Below, piece by piece: positions 1 to 64,000 of a stretch of 64,000 bases of DNA. Both the position numbers and the translations under genes were made by a program. The DNA is from Anthoceros angustus (taxonomy: Eukaryota > Plantae > Anthocerotophyta). The notes beneath the pieces were generated by a model. The model had not been told where the DNA came from, ran no database searches, and saw only the letters and a list, made by a program, of their open reading frames with translations. How positions within the stretch are numbered: the stretch's first letter is position 1; each line of letters starts with the position of its first letter. The stretch spans positions 570,369 to 634,368 of the forward strand of contig MU008178.1 of assembly GCA_010909165.1 (NCBI GenBank), read 5' to 3'.

Positions 1-1929
1 GTAGCCCTGTCCTCTAATGGGATGCAAGCACAGAATTACAAGAGCAACACCTCTAGATATCAGCTCTAGCCTCCAATAGTCCCGCCCTTAAATGGGGTAA
101 CCTCTAGCTAGCATGTACAACAAGGAGCCCCGTTTCAAAACTTGCACTCTTACTGAAAGTCAGCAAGAACACGAAAAGTTAAGAAGAACATTAAAAGCCA
201 TGTTGATTAGAATACCAAAAGCCAATGAGAATCTGAAGTACAGACAGAGGTCTCTACCTTCGCCGAAGGTAGGCACATTGATCTCCGTCAGGTACTCTAA
301 TCTCCGTTTTCCTCCTCACAACTTCACTTTAAGCACATTGGTATACTCGGTTCCCTCTTGGTTCCCAAGTCCTTGTATGCCCCCTTTAGGTTCCCAAATC
401 CTACATGCTCCTTTTAGGTTCATGCTCCTTTTAGGTTCCCAAGTTATATTCTCGAAAGAGTATAGTCCAAGTGCTAGGATATTTTCTTTAGAGCTCATAA
501 CATCTTTTATATAGGAAGGTTTACTTTATTTTAAGTAATTATTTAAATTAACATGTTTTTGTTAAACCTTAAGTTAAGTTTCACTACCTCTAACCACCTA
601 ATTTCTAACTTAGACTTAGGGATGTATCTCTCTTATGGCTTTTTTATATATTTATTTATTTAATCTTATTTTTAAACATTATATATAATTTTGTCTCAAT
701 TGGTAGTGTGCAGCACTAATTGGTTTTGAAAGTATTTTGTCAATGCCTTGCTATGATCACGTCATTAGTTCATGCTTTACTCTACCCAGATTTTGATAGA
801 TTTTTTGAGTAAATTAAACCAACTAAGCTCACAATAGCTATTGTGTAGTGTTCTTGGGTTTACAATTGTTTCTGTTGAGACACAAGGATAAAACACATCT
901 AGTATAAGATGTAGTGCCAATTTATCTTGGCCCATTTAGGCATCGACACAAAATACAATTCAGCAGCGAACAAGACTTTGCCCTCAACAATGCGGGCCTG
1001 AACAAATAAGGAGACCCCCAAGCCTTTTTGCCCATACTCTTCGAACAAAATAAGGAGAGTCCTAAGTTGTTTACCCACTAGATGCAAGAAAAGTATGAAT
1101 TACTTACACATTATGGTAGCCTTAGACTACATCTAAATTGTTATTAATTTATCATGGTGGCTTTACGTGCTTTCAACTCCAAAAATACCCAACTCACTCT
1201 AATTGAGCCTTTTGGCTCTTTTGTATGATTGTGCTTTATTTCTGTATACCATTTTTTTCAGGTTAAGGTACCTTATGCGGGAAAATGATGTATACACTTA
1301 TTGTATGATAATTTTTCATGTTAAGGTCTCCCTTTGTGGAAAAATAATTGAAAACGCTTGACCAATATATTTGGTTGAAAGCAGGAGAATCTTTAAATTA
1401 AACTCGAAAAACCTCTCAAAGAACAACGTCATTCTATGTGGATGTGTTGTTCGAATATGTGGAATCGAATTTGATCCATTGTGGGGTTAATTCATTGATT
1501 GAGAGATTGGGGGGTTGCTCGTAATTTAACATGTTATACATTACATAAGCCTACCTTGGTAATGGTGACTTCTCTTACCTCTGACTTCTCTTGTCAATTT
1601 GATATGCTTATGAACCGGGGTCATTTATCATGTATTGTCCACTCGTTTTGTTTTTCATAGTTCAATTGATTGTGAATTTAATTTAAAGTAGCTTCGTAAG
1701 GCTTTACAACAAATTGCCTTGATGGCTTTTTACAACACTCATAAGGCCGTACAGCAAGCAGCCTCGTAGGTTTTTTTACTGTAGGCGGCCCCGTGGGGCA
1801 TTGTACAAAAAGTGGCCCTACAGGGATTTTTACAAAAGATGGGCCTAGTAATCCCTCTACAATAGAGGATGGATAGTATCCCATCCCAGCAGTAATCTGT
1901 CTCAAGGGTACTTGATCGCGGAGTTCCAA

Positions 1930-2365
1930 GAGAAGAAGAAGAAGAAGAATGTGTAACTCTCCTAAGGACGGAATTCTGGCATGGTATTGATAAAAGACGG
2001 AGATACATAAAAGTCTTTGATATTCAATCGCTATTCTGAAGTTGACGTAAACACTAGTGGTGTGAAGTATATTCAAATATCTAGTTGGTTGAAAAACTGG
2101 GTATACTCTGTTTTGAACTCGCACATTTGTTTCAAGCATATTCCTGCAAGAGAAGAGAAGAAACATTGTAGTGAAGGTCGAGCTGTTGTGAACAAGTTGG
2201 GAAAAGCATTCCCGATATCTCCGCAGGCGACATAGAAGAAAAAAAAAGTGTTCTTAAGACTCAACATCCTTGTTGCATAATCTGCACATTGTAGTCGCCT
2301 TAATTGATCTTGAATACATCCATCTATCAGTTTCAATCTATCTGAGGTTGATGTTGGACACACGC
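1930..2365 (-). mobile_element. Degenerate 3' end of a non-LTR retrotransposon (LINE ORF2 C-terminus, 3' UTR and (TTC)n tail)
   Basis: Minus-strand frames join to give ..TSDRLKLIDG..CRLCNKDVES*EHFFFF-VA-GDI-NAFPNLF, resembling the decayed CxxC..ExH..C knuckle at the end of LINE ORF2. The segment ends in a (TTC)n tail at ~1930-1948. Confidence 0.55.
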
Positions 2366-2404
2366 TACATGTGACTCTCTAAAGGCGTTTTTGGTGCTCT
2401 CAAA

Positions 2405-2545
2405 GATTGATACATATGGCACACACTTATGCGCTTATGAGATTGATACATATGGCGCACACTTGTGTGCTTATGAGATTGTTACATATGGTGCACACTT
2501 GTGCGCTTATGAGATTATTACATATGGCGCACATGTGCGCTTATG
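2405..2545. repeat. 36-bp tandem repeat, ~4 copies
   Basis: Unit GATTGATACATATGGCACACACTTATGCGCTTATGA repeated head-to-tail with a few substitutions. Confidence 0.9.
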
Positions 2546-3319
2546 CTCACAAGGGAACAATACTTCAACATCTAATAGAGTGCAAATGATCCTAGGAATC
2601 CAATGGCTAGTCAAATTTTTTTATTCATCGATTGGACTATTTTAGCCCGCTAAAAGCTAGATTTGGCAAAGTATTATGCTTTTGCAAGATTTTTGATCTG
2701 TTTTAATTTGAACTAATCCACACTAGATTTGGATTGACCCAAAAATTTGCCCAAGTAGTCCGGATATACTTTCACAACATTCAATCCGATTTCAGATTCC
2801 AATAAAAGTCCAAGGCAACTCCAAAGTTTGTGCAAAAAATAGACTTAACTCAAAAGCTAGTGAGAAAAGAGATGGTTCCTAAAGCCCAATCCTTAGTGAT
2901 TCATATAGGGATGGGCAGTGTTGTGAAGTCTGTTTTCAATGCTTCGCCGTTGCCTCACTAATATATGTTTGTGTTGCCTTTAAGCCCGTGCCCTCGCACA
3001 GCCTCGACCATTTGGTGACAGCCCTCACGGTCAGCTGACGTGTCTATCTGATTCCTCCTCAATTGGATTGGTGAGGAGTGTTGTTGATGACAAGTGATGA
3101 GAAATGTCCGATCAAAAAAGTGTAAAAATAGGGTGAAAGGGGCAGCGGGCTGATGAACTACTTACCTACTTAGTTCCATAATAATAATAATAATAATAAT
3201 AAAATCTCGTGCTCGGGTTTCCACGGGCTAAAACTGAACTCTTTTCGCTCTTCCCAAGACCGCTGAACCCACTCTTGCCGTCATTGCGTTGTCAACCTCC
3301 TCCAAACACAAAAAAGAGG

Positions 3320-6300
3320 CTAAAGGTACTCCCATTCAAGCTCTCCTTCCACCGAGGCAGAGTCCTGAACCTTATCCTCCTTGGACTCTGTTTCCTCCAA
3401 TGCCACAGCAGGCTCCGCAGCCGTTTCTGCTCCCTGCAACTTTGTTCCACATTGCAGTTCAGTCTGATCTGTGACCAAGGACTTTGGAACTTCATCACTT
3501 GTCACGGATTGCTCCTTCAGCACATCACCCTCCCCAGCCGTTGACACAACAATATCCGGTTCTCCTGCACATGCAAGTCTGCCTCTAATAAGTGCAGCCC
3601 TCATTAGGATCATGCTCCTCTCCTCGTCTTCTTCAGGTGATATACCTGTATCTCCTCCATTAGCATTTGGACTTCCGCTTCCACCTGACTCCTCACATGA
3701 GGCAGGTGAACTGCTGGCCATAACAAATCCAGGGTATTCTACACACAACCTGAATTCATCATCATCGTCACTGGGACTGATTCCTTCCGTGCTACCAACC
3801 GATTTCCTTATTTGCCTGGCCTTGATAAGGGCTGCCCTGACTTGATTTCTTTGGAATTCTTCTACGCTTTCTACCATTTCTACACAGTGAAACTCAGGAT
3901 TAGTACGTACCTATGTCACTGTATACGGCTGTCACACACTGTTAAGCTAAGAGATTACAATACTTCAAAGAAGGCATTGTCATATGTTTCCTGGAAGTAC
4001 CTGACAATGATCCTTGGCCATTTCTTGATTTCAAAGCTGCCAACTCTAGCTTGACCCGGTCAGCTTCCTGAGCTGCAAGTGCAGCTTCTTCCCGTGCCTC
4101 ATTCAACATAACCCTGTACAAATGCATAGCACCTTTGTTCTCTTCCCTTTCAATATCCAGCTCATCTTGGAGGCTTTCTATCAGCAATTCGGCCTGTCGA
4201 AGCTTTGCAAGCTGTTCTTCGCCTGTGCGAGCCATGAATATTGCACTTTTACGAGCCTGAAAGCTCAACAGATTTATTTCTGCCTCCTTTGCTTCTAGCT
4301 CGCACTCCTTAGCCTCTAAATCGTGCTCCAGATTAATCAGAACGGCATGCCTGTTGGCCTCACAGTTCAAATCTCCTGGTGCCTCATGTGTCTGCTGAAC
4401 TGTATACCCATGTGAGCCCGCTTTCGGTATTTCGTTACATGTCACATTTGGCAGGCTCGTAACAAGTAGTGATGAAGGGACGGTTACCAGAGCCTGGGCT
4501 AAGACACTATCAGAGGTCCCCAAATCCAATTGACTTACCGTTGACCCACTCAGGAGCACAGCTGCCCCTGCGGATTCCAGGTCATCTGTTATGCCTCCTG
4601 TTGCAGCACAGGTCTCTGTAGAGCGCGAGCTTTCAGCCTCCGCAACCTGAGCAGACTTCAAGAGAAATACACAGGTCAGACCACAACTCCATACCACAAG
4701 TATCAGCATCAGCAAACAATCCTAGTTGTGCAGCCAGTCAGCTGTTACCATTTTCAACGGAGAAGACACTGGTGGGCTGTTGTGGGCTCCAAGACCACTA
4801 TATGCACTCTGCCTCACCATCCCGCTGGCTGACAACCTCAGAAGGAAGCACTCAGATATGTTCCGAACTGCATTTTCAAGTGATACTATCTGCTTTTTCA
4901 TCATTGGATTAGCCGAGGTGGACTGACAGGCAAGCAGAGCACTTGAGAGGTTCTCCAAACTATGTGCAAGAGTGCCAAATCCTACAAGGGTATCTTGCTC
5001 CCCTTTAAAGTCTTCTGGGTTGATGGAAGTCGCAGGCAAGCCACCAGAGCTAATGGGAGGAGTGGAAGGAAAGAGGCCGCTACCATCTGCTTTGTCGGTA
5101 CTCAACAGCTTGACAGTCGAAGGGACAGAGACAGTGGAAGAGTCAACATTGGGATTCAATGTCAAAGAGGTGCTTCCATCTGAAGTCTCAGGTAAAGAAG
5201 CCCCTGTTTGATCCCAGGTTGAAGATGCCAATGGAGCTACGGACCGAGATTCAGCTGTCATCCAATGAGAGGGTGCATATGGATCATAGATATATTCATG
5301 CGAAGAAGCTTGCACCGAAGGTTCTTCCTTATCTTCAGCTTGACTGAGTGTTGCTGGCGCCAGTAAGTCACCATTCTCAGTTCCATGAGGAATCTGAAGA
5401 GCAGCAAAGCAAAAGCCCCCTGCTTCTGAGCGACCTTTCCAGACCTTGTCATTCTCATGATGATCTTGTGCGGTGTTATAATCCTGCCATGACTGGGTGC
5501 CTGATTCACTAACGTCAAAACTGAGAGGTGCAGGATACGGCTCTTCACACGCTTGAGACGTGACTGAAATGGACCCAGCAATTCCAATCTCCGGTGTCCT
5601 GGTTTCATTACTTCCCTGTAAGTCCTGTCCGGTTGACCTGGTAAGAGTACTTCGTGGGGTACCACGAAGTATCGTCTTCATACTGGTCCACTGAGGTGGA
5701 ACAGCTACTTTGCGAGAGAAGCTGCTATACTCTGCCTGGAAAGCATTGTTGCCTTGTGACCCTGTAGTCTCATCAGCGCTGCCTAATACTGGATTATACT
5801 CCAGGTACGCTACAGGTGACTCATAGCCCTCCAGACCATGTGTGTACCTCTTGTCAATTGCATCTGCATGTTGTCCGGCTGAAGGATAAGGCAAGCTCGC
5901 TGAGGCATCTTTCGATGGATCATTCTCCACTCTACTTGCCGTACTGCAAGTGACACCTACTTTTGATGACACCTCCTTCGTTGCCTGAGTCAAGAACTTT
6001 TCTTTTCCCTCGGGGGATAAGGATCTTAACTTGTCATCCTTCGCATTCCAACCTTTTTTCTTCAAGCCCACAAAATCCGACCCAGCATCATATTTCTTCA
6101 CTGGCACAGTCCCTGAATCACTACAACCAACAGGCCTTGCTGCTCCATTCACTGCACATGGCGCTGGCTTGTACGGTTCAAAAGCTCTGCCGGAGTATTC
6201 ATGAGATTTTCTCATAAACACTTCAGAAGCAGACACCTCTAAATGAGAATCTTGCGTGCAAAATGGAGAAAACCTGTTGGGAGGCGTATCTGAGACAGTA

Positions 6301-7404
6301 ACTGGTGGTTTTTCTGTTATGTTTCTGTCTGAAGAGCTTGCAAACATCTCCGCAAATACAGATGCTGCCCGCTTCAGAGAGGTGTTCTGATGCTCCTCGC
6401 CCTGTGGAACTGCAGCCCGAAAGCTATCCTGCTTATAAACTGGCTCGGAATGATATTCAGAAGCACCATAAGCGGGGTTCCCTGGATCCATTGGATTACC
6501 ATGTTGCCTTGTCACTGCACACCAGTAGAAGCAGCGGTACGATATAACATACCAACAAGCAGAGAACAAAGCACACAGAAGCACATGGGAACCTAACCTG
6601 AGTGGACCACGTGACTGAAAAGGGACAACAAAATTTAAGACAGCCAGAGGAGAGTACAAGGCACTGACCAAACGAATTTTGACGTCGCCCCTGCTCTTCT
6701 GCACCATCCCATGTTGACTTCCAGCGACGTTCTTCCTGGCTATCATTGCTTCCTACCTCAGCATGAGCAAACTGTGAAGTTCCTCCTGCAGTAGGCTTGG
6801 TAGTCCCAAGTTTCTCAGTATACTCGGGAGAGTTCAGTATCGCACCAGGGAAAGGAGACCAATAAGATGGGTCTGGAGGTGGGATATCCATGGACATAAA
6901 AGCAGATCTGTGGAAAGGTCCCCAGACGTATCCATTCGAAATATCCATGCTGCTTTGTGGTTCACTTCCAGCTGACGACAGTGTCGGATTTGAATAGGAG
7001 GTGGAAAGGAACCGATCAGGCCCATCATGCAAACCAGGGGGTATGAGCCCCGGCAGACCATATAGTTCATTGGAACTGCCTGGAGAGGCCGTGAACAGAG
7101 GTGGTGGAGGATAAGTTTCATTGGAGAAAGCTGGACGTACTGGGAACGGGATCAGAGGGAATGGCAGTGCACTGGAAGGTAGCAGAGTGTCGGCTGAAAT
7201 AGACAAAGGTGGAGATTCCACGGTGCTCGCAAAGCAGGAAAGAGGAGAATTAAGTTGCTGGAGAGAAGAATTTGCAGGCATGGGCAGGTCGGGCGGAGCA
7301 AACGGATCGGTAGCAGGGAAACGGTCGGAACTAGAAGACGGCATCCCAAAAAACGGCGGAAGCGAAGAATAGTAGGAACTTGGTGGTGCACCGGAGGACG
7401 ACAT
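3320..7404 (-). CDS. Uncharacterised ~1238-aa protein: Pro/Ser-rich disordered N-terminal region, coiled-coil, acidic C-terminus; 4 exons
   Basis: Exons 7404-6669, 6514-4749, 4655-4001 and 3879-3320 join through GT-AG introns into one open frame (3717 nt) that links four long ORFs. Heptad-rich segment LEHDLEAKECELEAKEAE...LQDELDIEREE. An alternative start lies at 7497. Confidence 0.75.
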
Positions 7405-8276
7405 CAAGGGTACCCGGTGAGCCCGTGTAGTGCAATGGGACTGATGCTTGTTGTCGCGTCCACCCAACCACGGTTGGTGGGGTCCGTAGGTAGGCATTTA
7501 CGGCAGCCTGGATCTGCGCATCAGAGCACGCGCCCCGAAACCCATATCTGCAAATCAAAACGGAAACGACAGTAAGCGAGGAAATGAAGGGCGGAAGCAC
7601 ACATACGGAGACGCAAGACACAATCTAGCTGAATTGCGGAGCACTTGGCCTTCCAGGAGCCTTCACCGAAACACACTACTTCCGCACCAGCAAACACTGA
7701 AGACCCCAGGAATTACAGCCCAACAAATTGCGTTGCACTAACACGCAAGCTCATGCGATGAGTGTTAAATTGCTGACGGCAACAAATTTTTGCCTCGGAC
7801 ATTTCTCTCCTACCAAATATAGTAGGGGCGGACAAAGAACGAAGCCTACCACAAATGGCACCGGCGAAGAGAATGGAGAAGGCAGCAGCTCCCGCTGCTG
7901 CCTTCTTCGTACAGGAATGGAGGCTGTGGTTTGAAGCGTCACGCCTTCCCGCTTCAGTAAAGGAAACCTTCCCGTATGGACACATGGAAAGGACCCAGAG
8001 CATTGCGGGCCGCAGGAATTAACGTCTGGAAAAAAATTCCAAAAAAACAGAATCCTCCCTCACTGGGGCCCGGGAGTGAGACCTCGACAGCCGTGCGCCA
8101 GAAACCGGAAAACTAAACCCTAAACCCAGGTACCCGGGAAGGGATGGAAGGTTGCAGGACGAACACTGAGATCACACCCCCATCCCATCCAGGGCTGTTC
8201 TAACAAAGTACGTCCTATTAAAACGTGGGGCGTGAAAGTGTGTTCTGGTTCAATTAATTCAGGTTTCCTAAGCAGT

Positions 8277-10011
8277 CTAATCCGTGTCTCGCTTGAAGCT
8301 TTGCGTTCTAACCTTGAACAGACGTTGCAGCTCAGCCGATCCCCCTACTTCCTCCAGCTCCTGCCCGCAGTGGAGGTGATAGAGATGGAAGACATGATGG
8401 TTAGAATGGTTCCACTACCTCGGACGGTGAACAGACCGTAAGCCACTAAGATGGTCACATTACCTTGGGGCCGAGGAACAGACCGTAAGGGACTCCCTGG
8501 AAGAGATCTGCGTGATGCAGCTGATGAGGTGAAAAGCAACACTGGATTAGCATGTGTGACGAGATACGGGAGGTAAGTTAGAGGCTGGGAGCATTTCTAC
8601 CTGGTGGGCTGCCGCCACCCTTTGCAGGTAAGGAACATCAGCGATGGGTCCGACAGGGAAACGACGGTGCACAAGTCCATCGTGCACGAACATGTATGCC
8701 ATGCCGAACATGCTGATACCCAGTCCCTGGAAAGGAAGTGGTTCGCTCGTCAGAAGCTTGAAATAGCAGCAGCAGCAGCAGCAGCAGAGCAGAGAGGTGT
8801 GGGCATGCACTTACTGCTCCGAAACACAGGCCAGGGACAAGCCCGACGTTGAAGAAGCCGTATGCCATCAAAGCGATTGCAGGAAGAGCATTGATGATGG
8901 CGAACACGTCGTTCAGTTCGAAGGGCCCGTCACGAGGCCGGTGGTGCGACTGACACATGTGACAGCATCCTTGATCACAACCTTGTCGTCCAAGGCAGCA
9001 GCAGATTAGCAATTGCGTACGGCTGCTGCACTGACCTCATGCATGTTCCACAGAGAGGCATGCCACAAGGCCCTGTGTGCCCAGCGTGCCCAAAACTCCA
9101 TCCCCACCTGCAAACAGTAGTTTCCCTCCCTGTTGAGACATGAACGGAATTCACTACACCGTCGTAGTGAAAAAATCGACGATAGCGGGACATGGGGCTT
9201 ACTGCAGAACCAACTGCAAGGGAAAATGTGCCAAACATCTCCAGGTATGGAACCTCTGCCGTTTCCTGGTTCCGAACAGTGAACACCATGTCAGCTGCAC
9301 CTGATGCTGCTGCTGGAGATGCATAATGTAACACACGGACAAGTACACGCATACTACCTGCATCTGCCAGAAGAATCGATAGTAGACTGCAGCCGCAGCA
9401 AGTGTGGTGAACCCCACGCTGGAAGCAATGGCAGCCGAGAGGTACATCGAGCGCGCTGCTTTCCTCCTCTCTGCCCTGTCCGTCGTGATTCTTGCATCAT
9501 CCTCCCAGGAAGGATCGTCCTCGGCTTCTACAGCAGATGCAGATGCAGATGCAGCAGGCTGCAACGCTCCTCCTTCCTCCTCACCCTGAGAGGTCGAGGG
9601 CAGCCCAATCCCGTCCTTGCTGCCCGCGCCCATTCTCCTGGAGACGCGAGGCTTGGGCCAAACACGGGCCCGGCCAAGCCTGGTTTCACCCCCTATCCAT
9701 CCCGCCCGTGTGAACACCCGAACCCGAACTCGAGATCGGCCAGTCCAAGCCTGCCTCTCCCCGACACCGGCCTTCCACCGGGCTGCTCCATGTCCTGCCG
9801 CTTGTCTGCACACTCCTTCCATGGCACAAGCCGCAGGCGGCGGAATCAGGCTCATTCACCCCCCGGGGAAGACGGTGCGGGGATCGATGCCCACCCCTCG
9901 CATGCTCCACATGCCCAATTCCCCGGCAGCAAAGCTCGTAGTTGGTGCTGCAGCAGAAGGCATGGCTGCCGGGAGAGGCGGTGTCCGCAATCTGGAGGGC
10001 GTCGCGGCCAT
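8277..10011 (-). CDS. BCH: Beta-carotene 3-hydroxylase (non-haem di-iron, CrtZ/BCH family) with plastid transit peptide; multi-exon
   Basis: Spliced exons give WAHRALWH, HHRPRDGPFELND, MFVHDGLVHRRFPVGP and AHQLHH..GVPYGLFLGPKELEEVGG, which are diagnostic His motifs. Stop TAG at 8279-8277. The start is uncertain (10011 via a short intron, or ~9822). Confidence 0.93.
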
Positions 10012-10111
10012 CCCATGTCCTGCACTCTGCGATTGGGCAGCATGCCACAGGCAAGTGCGTAGGCCAATGCGGGCGACCTCCACCTCCTCCATCGTCATCG
10101 TGTCCCATCCT

Positions 10112-10224
10112 CCGCTGCCGGTCGCCGGTCGCGGGTGACCGCCTCAGCCCTTCCACCTCTGGCAGGCATGTCGCACAGGTGGAAGGGCTGTAGGCGGTCA
10201 CCCGCGACCGGTGACCGGCAGCGG
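10112..10224. repeat. Near-perfect inverted repeat (47-bp arms, 18-nt loop) upstream of BCH
   Basis: 10112-10158 is the reverse complement of 10177-10224 apart from one mismatch and a 1-nt bulge. Confidence 0.95.
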
Positions 10225-10351
10225 GCAATGTAACAATTCACAATGTAGCGCAGTGTTTCGCAACGTAACAAGTGACAACTTGGAGGTTGCAGGAACGCAT
10301 GAAGGAAGAAGGCGAAGTGATTTGACGAGCACCACAAATCCGTAAAATCTC

Positions 10352-10360
10352 CCACGTGTC
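10352..10360. promoter_or_regulatory. G-box/ABRE-like element (CCACGTGTC) between the divergent BCH and PEPC genes
   Basis: Exact CACGTG core with ABRE flank, ~340 bp upstream of the BCH ATG. Motif match only. Confidence 0.35.
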
Positions 10361-11534
10361 ACCAGCTTGTGGACTTGGCAGAGGGGCGCCTGAGGCGACA
10401 AGAAGGCAAGAGCAACGAACACCGTACCGCATTCGCTGCTATTCCGGATATTCCCAGACCACGCTCGCATTGGCGGCAGCGGCCGGGTTACAGTAACTGC
10501 CGAGTTCTGACTGTTGGTGTGTCGTGTCGTGAAACTGGGAAGAGCTTGATGCCCGGGAACGGCCAGTCCACTTGGGAGCTGCCGAGAAACCGGCCAGATG
10601 TTGGTGGGAGAGGCTGAAATCTCCTGCATGCTTGCAACCGGCTGATGCGACAGTGCTCTGCCGTTGCACCCTGCAGGTGCGAAGCGAGGTTGGCGGGATT
10701 GGCGGAATTGTGACGCCTTCACTCCTGCATTTCGGGACAGAGAGGAGCTCATTTTGTTTTCGTGCTGGCCACACGCTGGCAGCCGACGGTGGAAGCGCTC
10801 TGTGAATGCATTTCTTGTTGTTTCCAAACAGGTGAGCGGGGATTTGTATCTTACCACCCTGACCTGCAACAGTGTGCGAATCCTGGCTCCTGTGCCACTT
10901 CTTCCAATTGTTCGATAACTCCACGACCTAGTGCGGGATTGGCGATGTTTGAAGCCGGTGGCGTTTGCCATTTCACGGCCGTCGTTTTATTGTCTCCAGC
11001 ACAGTTGACTGAACAGGGACGGGTCCATACTTTGTTTCAGCTGAGAGTAACGCCTTTCTCTGTCGCTTCTCAGACACACGCTTCCCAGTGACAGTCGTAG
11101 GATGGTGTTGCCTGAACAGTCGTGACTTTATTCCTTGATTGTAAACTCTCCGGGTTCCACTTGCGCGCGATAGTTGGGGCAGCGAAGACTTCTTGCGGCG
11201 TCGATATGGATCAGGCCTGTGCAGCTTGCGCGACCGCATGCAGGTTCAATTCTGCGATTTTTTGCTATTTCCCTACGTCGCCCCTCTATGAACACTTCAT
11301 GCATTGTTCTGCTGAGCTCAAACCTTGAATGAAGTTCCTTTGTGTATTCACGTACCTGACGAACGCATTCCTCGCTGGCTGCGGTTTTTTCTCTTACAGG
11401 AAAAGTCTGCAGTCCACATTCTTGCCAGTCGATCAAGGATTGCGAGAACTCTCTACGGTGAGAAGCAATCTATTAACACGTACCAGGCACTGAGAAGCGT
11501 ACCATTTTAGGGCCATACCTTCTCCTCTTGCAGA

Positions 11535-14500
11535 ATGCCAGAGTTACGTGCTGACTCAAGCTTATGCTCTTGGCCTGCTGGTGATGAGCAGACTATGGTT
11601 GGCATGGTATGGCATTGCTTGGCGAGCTGGTCTTGCAAAGATACTGAGTGTTCAATATAATCCGTGCAGGTGGATCGGATGCCTCACCTTTGTAGACTTC
11701 CTGGCCATCATTTCCGGGCTTGTCTTGCTAGTGGCCTGTCAATTGGAGGAGCATTCACTCTGCGCACCAGAAGGTCGGTTCTGTGAATATCCTCGAGTGT
11801 CCAGCATGAAGCCATAGTTGACCTCACTTATCTCAAATACTTGTGAGCAGGAAAGCACCTTTTCCATTGGCTTCAGCGAACATCGACTCAATGCAGGTGT
11901 CAAGTGGTTCTGACTACCCAGTAGAAGCTTTGGCAGGTGGACTGAACGTAGCTGCCCCTCTTCATAATACTGACGGTGCAGCAGGAGCTGCAAAGGACAC
12001 AGCAAACGCTGAGCAAGTCGGCGCGTCCACTTCCAGGTTTTACCAACTTGGAGAAGAATTCTCTTTGAGAATTACTAATCAAGGCTCAGTATGCACAGTT
12101 GCTGAAATCCAGGGTGTTGACCAGGAAAATATGCTTGCTAATGTGTCAAGCAGTTTCAGTGAATTGGGCATTAGGTAGGTATTATTCAGCTAACGCTCAG
12201 AGTGATGTCTTGTTCCCAAGTGTCTCGTTCCTACTTGTATGACTTGTGATGGGTGGCCAGTGTGCAGAGTGCACAGGTATTGACCGAAAATAATCGAATC
12301 TTGGATGTTTTCACTGTTATTCATTCTGAGAGCAAGGCTGCAGTACCAGAGGAATTATGGGACACGGTGAAGGACAGGATTTTCACAAAACTGAAAAGAC
12401 AGGATGATGCCAGCAAGAGTTTGGAAGATCCCATGCTAGCGGAACAGGTACCAGGAGTTCTCAGCCTGTTTTCCGTAAGGACAAATAATGTCTGAGTCTG
12501 CCGTTCAGCTGAAAAATATCGTGCTTAACAGGTTTCATTTCTAACTTCCACCCTCGACAAGGTGGTAAGGGATCAGGGCCACATTGAAGTCCTTGAGGCG
12601 GTGAGTGATGTGTTTCCTTGTATAGCGGGTTTGGTTATCGTGCTGCTGGAAGCATGCATGCTGCTCACAACAATGTTTCAGGTCGATGCCTTGCAAAGGG
12701 GGTTTGAGCAATTGAGAATATGTGAAGACCCGCGCAAGCGAGCAGAGCTCTTGCGATACATTGACAAAATGGATAAGCCCATGGTATGTTTGTTGGGGTC
12801 TCGAATATCTTAGATCACCTTGGCTACCCATAGTCTCCTTCCTGATTGCTATGTTTCTCGATGCGTTTTGTTCTTATTTCTTGTGGATCTCTCTCTGTGG
12901 CCGTTGTGCAGATTACTGCCGTCATCAGGATGTTTTATCTGTACTCTTCTCTTCTGAACGTTGCAGATGAGGCTCACAGCCATCGCCTGAGGAAAGAAAA
13001 GGTTGACTACGCCCTCCCAGCACAACTAGAAGCAGGCCTCCCTTCTTATTATAGCCTCTGCTGCCTGCCAAACAGAAAGATTTCAAGTGTTTTACCAGCC
13101 TGTTCCTGAAGTGCAGGTTTGGGCAAGCACAAGTGCGACCCCCGCATGGTATGCTTCGTTCGATCACACCTTCCGCCTTTTCAAAAAGGCAGATGTGGGC
13201 CCGAAAGAGCTGCAAGCTTTGTTTGACAAGACTGAGGTGCTTCTCCCAGCTGTTGGTGGTTCCAATTGTCCTCTCCATCTGAAGTCTCGTGGTTTGATTG
13301 GGAGGGGGAGTATTGCCATCAACAAATCTAGTCTCTAAATCAAGCAAGTGCTTACTGTGCATGATCACCTGTCAGTACAATCCAGTGTTCACTGCACATC
13401 CAACAGAAGCTAGGAGGCGAGAAATTTTGACATGTCTTCACAGAATTTTCTCAGTCTGCACGGCACGGGAGGTGTGGTATTGCTGCTTTACTTTCTTAAG
13501 CCATGATGCACACAGGGCTGTACTGGGATTATTAAGCGTTATTGTCTTTACAGGATCCAAGGCTTAGCCCAGCGCAGAGAAAAGAACTGGAGGCAGAAGT
13601 TGAGGCTGAGGTTCGTCTTTGCATCTGGCATGTAATAGAGTTTCAATCTAGCATGGTGATGGTGGAGTGTAGAATGCTAAACGGGCTGATGAGCTAATTG
13701 ATCTGCACCAGATTGAACTTCTCTGGAGAACGGATGAGATGCGCACAAAGAAGCCCACCGTGCTGGAGGAGATCCAGACTGGTCTGGATTATTTTCGGTT
13801 TTCTCTGTTTGAGGCAGTTTGTACTACATACAGATATGCGGAAAGCTCACTTCATGTATGTTACAGTGACCTGTTTGGACGGATGTGTCTGTGTTGTATT
13901 CCATTTGAGTTGGATACTTTCAAGATAGTGCCTAAGTGCGTGACATTTAAGTGTGGGCTTGAATTATCTGTTTCACAGCATGTGTATCCGCAAGCTGGTG
14001 TGGTGATCCCAAGCTTTATCAAGTTTGGATCGTGGATTGGTGGTGATCGTGATGGCAACCCTTTTGGTGAGTTGTGAGAACTTTATCTGAATCTGTTCTA
14101 CTGTGAAGCTTAGGGGCTGGTCGTTTGCCAATGCCTTTGCGCTGTGTGTTTGGGAATCAGTTAAGCCGGAGACAACAGTTGTGGCAGCCCTGTTACAGAG
14201 TAGGCTTATACTGGCTGAATACATTAGGCGATGTCGTACTTGTGAGGTACTTTTAGCTACATTGATAAATGAAGCTTTTCACAAGACATGTGTAACCTGC
14301 TCTCTCTACTTAGATACAATCATTGATACTAAGATTTTTTCCTGATACTGTGCGTCTGCAGGAGATTCTAACCCTTTCCCTTCTGATATGCAAAGTCTCT
14401 GATGATTTGCTTAGCAGTCTGGAAGAGGACCAGACTTTGATAGACAAAATCCCAGCTCTCAAGCATGACGCTGCACTGTTTGAGCAGGTAACCTTATTGC

Positions 14501-17500
14501 AGTACTGTGTATGATATGGGTGTGGTCAACAAAGGCTATTGCACCAGAAAGAACACAGAACAGTTTCAAATTATTCCTAGAGTTGATGCCCATTGCATCT
14601 TTGCGTATTTGTTCAGGAGCCATATAGATTAAAGATGCGAGTCATGAGGCACAAACTGGAGCAAAATCTTCGATTAGTAAATGCAGGTCTCCGAGGAAAA
14701 GTGGGCATTGCCGATGAGGTACCCAGAGAAACTCTCCTCAACACATGTTAACTGATTGTCAATTGTCAAGCGTGTTTTTTCTTACTGTCCACAGCATCTG
14801 TCGGTGCAGCTCCTGATTGACATTGAGTACAACATTGATGATATCCCTGGCATTGACCCTCGAGAAGATGCATATGCAAACGAGCAGGAGTTTCTCCATG
14901 ACTTGAAGCTCGTGGATGTGAGTTAACATTATGGATATAAATTACATCTCTGAGATTCATGCATGCTAGCATCTCACAATAACGTCATTGAACTGCAGCG
15001 ATCTTTGAGAAAGCATGGTGATGCTCGCTTGGCTGACAGCAAGCTCAAAGATCTTGTGCGGCTTGCGGAGACATTTGGGTTTTACCTGTGTGCACTGGAC
15101 GTGCGCCAAGAGTCAACTATGCACTCAGAGGTCAGCCCGTAGCTTTTTGAGTTCATAACTTGAAGTCTACCGAGCGTGTATTTCTGTATGTTATTTTGGA
15201 GTTGACGGCATTTCCCAAGTACTTCCATGCACAAGGGTACTCTCAGCACTTTTCCTATCTGAATGTCTTGTTGCTTTGCAGGCCACACATGAGTGCATGA
15301 AATTGCTGGGCCTTGTCGACGACTATGCCTCTCTTACAGAAATGCAAAAGCTGCAAAAGCTGGCTGATGCCCTGTCCTTGCCTCCTCCAGTGGACAAACT
15401 TAAGGTGAGGTATACAATGTGCTTTGTTTGGTGGCTGTGGCACTAGGCGTGGGCTGTGGTCCGACTCTCGAGGTTGTGCACTGCAGGGTATTCTTGAAAA
15501 TATGTCAGAATCAACCCGGCAAGTGGTCGATGTATTCTCTGCTTGTGCTGACATCATGGACATGGTCTCTCTCAAAGCTGTTGCCTCGTACGTCATCTCC
15601 ATGACTAGACATGCATCTCATGTGCTGGAGGTAAGTACCATCTTCTATTGTGTCCTCGATGCCTAGCTTAACAGTAGGTACATGGAGTTAAATATGTTGT
15701 TGCCGTGTGATGCCAGGTCCTATTCCTTGCATGGTTCTCCTGCCGAAATCTGATTGCGAAAGACTCCACTGGCAAGTGGACAGCACGGCTAATAGCAGCA
15801 CCCTTGTTTGAAACAATACCCGATCTTCAGGTATACCATGCTGGAATAGCGTCTGGCTCTACCTTGTCGTAGTGATGTATACTTACCCAATCTTCGTGAT
15901 CACAGCACATGCCTGACGCCCTTTCGGAGCTTCTAAGCAACCAAACCTACAAGGATATATTATATGCTGCGGGTGGTATTCAGGTGACGTGCTGTCAAGA
16001 CGATAGGCACAACTCGATTAACTTTTTGTTTTTCCAATGTAGTGCTTCTGGAGAACCAGGATAGTCTTTAATCTGATATCTTGTACATAATATGCAGGAG
16101 GTGATGCTTGGATACTCAGATTCTTGTAAAGATGGTGGCATAACTGCCAGCGCATTTAACCTCTATAGAGCACAAACAGTTGTCCAGCAGTTGACGAAAG
16201 AAGCTGGTGTGGACGCGCGCATCTTCCATGGACGAGGCGGGACTGTAGGTCGAGGAGCTGGTCCAACTCATGAAAGTGTTTTGGCACAGGTAGGTTTCCT
16301 TCCCTTAGGTAGACTGCTCTACCAGATGAAGCATAGGATTGCTGATAGCAGATGCTAGTCATGTCTGTGGTCTGTGCGCAAATTCAGCCTCCTGGCAGCG
16401 TGAACGGACAAATTAAGTTCACTGAGCAAGGTGAAGTTATCACCTATCGCTATGGGAATGCAGCAACAGCCACCTATGAGCTTACGGTAACCGCATTCGT
16501 CTCATGGAAAATTTGGCTTGGCGTGTGGGCTTCCTTGGTTGTTATCTGCTGCTTAGTGCTTTGACAGTTGATGCAAGTGTATCTGGAGTGGAAGCTTCAA
16601 CCTTGCATCATCTGCAATTCCTTGCAGGTAGGTATAACGGGACTCCTGAAAGCCAGTCATCCCAGTACTCGGGACCAGCAAAGCATCGATCCCAAGGTTT
16701 TTTCTGTGAATGGCTGAAGACCTCTGTTTGGCAGTTACGCAAATCAGCAATGTGCCATAGACGCTCATCTACTTTTCTGCTCTCGTGTAGTATGTTGAAA
16801 TTCTGGAAGAAGTTGCAGCAGAAGCAGAGAAACACTATCGAGAGCTGACAGATGAAACTGAGGGCTTCTACGACTACTTTTACGAAACTACAGTGGTCAG
16901 CGAAATTTCGCTCATGAACATAGGCAGCAGGCCATCTCGTCGGAAAGTTGCAGTTCGCGATAAGTCTTCACTGCGTGCCATTCCTTGGGTCTTTGGCTGG
17001 GCTCAGGTACTTGCTTCTCTTGAACATGCTCGCTTGTGATTGACCTGAACGAATGGCTAACTTTTGACTATCATGTTGGCAGTCCCGGCACACACTTCCA
17101 GCATGGTACGGTGTGGGTTCGGGCATTCGCGCCTTCACGCAGAATAAACCCGAAAGGATTCAACTACTCCAGCGGATGTATATGGATTGGCCTTTTTTCA
17201 GGACATTTCTTTCAAACGTGCAGGTAATTTTACACGGGATGGCAGCATCCCTGCTCCCTGGAAAACCTGGATTGTTCAGGATGATGGCCAACTGGTAGAG
17301 TTATTTCTGTTCTGCAGATGTCATTGTTCAAGGCTTCATTGGAAATTGCGCAGGAATACGCGCGTTTGTGCAGGTAAGTACCTAGTGAGAGCTTTCTCTA
17401 CGCTTCTGCGTCTCCGTTTGGCTGTTGTGTTTTGCAGTTTCTTACTTAAGTGTGTTCAACCTTTCAGAAACCGCATAACTGAGAAACTTGTGTATGATTT

Positions 17501-17947
17501 AGTGGCGCAAGAATTTTCGCTCACAACGGAGCAGGTTGACGCCTTGGTTAATTTTTTTGGTCGATCATTAGTAGCGTCCCTTGCGAACCAAGATGTGAAG
17601 TACCTGAAACTCGGCGCTTGATCACACAGTTCTTAATGGTGTCTCAACAAAACGCGCTGCTTGAAGACAACCCCTTTCTGGAGCGATCGTTTGATACACG
17701 AAGACGCTACTTGGATCCTCTGAACCACATTCAGGTATGCTCTAAGAGGACGTAGCAGGTGGCAAGTATGTGATTCGTTCCTGACCTCAAAGGCGAGAGT
17801 CCCTTCACCTTTATCTCTCCATTGCAGGTTATTCTGTTGGAAAGGAGGAGAGACCCCACAGCGACCCCGGAGCAAACCGAACATTGGGAGAAGCCCCTGC
17901 TACGAACCATCAAGGCCATAGCTAGCAACATGCGTAACACTGGTTAA
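11535..17947 (+). CDS. PPC: Phosphoenolpyruvate carboxylase (RNTG-ending, bacterial-like core) with N-terminal ACT-like domain and possible transit peptide; ~28 introns
   Basis: Spliced exons contain [92 protein letters not shown] and the C-terminus SNMRNTG* (TAA 17945-17947). Upstream exons 11535-11606, 11670-11773, 11851-12174 and 12261-~12447 splice in frame. The start codon is uncertain. Confidence 0.93.
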
Positions 17948-18413
17948 CAGGACCTCCCGGTCTGAGTGTATGTACATAATGCCCATATCTTCACTGTACG
18001 GGATACAAAGAATGCAGGCACCTTCACGGAAGGTCCTCTATGTATGTACCTGGAATGTCAGTATCAAAAGAGTAGATACTGTCTCCTGATATAGATAGAA
18101 AGAGAGAAATAAGGACTCTCGTAAGCAGATTCAGATTATGTAACTTTGGTGGTCACAGGCAGAATAACTCGCACAGTGACGAATGGGGGCAGGGAGGCTT
18201 CTCCCAAGTGTCCGGTAACTTGTAAGTAACAGAGGACTATACAGCCTCGAGTCACTTGGGTATCTGGTATTCCTCCATCTCCTCCTCCTGCTTACTCGCG
18301 GAATACCGATCCCAAGGAAGCATCTGGGAGCGTCGTATCGACTTCATACTTCCTTAAACGTAGCCCGCAGCGTCTTGGCAAACAACTGTGCGGCAGAAGC
18401 AAAGGTTGGTGCG

Positions 18414-20077
18414 ATGGCGACTACCAATCTGCTCTCTGGCGCCGGCGCGATGATGCGAGCTATCGGAGGTTCGCCTTCCTCTTTCAAGGATCTTTGTCAC
18501 AGCCGTAAGCTGCTCACGGAGGGCACTGGTTTCTGCTGCATGAGCATCGGCACTCGTGCGTTGGCCGATAGGCATCAACCAGGTCCTGGCGCGCCGTTTG
18601 CCTGGCTACGAGGAGGAAGTTCCCGCCATAAGCGAAGCGCACCCCTGCCAGAGGCTGCTGCTGCAGTTTCGGAATACGCTGCCGAGGTGGATGTGCGTGA
18701 GTTCTCCAATCTTACCTCGGCTACGGACCGGAATTGTTTCCAGTGCGCAGGAATTTTGAACTTATACCTGGCATGCATTGTTTGAGACAATGTCCGCCTT
18801 TTCCGGAGCGGAACGGAATCAGCTCAGCAATGCATGTCTGGCCTTTGCCACAGGAATTCCTGTTTTGGTGTCTGTCCAGATAATTCTCTGGTGGTAAGGC
18901 GGCAGTGGTCTGAGAATGCGCAGTCGTTGTGTTCATGTTTTGGTCTGCTAGCTCTGGCTCGGCACTGAATCTTTTGAGCTCAACTTAAGGACTGTATGAG
19001 ATTGCATGCCTTAGATATAGCCCAGGGTTATGACAGGGAAGCAGAATGCCACTAGCATCTATTCGCATGTTCTTCTCCAGAGAAACGTACAAATGATCCT
19101 TTAGATTACTGTTGATACCGAGCCAGACTCAGCCTTTCAGCTTTTATTTCTGTTCTAGCTTCCAGTTTAGGTTGATGTCATCTTTACGAAAATTTCTCCC
19201 AACTAAGTGTCGCTCGTGACAATGTGCAGCTGATGAAACAGTCGTCAAGGAGGCAGTTTCAACAGAGCACGCACCTGCAGCTCTAGGACCATATTCCCAA
19301 GCAATCAAAGCCAACAACTTGCTATTCGTGTCAGGAGTTCTTGGTCTCAATCCAGCGGTGAGATCTTCCACTATATAGAGCAAGCATTTGTAGGTTTCTG
19401 TCCAACGAGTGGAGTCTTCTGAAAGTAAGACGAGGGATGCATTTGGAGTCACCATTGATACTGGACATGAGACGCATGGGTTTTTGGACTGTGCAGACGG
19501 GGAAGTTCGCTGCAGAGTCCATCGAGGGGCAAACTGAGCAGGTTGTGAAGCTGTCTTTTAACTGTTGGTTTACTTTCCAAGCCACCATGGATAAACTAGG
19601 GCAAAAAAATCACCATTCCCACAGTTGTTGCCCACTCTGAGCTCCTGCCTTGTTTCAGGTTCTGAAGAATATGGGAGAAATCCTGAAAGCTGGTGGTGCA
19701 AGCTATTCTTCAGTCGTCAAAACAACTATCATGTAGGCCCACCTAACCCCCTGACTCCTTGACACATGTAGATAGCTGGCAGGAACAGAATCGCTGTGAA
19801 CAGGCATCTCACCTCAGGTTCTGGCAGGTTGGCTGATCTTGCCGACTTCAAGGCAGTGAATGAAATCTACTCTAAATGTAAGCCTTGCCTCAAACTTGGA
19901 TACCTCATATTTGCCACATTAGCTTGCCTGGAAACTAATGCTTGACTGCCGGTGGATGCAGACTTCCCAGGACCAGCACCGGCACGGTCCACTTATCAGG
20001 TGGCTGCATTGCCTTTAAACGCCCGAATAGAAATCGAGTGTATTGCGGCGCTTTCCTCCTCCACTGGTAATCTCTAA
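18414..20077 (+). CDS. RIDA: RidA reactive-intermediate deaminase (YjgF/YER057c/UK114 family) with organellar transit peptide; multi-exon
   Basis: Exons give APAALGPYSQAIKANNLLFVSGVLG, VVKTTIMLADLADFKAVNEIYSKYF and PARSTYQVAALPLNARIEIECIA. The N-terminus is Ala/Ser/Arg-rich. Confidence 0.92.
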
Positions 20078-21099
20078 CTGGTAGGAGCCAACTGGTGAGA
20101 ACTCTGTCCGATTGCTGGGACGTGTGAACTGTAGACTGGAGTTACATTGCTTGCAACCTGCAACACACCAAAGGCTGCACTGTGTGATACGAAGATGAAG
20201 AAGCTCTTTGTCTGCCCGGCGACAGGATAGGAATCGGAAGACCTATTAAAAGAATACGCTAGAGCGAAATGCCGTAGGCATACAATTTTGGGATCTGTCA
20301 GTTCTGTTAGTACAGGTCGGTTGTTGGCAAACCCTAATAAAAGAAGTGGTCTCGTGAGCTACTGCTGTGCCAAGTGTCATCCTCATCCAGCCAACTTCCA
20401 AGTTCCGACTTGCGCATTCCTTCCGCTAGTGGACAGCGGCGCGATTTCGAGGGTAGAGAGAGAGCGAGAGCGAGGTCGGATTATTCAAGACGTATATCGG
20501 AGATGGGGCCGGTGACGGTGTCAGGGCACAGGGACACCCTTCTCTCGCATCGTGAACCTGGAGCTGTATGCCAAAACCAACCTCACGTTGGGTCTCATGA
20601 CCTAGTGACTACTGTCTTTGTCGTCCTCCTCTCGAATTTCTGGTGGCTGCAGCATAGCATGGAGAAGCAACGGGAATGAGGCTGAAGAATGCTCCAAAAC
20701 TGGCGGAGGTTCTGCACCAGGATGACCAGCAATCTTGTGATGGTGCTGTTAACAGGGTCGTCGAGAACACGAGAAAGACGTTAGATAATCCTAGTGATAC
20801 TAGTTGTATAGAGAGCTTGCCAATTTTGACAAACAGTAGAGACGAGAAAATGTCTTCCCTTTTCTTTTTTTTTCCTTTTAATCAGCAGGATGGCCCGGGT
20901 TCAGTTTAGATCGGAGTGGGTTCTACGGAATCTGTTTTCGGGGGCTGCTCTTGTGGTACTTCTGTTCGTTCCGAATGTGGAGGCTGAAAATGCGACGTGC
21001 GAAGGTGAAAGGTGACGTTGTGCACCATACTTTGAGACTTGAGTTGGCTGCTATCATTTGGGGCCACATGTGTGATATAATGTAATCGTTTTGCTGCAC

Positions 21100-21845
<746 letters not shown>

Positions 21846-21967
21846 TTCGTCTTGTGTGGTACTACCCACTTGTGTTTGTGAATAAAGTGATGAGCTTGTG
21901 GGCAGAAAATGTGCGTCTGTACCCCCATGGATCGTCATCACACACGGAGACGGGCATTGATGTGCAG

Positions 21968-22553
21968 GAACGCGTACGAGACGTGGAGAAACGAGTGCGC
22001 GGAGCTGGGGCCGGAGCTCCTGGAGCACATGCTGCCGGGGCTGGAGCTGGGGATCGACACGAAGGAGGTGCTGGAGGTGTTCGGGCCGGGCCACATGAAC
22101 GTGTCGGTGAAGCTCAACCGATATCCGCCGTGCCCCGAGCCGGAGAAGGTGATCGGGCTGTACTCGCACCGGGACCCGCAGATTCTCACCATCCTGTACC
22201 AGGATCAGACCGGGGGGCTCCAGGTGATGAATAAGGGAGAGTACGTCCCCATGAGCCCCGACCCAGTGGGCTCCCTGGTGGTGAACATTGGATCTCCTCT
22301 GCAGGCCTGGACCAACGACCGCTTCAGCAGCGTCTTCCACCACGCCGTGGCCAGCAGCGAGAGGACGCGCTTCTCCGTGGCCTGCCTCCTGGGCACGTTC
22401 CTGGACACCGTGCTGCACCCCTGGCCCATCCCGCAGCTGGTGGACCAGGAGCACCCGCAGAAGTACCGCGCCATGGCCTTGCGCGAGGTCCTCACCGCCT
22501 TCGCCAAGCATAGCCGGCAGCCCACCTTCACCCAGGGCGACCGCTCCGCCTGA
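21968..22553 (+). pseudogene. 2-oxoglutarate/Fe(II) dioxygenase (DOXC-type), C-terminal exon only
   Basis: LNRYPPCPEP, HRD (HxD), GGLQV, a distal His (FHHAV) and RFS (RxS) are present, preceded by a TGCAG acceptor. No DIOX_N exon is visible upstream, where the ABP1 relic lies instead. NIGD is changed to NIGS. Confidence 0.75.
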
Positions 22554-22758
22554 CATGTCATCGACCGCTTTCGCCTCTGAGCAGCGCAACGCCATGATTC
22601 AGTCTGCACAAGATGGATACTGCAAATTTGAGGTCGACATAGCTGGCTTGTACAATGCACCCTTCAATCATTTTGTAGAGGCAATGCCTTGCAGTTTGAA
22701 GGTGTGTGCTGGTTTTGTGTTGCCATGTCCATACTGTACTGGACATGCAAGTGACGCT

Positions 22759-23691
22759 TGCTGCAGGCTGCATTTCTTCTTACAAAAAACTGTTGTTCAC
22801 AATCGGAGAGCCGAAACGATGACACTTCCAAGACAGATGATTCACATTGATATCAACTGGTGACGATCACCATACTGCAGCTGCCTGGTACAATGAATCA
22901 AGGAAATGCGGGAGAAAAACCAAGCAAGTCTAGCCTAATTGCACCATGATCCAGGCCTGCAGCTACTTGCAAGGTCCACAATTGCTTGAACCCAATCCAA
23001 ACCTTTCCCAATCCATCCAGAGTATTGAACAAGCCGTCTAGAGGTGGACGAAGGAACTGCGCAGGTAGTCGACGGTCTCGTTGGTGACGCCCAAGTACTG
23101 GGCAATGGTGGCGTCGTCGATGGGGACGGGGGAGGCGGCCAGCAGGGCCTGAGCCACAATCTGCACCCGGGGTTCTGGCTGTTGAGGGTGGCGAAGGCGG
23201 TGGCGTTGCCGGGGCCCACGTTCTGCTGCAGGCTGCATTTCTTCTTACAAAACTGTTGTTCACAATCGGAGAGCCGAAACGATGACACTTCCAAGACAGA
23301 TGATTCACATTGATATCAACTGGTGACGATCACCATACTGCAGCTGCCTGGTACAATGAATCAAGGAAATGCGGAGAAAAACCAAGCAAGTCTAGCCTAA
23401 TTGCACCATGATCCAGGCCTGCAGCTACTTGCAAGGTCCACAATTGCTTGAACCCAATCCAAACCTTTCCCAATCCATCCAGAGTATTGAACAAGCCGTC
23501 TAGAGGTGGACGAAGGAACTGCGCAGGTAGTCGACGGTCTCGTTGGTGACGCCCAAGTACTGGGCAATGGTGGCGTCGTCGATGGGGACGGGGGAGGCGG
23601 CCAGCAGGGCCTGAGCCACAATCTGCACTCCGGGGTTCTGGCTGTTGAGGGTGGCGAAGGCGGTGGCGTTGCCGGGGCCCACGTTCTGCTG
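22759..23691. repeat. ~465-bp tandem duplication carrying the germin 3' coding end and downstream sequence
   Basis: 22759-23223 matches 23224-23691, with TGCTG microhomology at the junction. The differences are mostly homopolymer-length indels. Confidence 0.9.
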
Positions 23692-24150
23692 GAAGTGCAG
23701 CAGGCCCTTGGGGAAGATGAAGAGGTCGCCCTTGTACACAGTGGTCTGGTAGAGCACGCCGGCGTTGGACACGAATCCCACTTTGAGCGCGCCGTCCAGC
23801 ACGTAGAAGAGCTCGGAGGCCCGGTTGTGCGTGTGGGGTGGGGTCTGCCCGCCTTCGGTGAAGGTGAGCAGGGCGGCGCCGATGCCCAGGTGATTCAGAG
23901 CAGGGTACTGCGCGGCGAATGCCGGGCTGAGCCCCAGCCGGAATCGCCCAGCCGGCACCCCCGGGACCAGGCTGAATTTGAAGTCGTCACCTGTGAGGTT
24001 GGCGGGCGGCTTGCAGGGGAAGCCGTCCCCCAGGAGCAGGCTGGAGGCCACATCCCCCACGCAGAAATCATTGATGGCTTCGTCGGCGAATGCCGCTGCC
24101 TGCACCACGAAGAGCGCCAGGAGCACGGCCGCGGCAGCCTTGGCGGCCAT
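23500..24150 (-). CDS. Germin-like protein (cupin), ABP19/20-like; secreted; intronless
   Basis: Signal peptide, NDFCVGD..CK, germin box 1 PPHTHNRASE, box 2 FPKGLLHFQQN and a KGD motif. PAFAAQYPALNHLGI resembles the ABP19-type subfamily. Confidence 0.93.
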   Translation of the reverse strand: MAAKAAAAVLLALFVVQAAAFADEAINDFCVGDVASSLLLGDGFPCKPPANLTGDDFKFSLVPGVPAGRFRLGLSPAFAAQYPALNHLGIGAALLTFTEGGQTPPHTHNRASELFYVLDGALKVGFVSNAGVLYQTTVYKGDLFIFPKGLLHFQQNVGPGNATAFATLNSQNPGVQIVAQALLAASPVPIDDATIAQYLGVTNETVDYLRSSFVHL

Positions 24151-26133
24151 AATGCAGGATCCGGAATGCAGGCTCCGACTCCGATGGGTCCCTCAGGTAC
24201 CGGAGGCTAGATGCTGCGGCGAGAGGACGCCTTCAGTCTTGGCACGACGTTGCACAGCAGAAGAAGACGGACGAGCGGGATGAGAGGGACCACGGTGCAT
24301 TACACCGGGTCTCCACACACCTTTTATACACCGAAATGAATTCGAAAGGCCGTGTTGAAAGGATTGAGACTGCCATGCCTCGCAAGCTACATGCTATTTC
24401 AAGTTTGCAACCTGAACTGTGGCACGCCCACATGCGCCCGGGAGCTGTTCCAGACGCGCTCGGCGCTCGCTGTAGGAACCAGCCTGGACGACAGCTATCA
24501 CCCCAGGCATATCCGATTTTTCCTCCTGATAAGGCCGCCTGTTTTTTAGGGCAGCTGGTCTTCCTGCTCCTGGTCGGTGTGGTCTAGTCAACGAATTTGA
24601 TGGAAAAACTTACTCTCTCGTTTGTGCACTGCATTTGGTGGTGAGAGAGAATATTCATAGTCCCGCACGCTAGTACACTTCGGCATCAGCGCTACCGTCA
24701 CAGGCTAATTGTAGACACGGTCGCATTTTGGGTTGGGGATATTCGGGGTTTTGTGCCGTCCAAATGGGGGCGACAGCCATGGCCCGGAGACTTCGTCACG
24801 GACAACTGTAGTTCCGGTAGTTAGACATGATCCAGAGAGACGAGTCCACCAGAAGAAGGAGAAGAATTTTATCGAAGTCCACTAAGGACGGATTTCCGTC
24901 ATGGGACTTGGTACTTAACAACTTGTACCATGGTGTGCCTAACCCCTGCTTGCACCAAGGGCGCAGATGCTTAATCACGACGTTCTTATAAATGTGTGTC
25001 CATTTGGCCTAAGTCATTTGGACACAGTAGTTGATCTAGATCTACAAGTTTCTCCTGGGAACCACCTTCCCAACCTTGTAAAAGCCTTTGATTTCTACAC
25101 TGAGCTCTAGCTTCTCTCCAAGTGACTCTGGCTTTCCTGCAAGAGACTCTGGCTTTTCGCTGTTGTAGCTATCAAAAGACAAGCCCCTGGTAAAGCTAAG
25201 AACAGTGGGGGCAAGTAAACACCACATCTTGGAGTTCAAAAACTCAAAAGTCCGTTGAGGTTTTCTATGCTAGCGTCGGAGATACAGTCTAAGCCCGAGG
25301 GTTCGACAAAGGCATGACAACCCCACTTGCGGGTTCCATAAACACCCCAAGTCAGTAGCCTAACCGCAGAGTTGCTATCATGAACTCGTGGAGACAAAAA
25401 CTACGAGCCTGAAGTTCATATGTCCTCCTCCGAGTCGGAGGGCAACAGGACACATATGTGCTGATGTGCTGAACACAAGGACATTGAGCAATGTCAAGAA
25501 GGCTTTTGAACTCAGCCGACTTCTCGGTCAGCGAGTACTGAATGTATCTACGTATCTGAATTATGCCTCATGACAAGCAGGCAAGCATCAGTACCTTTGA
25601 TGTCACTGGCAAACAGTCAGGTTCGTGCTCCTCGTGATTCGCATGATGGATCAAGTTACACCACATCCCCTCAGAAATGTTCCACAACAGATGTACCACA
25701 CTGCCAGACTGCTGATAAAGTGGGGGGCCAGGTTGCGTCATCATCATCTAAATTGCTGTGATGATATTCTTGGCTGAAGAAGCCTGAAGCTTGTAATACC
25801 ATCTAGAGCCACGACTAGGGACGGATCAGCTCCATGTAGACGTGGCCTGGATGTCTTTTCTTCTCTGCCTTCCAATCTAATAACTGCTTCATCAATGAAT
25901 CATGCCCGCATTTCTCATACAGCTTGTGCCATCATTCTCAGTACTTGCCTTCACAGAGCTGGGAAAACATTAGCTTGGGCTCCACGTTCAGGATGATTTG
26001 GCACGAGAGGACGCTTAGAGTCTTGTCTGATTCAACAAGTGGCTCCGACTCCACCAGCTGTCCGCCCAATCGCAGAAACACTGCTTCCGTTGCTGACCTG
26101 CATTCCTCACTCACTCATTCAGTTAAAGCTGCA

Positions 26134-26862
26134 TTACTCCCAGCTACCCTTGCTCCTTCTGAGAGTCTTTTTTGATGCCATTCGTTTTTTCTCATCCAGC
26201 CGCTTTTCGTTCTCCACCTTTGCGAGCTTCTGGATTCGTTTCTTCTTCTCCTCTGACACAGGAGGAGGCTCATAAGCAGCAGCATCAATCAGCTGCTGCA
26301 ACTTGGCCAGCGCATCATCAATGTTCCCCTTTTGAGTCCTGGTTTTCGTGGAAGATATAAACAGCTCGCCATCACTATTGACCCTATTCTTCTCCATGTG
26401 CATCAATTTCGACCTCACTCTTGCTGGGAGCCAGGTTGCACCCATGACATTGAAACGCATGTCCACTTTTGTGTTGACCTTGTTCACATTCTGGCCCCCA
26501 GCTCCACCACTTCGAGCAAAACTTAGAGTCACATGCTCCAGCGAGATCTTGGGCACCGGTTCTGACAAGTCAGGGACGACTTGAGAATCTAGCTCCTGAT
26601 TTCTGAGAGCTAACCTGGCTGGTAGCTTGGGTCCGTCACCTCCAGGAGCATAATCCGCACACTGAGCCCTGACAGAGCTCCAACTTTTGCTCTTGAACTC
26701 TCTACATGTCACCAGCTTTGCATGCAATGGCCCAAGGGCAATGGGCTGACAACGAAAACTTCCGAAGAAGTAAGGACAAGCCCCAACACGCGAGGCCAAC
26801 ATGCCCCTGTTCAGCTGAAACCCGCTCACACTTGCTGCCATCCTCTTCGCTGCAGAGCCCAT
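26134..26862 (-). CDS. Organellar peptidyl-tRNA hydrolase / ribosome rescue factor ICT1/ArfB (RF-1 domain); intronless
   Basis: FARSGGAGGQNVNKVNTKV (GGQ motif), RTQKGN, a basic C-terminal tail and a transit-peptide-like N-terminus. First ATG at 26862. Confidence 0.93.
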   Translation of the reverse strand: MGSAAKRMAASVSGFQLNRGMLASRVGACPYFFGSFRCQPIALGPLHAKLVTCREFKSKSWSSVRAQCADYAPGGDGPKLPARLALRNQELDSQVVPDLSEPVPKISLEHVTLSFARSGGAGGQNVNKVNTKVDMRFNVMGATWLPARVRSKLMHMEKNRVNSDGELFISSTKTRTQKGNIDDALAKLQQLIDAAAYEPPPVSEEKKKRIQKLAKVENEKRLDEKKRMASKKTLRRSKGSWE

Positions 26863-27400
26863 CGCGTTCTTCACACACCAACGATGATACCCATCAACAA
26901 TAAGACTATTTGGGCAACTGCAAATCGAGTCGGTGGAATCGGATTGTGCAGGCGACGACTTAGGTTTTGGGAAGAAGAGGCTTCAGGGTCGTGTGATTCT
27001 TTTTTTGTGGATAAACCAACATGGTTTGAATGCGTCCTAGACAGCCACGTGACAGGATGCACAATTGCACCTCAGCCATGAAAAGGCATATGCACACTAT
27101 GGGCAGATCAGCAGCAGGAGCACCGGAATCACCTGATCCGGCCTGTACCTCATTATAGAGACACCTCGAAAGCAGAGGCGACAGTGAGCCTCAGTGATCC
27201 GATAAGGTAGTCTGTTAAGGTGGGGGAGGGAGTTCTCACATTCTGTATTCGCCGTCTACTCACCTCATAGCCATCACCGGACATTGTCTGCCTGAGTGTG
27301 TAGCACGTCCCCTCCCCGCGATTTACTCCTTTGAATGCTGCCTAGTCATCTTGCTCGGTTAGGATGGTTTGAAATTCACGCTTGTGCTGCAGATTTCTCC

Positions 27401-30050
27401 ATGGCTCAAGTGTTGCAGAGAATGTGGTGGAGCAGGCCCGAAGTCTGTGCACCTCGAATGCCTGGGGGGATAACAAGGTTGTGGTGCAGAAACGAGGCAG
27501 CTGATGATAATGCTGAATCAAGCAAGCGGAGAGTGCTCGTGTTGGGAGGAACAGGTCGGGTGGGAGGCTCTACAGTCAGAGCATTGGTGGCTAGCACCCC
27601 TCCGCTGCAAGTAATTGTTGCTGGCCGCAACCGGTATGTGCGTTGTCCCCTGTGTTTATGGCTGGAGGTTTGTCAAGGATTGCACGCTAGGCGAGTTTTT
27701 GTGAGATCTCCTCAGTTCTCATGTTTTTGGACTGTTCTCGTGCAGGCAAAGAGGAGAAGCTCTAGTGACAGAGCTTGGTGCGGGAACCGAGTTTATGCAA
27801 TTCGATACCAACGACGCGCCATCTTTGCGATCAGCACTTGAAGGTAGTACATGTTCCTCGCAAACCATTATAAGCAGCCTCGTAATTGAGCATCCCTATA
27901 CGCAAAGTAGTTTTCCTCACTCCAGCAAGTGGTCAGATTGGCTTCCCATTCTGAGCAGAATGATTTGTTCTGGAATTGCTCGCAGGTGTAGACCTTGTGG
28001 TCCATGCTGCCGGGCCATTTCAACGGCAAGAGACATGCCCTGTCCTGGAGGCTGCCATCTCCACGAGGGTAAATGGCAAAGCTTCTGCAACAGATTATAG
28101 GACGTGCGCGTGGTGCAGTAGTCTGATATTCCAGCCCCTCAAACAGTCCTTGCTGTTGCAGGCTGAGAATCATGCTTCAATATGGTCTGCAGACACCCTA
28201 TGTGGATGTGTGCGATGACCAAGAGCATTCCATACTGACAAAAAGCTATCACGAGAAGGCAGTTGCTGCAGAGATTCCTGCTATCACTACCGCCGGCATC
28301 TATCCTGGAGTCAGTAATAGTGGGTACTCCTTGGAAACATTGCAATCTCATCTGTGGGATGTGAGGAATCTGTCCAACCAGAATGCACTCTTTGTCAATG
28401 TATTGCACTGTCTTGGTCCGTGAGTGAGGCAACGGAGGTCAATACTATGACCCTCGTGCTGTCTTCTGAGTCTCAGTGGTTTTCTTGTATTGGCAGTAAT
28501 GGCTGCAGAGTTGGTCCGATTGGCTAGGTCAGGCACAGCTGGGAGTGAACCAGAGCGGCTCCGGTAAGTCCCTGCACCTTGTCAAGATGTTGAACTCGTC
28601 TCACCTTTGTAGTTGCTGGACACAATGTAGCAGGTGGAATGAGGTTGTGTGAGAGCTTTCTGTTATGACATGTTCAGGTATTCTTATTACACGGCAGGCT
28701 CTGGTGGGGCAGGACCCACCATTCTTGCAACTAGTTTTCTCTTACTTGGAGAAGATGTGGTAGTATATCGAAGGGGTGAGTCTTTTTGGCTCCAACCACA
28801 CATCTTGCTTACTTTTCCTTCAAGTTCCTCAAGGGTGGTACCTGTTGCAGGCGAAGTGCTGAAACTTAAGCCCTACACAGGAGAGCGCGAAGTTGATTTC
28901 GGAAAAGCGGTTGGCAAGAAGCCAGTGTATCTCCTGTAAGGCCATGTTCCTGACATGTTTCTTGCTGTTGGACCGAAGAAAGAATTAGTACTATTCTTGC
29001 TTGGAATTTATCCTAAGTCTTCATAGTTTGGATGTGTGCCGGACCTGTTACCGGGGAAATGCAGAAATCTACCAGAAGTTGCAAGTGCTCATAAAGTACT
29101 GGGGATTCAAAGCGTTAGTGCCCGGTTTGGAACCGATCCATTCTTTTGGAACTGGGCTATGGGCGCTGTTTCGAATTTTGTGTCTCCGGTAAGTGACATG
29201 GGTACTGGGTTATGTGGATAAATTTGCATGCTGTGGGACCGTTCCAACGCTGCCCATTGTGTCTCAGGACGTTTTGAAAGATCGAAGCAAAGTGAATGGT
29301 CTGGTGAAGCTCTCAGATCCTCTGGTACGAGCTATCGATGGTATCGTCGGGGAGAAGGTGTCGATGAGGGTATGTTACCAGTGGCTTTGGTACCATGTGC
29401 TTGCGCTGGACGGGTTCTGTCATTCCCATGTGCTGAAGTTGTTTTTCGCCCTTACACAGGTGGATCTGGAATGCTCTGATGGCCGCAAAGCCGTGGGACT
29501 CTACTCGCATAAGAAGCTGTCAGTGTGAGTGTATCATGCATGCCTAGGGAGCCGTAGTGTCCTATGAGTGAGGCAAGGCTGGATTGGAATCCGTTGTTTT
29601 CCTGAAACGTCTGGCAAATGGACATGCAGATGCGTTGGACTTTGTGTGGCTGCATTTGCACGGGCAGTATTGGAAGGTTGCACCCAGCCAGGAGTGTGGT
29701 ACCCTGAAGAGGTAGGGATATAGATGTGTCGTCCTAGTTTCAGAGTTGGGGGTGCTTGCTGAGCTGATGATGTCTTGCTGACTTCCCTCTTTGTCACATT
29801 ATAGGAAGGTGGAATCGCACTAGGGGGCAGGCAAAAACTGCTTGAACGGGCTACGAAAGGGACACTGAATTTTGTGATGAACAGGTGTGGGATTTGATTC
29901 GTTTCGCTTCTAAATTGACAGACTGGTTTGAGGCAGTACGAAGTAGTCTTATCGGTGCATGTTATGTGCTTGTCTCCTTGTTGTTGTAGACCGCCTTGGA
30001 TGATAGAAACGGATCCTAAGGAGATCGGATTTGGGATTTACTTACAGTAG
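27401..30050 (+). CDS. Saccharopine-dehydrogenase-like NAD(P)-binding oxidoreductase, probably plastid-targeted; multi-exon
   Basis: VLVLGGTGRVGGST (Rossmann motif), VVHAAGPFQ, YVDVCDD, GIYPGVSN, SYYTAGSGGAGPTIL and PGVWYPEE. Ends RPPWMIETDPKEIGFGIYLQ*. Confidence 0.88.
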
Positions 30051-30938
30051 ATCGTTCAGGTGAGCGCACAGCAGAGCAGAGCAGAGCAGGGCACAAAGTT
30101 TTGTACTACTAGTTTGGAGTATGCGGTTGGGGATAACACTGGAACAAGGGGAAGTGGCATATTGCCCAGAGCCCCAGTGCACGGCCTACGTTACGTTGTG
30201 ACAAAAGCTGTGAAAAGCGTATCTTGTCTGTGCGCCAGCTGCAGAGAACCCAGCGTGCACTTTCCTTACGGTGGTACGATGCACCCCCTTGACACGTTCT
30301 CACAAAGCTGCCACCAAGCCAGCCTTCTGAGATTCTTATCCATCACGAACATTCGACATGTATACATGAAGATGGGAGGTGAGCAGAGCACGAAGATGAT
30401 AAGCAGAACATGATTTCTCACACGATGAAAGTGTGTGACGCAAGAAAAGCCTTGTGCTGTGATTGATTGTACTGTGTAAAACATGCGAGCGGGTACATCG
30501 ATCCATCACCCGCAACCTGTTCCAACACACAGTAGTGGCATGGCAGTGCATGCTGCTGGAATTCATCTCATGCAAGCCTTTTGGTTCCTCTGAACTGAGA
30601 CGGCACATACTAACCTACTCTCGGGCGGACTCTCAAGGACGCCGCGGGCCATGTCCGTCGGACATGTTACATCCCTGGCTCTTGTGGTCCCCACTGTACC
30701 ATGAACACAAAAAAGAGACAAGAGAGGGCGGAGCATGTTACAGAAGTGTACAGAACTCAGAAGCAGCAATGTGGGCGAGGGGCGGAAGAAGAGGAGAGCG
30801 TGCGTGAATGAGAGAGCCAGGCAACGGACTCTGAGAGGACAAAAATGCAGCAGACGGGGACCACCTGAGGAGCTGAGCTGAGCTGAGCTGAGCCGAGCCG
30901 AGGTAGGTACCTGTGAGCCAATCCTTACATCCTAAAAC

Positions 30939-32890
30939 CTACATCAGGGGACGAGCCATATCAGAGCCGTCGAGGGCAGCCACAGCTCCCCTGGCCCATT
31001 GCTCCCTGGCGTAAAGACAGGCTGCAGAGTAGGGCATCATGTTGACGCCCGAACGCGAAGACGCAGCCGAGGCGGATCCAGAGCCGGAAACCTGCTTGGG
31101 AGCGGCTTGCACCCCCATTGCAAGGTTACGATCCAGCTCCATCTCCATCCGGCCGCTGGAAAGCCTCAAAGAATCAACTCCAACCCCTAGAATGGAATAA
31201 TCCAAAGAGCTGGCATCCAGGCCCGCCATGTCCGAGCTCGCGGTGACGGGCTCCTCCTTCACCTTGGCGGGCAAGTGCGTCGGCCTGGAATCCAGCTCTG
31301 CTGCGGATTGCAGCCTGGCGGCGCCGTTCACGGCCGGACCAGGACTGAAAACGTGCGACCTGGTGGTAGTAGTATTGGTGACGGTCTCCATAGCTGCTGC
31401 AGAAGAAGAGGCGGAAGCAGAGGAATCCGACCCCAGCGACGAGGACGTCCTCAGCGCATCTAGCCGCTGCCGGATTTTCAAGGTGGCCAGGTCCGGCTTG
31501 TCATCCGAGTTGGTGCAGAGGGTGGAAGCGGATGATCCCGCCGGCTGGGATGCTGAAGCCGGGATGGAGAAATTGGTGCGAGCCTTGGATCCCCGCAGCA
31601 TTCTTGCGGCGGCATCGTACGCCCTGGCAGCGTCCTCCGGCGTGTCGAACGTCCCCAGCCAGTGCCGGCATCGGCCGATGCGGTCCCGGATCTCCGCCGA
31701 CCATCTCCCCCACGGGCGCTTCCTCACGCCCCGGAAGCTGCGGCCGCTGCTGGCCGCCGCCGCCGCCGCCGCCTCCTGGCTCTGCAGATTGCTGCGAGCC
31801 TTCTCCCTCCCGGCGTCCACAGACGGTCGATGCGCGGCAGGCGGAGGGATGTAGGAATTGGAGGAGTACCTTCCCAGCGGATTCATGAGCCGGTGCAAGG
31901 GATTGAGCGCAGCCCGGAGAGCCTCGTGCGCAGAGAGATGGTGGCGCACCCGGTCCCGGTCTGATGCAGGCGGCGGCCTGTAATCCGAGGCCCGGCTCCT
32001 CCCACTACCTGCTCCAACGAAGCGCGATGCGTCCTGGGAGGCGGCGGCAGCGGCATTGGCGTTGGTGAAGGCGTTGGGAAAGTGTGCCATTCCGCCATAG
32101 CTGCCCCTAAGGTGCTCCGAATTGGCCGAGGCTGAGGCCGAAGCGGAGCGGGAGTGAAGCGAGGCGGACCTGGTGTTGCCGAAGAGGACGTCGCTGCCTA
32201 CCACTGCCGCGATTCCCTCCAGAGGCTCGTCTCTGTCGTCCGCCGAGAAAAGTGTGAGAGCGGAGGAGTTGTCGGCCGAGCAGGCCAGCTCCAGCTCCCT
32301 GTCCCCGTCCAGCAGCATGGCGGCAGGGCCGTTCCAGGGCCGGGGCCGGGGCCGGGGCCGGGGCCGGGGCCAGGGCCGGGGCCAGGGCCAGTGCCAGGGC
32401 CGGCTCCGGCTCCGGCTCCGGCCGTCCATGGATCCACGACACGGTGGAGGTCGGAGGAGGAGAGGAAGTGGACGTGGTCGGGCTGGCCGTCGGAATCCCG
32501 GGAGCAGGTGGAGGAATGCGGCGGGCTGGAGGTGCGGCTGGACATGGTGCCGGTGGAGGCGTAGGAGTCGAAGGTGCGGGAGGAGCTGCAGTGGAGGTCG
32601 GGCATGGTGCGGGATGAGCTGCACCGCAGGTCGGGCATGGTGCGGGAGGAGCTGCAGCGCAGCACCTGGTGGTCCAGGTTGCGGGACTGAAGGAAGGTCC
32701 ATCTCCCGCTGTTCTCCCCGTACGCCCCGGGTCCCCCCAAGCCTGGCACCAGCTCCTCCTCCCTGCCGCTATTGCCGCTGGGCATGAGGGGCCCGGAGAA
32801 AGGCGGAGCAGCCGCCACGTCCGTCCAGTTGCACCTGCCCCCCATGCTGTCGCTGCTGTAGCTCCGCACCAGCACGTCTTCCAGAGCCAT
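30939..32890 (-). CDS. AP2/ERF transcription factor, ERF084-like; apparent 1-nt frameshift near 32330-32420
   Basis: AP2 domain [41 protein letters not shown] and upstream motif [15 protein letters not shown]. The 5' part (MALEDV.., from 32890) looks coding but is in a different frame. Confidence 0.85.
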
Positions 32891-33059
32891 GGCCGCCGCT
32901 GGCAAGAATTCCTCTTCCTCCAAGTCCAAGTCACCGCAGGCTGGAATAGTCTGAAGACAGAGAGCCGGGAGACAAGACTGTGGTGCAACCTAGGCAAGCT
33001 GGCAGCAGGACAGCAGAGAATTATTGCGGCTCCAATCCGCGGACTCGGACGGAAGGAGC

Positions 33060-36000
33060 AGTGACGGGGAGAGGTAGAGGCGGCGGCGGCATTGCGAGAG
33101 GGATGCAAGAAGCTTGCTAACAGGCAGGGAATGGAATGGAAGGCAAAGGCAAAGGCAAAGGGAAAGGGAAAGGGAAAGGGAAAGCAAAGGCGGAAGGGAA
33201 GTCCCCGTGCGGGCTGCGCTGCAATTGCAGGGTAGACTCTGAGGCGCGGAGAGCATGCAGGAAGCGAGAGAGAAGGCGCGTGAAATGAAATGAGGGAGCG
33301 CAGTGCAGGACTGCACTCTAGTAGAGAAGAGAAGAGACGAGAAGAGGAGAAGAGAAGAAGAGAAGCGAAGAGAAGAGGAGAGAAAAAGCGAAGAAAAGAA
33401 CGTCAAAGGCTCCGGAGGCGGCCAAGAAGCATTAAGGCTAGGACGGAATGGGGGTCCCAGGCTCCGGGGGGTGGGAGTCGGGAAGGAAAGGGGGAGGCGA
33501 GGAAGGTTGCAGTCACAAAGACGAAGATGCTGCGAGCAAGAGATTGTCATAAGTGCAGATGCCGGAGAAGAGCAGAGCGGAGCAGAGCAGAGCAGAGCAG
33601 AGGCCCCCAAGCCTGCGCTGCGCTCTGCGCTCTGCTCTCTGCTCTCTCTCCTCTGTGCAGGTCTGCAGCAGCTGCCATGCACCGAAACCCAAGGAAACGT
33701 GTTGTGTGGGAATGTGACCGGCAGTCCCCAGTAGCCCCACAAGGGGAGTGTGGATGCGGGCGGGCGATCGCCGGTTGGGCGCTGCTTACATAAAAGAAAA
33801 GATGAGAGCATCCAATTGAATGCGGTATTTGTGAGGAAAGCCACGGCAAAGAGGCAAGAGGCAAGAGGCGGCGGGGTCTCGGGACTCGGGACTCGGGACG
33901 GCGCACCGGCTGCTCCCGCTCCCGCTCCCGCTCCCGCTGCCCCTGCCCCTGCCGCTGCCCCTGCCGCCCCTCCGGCCCCCGGTCCACCCGTCCGCGCCCA
34001 CCGGCACGGCCACGCCGTACGAGCGGAACCGTCCCTTCCCGGCGCCATGCAGGCTGCGTCGGTGCCCGGGGCTCGCTGCCCGCTGCCCGTTTGCCCGCTT
34101 GCCCGCTTGCCCGCTTGCCCGCTGCCAGGTGTCAGCGGAGCCCGGAAGGACGGGCGCCGGGGCTCCCAGGCCCGACAGGAAGGATATACAATTGCATCGG
34201 AAGGAGGAACGAAAGAGGGCGGGGCGGATGGGCTGTCGTGTCCGTGTCCCCAGCCCCAGCTCCCAGCTCCCAGCGCCCAGCCCCAAGCCCCAGCCCCGGT
34301 TTGGACAAGATGACAGGAAATGGCATATGCCGCCTCGGCCACCGGCTGCAGCAGGTGGCGTTCCGCGGCAGGCTGCGGGCTGCGGGCTGCGGGCTGCGAG
34401 GCTGCGGCGCTGGGCCCGGGGACATGGATGGATCCCAGTTTATGATGTCAGCATCGTCATCATTCATGGCCATGCCTGCCATGCCAGTGTCATCTGTCAT
34501 GCCACTGCCATGGCACATGGGGGACGGACGGACGGAGCCGGGTAACGCCAGACCGCTGGTCGCTGGTCGCCGGTCGCCGGTCGCCGGTCGCTGGTCGTTG
34601 GCCCCAATTAATGAGTTTGTGTAGGAGCCAGGAGCGTGGAACAAGTTGGCAGTTTGCGTGGCAGGGACAGAGGAACCCGAGGCTGCACCTCCAGTTCCAG
34701 CTCCAGCTACCCGGCGCCCGTGGCGACAAGCGCCTTAATAAGGCCTTAATCTGGTGGCGCATGATAAAGGCAGCAAGAGGGAAGCCTTAAAGGGAGCGCG
34801 GCCCGCTACGGCCCCACTGCCTCCCGCATTAACTTACTGGTGTAACATGTTACACCCAACCGGAGCTATTGTTGGAGCAACGTTTATTTAGTCGGACGGA
34901 CAGGACGTTGACTGCCACCTACCCGCCTAACTGGCACACTGCCATTTGGGCCAGCATCTTGGCATTTCCATTTCCATTTCCCTTTCCCTTTCCATCCCAG
35001 TCCCATGAGGGTGGGGTCATCGGGGCATCCATCCATAATTCCTTTACTCCCTACTGGACTTTGAATAAATGTTTGTTGCTTTTGCTTTCTGTACCCAGCC
35101 CCAGCTCCAGCGGGGCCGGGCCGCAGCCGCCGCATCCCGGGCCCGACGCCCGACATCCCTCGTCCATCCCTGGTCCATCCCATCCCATCCCCCCCCTGGC
35201 CTGCCCATGTATGTAGTCTAGGTAGGTAGCTACATTTGTAGGCAAGGTGGTAGGTATGTGCGAGCGCGAGCCTCAGCTTCAGCTTTGCTTTTCCGTTATT
35301 TCCTCAGGGGCTGGGACTCGCTGAAGTCGTTACCGGATTTGCGTTCCCACCAGTTTGCGAGCCGGGCGCGGGCCCTGGGGCTCGGGCCGCCTGCCCTGCC
35401 CTGCCCTCTCGTGTGGCGCAAGCGCAAACGCGAAACGCGAAATGCAAAACGCAAAACGCAAACGCCAAGGGGCGAAATTTTGTTGCTTCAAACGCGGGCG
35501 GGCTTGTATGTACGTTACGACGTACTGTAGCGCGTGACAGCGCCGTACGTGTCATGATGCAAAGCCAGGAGCAGGATCCCTAGATCTGCAAAACCCTAAG
35601 CGGATCCATGAGCCATGCGGTGTGATAATCGTCATCAGCGCAATCATGCACCTCAAACCCCAGGGGCCCAGGACCCAGGGCCCAGGGCCCAGGGCCCAGG
35701 GCCCAGGCCATGTACATATCTATCTATCATTCGCAACATGAGGAGTCTCATGACCATGATGTCATCTCTCCGATGCTGCCATTAATGTGAGCCTACGCCC
35801 GTACCTGTACCCTCTACCTGTCCCTCTATTATATTGTACATATAGTGAGTGTCCTAGTACCAGTTCAGTACCAGTACCAGTACCAGTGCCAGTACCAGTA
35901 CCAGTACCAGTACCAGTACCAGTATCAGTGCAGTGCCATTGCCAGTGCCACTGCCAGTACCTCGATGGTATGGTATGTACGTATGTATGTACATACATCT

Positions 36001-38450
36001 CCTCTCCTCCTGGGTTTTCATTACGGAACGTTCCACGGGGAAAGGGAAAGGGAAAGGGAAAACGGACTCCAGGGCGGAGACGAGAGCCAGAGAGGCAGAG
36101 AGGCAGAGAGGCAGAGAGGCAGAGAGCCCGACACCCTAGAAAGGTTGCGCTCCCGGTACGTCGACATGAAATTCTTTGCTATGCCGGGTGACGGTGACGT
36201 CGCTGCAGCGGCCACGTTGTGGCGTGGCGTGTGTGGAGCGGCGTGCGCGGGTTGATAAGGCAAAAGGCCCACAAGTCATCGCGCCAGGCCAGCTGACGGC
36301 CCCAGCCCCGGCCCGGCCCGGCCCGGGCCCCCACGCATTTCTTTTCTTTTATCATACTCAAATGGGGCATTAAACTAATGGAGGTGTGAGACATTAAACT
36401 AATGGATGCTTAGCGCAACACGCAAACGAAAATGGCAGCTGACGAAAAGCGGGGCAGTAGATGCAGATGCACAGGCACAGACAGTGTGTGATTTGACGAG
36501 AGAAAAGAGGGCCCGGCCGGGCAGTCTGCACAGCCCGGAGCCGGAGCCGGAGCCGGAGCCAGAGCCTGTTGTTGTTGCCTCTCCCTTGAGAAGCTTGCGA
36601 ATGGAGCCCGACTGTTTGGTTTCATGACACCAGTAACAAAAACAATGTAGACGCAGTATGACATCATGTGCGGAACGCAGGGTCCCAGGGACAAGAGGGG
36701 CGGGCAGTGATGGAGAAGCTTTATCATCACGCTGACACGTTCCTGCGCTCTCTGCTCGCCCTGCTCTGCTCGGCTCTGCGGGGATGGCTGCTGCATCTTT
36801 TTTTTCCCCATCTGTGGATTCTGCACTGCAGCGCTGCAACCCTGCAGTCCAGCAGTGCTATGCAATGCATATTCTGCTGCTGCTCGAGGCTGTGGCCGGA
36901 GCCGGACTCCGGAGAGCTGGAACTGGTGGGGTGCGGGACCCGGGACCCCGGACCCCGGTGGTGGCCTCCTGGGGACTGCAGCCGTCGCTTCTCTCCAGAT
37001 GGATTCGTGTGTTTCGTGCGACGCGCCAGCGCCCTGCGGCCCCTGCGGCCCCTGCGATCTGCGCTCTGCCCTCTGTCCTCTGCCCTCTGCCCTCTGTCCT
37101 CTGCCCTCTGCCCTCTGCCTTCTGGCCTCTGCCCTCTGCCCTCTCCCCTCTGCCCGCTGCCCTCTGCCCTCTGCATTATGCATCGCCACCTGCTCGCTGC
37201 TGCCGCGCACCTTCTCTCCCAACGGATGATGGAGAAGCACAGCAGGCTGCTGCCTGCTGCATGCTGCCTGGCGCCTGCCGCCTGCCGCCTGCATTGGGCC
37301 CGGACCGCGCGCCCCACCCGACCTCATCATCCATCAAATAATATCATCACCATCTTACGGGATGAAGAGCGGTATGATTCAGACCCGAACCGCAAAAACC
37401 TTAAACAACCACCAACAACGGGAAGGGAAGACGGTTAGGTACGCTACCGCAAAAGCGCGAGCAAGCACACCATATTTATCCACCGCGGCCCAATAGCGGC
37501 CTTCCGCAATCTTGCCTCCGAGATCGCCAACCCTCGCCCCATAAAACTCTTTAAACTATACAACGGTATGTCATGTCCGCCTAATAATTGCGCCGGAAAA
37601 TGCAGCATTCAATATTCTGGGAGCCAAGAACGCCCGCGCAAGCACAAAAGGGATGTTGCCTGCACCTGCACAGCCGGCTCGCTTTCCGACGCCACGGCCC
37701 ATGCTCGCCGAAGCTCATGAGGGTGGGACTCGGAGACTGGGAGTCGGAGTCGGAGTCGGAGTCGGAGTCGGCGTCGGCGTCCCGTCGGCGTCGGCGACTC
37801 GGCGTCCGCCCAACAGCAGCGACGAGAGCCACAACAGCCACACCCCCACAAACCTCCCCTCCACCTTGCAATGCTGGTGCATTTATTCCCACGGCCGTCC
37901 AACCCATTTCCTTGCTTTACACTGGGATTACACGCGCCTCCTTTATTACGCCCTACGCCTTCTCTCCCTCCCTAATTCCCTAATTCGGAACCCGAACCCG
38001 AAGCCGTTGAAGAGCGCGTTTCTCGATGCCGTCACAAATGCATGCACCTTCCTTCCCAAGAATGTACACACCCAATTCCTTCTGCAATCGACCTCGGCCC
38101 CATCTTGCAGGAAAGGAGAGGAAAGGAAAGGAAAGGAAAGGAAATGGAAAAGGAAAGGAAAGGCAAGGCAAGGGACTCGACGTCGACGCCCTCACGTCCG
38201 CTTGTCTGCGTCTGTGATTACAGCTTCACCCTCGGGGGTCCCAGTAATCAGGATATGGCAGCCCCTAATTACAATCAGATGCTCATCCCGTCCAGACAGC
38301 CCTGTCGTGTCTCCATGTCTCCACGATTGTGCCTTCCTTATGTCGCGGACCACGAAGATCCCGTAGGCTAGGAGCCCCATCCCGGCCTCCACGCTGTTAC
38401 GTGACCCACAGTCCGTAAACGGCAGGGCAGGGCAGGGCAGACAAATCCAC
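33060..38450. repeat. Microsatellite-dense region upstream of the ERF gene
   Basis: Dozens of short arrays of 5-8-nt units, including GGAAAG, GCAGA, GCTCCC, TTGCCCGC, GGCCCAG, CCAGTA, GAGGCAGA, CCGGAG, CTCTGCC, GAGTCG and GGAAA. Confidence 0.85.
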
Positions 38451-39189
38451 CCCATCATGTGCTAATCATGTTCTTCTTGAGTGTGCATTACTGGGAAGGA
38501 CCTACTAAAGATATTCCCACGTCCAATGGGGATACGACAAGCCTGGATGACGGGAAGCCATCGCCAACACAGACACTGCTCCGCTACGCGTGCACTTGTC
38601 ATTTGTTTGTATCTGCATCGGCAGACCTGCGCATAGTCCAGGGGGTACCAACATCTCCTACAGTGCCTATCTCCCACCGCTGGGCTGCTCTTCCCCACAT
38701 CCTACAAGGACCTACAAGGAGGGGTTTGCTGCCTCATCATCGCTCGTCTAACAATCGGCCCATCTATCTTCTTTTACATGACTGGGGCTTCGTCTAAGAA
38801 CTACTGTAACTCAGGCATCCGAATCTCGCCATATGGCATTGCCCCCGGATCTGGATTCCTAGAGCGCAACACTCCCGACATAGGACACTCCACCCACACT
38901 GCTCGTTGTGCTCATTTCATGCACCCAGCTAGTAGTAGGTGGGGGCGGGAATCACAATCACGCGGACGCTAACTGTGACCTGACTCCCTGACCCGACCCC
39001 ACGATGCATCCACCTCACTCTGACCCGGTCCACCAAAACACGTCTAAGCTTTCTCCTCCTACTAAGCATCTTCAATGGCATCTACACTACCAGGAACAAA
39101 AAATATTCATTCCCCACCCATCGCCTTGGGCAACAACCGGACAAGTGCAAGGACAAATAACTGTGCAACCTACACAGCCGCTTGACTCC

Positions 39190-40878
39190 TCAAGCCTTGT
39201 GAGGCCGGCCGCCCAACCTGCCTGGGAGCTTGCTCATCACAAGCTCCAAGTAATTGCTCAACTCTTCCACGGCAACCCTCACCGAGTTGTCGATTTCCTC
39301 TTCGTACTGCTCGTACACGTAAGGGACACTGAATGCAGCCACAGTGGCAAAAGCTGATAGGGACCTCACTGAGAACCGCCCCAGGTGGTGCACTACCCGA
39401 AGAAACAGCACCACCTTCAGCAGCAGAGACGGCTGCCTTTCTTGCACTAGCCTGGTGAGCAAGTGTGTGCTCCAGTTCCACCCTGACCCTAAGCACACGG
39501 CTGCACTTCTCAAGGCCTCTTCAGGGAGTTGAATGGGAGTGCTTGGGAATTTTGGCAGCCTCTTCCCCACCAAATTTGCCGGAATCATGGTGTAGAGGAA
39601 GGTGGTCACGATGCTCAGCAGCAACGCTTTGGCTACCAAGGTCACCAGGCTGTAAGCACGGATGAAGAGGAAGTAGTAGACCAGGGCCGTCAGGAATAGG
39701 TAAGCCGCAGTCTGCTTTGCGTCTCTCCAAAGCAGCACATCCGCCAGCTGCCCAGTGCCCAGGACGGCAGACACCTTGGATGGCCCCACGCTCCGTGGTT
39801 TCACCACCACCTCCTTCCTTAGGTGGCTATACGATTCCACAGTCCGCTTGATGGCCTCGTCCAAAGACACCACCGGAGCGTAACCCAGAAGCTTCTCAGC
39901 CCTGGAGATGTTGAAAGTGCGGTAGGATGACACCGTCCGCATCCGAGCAGGAGTGAACTGCCCAGGGCTGCTTCCCACTTTGCCGCTCACCCACTCCACG
40001 GCATAGGAAAGGGGCAGCACCACCTTGATGGGCAGCTTGTACTTGGGCCTGTCGTAGCCCAGCCCTTCCAAAATTCTGCCGATGAACTCCCAGAACTTGA
40101 TGGGCTCCTTGTTGGTGATGAAGTAGGCCTTGCCGCCTGCAGCATCCTCCCCTTCCACAGGAGCGCCGGGGCGGCCCAGGGCTCGCTCTGCGCACAGGTG
40201 GGCGTGAGCTACATTCTCCACATATGTCCAATCGAACACGTTCTCCCCATCGCCTATGATGAATTTGGTCTTCCCTCGCCTGGCAGCTGCAACGGTTGCA
40301 GGCACGAACAGCCGGTCCCCTGGCCCGAAGATGCCGCTAGGTCGGATGGCGCATGTGAGCAGCCCTTTCTTGCCGTTGGCGCTGAGCACCAGCTGCTCCC
40401 CCTGAGCCTTGGTCTCCGAATAGGCGTCGTTGTGCTGGAGAGGGTAAGGAGCAGACTCGTCTGCGTTCCTGAAGGAGGTGAAGCCATCGAACACGACGCT
40501 GGGGGAGCTCGTGTATATCAACTTCTTCACGCCGTGCTCAAGGCACGCGTCCACCACATTCTTGGTCCCCGTCACGCTCACGGAATGGTGCAGCGTGAAG
40601 TCGTTGATGGAAGAATCCGGAGCCGCCATGTGAAACACCACATGCACCCCCTGCAATGCCGCCAGAACCTGCTCCCTGTCCCGCAGATCTGCCGACACGT
40701 ATTCCGCCTCCCCCGACGCCACAGCCTTGGCCAGCACCTTCTCATCGTCGCCCAGCACGATCGTGGGACCCAAATCCAGGATCCTCACCACCCACGTCCC
40801 CTGCTGCAGCAACTTCAGCACCAGATGCCGCGCGGCAAATCCTCGCCCGCCCGTCACCGCGCACACCCGCTTCGCCAT
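39190..40878 (-). CDS. 3beta-hydroxysteroid dehydrogenase/C4-decarboxylase with C-terminal reticulon domain; intronless
   Basis: VTGGRGFAARHLV, YTSSPSVVFDG, YSETK (YxxxK), IRPSGIFGPGD and DWTYVENVAHAH, followed by the reticulon segment ADVLLWRD..VPYVYEQYEEEID. Confidence 0.95.
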   Translation of the reverse strand: MAKRVCAVTGGRGFAARHLVLKLLQQGTWVVRILDLGPTIVLGDDEKVLAKAVASGEAEYVSADLRDREQVLAALQGVHVVFHMAAPDSSINDFTLHHSVSVTGTKNVVDACLEHGVKKLIYTSSPSVVFDGFTSFRNADESAPYPLQHNDAYSETKAQGEQLVLSANGKKGLLTCAIRPSGIFGPGDRLFVPATVAAARRGKTKFIIGDGENVFDWTYVENVAHAHLCAERALGRPGAPVEGEDAAGGKAYFITNKEPIKFWEFIGRILEGLGYDRPKYKLPIKVVLPLSYAVEWVSGKVGSSPGQFTPARMRTVSSYRTFNISRAEKLLGYAPVVSLDEAIKRTVESYSHLRKEVVVKPRSVGPSKVSAVLGTGQLADVLLWRDAKQTAAYLFLTALVYYFLFIRAYSLVTLVAKALLLSIVTTFLYTMIPANLVGKRLPKFPSTPIQLPEEALRSAAVCLGSGWNWSTHLLTRLVQERQPSLLLKVVLFLRVVHHLGRFSVRSLSAFATVAAFSVPYVYEQYEEEIDNSVRVAVEELSNYLELVMSKLPGRLGGRPHKA

Positions 40879-41269
40879 TGCTCACTCTCCGCTCCCAGCT
40901 CTGGCACACAGGGCAAAGAAACCTCGCTTTGTCAGTGACTCTCGACTGCCATGACTCCTCACATTCCACAACGATCTGCGGCCAGGGTTAGCACAAACCT
41001 CGAAAGAGCTGATGTCGTCCACCTGACGATCCTGATTCCTGCGCGACTGCAGCTTCGCTCGAAGGTGATTTTCTTGGCCCGCCATAGCTTCAAATGTGCT
41101 GCCATCCATAAACCTAAGTACCACCCTACAAACAGTTGGCAGCCGCTCCACGTCCCGTGATTTGCAACCGGCGCGTGAAGTTCGATTCACCGTTAAGTGG
41201 GCTCATCAACGCCCGAGATTACAGCCACGACGGCTGACGCGCCTGGGCAAACGCTAACAAAGCTAGAAT

Positions 41270-43327
41270 TTACTTCCGTCCACCTTGCTGTTTGTAGGCG
41301 GCCAGGGCAGAGTATACCGAGGCCAACTGCTCTGCAGTGTAGCTGGTTCGACAACCAGGCAAATGCTTTGAGGCCTGCGAGCGATCGAAATAAAAACCGC
41401 CGGGTTGCAGTTTTGAATTTGGCTGCAGAGCCAGCCATACAAGAGTGTCAGCACCTTGCTCCGGGGTTCGGATGCGATCAGCCAGCCTGCAGACATGCAC
41501 AACCAGGATTAGGCGCCATGGCACTTGATGAATTTACAGAAGGTACTCCGCTGTCGCTACCTTCTTCTGAAATCTGGCATGTGCTGCTGCACCAGGTTGG
41601 TGTCTGCCCAACCAGGATGTGCAGAGTAGAATCCAATGCCCTCGGAACCGTACACCTCGCTCCATTTCTCAGCTAAAGCCACCTGAAGCACAGTTGGCAA
41701 GACATGAGATGCACCCAGATCGTGCAGGCAAGCTACCAGCACAAATGGACGTTGTGAGTAAGTTCTTAGAGGATAACAACCTGCACTCGCTTGTTTCGCG
41801 CGTATGCTTCTAGTCCGTCGAATTTACCTTCCTCAAACTGCAATCCACACTCGCCTCAGTAGGAACAGAGGGCAGGAAACCATGTGCCCAGCACGCTATC
41901 CGAAGGACGGGGGGGAGGTCTCACCTGCAAGTCCTGATAAAGAGGCTGCGAGTACATCCCTCCAGAGCTGACTGTTATTACTCTTGCTTCTGGGGCAGCC
42001 TTCTCAAGGGCTGGAATCAGTGATTCTGTGAGAACGAACACCGCAGCCACATTCACAGCGAAGTTGACCTCTAATCTGGGTAGACATAGGGATGTGACGA
42101 AGGTCAGCTGGATGTCAAGCTCTGTGCGAACGAACATCTCGTTCTAACAACAGCAGAACTAAGCTGGGTGTACTACGCTGCCCTCAAGCATCCACAACCT
42201 ACCCTTCATCGGTCACCGCCCGGGTGGTACTTCCTCCAGTGCCGGCATTGTTCACCTGGTTTTCAGAACCAGGACGGACATTGGTTAGGACACTGGCCAC
42301 ATCTGCACTAAGACAAGTTTCCTTAAGTGGAAAGAATCCAGCAACGAGGAGCCCTTTGCTACGGCCAGACAATGCATTCTACTTCTTAACTGCAAGTCAT
42401 GATGTACCAACACATGCAGAGGTTGCCCACTGGAGGAATAGCGGGAAGCAAATGCCTTGACCTCCTCCACCAAAGAGAGATCACATATCTGAGACACCAC
42501 CAGCCAAGGTCTTTGCTGCTGGTCAGGTAAAGTAGCTCATGAAAATAAATTTTTGTGCATAAAACGGCGAGAAAGCAACCATTCTTGCAGAGATGTGTAC
42601 CTCAAGATAAGCAGAGGTAGTACCCGTGCTCGCTCTAAGATCTTCTAAAGCCTTCTCTCCTCTCTCCTTATTTCGACAGACAAGGCACACAGTTGCTCCC
42701 CTGATACCAGCAACCCAACTCCAGATAAGGGTGGCTCTTTGGAAGCATAAACAAGCCTTCCACTGGCCACAAAATATGTACAGCAGAACAGGCAGACCTT
42801 CACTCACCGTGCTGCAAGTGCTTTTGCAGTTTCCAGCCCAAGGCCGGAATTAGCACCAGTTATCACGCAGTTCTTCCCCGTCATGTCAACCCGAACATCG
42901 GACTCTTTGAAATTCTTCGCGTGCTCCCTGCACAGAGCACCGACAACTTACTGGATTCTCGCACATGAGAGTCACAAACACCCTTACAAAAATGTTTCCA
43001 CTGACACTCAGCAGGCTCATTTGACACCCATGTACCAGAAGACAACAAATGAGTACTGCTGAAAGAGATTTGTCTGTCGGTCTCCTCAGGAATTGTGCTT
43101 ACAGAAATGCCTGACGCGTGAAGTTGAAATAGCCGTAGGCAAAAAAAGCAGCAGCCCTGAAAGCCTGTAATCTCCTCAGCCAAGTCACCAAGGAGAGGAC
43201 ACATAACGCACAGATCACACCTAGCATCTGTCAGGTGATGTACAGCAACATATCTCAGAGCTGCAACCTAGCTGAGACAAGTGCAACACGATAACACCCA
43301 AGACGGGGGAGTATGACATACCTGCAT
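41270..43327 (-). CDS. Short-chain dehydrogenase/reductase, DHRS12-like; multi-exon
   Basis: CVITGANSGLG, VNNAG, VITVSSGGMY, AYARNKR (YxxxK), HPGWADT and EQGADT. The proposed 5' join (MQ|AFR..) needs a 1-nt correction near 43156-43159, so the start is approximate. Confidence 0.85.
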
Positions 43328-44196
43328 TTTGAATCACATGCATCCGCGTACCCCCTCCTCCAGCTTAACCTCTGAGTTGAGTGGCACCGCCTCCGCCAAA
43401 CACTAAACCTCTCAGACAGGTGGCATCACCGTCCGTAGTAGCGCTGCATTGGGTAGAAGTGCAAACCGTATAAGCTTGTGAAACTGACAACACCTCTCCA
43501 CGGATCAGCCGCACGCCAAGTGCCAAGAAGATTCGCGGTTGCCATAAGGAGGACATCAGCAATGACCCGATAGGCAAGCTGAAACTTTCCCGGGACCATC
43601 TGAAACCCGAGATAAATGCGACAGTGTCCCACGGAGCACCGAGATTGGAGCAAAGCTGACCTGATGTTGGGCAATGGGAAGCTTCCCAGTGCCCATCGAG
43701 CTCGAAAGCGTCTCCCTAGCTCCTCCAGGAAATCTGCCCCAATGGCGATTAGAGACAAGGATCACTGCCGTGGCAAGTATCCAGATATTTCTCGGGTTTC
43801 GAGATATGTGGCGGAAGTTAAACTTACGATCCGGCCGGTACAGCAATGATGGCGGGCCAACGCAGAAGGTTCAGTGCGGGACTCGCCTTGGCAAATTCAT
43901 GAATCTCATGGTGGCCCCGAGTTAGCGAATTTGTGCTGGGTACGTTTCCGAAATTGCCGAAATAGTGTTCGGTTCGTGTCTTCGCAGGAAAGATCCCACT
44001 CGTCCATCTAGACTACATATTCGGGAAACACCTTCTTCTGGTAACCTAAAGTGGGTGCGTGTCCTTCGCTCCCGCCTTGTGTCCACCTTTGCGAAGAACT
44101 TCTCCACGCGCCTTTTCAGGGTTTCGTGCTGCTACCGCTGCCGCTGCAGATCGAGACCTGCCCCAGGCCCTGCTTGCTGATCGGACACCAGGCGAC

Positions 44197-44761
44197 ATGG
44201 CGGAGAACGTGATCGCTATCCACGACGTGGAAGCCTTCCAGAGCAGGTTGAAGGAAGCGGCTACACACGGCAAAGTGGTGAGCAGCTAGCTCTAAAAGAT
44301 TGTGTTGTGGTTGGGGTTGTTGCTCTGCGGATGTAGCCAGTGGTCGGTGCTGTGAAGGAAGGTCGCTACCTGTGCTGCCCGAGCTGGATGCGCCACGCTG
44401 GGGCTGACTGCCGATGGTTTGAGTTTTGCAGATCGTGGTTGATTTCACCGCCACATGGTGCGGGCCGTGCAAGTTCATGGCCCCGCACTTCGCTGAGCTC
44501 TCGAAGAAGTATCCGGAACTCATCTTCTTGAAGGTCGATGTGGATGAGCTGCCAGCTATCACATCGAAATGGGAGGTGCAGGCCATGCCTACTTTTGTCT
44601 TCATCAAAGATCACAAGGAGGTTGACAAGCTGGTCGGCGCAAGCAAAGATCTCTTGGAGAGGAAAGTAAAGAATTTCGCTGAGCAGTATAAGTTGAGTCA
44701 CAATTCTTCTCCAGCGCCTGCTGGGCATGCTGCGCCCGGTTCCCACCTAGCTCACGCCTAG
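44197..44761 (+). CDS. Thioredoxin h; 2 exons (44197-44277, 44432-44761)
   Basis: IVVDFTATWCGPCK active site, FLKVDVDE and VQAMPTF. The GT-AG intron splices in frame. Confidence 0.95.
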
Positions 44762-47350
44762 CTCACGCAGGTGTCCAAGGTTGGTCTCGTAATTTGGGAA
44801 GGACAAGGCACTGGGTCGGTGGTTTGTATATACATATGGCTGCCAGGAAAGGTTGACCGTTTCTCGTTTTGCGCTCAGCTAGTAAGTGTGGCGTGCACGC
44901 CGATGAATAAGGATGTACAAGTTCGTTCTTTTTAGTCCCATCCATTTCCTGGATATATTGTGGGGAAAAGTTTTAGTCTGCAGGACGGTAAGTGTTTGAA
45001 GCGTCGGCTTTCCCCCTCCTCGGCTACATTATTGGTTGGCTGTTTCGAAGCATTCGTCCTTCCAGTTCTTTGTTGTAACGACGCGGAGCGTAAGCGCGGG
45101 TTCGATGTACTGGCTTTTTTTTGGTCTTTCTCCCACAGGCTTTGAACAGCCCAACAGCCTGAGTCTTGGTCTTCAGTTTAATGTATGGATGTACTTTAGC
45201 CTTTTTCAAGGTTACTATGTGTTGGACTAGATACTCTCGAAAAGTTTGCAGTATTTTGTAGTCCTGTTGATATTGTAGGAGCTACCGGCTTTGGACACCC
45301 TAATGTCGAATGAATAATTCTTAGAAGAAAGAAATGTCAATCTCTTAAGTTCATAAAGTTTAATAAAATGTATATAAATTTTATATTTCGATAATGTATT
45401 TAATAGACAGGATAATATACCTTCCTATGTAATTCTTGTATAACTCACAAGTTATTATTATAATTGGGCTGTACATGCATAAACTGTTTCAGAGTAATTG
45501 GGCTGTACATGCATAAACTGTTTCAGTCTTGTGCCAAAGCTTACCATGCTGTGAGCATAGTGTGGCTGTCCCTTTTGTACTTCACAAGATACTCCGGCGG
45601 TTTCTATTGCTCTTCAACGGCGCTCTCAACGGCGATTCTCCATAAGGCGGCGGCGGTGGGTGATGCCTTTTCCTCTTCCTCTGGTTTGCAGGCCGTTTAT
45701 TCTACGCATATGACATTGTGGGTGCTTGGTCACTTTAGGTAGGGAGCTCAGTTGCTCCTCTTCACTCCGACCCCCGGGTCCCCATTTGTTGTCCCTTCCT
45801 AGATGGTCTCTTTCCATCGTTCTTTCACCTCAATAAATCATCTCTTTCAGAGTACGAAAATATTGACAGAAAATATTGACAGCCGAAGGCTAACCCGCAC
45901 CCTAGGGATGCTAGTGCTCAGCCCAAGGCTAACCCACACCCTTACCGGGATGCTGCTGTTGGAAACTACCATGGAAACCCTAGGGATGCTACTGCTGCTA
46001 TTGCATGTTATGCCGCCTCTCCCACTCTAGCAGCCCGATCTACAACAAAGCCTGCAAATCTTTGCAGCAACAGCAGCTGCTGCTACTAATGACTGTTTAT
46101 TAGTAGCAGCTGCTCTATGTAATTTAAATCTCTGCAGCGCTGGAGCTGAACAAAGATTGGACCCCTCAAGGGATTGAATCCAATCCCGCTATGCGACCGG
46201 GAGATTGGATCCCAGTGGAGGTGTGCACTCTCCCCCTCCTCGCACGGAGGTGTGCTCTCCCCTACTCTTCGCGACCAAAGTGTGTGCACACCGTCATGTT
46301 TTCAGCACTTACCATTTTGCATTTTTTTAGTTTTCAACCACTCATTTCAATATCTTTAAAAAATTCAACATTTGCTATAATTAATTAATTTTCATCGAAA
46401 ACCGTTGGTTCCTACAATGGTACTTAAAGTTACCCCCTATTGAAGTCACGTAGGACTGTGCCACTTTTGGAGGTGATGAAATTCATATGTATTAGCAATT
46501 CTGTACTAAATATATGCAAGACCTTCAAACAGGAATCTTGCACGTTGGGCTGCACACAGACAGTTGGATTAACCTATCAGGCAATTCTTTCTGCAGGCCC
46601 GAAAATGAACATTGTGAAGGAAAATTGGATGGTTACCACTACATTCAAAATAATTCAGCAATATTTGTCAGCTACCCTCAGGTCGGATGCATGTGCTTCT
46701 ACCTGGCCCGACCCTAACACTTTCCTATTCAAGCCGAACTCACAAACTAAGACTCGTCTAACAACACTGACACTAGCTGCTGCAACTCAACAGCTCGCTC
46801 AAGCAAACGAACTACTTGCCTTGAAAATATCCAATTTGGGCGTTGTCAAGCGGACAAGTCGTAAACGAACAGCCAAGACGAACTAGAAAATGGCAAATAT
46901 TTCATCAATAGTTGGTATATGTAGTTCTCTTCTTTGGGGTTTTTTTTCTGGCCCCTCCATCGAAAGAATCGTGGTTTGTAGCTTACAGTGATAGCTTCTA
47001 AATGTGATTATTTGCAATCAACGTCACTTATACCTCCGGTCTTTTTGAGTTTTCCACAAATCCTTGCGGAAGATACTAACTCTTTCGTAAGCTTTCAGAA
47101 AGTGTCATGCCATGTGGCACTAATATAATCTAAGCGCTTGGGTTTAGTGATTGATTAGTGTTCATTAATGTAATTGATTATCTTTTCGTAAATAATTAGT
47201 ATTAATTAATCCACATACTTATGTTAATTAAGCCTTGGTTAGTGTTAATTAAACATCGTTTGCAATAGCTAAGTGGATAAGCACAAGTAATATGCTTTAG
47301 GATATTCCTTGCATATTATAGGGCATTCTTAGGATATTTCTAGCATATGC

Positions 47351-50300
47351 TGATGCCAATAGGATATCTTCGAAATATGCCGATGCTCAGGGCTAGTATA
47401 CATAGACCCTTCACAGAGGACAAGCTCATATCATAGTTTGTCCTCTAGATATGCAATAGAAGAGTGTTGTGAGGAGGCCAACGCTATGACTGCGAAAGCG
47501 ATGTGTGAAGAATTTGCGTGTTGTTCTCGTGGAGAGTGTGTTTGTGCCGGCGGCGAGCCACTCTCGATGAGAATCATGGTTTCTAGGTAGCAAAACATAG
47601 CAAGATAGTAGAAAGCTTTGCACAAAAGAGTTGTATGCATTGATTATAATAGAAAGTACAAAGCCTTTATATAGGCTAGGTGGTTATAACCATAAGGTGG
47701 TTGTAACCATAAGTAGTTCTAACCTCTAAGTGGTTGTAACAACTAACTACTCATTAAAACTACCTAAAGCCCTAAGAACTAAATTAATTAATAGTCTTAG
47801 GTGCCCTAGTGAAGAGTGCCCTAAATAGGTCATATTTCATCACTCCCACTCACTATGAACTAGGTGTGAAGAAATAGCTTCAAAATAAGCCTAAAAAGGT
47901 TAGTTAGCTCCCACTAACTTGAAAGCTATCCGCTAACTAAGAAAACAATTAAAAACTGGCTTAAGTTACATTTAAGCAGAATTTAATGTAATCAAAATTA
48001 ATTACCAAAAACTTAATTAGGAAATGATAAATTCCTAAACAAGGTAAAAAAAACTTAAACTATATTAATCTTAGTAAAAAACCATAGGTAAAAGTTAAAA
48101 AACTTGAAAGAAGTAAAAAGTGAAAACCCATTAAATTGGTAACGGCCCGGGCCATGTGATGCCGTCCGTATGCCATGGGGGGGGTCATGTTAATACCCTC
48201 CCCTCGGTTTTATTCCTCCCTCGCTCCCTCGCTCCCTCGCTCCCTCGCCCTCATGAAGAACAAAAACTTGCGCGGCAAACCGTGGCAAGGCGCGCACCCG
48301 TCGTGGGCGCGGCCCGGCGGTCGCGCGCCCCTGCGCCGCCCATGTGCATCGCCTGCGCGGTCGATCTGGCAAGAAGGCCACTGCGGTGGAAAGAAGAGTG
48401 CGGCCCACAGGAGGGACGCGCCCCTCAGGAGCAAAACGCCCCTCTGGGCAATACCACAGTGATCCTCTACACCTCTCTGGATTCCAACCTTTGTGGAGAG
48501 CCCACCACGTTTCGTGGTGGTGAAGTGGTCGGCACTCGTGTAGAGGTTGAAGTCACCGGAGAGGTGGAATTTGTTCCCTGCAGTCTTGGATCGCCAATTG
48601 ATGTGTGAGTCTTGCCATGCGGGAGTGTCTCACCCAAGCCGGAGATTAGAAAGATGTTGCCCCATGTCTTGTCTCAATTTCAAAAGTGCCTGCCAATCCC
48701 AAGCCAACACTGCTCCAAGCTGCATGTCGTCACCACTTGTGTCGGATGAGAGATCGTCGAGGAAGATTCAAAGCTCTTGTGGAGAAGAAATCGCGAGATT
48801 GTTCTCTTATCGATTCAAGTGCCTTGGAAGAATCTTCATGGAAGGCTTCCCTCGCTGATGAAGGAGGCTGAAATCTCAAGTAAGACATGGTTGTGTGTGG
48901 CATTCCCCTGTCGTGAAGGGAGGCACCTTGGGCAGGATGCCCCCCCTGAGGGAGAGGCACCTAGTTGTAAGCCCGTTTGTGGGCATCTTCAAATGACCAT
49001 TTTCCAGTTCAAAAATATTAATTGTGATGAATTTTCTGATACTATTTTCGCAGATTTATGTATGGAAAATTATGGGAAAAAGGAAAATGAATGGAAAATG
49101 AAGAAAATGAGAAAATGAAAAGGTAGACATGCTTTTGTGATTCTAAAAGGTGTTCTAACTTATTTTCTCTTGCTAAAACTTGCCCATTTTAGGTTTCTTT
49201 TAAAAGAAAGAGAGTGCCTGGGAGGGACCGCGCTCGAGGAGCGCCCGGCAATACCGGTGATCCTCACCGCATCTAAATGGATTCCAACCTTTGTGGAGAG
49301 CCCACCACGTTTCGTGGTGAAGTGGTCCGGCTCGTGTAGAGGTTGAAGTCACCGGGAGAGGTGGAATTTGTTCTCGGTCTGAGGTCGCCAATTGATGTGT
49401 GAGTGCGCTATGCGGGAGTGTCTCACCCAAGCCGGAGATTAGAAAGATGTTGCCCCATGTCTTGTCTCAATTTCAAAAGTGCTCCAATCTAAGCCAACAC
49501 TGCTCCAATCGCAGCATGTCGTCACCACAATTGTGTGTGATGAGAGATCGTCGAGGAAGATTCCAAAGCTGTGGAGAAGAAATCGAGATTGTTCTCTCTC
49601 GATACAAGTGCCTCGGAAGAATCTTCATTGAAGGGCTTCCCGCCTGATGAAGAGAGAAATCTCAAGTAAGACATGGTATGGCAAGGCATTCCCCGTCGTG
49701 AAGGGAGGCACCTTGAGCAGGATGCCCCCTTTGTCAGGGAGAGGCACCTAGTTGTAAGCCCGTTTGTGGGCATCTTCAAATGACCATTTTCCAGTTCAAA
49801 AATATTAATTGTGATGAATTTTCTGATACTATTTTCGCAGATTTATGTATGGAAAATTATGGGAAAAAGGAAAATGAAATGGAAAATGAAGAAAATGAGA
49901 AAATGAAAAGGTAGACATGCTTTTGTGACTCTAAAAGGTGTTCTAACTTATTTTTCTTGCTAAAACTTGCCCATTTTAGGTTTCTTTTGCCCAAGAAGAC
50001 ATAGGATAGGAAACATAGGGTTCGGAAGCCCGGCATATATCCCAAGGGTGATGATGTGAAGCTCATCTATATAATCACTAATATGAAAGGAGGCGGGCGA
50101 CACCATGCTCCTATGTTTGCGAAACTAAGATACACATATCTCGGGTTATGTATCTGTAGAAGAATTTCCGGCATATGATCCATGTCTATCGTGAGTATTC
50201 TTGAGGCTAAGAAAATATGGAAAAGTTTTAATTAGCAAAATATTATTTAATATTTAATATTATTTTTCTAGAGAGCACCTCAACTATGTATGAAGGAGAG

Positions 50301-53300
50301 GATGCAGCTACGAGGCCTATGTTAAGATTGAGGATGATTGTTCAAGACTTAGAATAGAATATTGGACTAGTTTTAAGGTTATCTCAAGTAGACCAATTTA
50401 GCTAGGATGAACTATAGTGGAGGCTTAGACAATGTGTCCAATATACCTAAACATTTCATGTGTTTCCTGTGCAGTTCAATGCCTAGTGACTTTGTTAATA
50501 AATCAGCTGCGTTATCTAAAGTTTGAACATAACTAATATCTATAGTTTTATCCTCTATTTTCTCTCGATGTAATGATATTCGACAATATGTTTAGTTCTA
50601 GAGTGGAAGACGGGTTCCTTGACAAGGCTATAGCTCACGACTATCACTCAACAACAAGGTGGGCTTTTCACCTTGTGATGAAGTTCACTCAAGGTTAGCC
50701 TAGTCCATACTATGTCTTTAGCAACTGAGGTTAGTACTCTATACTCTGACTCAGTGCTGGACAAGGCTATGGTTGGTTGTTTCTTACTTGACCAGGATAT
50801 TGGTGCTCCCCCCAATAGCAATACGTAACCTGATACGGATCTGCGTGTGTCGGGGTCACCAGCATAGTCGGCGTAAGCTGTTAATGTCAACGTCTTTATG
50901 CCTGGTGTATACTTGAATGTCAATCCTGTGTGCATGGTACCCTTGAGGTATCTGAATATGCGCTTAGTTGACATCCAGTGTTCACGTCCAGGGTTCTCCA
51001 GGAATTGTGAACAGGAGCTGACTTCGAAAGATATATCTGGTCGAGTGAAGTTGGATAAATATATAAGTGTGCCAACAGCATGTCGATATGGGACTGCTGA
51101 CATTTCCAACTTGTCTTGTGCTGTCTTTGGACTCATATCCATGGTAAGCCTGACCCCGCTAGCAAAGGGTGTAGGTGCAGGTTTCGCATCTTCAAGTCCA
51201 AATTTGGTTAAACTCTCTTTGATGTACTTGGTTTGAACAATACTCAGAGTCTTGTTTGCTCGATCTCTAATAATGTTGACACCAAGTGCATATGTCATTT
51301 CTCCTAAATCGGACATTTCATAAAAGTCTTGAGCCGCCTTTTGATCTCGGCTAGGAGAGTAAGAGAGTTTGTGGCCATGAATGCCGACGAGAGCAATAAG
51401 TAAAAGGTATCATTGCACGATATTAGGATATACATGCATGCATCGGCATCACTTTGCCGGAAGCCTCTTTTGATGAGTTTCACATGTATGTCCATATTCC
51501 AATTTTACCGATTGCTTAAGGCCATACAAGCCTTTAATTAGTCTGCATACCCAATCTTCCTTGCCTTTAACCTCATAACCTTCGGCTGTTTCATGTAGAT
51601 TTCTTCTTGAAGACGGCCATAGAGATATGTCTTCACATCCATCATATGGAGCTCAAGATCATGATGGGTCATAAAGATTATTCTAAGGGAAGCAAACTTT
51701 GCTAATGGAGCGAATGTGGCCCATGGGAGGTAATCTAAACCCGGTATCTGGGTGAATCCCCTGGCCACAAGGCGTGCTTTGTATCTCTCAATGGAACCAT
51801 CTCCTTTTCTCTTAATTTTGAATACCCATTTGCTGGTGACTATCTTCCTACCCTTAGGTGGCTTAACCAATTCCCATGTAGAGTTGCTAATGAGAGAGTT
51901 ATATTCAGAATCTACAGCTACCTTCCATAAGTCTTTTTCAGGAGAAGAGAAAGCTTGTTTTAAGGTAAGAGGTTCTTCTGGATCTATGGTTGCCTTGTAT
52001 ACAGCTTGTGAGTAAAGTGATACAGGGGAATAGGATCATCAAAAAGCTAGATATCCTAAAGGAGGTTCCTTCCATCCCGGGTCCGGGATTGCGTGAGGTT
52101 CTTAAGTTGTACCTTTGTGTAGGTTCCGGTGCATCTTCCATGGAGCAGAACATCAATAGGATCATGGTGCTCCATGTCATTCACGGAGGGTCATCATGCT
52201 CTTCATAAGAGTGTCTCGGCTCCTCGACTTGAATGTTGTCGCCATCCGGTGTTCACGTCGAGTTCTCGAATTGTGAGCAGACTTGAAAGATATATCGGTC
52301 GAGTGAAGTTGGATAAATATATAAGTGTGCCAACAGATGTCGATATGGGATTCATTTCCAACTTATCTTGTCTTGTCTTTGGACTCATATCCATGGTAAG
52401 CTGACCCACTAGCAAAGGTGTAGGCGGTTTCGCATCTTCAAGTCCAAACTTGGTTAAACTCTCTTTAATGTACTTGGTTTGAACAATACTCGAGTCTTGT
52501 TTGCTCGATCTCTAATAATGTTGACACCAAGTGCATATGTCATTTCTCCTAAATCGGACATTTCATAAAAGTCTTGAGCCGACTTTTGATCTCGGCTAGG
52601 AGAGTAAGAGAGTTTGTGGCCATGAATACGTCGTCGACGTGAGCAATAAGTAAAAGGTATCATTGCGATATTAGGATATACATGCATGCATCGGCATCAC
52701 TTTGCGGAAGCCTCTTTGATGAGTTTCACATGTATGTCCATATTCCAATTTTACAGTTGCTTGAGACCATACAAGCCTTTAATTAGTCGCATACCCAATC
52801 TTCCTTGCCTTTAACCTCATAACCTTGGCTTTCATGTAGATTTCTTCTTGAAGGCCATAGAGATATCTTGTCTTCACATCCATCATATGGAGCTCAAGAT
52901 CATGATGGGTCATAAGGCGAAGATTATTCTAAGGGAAGCAAACTTTGCTCTGGGCGAATGTGGCCCATGGGAGGTAATCTAAACCCGGTATGGGTGAATC
53001 CCACAAGGCGTGCTTTGTATCTCTCAATGGAACCATCTCCTTTTCTCTTAATTTTGAATACCCATTTGCTGGTGACTATCTTCCTACCCTTAGGTGGCTT
53101 AACCAATTCCATGTAGAGTTACTAATGAGAGAGTTATATTAATCTGACTACCTTCCATAAGGCTTTTTCGGAGAAGAGAAAGCTTGTTTTAAGGTAAGAG
53201 GTTCTTCCGGATCTATGGTTGCCTTGTATACTGACTTGTGAGTAAAGTGATACAGGGGAATAGGATCATCAAAACAGCTAGATATCCTAAAGGAGGTTCC

Positions 53301-54350
53301 TTCCATCCTGCGGTCCGGATTGCAGACGGGTTCTTAAGTTGTACCTTTGTGTAGGTTCGGTGCATCTTCCATGGAGCAGAACATCAATAGGATCATGGTG
53401 CTCCATGTCATTCACGGAGGGTCATCATGCTCTTCATAAAGAGTGTCTGGCTCCTCGACTTGAATGTTGTCGCCATCGGTGGTGTTTCATGTGGAATAGA
53501 TGCTAACTCCTCCTCCCGCAAGAGGTTCAACTACGGAACACGAGAGCAGAACTGGAAATTGAGTGATATAATCGTATCATCAAATGAGGAGGTATCCGAG
53601 GGCTCTTAAGAGACGCCTCGGCGGATGTACCAGCTCCCACTGGGGAAAAGAGGTAAGACTCATGAAAAGTAACACTCTTGGCATATATAAGCTTCCGTGT
53701 GGTGGGTTCAAATAGCTTGTAACCTTTGATGCCTTCGGTGTAGCCAATGAATAGATATTTGGCAGCTTTTGGATCTAACTTCTTGCGTTGTACTTTAGGG
53801 ATAAAGACATATGCAGGAGATCCAAAAATTGAAGGTGATCTATGGAAGGCTTGTTGCCGGTGAATGCTTCATATGGAGTCATACCTGGAACTGAGGAAGT
53901 CGGAAGGCGATTCATGAGATAGGTTGCTGTAAGGAGGGCCTCAGCCCAATAAGCTTTGGATAAGTTAGCTTGTGTTAACAGGCAACCTGTGATCTCTTGG
54001 AGGCGGAGATTCTTATTTTCTGCTACGCCATTTTGCTGAGGAGTGTATACTACACTTAGTTGTTGAGCTACGCCTTCAGCTCGACAAAATTCAGCAAATC
54101 TATGAGATGTAAACTCTCCACCATCGTCGGAACGTCAGGTCTTGAGTTTGTGATTTGTAAGCCTTTCTGCCCATGCCATGTAATCCTTGAAAAAATGATA
54201 AGTTTCACTCTTTTGGGTGAGGATGTAGGAGAGGCAGAAACGGGAATAGCTAAAGGAGGGTGTAGAGAGGGGTCCGCAAATGTCTGTGTGTACTATCTCT
54301 AAAGGTGACTTGGCCCTTTGTGGAGATGGATTTTTGAAAGGTTCCTAACA
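47351..54350 (-). mobile_element. Ty1/Copia LTR retrotransposon 1, degenerate: 3' LTR, long 3' region, RNase H/RT (partly duplicated) and integrase
   Basis: On the minus strand the PPT AGTGAGTGGGAG (47854-47843) abuts TGATG (LTR start at 47842), with TATATAAA at ~47670. Protein motifs: RNase H ADYAGDPDTRRSVSGY..SSTESEY, RT KWVFKIKRKGDGSIERYKARLVARG, integrase YTPQQNGVAE and pre-integrase PLEIVHTDICGP. The left LTR boundary is approximate. Confidence 0.88.
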
Positions 54351-54608
54351 AAATATGTAATAGATGCAGATCAATTACGTATTAAGTAATTACATTGTTA
54401 TATATATATTCATAGAAGAATAGAGTGTAGTACATAAAACAAGCAAGCAACTAGTAAGGTGCTTAAACTGTTTGTGGCAATCTTCCCTGTTGCATTTTTG
54501 CTGTAAGCAATATGTTTGAGCACCCTAACACAAATGTCTGTGTGTACTATCTCTAAAGGTGACTTGGCCCTTTGTGGAGATGGATTTTGAAAGGTTCCTA
54601 ACAAAATA

Positions 54609-56743
54609 TGTAATAGATGCGATCAATTACGAAGTAATTACATTGTTATATATATATTCATAGAAGAATAGAGTGTAGTACATAAAACAAGCAAGCAACT
54701 AGTAAGGTGCTTAAACTGTTTGTGGCAATCTTCCCTGTTGCATTTTTGCTGTAAGCAATATGTTTGAGCAGCCCCCTGCTAACCAGCTCGTGTCCGTGTC
54801 TGACCTTGTTCATGTGTGCTTGCTCCCACTTATTCCAACAGGGTCTTAAGAACGCCTGGAGGAAGAGGAGAGCCAGGAGACAAAAGAGAGGATTTCATAC
54901 CAGGAGAGAAAGGCCAGAAATTCCCCTCGTTCTGGTGGAGAAACGTTCACCTCCAAGTCAGATAGTCCCTTCTCGGGAGAAGATTTACTCTTCCCTTGAA
55001 CATGGGATCCATGAGGTCTCACATGGAATACAAAGACCAATGACTCCTGACATCGATGGCGGCAATGATTGGGGCTGCACCAGTCAAGTAGGCTAGGTTT
55101 TGGTAGGTGGGGCCTCTGGTAGCCTTCATGGCTACCCATGCCCAGACTTTTCACGTGTCTGTAGTGTGCATCCCTCGAGACTTTGTGAACATCTGCTGGA
55201 TTCTCTGCGGTTGGTATATATTCCAGCATGATTTGACCAGACTTGATGAGGTCCCTAATGAAGTGATACTCCACCTCCACGTGTTTTGTGCGAGAATGGA
55301 ATACGGGATTTTTAGCCAAGTTCATTGATCCCTGGTTGTCCGTTTTTATCGTGGTGCAGGTTGGAAGTGGCAGCCCTAGTTCCTTGAACATCAATTTGCA
55401 CCAAGCAATCTCCTTGGCTGCGGCTGTAAGAACACGATACTCAGCCTCGGTGCTTGATGTGGCAACGGTGGGCGGTTTTTTACTGGACCAGCAAATAGGT
55501 CCACCTGCAACCATAACGACGTACCCTGAAACTGATCTTCGTGTATCAACATCTCCTGCATAGTCAGAGTCAGTGTATACATCCAGCTCCAGTGGCACGC
55601 CAAGAATGTTTCTGAACTTGATCCCTATGTTTGATGTTCCTTTCAAGTGCCTAACGACTCTCTTAACTCCTGTGCAGTGTGTTTGTCCGGGATTTTCAAG
55701 ATACTGGGAGAGTACGCTTGTGGTATAGGCAACATCAGGTCGTGTTGTGTTGGCTGCATAGATAAGTTTGCCAACGCCATTCCTGTAAGGGACTGACCTC
55801 ATCTCGTCTTTATCACTTTGTGTTTCGTGACTCATGGACTTGCTAAACTTCACCCACAAGGTAGTGGGTAGTCAGCTGGTTTTGCATCCTTCAAGCTTTA
55901 TTCAAAGACACTCTAACATGTAGCGAGGTTGTGTAAGAGATATAGATCTACTTTTCCTATCCCTTCGAATAAGGACTCCCATACAGCTTTGAAGAGCTCC
56001 AAGATTCGTCATTTCAAACTTGGTAGCTAGCAGCTTGTTAATTTTGGTGATGAATGTGGGGCTATTGCAGGATAGAATCAAGTCATCTACATATACTGCA
56101 AGATAGCATACCACATCACCGGATCTGTAAACATACAAGCTGCTGTCTAAGACACACTTCACGAAACCTAATGCTCGCAGCTCTTCATCCAGGACAGCAT
56201 TCCACTCAAGAGCTGACTGCTTCAGCCCATACAGAGTCTTTATAAGGCGTAAGACATAATCCTCTTTACCCTTAACTTCGTATCCTGGCGGTTGCTGCAT
56301 GTAGATTTCCGTGTCGAGCCATGTAAAATGTCAGTTTTACATCGAACATGTCTAACTCATAATCCCGATGCCAGGGGCACATATAGTGCAAAAGTGGCCT
56401 TCATGACAGGAGCATATGTCTCAAGTAATCCGCACTGTGCACTTGAGAAAACCACGAGCTACAAGTCGTGCTTTTGTACCGCCGAATGTTCCATCCGCCA
56501 CCTTTAATTTAAACACCCACTTGCATGATACCACCTTGCGTCCAGGAGGTAACTTAGCAAGTACCCATGTCCCATTCTTGATCAATGAATCGTATTCTGA
56601 TTGAATTGCCTTGTTCCACTCTGCAGAATCAGGACGACTAAGTGCTTCCTCATAGGACTATGGTTCAACAGGGTCCACGTAGGTAGCATTAGCTGTTGCT
56701 CTTCGAAAATCCTGTGATTGATAATAGTCTGGTGCCCGTCTTT
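54609..56743 (-). mobile_element. Ty1/Copia element 2 (RT/RNase H and short 3' LTR) nested in element 1
   Basis: LYGLKQS, LAVYVDDLIL, YTDSDYAGDVDTRRS and KNPVFHSRTKH. A PPT-like AGCAGGGGGC directly precedes TGCTCAA at 54769. Candidate ~160-bp TG..CA LTR at 54609-54769, repeated at ~54359-54521. Confidence 0.82.
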
Positions 56744-57039
56744 CACTACAAGAAAATGAGGGTTTTTACAACGGTTTTTACAATGGGTGTTACAACGCGG
56801 CGTTGTAAAACGGCGCAACAACGCCGTTGTAAACCGAGAGCTTCATGACGTTGTAAAATTGCCGACATGGCCGCTGCCATGTCATTAAAGTGGTGATGTG
56901 GCGCCATCGCCACATCACCAAGTGATGACATGGCATATTGTTGCCACATGGCCTTCATTGCCACATCATCGTGTGATGACATGGCATAATTTGATGACAT
57001 GGCTCATTGCCACATCACCATGTGATGACGTGGTGCCAT

Positions 57040-57760
57040 TTTACAAAACCATTTACAACATCCCAATTGCAAAATTACAACATCTAAGTTTGAGACGCCC
57101 TGTGGGTACAACGCTTTACAACGACTGCTTTACAAAACCATCTACAACATCCCAATTGCAAAAGCAATTACAACATCTAAGTTTGAGACGTCTGTGTACA
57201 ACGCGCTTTACAACGACTGCTTTACAAAACCATCTACAACATCCCAATTGCAAAAGCAATTACAACATCTAAGTTTGAGACGTCTTGTGGGTACAACGCT
57301 TTACAACGACTGCTTTACAAAACCATCTACAACATCCCAATTGCAAAAGCAATTACAACATCTAAGTTTGAGACGCCCTGTGGGTACAACGCGCTTTACA
57401 ACGACTGCTTTACAAAACCATCTACAACATCCCAATTGCAAAAGCAATTACAACATCTAAGTTTGAGACGTCTCTTGTGGGTACAACGCGCTTTACAACG
57501 ACTTTTACAAAACCATCTACAACATCCCAATTGCAAAAGCAATTACAACATCTAAGTTTGAGACGCCTCGGTGGGTACAACGCGCTTTACAACGACTGCT
57601 TTACAAAACCATCTACAACATCCCAATTGCAAAAGCAGTTACAACATCTAAGTTTGAGACGTCTCGGTGTGGGGTACAACGCGCTTTACAACGACCTGTT
57701 TTACAAAACCATCTACAACATCCCAATTGCATAAGATTTACAACATTTAAATTACAACGC
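57040..57760. repeat. ~90-100-bp tandem array (~7.5 copies) in the CACTA subterminal region
   Basis: Unit AAAACCATCTACAACATCCCAATTGCAAAAGCAATTACAACATCTAAGTTTGAGACG..GGTACAACGCGCTTTACAACGACTGCTTTAC. Confidence 0.95.
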
Positions 57761-58009
57761 CCTTTTAAGTATTATATATATGTAAAGACTTTTAAACAAA
57801 AATACATATTATTAATAACACAAATATCTATTTTCAGCTTCTTTAAATGGGGCATATTTACAACAAGTGTTTTACAACGTCCTTTGTTGTAAATTTTGTA
57901 TGTACACCTTGTTGTGCATTAGTGGGACACACGAAATGGAATGCTACTACCAAATGCAAGCGATTCTAAACCCCAAAATGAACACGATCCTCACACAAAT
58001 CCACACATT

Positions 58010-58414
58010 CAACTCACACAAACTCACAACGGCCCACAAACTCGCACAAACCCACACGGGCTCTCACATAATCAGCGCCACAGGCTCTCACGCTCATAGG
58101 CTCGCCCGCTCACAGCTCACAAGCTCGCGCTGCTCACAAGCTCGCTCCACCACAAGCTCACAGCTCAAGGCTCGCCTCACAAGCTCACAAGCTATCGCTC
58201 GCCTCACAAGCTCATAGGCTCACAGCTCACAGCTCTCGCCTCAGCTCCACTCTCCCTCTCACAGCTCACAGTGCTCATGACTCTCCCTCACAGCTCAAGG
58301 CTCAATTTTCAAGGCTCACAAGCTCCGGCTCACAAGCTCTCACAGTGCTCAGGCTCACACCGCTCACAAGGCTCGCACACACTCTTGCAGGCTCGCATAA
58401 AACTCACACACACA

Positions 58415-58450
<36 letters not shown>
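58010..58450. repeat. GCTCACA-type degenerate heptamer array ending in (CA)n
   Basis: Repeated GCTCACA/GCTCGC units, followed by a (CA)n run at ~58404-58448. Confidence 0.85.
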
Positions 58451-58489
58451 TAAACACACAAACATAGAAGCCATTCCCACACACAGACT

Positions 58490-61400
58490 CCCACAAACAA
58501 ACATGGGGCCATTCCCACACACACTCACAAACATTGGGGCCATTCCCCAGACACACAAAGGGACATTCCCACAAAAAGCGACGGATCAATTTCTAAGAGT
58601 TTCTAAGGAGCAACTAAAAGAAAGCACCAAACTAGAATTCCTCGCTCCTTGATCTCTTCAAATTGGACTTGTTGAAGCCTCATTTCCTTCCTCTTCATGC
58701 TCTTCACCCTTGATGACTTGAGCTCTTTGGCGTAGTCCGGACCTAGCTTCACGAAGGCGTTGAGCTTCAAGTTCTGTCGTCGATGAGAGGCCATGAGATT
58801 GAAAAACTTTTCCTGCATTTAGAGAGGGATACCTCAACCTCTTCAAATTCTTCCACCTCTTCCATGAGATGGAGTGGTTCAACTTCAACAAGTACTTCAT
58901 CGTGGCTTGCTCCACACCGGTCGACCACACTTGGGAGGTTAAGGCTTCCCACCCGAGGCGGAGGCCACACCCGATTCGCAAGAATCGAATATGTTACCAA
59001 GAAGCCGGTGTTACAACAAAGCAGACTTGAAAGATCTTCTATAAGAACTACAGGAGGAGAAAGATCCTCACTTAACCCGGGCTTCAATCTAGGCACCAAA
59101 TTGTCCAAAACCAGTCATCATCCACTTGCTTGCGCTCAATGCCGATACGGCTCCTATGGCAAATCCAAAAACAGAGTTAAAATAGGACAATCAAAACTTG
59201 CAAAGACATCAAATCAAAATCTTACCATCCAAATCATCATCTTTGTAACCAGCATCCTTGAGGTCCCGCCACAATTGTTTGGCACCTATTCTCGGGGTTG
59301 GAGCCAAACGCTCCGGATGAGGAAGATTGGCCCAATATGTTTCAAGTTTTATTATCCAATTTCCGGCCTTCTTGCCACCTCCTTCTCTTGCTCAGGGGCG
59401 TCTACCAAAGAGTTGGTAAAACCGATTTGTAAACTTCACAAACCCACCATTACCAAAGTGGGCATACGGTGGGCATCCGAGTTCAACTTCCTCAACATTG
59501 CTATGCGTTTTGTGCGACATCTCCATCCGGCCTTGGCTTTTCATTCTCCACAATGCGATCCCAATCGGTCACCGAGATATCACGAGGCTTATACTTAGGT
59601 GGATGATTACCCTCAAGAAATTGTCTTGCGCATCTTGCAAGATTGTTCTTCCAATTGCGCAACATGGTGTTGAACATTTGGTCACACACATGAGCCATGC
59701 TCCAAATCCCACCAACATCTCTTGAATGGCGCCTCCACAATTGCTTGTGTCTCTAGTTTCTCTCCCGGTTGCCAATCAATGGATCCATGAAGTGCCGCAT
59801 TACCCACCTCAACCGAAATTGGAGCACTTCATAATCGTATGAATCTTCTTTAATCCAACGACACACATGAGAAGGAAAACATCGAATATGCTTGTACATG
59901 CTGCGTGCATGTGGCTGTAAGTGGCATGTATAGGCCACATGCTTGTACATGCTGCAGCATGTGGCATGTGGCATGTGGCATGTACATCCTTGCAGTTAGC
60001 CAAGCAGCCACACACGCATGTTTAGCTTGAGAGACCAAACGAGAAACACACCTGTTTAGGCTTGAGAGACCAAAGGAGAAACATGGGCTCAAGGCCACAC
60101 ACCGCCAGCTTTAGGCTTGAGACCAAAAGAGAAACATGGGCGCCAAGGCCACACACCGCCAGTTTAGACTTGAGAGACCAAAAAACACGGGCTCAAGGCC
60201 ACACACACACTGTTTAGGCTTGAGAGACCAAAGGAGAAACATGGGATCAAGGCCACACACGCCAGTTTAGGCTGAGACCAAAAGAGAAACATGGGCGCCA
60301 AGGCCACACACCGCCAGCTTTAGACTTGAGAGACCAAAACAAACATGGGGCCATTCCCCGCACACACACTCACAAACATTGGGGCCATTCCCCAGACACA
60401 CACAAAGGGACATTCCCACAAAAAGCCGACGATTATCAATTTCTAAGAGTTTCTAAGGAGCAACTAAAAGAAAGCACCAAACTAGAATTCCTCGCTCCTT
60501 GATCTCTTCAAATTGGACTTGAAGTTGAAGCCTCATTTCCTTCCTCTTCATGCTCTTCACCCTTGATGACTTGAGCTCTTTGGCGTAGTCCACCTAGCTT
60601 CACAGAAGGCGTTGAGCTTCAAGTTCTGTCGCCCGTGATGAGAGGCCATGAGATTGAAAAACTTTTCCCCGCATTTAGAGAGGGATACCTCAACCTCTTC
60701 AAATTCTTCCACCTCTTCCATGAGATGGAGTGGTTCAACTTCAACAAGTACTTCATCGTGGCTTGCTCCACACCGGTCGACCACACTTGGGAGGTTAAGG
60801 CTTCCCACCCGAGGGGCGGAGGCCACACCCGATTCGCAAGAATCGAATATGTTACCAAGAAGCCGGTGTTACAACAAAGACTTGAAAGATCTTCTATAAG
60901 AACTACAGGAGAAAGATCCTCACTTAACCCGGGCTTCAATCTAGGCACCAAATTGTCCAAAACCAGTCATTATCATCCACTTGCTTGCGCTCCAATGCCG
61001 ATATACTCCTATGGCAAATCCAAAAACAGAGTTAAAATAGGACAATCAAAACTTGCAAAGACATCAAATCAAAATCTTACCATCCAAATCATCATCTTTG
61101 TAACCAGCATCCTTGAGGTCCCGCCACAATTGTTTGGCACCTATTCTGGTTGGAGCCAAACGCTCGGATGAGGAAGATTGGCCGTCAATATGTTTCAAGT
61201 TTTATTATCCAATTTCCGGCCTTCTTACATCTGCCTCTTGCTGTGAGGACGCCTACCAAAGAGTTGGTAAAACCGATTTGTAAACTTCACAAACCCACCA
61301 TTACCAAAGTGGGCATACGGTGGGCATCCGAGTTCAACTTCCTCAACATTGCTATGCGCGTACATCTCCATCCCGGCCTTGGCTTTTCATTCTCCACAAT

Positions 61401-62180
61401 GCGATCCCACCGGGTCACCGAGATATCACGAGGCTTATACTTAGGTGGATGATTACCCTCAAGAAATTGTCTTGCGCATCTTGCAAGATTGTTCTTCCAA
61501 TTGCGCAACATGGTGTTGAACATTTGGTCACACACATGAGCCATGCTCCAAATCCCACCAACATCTCTTGAATGGCGCCTCCACAATTGCTTGTGTCTCT
61601 AGTTTCTCTCCCGGTTGCCAATCAATGGATCCATGAAGTGCCGCATTACCCACCTCAACCGAAATTGGAGCACTTCATAATCGTATGAATCTTCTTTAAT
61701 CCAACGACACACATGAGAAGGAAAACATCGAATATGCTTGTACATGCTGCGTGCATGTGGCTGTAAGTGGCATGTATAGGCCACATGCTTGTCTGAGCAC
61801 ATGCCTGCATGCATGTGGCATGTACATCCTTGTAGTTAGCAGCCACACACGCATGTTTAGCTTGAGAGACCAAACGAGAAACACACCTGTTTAGGCTTGA
61901 GAGACCAAAGGAGAAACATGGGCTCAAGGCCACACACCGCCAGCTTTAGGCTTGAGACCAAAAGAGAAACATGGGCGCCAAGGCCACACACCGCCAGTTT
62001 AGACTTGAGAGACCAAAAAACACGGGCTCAAGGCCACACACACACTGTTTAGGCTTGAGAGACCAAAGGAGAAACATGGGATCAAGGCCACACACGCCAG
62101 TTTAGGCTGAGACCAAAAGAGAAACATGGGCGCCAAGGCCACACACCGCCAGCTTTAGACTTGAGAGACCAAAAAACACG
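58490..62180. repeat. ~1.85-kb tandem duplication inside the CACTA element
   Basis: ~58490-60340 matches ~60340-62180, differing by scattered small indels. Confidence 0.9.
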
Positions 62181-62460
62181 GCAAATCAAGGCCACACACG
62201 CTTTAGGCTTGAGAGACCAAAAGAAACACAAGCAACACACACACTGCATGTTTAGGCAGCGAGACCAATAGAAAAATACGGCATCAAGGCCACACACTTG
62301 CGGCTTTAGGCTTGAGACCAAAAGAGAACATCGGATCAAGGCCACACACTTGCTTAGGCTTGAGACAAAAGAGAAACATCGGCATAAGGCCACACACTTG
62401 CCTGCGTGCTTGAGAGACCAAAAGAGAAACATTGGGCGACAATCAAGGCCACACACCTAC
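61855..62460. repeat. ~55-60-bp tandem array (also at ~60020-60340)
   Basis: Unit AGGCCACACAC..TTAGGCTTGAGAGACCAAAAGAGAAACATGG. Confidence 0.9.
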
Positions 62461-63619
62461 CGGACAAGCTTATGAAAGTAAAAGCAGTCGTTTCAACTAA
62501 AACCAAGAACACGATTCTAGATGAATGTCCATGTGGAATGACGTGCATTTGGGCGCTCCCTTTAATTCGATTTCTCCTTGGCAATTGCGCGGATCTCGTC
62601 CGCCATCTCCTCCTCCACTGGATTTTCCACTTCTTGCTGCTCCATCAGGCCGCACTTCTTCAAACCGAGAACCAACATTGTGGAAGGGTTAGGAGTAGGA
62701 GTGGCCGGAGGTGGCATGGGAGATCCTCCGGATTGAAGGTCTGCAAGTTTTGAGCCAGTGTCACGGACAAGGAGGAGGTGCTTCTGCCTTCTTCGCTATC
62801 ATCTTTCTCAAAAGGTCCTGCGTGTGCACATAAGCCATCAGGCCTTGTTCTCTCATCCGAAGACCTAAGAGGAGGTGGTGGTGACTTGAGAGAGGCTGCT
62901 CCTCCACGGCATCGAGTGCTCTTCCACAGGAAAGCCGCCATGGGATTAGCGGGCGCCGGTACTCCTCCACGGCATCGAGGCGGCGCTCCTCCTCCACGGC
63001 ATTAGAGGAGGCTGCTCCTCCACGGCATCGGGAGGCTGCTCCTCCTCCACCACGGAGGAGGCGCTTGTTCCACCACGGCGGATCGCCTCGCTTCCTACCA
63101 CACACAAGGAGAAAAGAAAAAGCCATCGCTTAGAGCTCATTATCATCACCGACCCTAGAGCTCGTAACTAGTTGAAGGCGATTCAAACCTTTGCCGAAAG
63201 TGCGTGCTAAAAAGCCGCTTGATGCACAACTCACATTTGAAGGGGGATGATGAGCCTTGTTTTGAGAGTGTTGTGTTCACAGCCCATGTTGTAGAGCTAG
63301 GCTTGTCACACAAGCTTCTAAGTGCTCGGCGATCTGCGAGAGAGGGAGGCGGCCGACTCAACATGTGACCGCCGCTAAGCAAAGTCGCAATCTCTCTCTC
63401 AAGCAATCCTTGAAGCTGCCTGCAAAGCCAAGTCGACAATCTTAAGCAAACAAGGTGCAGGGCCTTGTGTACGGATGGACGTCAAATTCCGTGCTTCTTC
63501 TTCCGGCTTTACAAAGCCTTCCCGCACTTCTCATGGCCTTCCGCTTCTAAAATGTGCAGAGGCATGGTTGGCTTCCCGCGCTTCTCTCAACACATAGACT
63601 CAATTATAATACACAGGCT

Positions 63620-63930
63620 CTCATCACACACCCCGGCGGCTGCATGGCCTCAATTACACTACATACAAGCTCCCCACTCCACACACATCCCGATGGCAAG
63701 CCCGGCTCTCACACACCCCGATGGTGGCCCCATGGCCTCAATTACACTAGCTACACAAGCTCCCCACCTCACACACCCGATGGTGCCGCATGGCCTCAAT
63801 TACACTAGCTACACAAGCTCCCCACCTCACATACCCCGATGGCAAGCCGCATGGCCTCAAGTACACTAGCCGCACAAGCTCCCCACGCCACACACCGATG
63901 GCAAGCCCGGTTCTCACACACCGAGGGCAA
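63620..63930. repeat. ~60-bp tandem array
   Basis: Unit CATGGCCTCAATTACACTAGCTACACAAGCTCCCCACCTCACACACCCGATGG. Confidence 0.85.
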
Positions 63931-64000
63931 TCGACATACAGGCTCTCAACACATACGCCGTATGTAAACATCTACTTGTATAGACATGAACCCGCCTTTA

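Follow-up and report, generated by a model that had tools for sequence, protein, structure and literature searches.

The window, a 64,000-nucleotide stretch of Anthoceros angustus contig MU008178.1, carries on its forward strand, at about 11.68-17.95 kb, a gene whose predicted product is a PEP carboxylase (PEPC) of roughly 1,135 residues (Table 1). A first-pass annotation had read the 5' part of this gene as an ACT-like domain interrupted by a short intron and joined in frame to the PEPC. Splicing out that intron yields exactly the peptide given there (translations of 11891-12172 and 12262-12456), and the exon phases keep one reading frame from the ACT-like part through to the PEPC core, which is entered at 12532; the residues after the junction are those of the first PEPC helix. 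The first-half coding exon, which had been placed at 12059, was found to start well upstream, as its open frame begins at 11822 and the likely acceptor lies at 11850/11851.

Table 1. Features of the ACT-like-fused PEPC gene, in window coordinates.
Feature	Position	Strand	Description
Putative exon 1	11679..11773	+	ATG, then a 31-codon basic, hydroxyl-rich presequence; ends AAG/GTCGGT, phase 2
Exon 2 (exon A)	11851..12174	+	Acidic/Ala-rich linker, then first half of the ACT-like domain from ~12056
Intron inside the ACT-like domain, between α1 and β2	12175..12260	+	86 nt, GT..AG, phase 2
Exon 3 (exon B)	12261..12447	+	Second half of the ACT-like domain, basic linker and PEPcase start (..PMLAEQ)
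Intron	12448..12531	+	84 nt, GT..AG, phase 0
Exon 4	12532..12600	+	PEPC core, first helix
Remaining 21 PEPC exons	12682..17947	+	tblastn colinearity and guided exon table; protein end ...NMRNTG

Exon A supplies strand β0 (FSLRI), strand β1 (CTVAEIQG), the loop VDQENML and helix α1 of the ACT-like domain, and exon B supplies β2 (SVQSAQVLT), β3 (RILDVFTVI) and α2. The donor of exon A at 12174 reads TAG/GTAGGT and the acceptor of exon B at 12261 reads GGCCAG/TGT, the codon split across the intron (AG+T) being the serine of GI-S-VQSAQ; the exon B donor at 12447 (CAG/GTACCA) is in phase 0, and the exon at 12532 is preceded by AG. From the ACT part to the stop (TAA, 17945-17947), the guided exon table comprises 24 exons and 1,022 codons, with GT..AG borders and no internal stop, and the resulting protein is 66% identical to the Marchantia paleacea orthologue. 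Residues 130-1180 of the Ceratodon orthologue (P0010) are colinear with the window by tblastn. A related genomic contig (L005) shows the same exon order and intron positions, including that of the intron inside the ACT-like domain, and the acceptor position of exon 2 is conserved in it. In the gene model of Spirogloea, an insertion falls precisely at the position of this intron, and moss genomic ORF fragments start there.

The start codon must lie upstream of exon A, since the exon A frame of contig L005 has no ATG and the methionine at 11891 of the window aligns to a valine. Putative exon 1 is based on frame bookkeeping (GT/AG sites, no stops) and on the comparison of the two species; contig L005 has an analogous ATG-initiated ORF, ending AG/GTAAGC in the same phase, ahead of the conserved acceptor. 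A relaxed tblastn comparison of orthologue N-termini with 8-12.2 kb of the window returned nothing credible, as expected of presequences. In most orthologues, the first 60 residues contain 10-18 Ser/Thr and 0-4 acidic residues. From this composition and the two-species comparison, we infer that a short basic, hydroxyl-rich presequence targets the enzyme to an organelle, probably the plastid.

The fusion itself was assessed against the possibility that the two 5' exons are part of another gene lying upstream, or resemble an ACT domain by chance. In favor of that possibility, Pfam gave no ACT match on the single exons of the window, neither exon A nor exon B reaching an ACT model; this result is uninformative, because each exon carries half a domain. 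Against it, the Pfam PEPcase match of the Ceratodon orthologue begins at residue 229, when exon B still has four residues to run, so that the closing half of the ACT-like domain and the beginning of the PEPC domain are encoded by one and the same exon. A family HMM of the ACT-like domain, built from 18 orthologues only and run with --max, matched the exon A piece (E 1.1e-7, HMM positions 4-44) and the exon B piece (E 1.6e-14, HMM positions 45-88), the two matches adjoining at the intron. No third match was obtained among the 1,935 six-frame pieces of the window, all other ORF pieces having E > 6, which argues that the ACT-like match is not due to chance. In moss, one uninterrupted ORF of 1,202 codons spans the fusion, identical on intronless contigs of ~4.2 kb from 193 sequencing runs. 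A complete Trinity ORF (P0019) was also obtained, and the same architecture is present in more than 15 taxa. A separate gene or a chance likeness is thus scarcely credible, and is refuted as far as sequence evidence goes. It is also very unlikely that the Anthoceros locus is an unexpressed or decaying copy, with the functional enzyme of the plant encoded elsewhere, as all 24 guided exons are open, with the intact borders and the identity to the liverwort protein given above, and every catalytic and allosteric residue checked is kept. The in-frame fusion proposed earlier is borne out by colinear full-length orthologues, moss mRNA contigs, Pfam ACT matches in several orthologues and the ACT fold of a liverwort model, and the PEPC of Anthoceros angustus very probably carries a real fused ACT-like domain.

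Several lines of evidence relate the N-terminal domain to the ACT family. Pfam PF01842 (cut-off 27) scores 39.4 bits in Mesostigma, 32.1 in Mesotaenium, 28.0 in orthologue P0037, and 27.1 in M. paleacea, and orthologues pass PF24931 (29.6 and 33 bits) or PF22754 (31-37 bits). In orthologues other than those four, the model passed is ACT_ACR9_3rd or bHLH-TF_ACT-like, the latter being the best match in several members. In a comparison of the family profile with the PDB, the ACT domains of Rel/RelA were matched at 1.4e-6 and 1.4e-5, and none of the solved PEPC structures covers the ACT-like N-terminal part. Fold and dimer were computed on a liverwort orthologue, whose identity to the two exons of the window is 58% and 48%. 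Its AF2 model (P0020:137-263, pLDDT 77.7) contains the elements β0, β1, α1, β2, β3 and α2, that is, an extra N-terminal strand β0 is predicted and the textbook C-terminal β4 is absent. The top Foldseek match is the ACT-like domain of GL3 (9c7n, E 7.8e-5, TMt 0.70), and with VIA the ACT-like domains of GL3/R and the large-GDH domains were matched at Z 9.4-9.7 (rmsd 3.0-3.4 over 79-88 aligned residues), and the ACT domains of aspartokinases at Z 8-8.7. The predicted fold of the liverwort orthologue is an ACT-like, ferredoxin-like one, in agreement with the original assignment.

By its sequence, the remainder of the protein is an intact PEPC catalytic core, with the aspartate-type inhibitor site kept. 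Pfam PEPcase (PF00311) matches single exons of the window at 1e-5 to 1e-31 and the Ceratodon orthologue at 897 bits over model positions 1-919, and the window retains every one of the equivalents of E. coli H138, R396, R581, R587, R699, R713, K773, R832, and N881. The C-terminus reads RNTG (..NMRNTG before TAA), which corresponds to the bacterial-type (R/K)NTG ending and not to the plant-type QNTG. Plant-type PEPCs bear a regulatory phospho-serine at their N-terminal end; here, a presequence and the ACT-like domain stand in place of that region, and no such serine region is evident when the N-terminal exons are translated. Against the Ceratodon orthologue, solved plant-type PEPCs reach no more than about 370 bits, in alignments that do not begin until its residue ~221-303. 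When the 120 best relatives are ranked against the liverwort orthologue, PEPCs of Gammaproteobacteria (45-50% identity) come directly after the ACT-like-fused proteins, and the named proteins in this set include no seed-plant PEPC. In the PEPC tree, which took in no sequence of the plant bacterial-type PEPCs (BTPCs; AtPPC4/RcPPC4), the fused proteins form one clade (SH-aLRT 100) with a topology close to the species tree, and its sister group consists of PEPCs of sulfur-oxidising Gammaproteobacteria. Judged from these sequence comparisons, the fused enzymes are a green-lineage class of PEPC distinct from the solved plant-type enzymes and nearest to those of sulfur-oxidising Gammaproteobacteria.

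A glycine in the β1-α1 loop is typical of ligand-binding ACT domains. The loop reads DQENML in the window (V-D-Q-E-N-M-L), as had been annotated, with asparagine in place of the canonical glycine; in this plant and in bryophytes, Glu-Asn takes the place of the Pro-Gly of the loop, and the bryophyte loop reads D-Q-[ED]-N-L-L. The glycine is kept in Diphasiastrum and Mesotaenium, and Mesostigma and five members grouping with Pterosperma show [DN]-[RK]-x-G-L-L. Full [DN][RK]PGLL is kept in Mesostigma and one chlorophyte-like member, and the others have RQG, RAG, RKG or RVG, with the glycine kept. The altered loop, D-Q-[ED]-[NG]-L-L, is strongly conserved from Zygnematophyceae to land plants, which suggests that it still has a job.

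The ACT-like domain of the liverwort orthologue was predicted to form a homodimer with a score of 0.40, against 0.02 for the best control. This mark was reached by 21/30 microbial proteins solved as pairs and 0/23 solved as single chains, and by 17/29 eukaryotic pairs and 0/30 single chains. The runs agreed in at least 93% of contacts, with a partner pLDDT of at least 84, and the predicted interface is formed by α1 and β2 and includes the loop residues E165/N166. A side-by-side homodimer is therefore supported by modelling; this pass may be owed to solved ACT dimers that the model has memorised. ACT-like domains of plant bHLH proteins such as GL3 and R are dimerisation modules with no known ligand. 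Accordingly, the domain could be a ligand-independent pairing module that only sets or stabilises the oligomeric state of the PEPC and senses no metabolite. The GL3 and maize R domains as top Foldseek and VIA matches, the bHLH-TF_ACT-like model as best match in several members, the Pro-Gly to Glu-Asn replacement, and the supported homodimer all point in this direction. However, ligand-binding ACT domains also work as dimers, with the ligand site at that same interface, the altered loop is itself strongly conserved, and the classical loop is kept in earlier-branching members. A pure pairing module is thus the minority reading, unlikely though far from negligible. A regulatory role for the ACT-like domain is considered likely, and regulation specifically via ligand binding falls slightly short of an even chance.

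The enzyme shares individual features with several known systems. Like the plant BTPCs (Arabidopsis AtPPC4, castor RcPPC4), it is encoded by a nuclear, intron-rich gene, ends in RNTG rather than QNTG and, judged from translation, has no apparent plant-type phospho-serine domain in its N-terminal exons; to our knowledge, BTPCs have no ACT domain. The closest cores are those of PEPCs of sulfur-oxidising Gammaproteobacteria (Ectothiorhodospira, Thioalkalivibrio, Sulfurivermis, Thiohalomonadaceae), with about 900 bits over the whole PEPC domain, but these proteins have 930-950 residues and lack the N-terminal extension, the ACT domain and introns. Fusion of ACT to a catalytic core is also found in the ACT-regulated enzymes (E. 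coli SerA, aspartate kinases, aromatic amino acid hydroxylases), to whose ACT domains the liverwort model aligns with Z 7.3-8.7, and in which the domains are similarly placed side by side via α1 and β2 with the β1-α1 loop at the interface, as in the predicted dimer. In contrast to these, the partner here is a PEPC, the domain is N-terminal, and this plant and the bryophytes lack the loop glycine. The plant ACR proteins (ACR9, ACR10, ACR11) and the ACT domains of GlnD share the pattern x-D-N-x6-T-V-V, loop, L-L, D-V-F-x-V, and Pfam ACT_ACR9_3rd and ACR10_N match the family; however, ACRs are stand-alone repeats without a catalytic domain, whereas each chain of the fused PEPC has just one copy. 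The GL3 and maize R domains (PDB 9c7n, 9c7o), the best structural matches, show 13-18% sequence identity and differ in being C-terminal and part of transcription factors. The rice chloroplast enzyme Osppc4 of Masumoto et al. 2010 is reportedly a plant-type PEPC with an N-terminal organellar presequence and is tied to ammonium assimilation; it has no ACT domain, and the organellar targeting of the Anthoceros enzyme is a prediction from sequence composition and comparison.

Orthologues of the fused PEPC were found in liverworts, mosses including Sphagnum, Diphasiastrum, Spirogloea, Mesotaenium, Chlorokybus, Mesostigma, and Pterosperma, and full-length proteins with the N-terminal domain and PEPcase occur in liverworts, mosses, a lycophyte, streptophyte algae, and a prasinophyte. 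The first-pass annotation knew of no description of the architecture, and in the literature searched on PEPCs with ACT domains, bacterial-type PEPC, and bryophytes, no description of it was found. It is not unique to this plant, as public databases hold many uncharacterised orthologues, some of which already carry automatic PF01842 and PF00311 matches. The Physcomitrella entry A9SLH0, which may or may not correspond to this gene, appears in a sequence table of Peng et al. 2012 (PMC3521007). Plant PEPCs have been recognised as two clades only (PMC8566536) or sorted by CDD labels (PMC8784020), so that surveys may have lumped these genes with BTPCs or with the 'other PEPcase superfamily'. Recruitment of a 'bacterial-type' PEPC for CAM has been described in Isoetes (PMC8566536), and that enzyme is a possible candidate for the ACT class.

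The following mechanism is proposed. From the N-terminus, the protein would comprise the presequence, an acidic linker, the ACT-like domain (β0-β1-α1-β2-β3-α2), and a helical linker running from α2 into the first PEPC helix. Within the PEPC oligomer, two subunits would pair their ACT-like domains via helix α1 and strand β2, placing the β1-α1 loops (DQEN in Anthoceros) at the interface. A small metabolite (amino acid or organic acid) bound there, or the pairing itself, would be the signal, which could pass along the α2-linker helix to the N-terminal end of the PEPC core, the same end at which plant-type PEPCs bear their regulatory phospho-serine, and thereby tune activity or inhibitor sensitivity. 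On balance, an ACT-like-fused PEPC with a presequence and regulation from interface to core is considered the best explanation of the whole, and somewhat more likely than not. More speculatively, and with a probability that we regard as low, these enzymes may constitute a third, ancient class of green-lineage PEPC, organelle-targeted and ACT-gated, which predates the chlorophyte/streptophyte split and persisted in algae, bryophytes, and lycophytes; the ligand of its ACT dimer might be an amino acid, for example Gln, Glu or Asp, and plastid anaplerotic carbon fixation would then directly follow nitrogen status.

As a regulatory enzyme of plant carbon metabolism, PEPC is one of those studied most, and two plant classes are described in the literature searched. 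A third class, if true, would bring a new kind of regulation to a textbook enzyme, in proteins whose conservation extends from prasinophyte and streptophyte algae to mosses and clubmosses, and which have an ACT module of their own and probably an organellar presequence. Surveys that offer only 'plant-type' and 'bacterial-type' for the PEPCs of non-seed plants may need re-reading. Marchantia and Physcomitrium have orthologues and good genetics, which makes the idea directly testable and, if true, it would bear on the carbon/nitrogen balance in early land plants.

The ACT-PEPC gene, which encodes a PEP carboxylase (PEPC) with an N-terminal ACT-like domain, lies at about 11.68-17.95 kb on the forward strand, in eukaryotic DNA rich in introns, and its ACT-like domain is divided between two predicted exons, A and B (see table). 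The N-terminal peptide quoted in the first-pass annotation was reproduced exactly by translating 11891-12172 and 12262-12456 of the forward strand. Frame bookkeeping gave 225 codons and zero stops across the first four exons, and a guided exon table gave 24 exons from the ACT part to the stop codon, every border being GT..AG, with 1,022 codons free of internal stops, a C-terminus ..NMRNTG followed by TAA at 17945-17947, and 66% identity to the Marchantia paleacea orthologue. Database searches were run with single window exons or database orthologues as queries; exons were joined by coordinates for codon and stop counts, for 13-residue contexts at three junctions, and for identity to one orthologue.

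Features of the ACT-PEPC gene and of other parts of the window (a slash between bases marks a splice border)
Feature	Position	Strand	Details
Overlapping long frames	4722-7497	-	674 and 333 residues, Ser/Pro-rich
Candidate first exon	11679-11773	+	ATG; 31 codons, basic and hydroxyl-rich; ends AAG/GT, phase 2
Exon A	11851-12174	+	donor TAG/GTAGGT
Intron	12175-12260	+	86 nt, closes with AG
Exon B	12261-12447	+	phase 0 end, CAG/GTACCA
Exon after B	from 12532	+	preceded by AG
Candidate presequence of RidA/YjgF-type gene	18219-18782		Ser/Ala-rich open frame, upstream
RidA/YjgF-type gene	18400-20100	+	intron-split, directly downstream of the PEPC gene
RidA/YjgF-type exons	19220-19375, 19641-19733		Pfam Ribonuc_L-PSP, E 1.4e-7 and 8e-4
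2OG-Fe(II) oxygenase exon	21894-22550	+	long and open, PF03171 E 1.6e-27
Direct repeat	22755-23645	+	period ~462 nt, GC-rich stretch
Repeat units, 45-residue frames	22950/23412
Repeat units, 31-35-residue frames	22755-22946/23304-23408

Among these features, the frames at 4722-7497 probably come from a single gene that has introns and encodes a low-complexity protein; a Pfam search with the 674-residue frame gave no hit.

The Pfam PEPcase model begins four residues inside the 3' end of exon B, so that one exon holds both the second half of the ACT-like domain and the start of PEPC. When the 62 residues of exon B were compared with a representative library of 1.84 billion proteins, 14 matches were obtained, 13 of them short genomic ORF fragments and the remaining one P0010 (residues 171-231), which is 1,180 residues long and comes from the moss Ceratodon purpureus; in it, PEPcase spans residue 229 to the end (Pfam, 897 bits) and residues 130-1180 are colinear with the window. 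A domain HMM made from 18 orthologues, with the window rows left out, was run unfiltered on all 1,935 ORF pieces obtained by six-frame translation of the window and matched only two: that of exon A (HMM positions 4-44, E 1.1e-7) and that of exon B (positions 45-88, E 1.6e-14). The two matches meet at the intron. In a closer relative, the 3.7 kb genomic contig L005 (run SRR33208241) carries these four exons in unchanged order, and its introns fall at matching positions; there the ACT-PEPC exons occupy 2520-3510. A Physcomitrium-type ORF of 1,202 residues was identical and unbroken on contigs of ~4.2 kb in 193 sequencing runs; since two dozen introns interrupt the gene in the genome, these contigs must derive from spliced mRNA. 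The Spirogloea gene model P0017 (SM000126S26288) has a 28-residue insertion (~152-179) exactly at the GI/SVQSA junction, most likely an unspliced intron retained at the conserved position in the ACT-like domain; its paralogue P0018 is without the first half of that domain. The ACT-like domain is thus fused to the N-terminus of PEPC via a helical linker, as the first-pass annotation had proposed from the reading frame: exon B carries both parts, the orthologues share the layout, and the moss ORF is intact on mRNA contigs.

The whole arrangement is conserved across the green lineage. Full-length proteins of the same layout (1,076-1,215 residues) were recovered from liverworts (Marchantia paleacea, Riccia, and Calypogeia), mosses (Ceratodon, with two genes, Physcomitrium, and Sphagnum), the lycophyte Diphasiastrum, Zygnematophyceae (Spirogloea and Mesotaenium), the early-branching streptophyte algae Chlorokybus and Mesostigma, the prasinophyte Pterosperma, and several transcriptome or metagenome entries; no seed-plant protein occurred among the named entries of the best 120 hits of the liverwort protein, many of the hits being unnamed. 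Beyond the ACT-PEPCs, the next-best relatives of the liverwort protein were PEPCs of 930-950 residues from sulfur-oxidising Gammaproteobacteria, including Thiohalomonadaceae, Sulfurivermis, Ectothiorhodospira, and Thioalkalivibrio, with 45-50% core identity and ~900 bits. E. coli PEPC and the solved plant-type PEPCs reached only 358-373 bits against P0010, and their alignments begin no earlier than residue ~221-303, so the ACT part is covered by no solved PEPC. In a quick-search tree of 21 ACT-PEPCs, 20 gammaproteobacterial PEPCs, and that of E. coli, built without plant-type and AtPPC4-type sequences, the ACT-PEPCs formed a single clade (SH-aLRT 100) whose branching tracks the species tree: Mesostigma and Chlorokybus group together, the Zygnematophyceae cluster, and the land plants (liverworts, mosses, and lycophyte) follow. 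This pattern fits one old fusion that was vertically inherited. Single window exons matched Pfam PEPcase with E values of 1e-5 to 1e-31, and the window retains equivalents of every E. coli catalytic and aspartate-site residue checked (H138, R396, R581, R587, R699, R713, K773, R832, and N881). Judged by these residues, the PEPC core is intact and retains its own aspartate-type inhibitor site.

In the orthologues, 47-154 residues precede the ACT-like domain, and the first 60 residues of most orthologues abound in Ser/Thr and Arg/Lys but contain almost no acidic residues, so that by composition these N-termini look like organellar presequences. The exon A frame opens at 11822 in the window; its first Met (11891) aligns with a Val in L005, where no ATG occurs anywhere in the exon A frame, so translation has to start further upstream. 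The candidate first exon splices in frame to the conserved acceptor 11850/11851, and L005 has an analogous ATG-ORF ending AG/GTAAGC in the same phase. With this exon, the protein would comprise ~1,135 residues, 100 of them ahead of the domain.

None of the window exons taken singly reached the Pfam ACT models. PF01842 (cut-off 27 bits) was passed by the proteins of Mesostigma (39.4), Mesotaenium (32.1), and M. paleacea (27.1) and by the orthologue P0037 (28.0); ACT_ACR9_3rd was passed by Diphasiastrum and the orthologues P0037, P0038, and P0039, and the plant bHLH ACT-like model by Chlorokybus, P0037, P0038, and P0040. Against the PDB, the family profile matched Rel/RelA ACT domains (1.4e-6 and 1.4e-5). 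As noted in the first-pass annotation, the sequence pattern is one typical of ACR- and GlnD-type ACT domains. A fold prediction, carried out with AlphaFold2 on the domain of the liverwort orthologue P0020 (residues 137-263, 20-row alignment), returned an ACT-like fold (pLDDT 77.7, pTM 0.60) with elements b0, b1, a1, b2, b3, and a long a2 running into the first PEPC helix. By Foldseek, the GL3 ACT-like domain ranked top (9c7n, E 7.8e-5, TM 0.70 by target), followed by maize R and then by ACT domains of 3-phosphoglycerate dehydrogenase, SerB, ThrA, and RelA. VIA-align gave Z 9.4-9.7 (rmsd 3.0-3.4, 79-88 residues aligned) for GL3/R and the ACT-like domains of large glutamate dehydrogenases, and Z 8.0-8.7 for aspartokinase ACT domains. 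The modelled fold is ACT-like with variation, being without the C-terminal b4 and having an extra predicted N-terminal strand b0 (the FSLRI.N segment).

The loop of Mesostigma and of five members grouping with Pterosperma is [DN]-[RK]-x-G-L-L (e.g. DKPGLL, NRPGLL), the classical Gly-containing form. In Chlorokybus, Zygnematophyceae, and land plants it is mostly D-Q-x-[NG]-L-L (e.g. DQENLL, DQDNLL, DQANLL), the Gly being retained in Diphasiastrum and Mesotaenium; the orthologue P0019 has HQEDLL. The window has DQENML, as noted earlier. The change is thus old and conserved and does not reflect decay of the window gene alone. Two copies of P0020:139-236 were predicted to pair with an interface score of 0.40, against 0.02 for the best control, with at least 93% contact agreement between runs and a partner pLDDT of at least 84; this mark is reached by 21 of 30 solved same-chain pairs and 0 of 23 solved single chains in microbes, and by 17 of 29 and 0 of 30, respectively, in eukaryotes. 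The predicted contacts involve helix a1 (165-176) and strand b2 (182-189), with two residues of the DQEN loop, E165 and N166, among them. In the predicted pair the ACT modules lie side by side, as is usual for ACT dimers, and the loop sits at their interface. Homodimer binding is supported by this model but not demonstrated; as ACT dimers have been solved, the score may reflect structures memorised by the predictor.

In the mechanism proposed here, the ACT-like domains of neighbouring subunits would pair via a1 and b2, a small effector would bind in a pocket made by the interface loops or pairing alone would set the oligomeric state, and the signal would reach the core via the a2-linker helix. 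Plant-type PEPCs carry their regulatory phospho-serine at the same, N-terminal end of the chain. Amino acids are frequent ACT effectors, and a plastid PEPC of rice is reportedly connected with ammonium assimilation; control by nitrogen status is, by this analogy, a reasonable idea. The chief alternative is dimerisation without a ligand, a role the bHLH ACT-like domains of GL3/R are known to fill and which the ACT-PEPC domain possibly shares; GL3 and R head the structural matches, and the ACT domains of metabolic enzymes stand next to them. We regard this alternative as a real possibility, though less likely than not. The reading of an ACT domain fused to PEPC is supported; that of a metabolite sensor for nitrogen status is a hypothesis.

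Full-text literature searches returned no paper on a PEPC with an ACT domain. Plant PEPCs are placed in two clades in the Isoetes genome paper (PMC8566536), and a 2022 survey sorted PEPC genes by CDD labels into plant-type, bacterial-type (PRK00009), and "other PEPcase superfamily" (70 genes), the last being left aside, including those of Spirogloea, Marchantia, Physcomitrella, and Anthoceros (PMC8784020). Database entries for the orthologues bear the name "hypothetical protein" or "phosphoenolpyruvate carboxylase", and automatic PF01842 and PF00311 hits are attached to some of them. The architecture is therefore on record and apparently neither described nor characterised. The ACT-PEPCs represent a conserved, apparently undescribed class of PEPC with a built-in ACT-like module, of which the Anthoceros angustus gene is an ordinary member.
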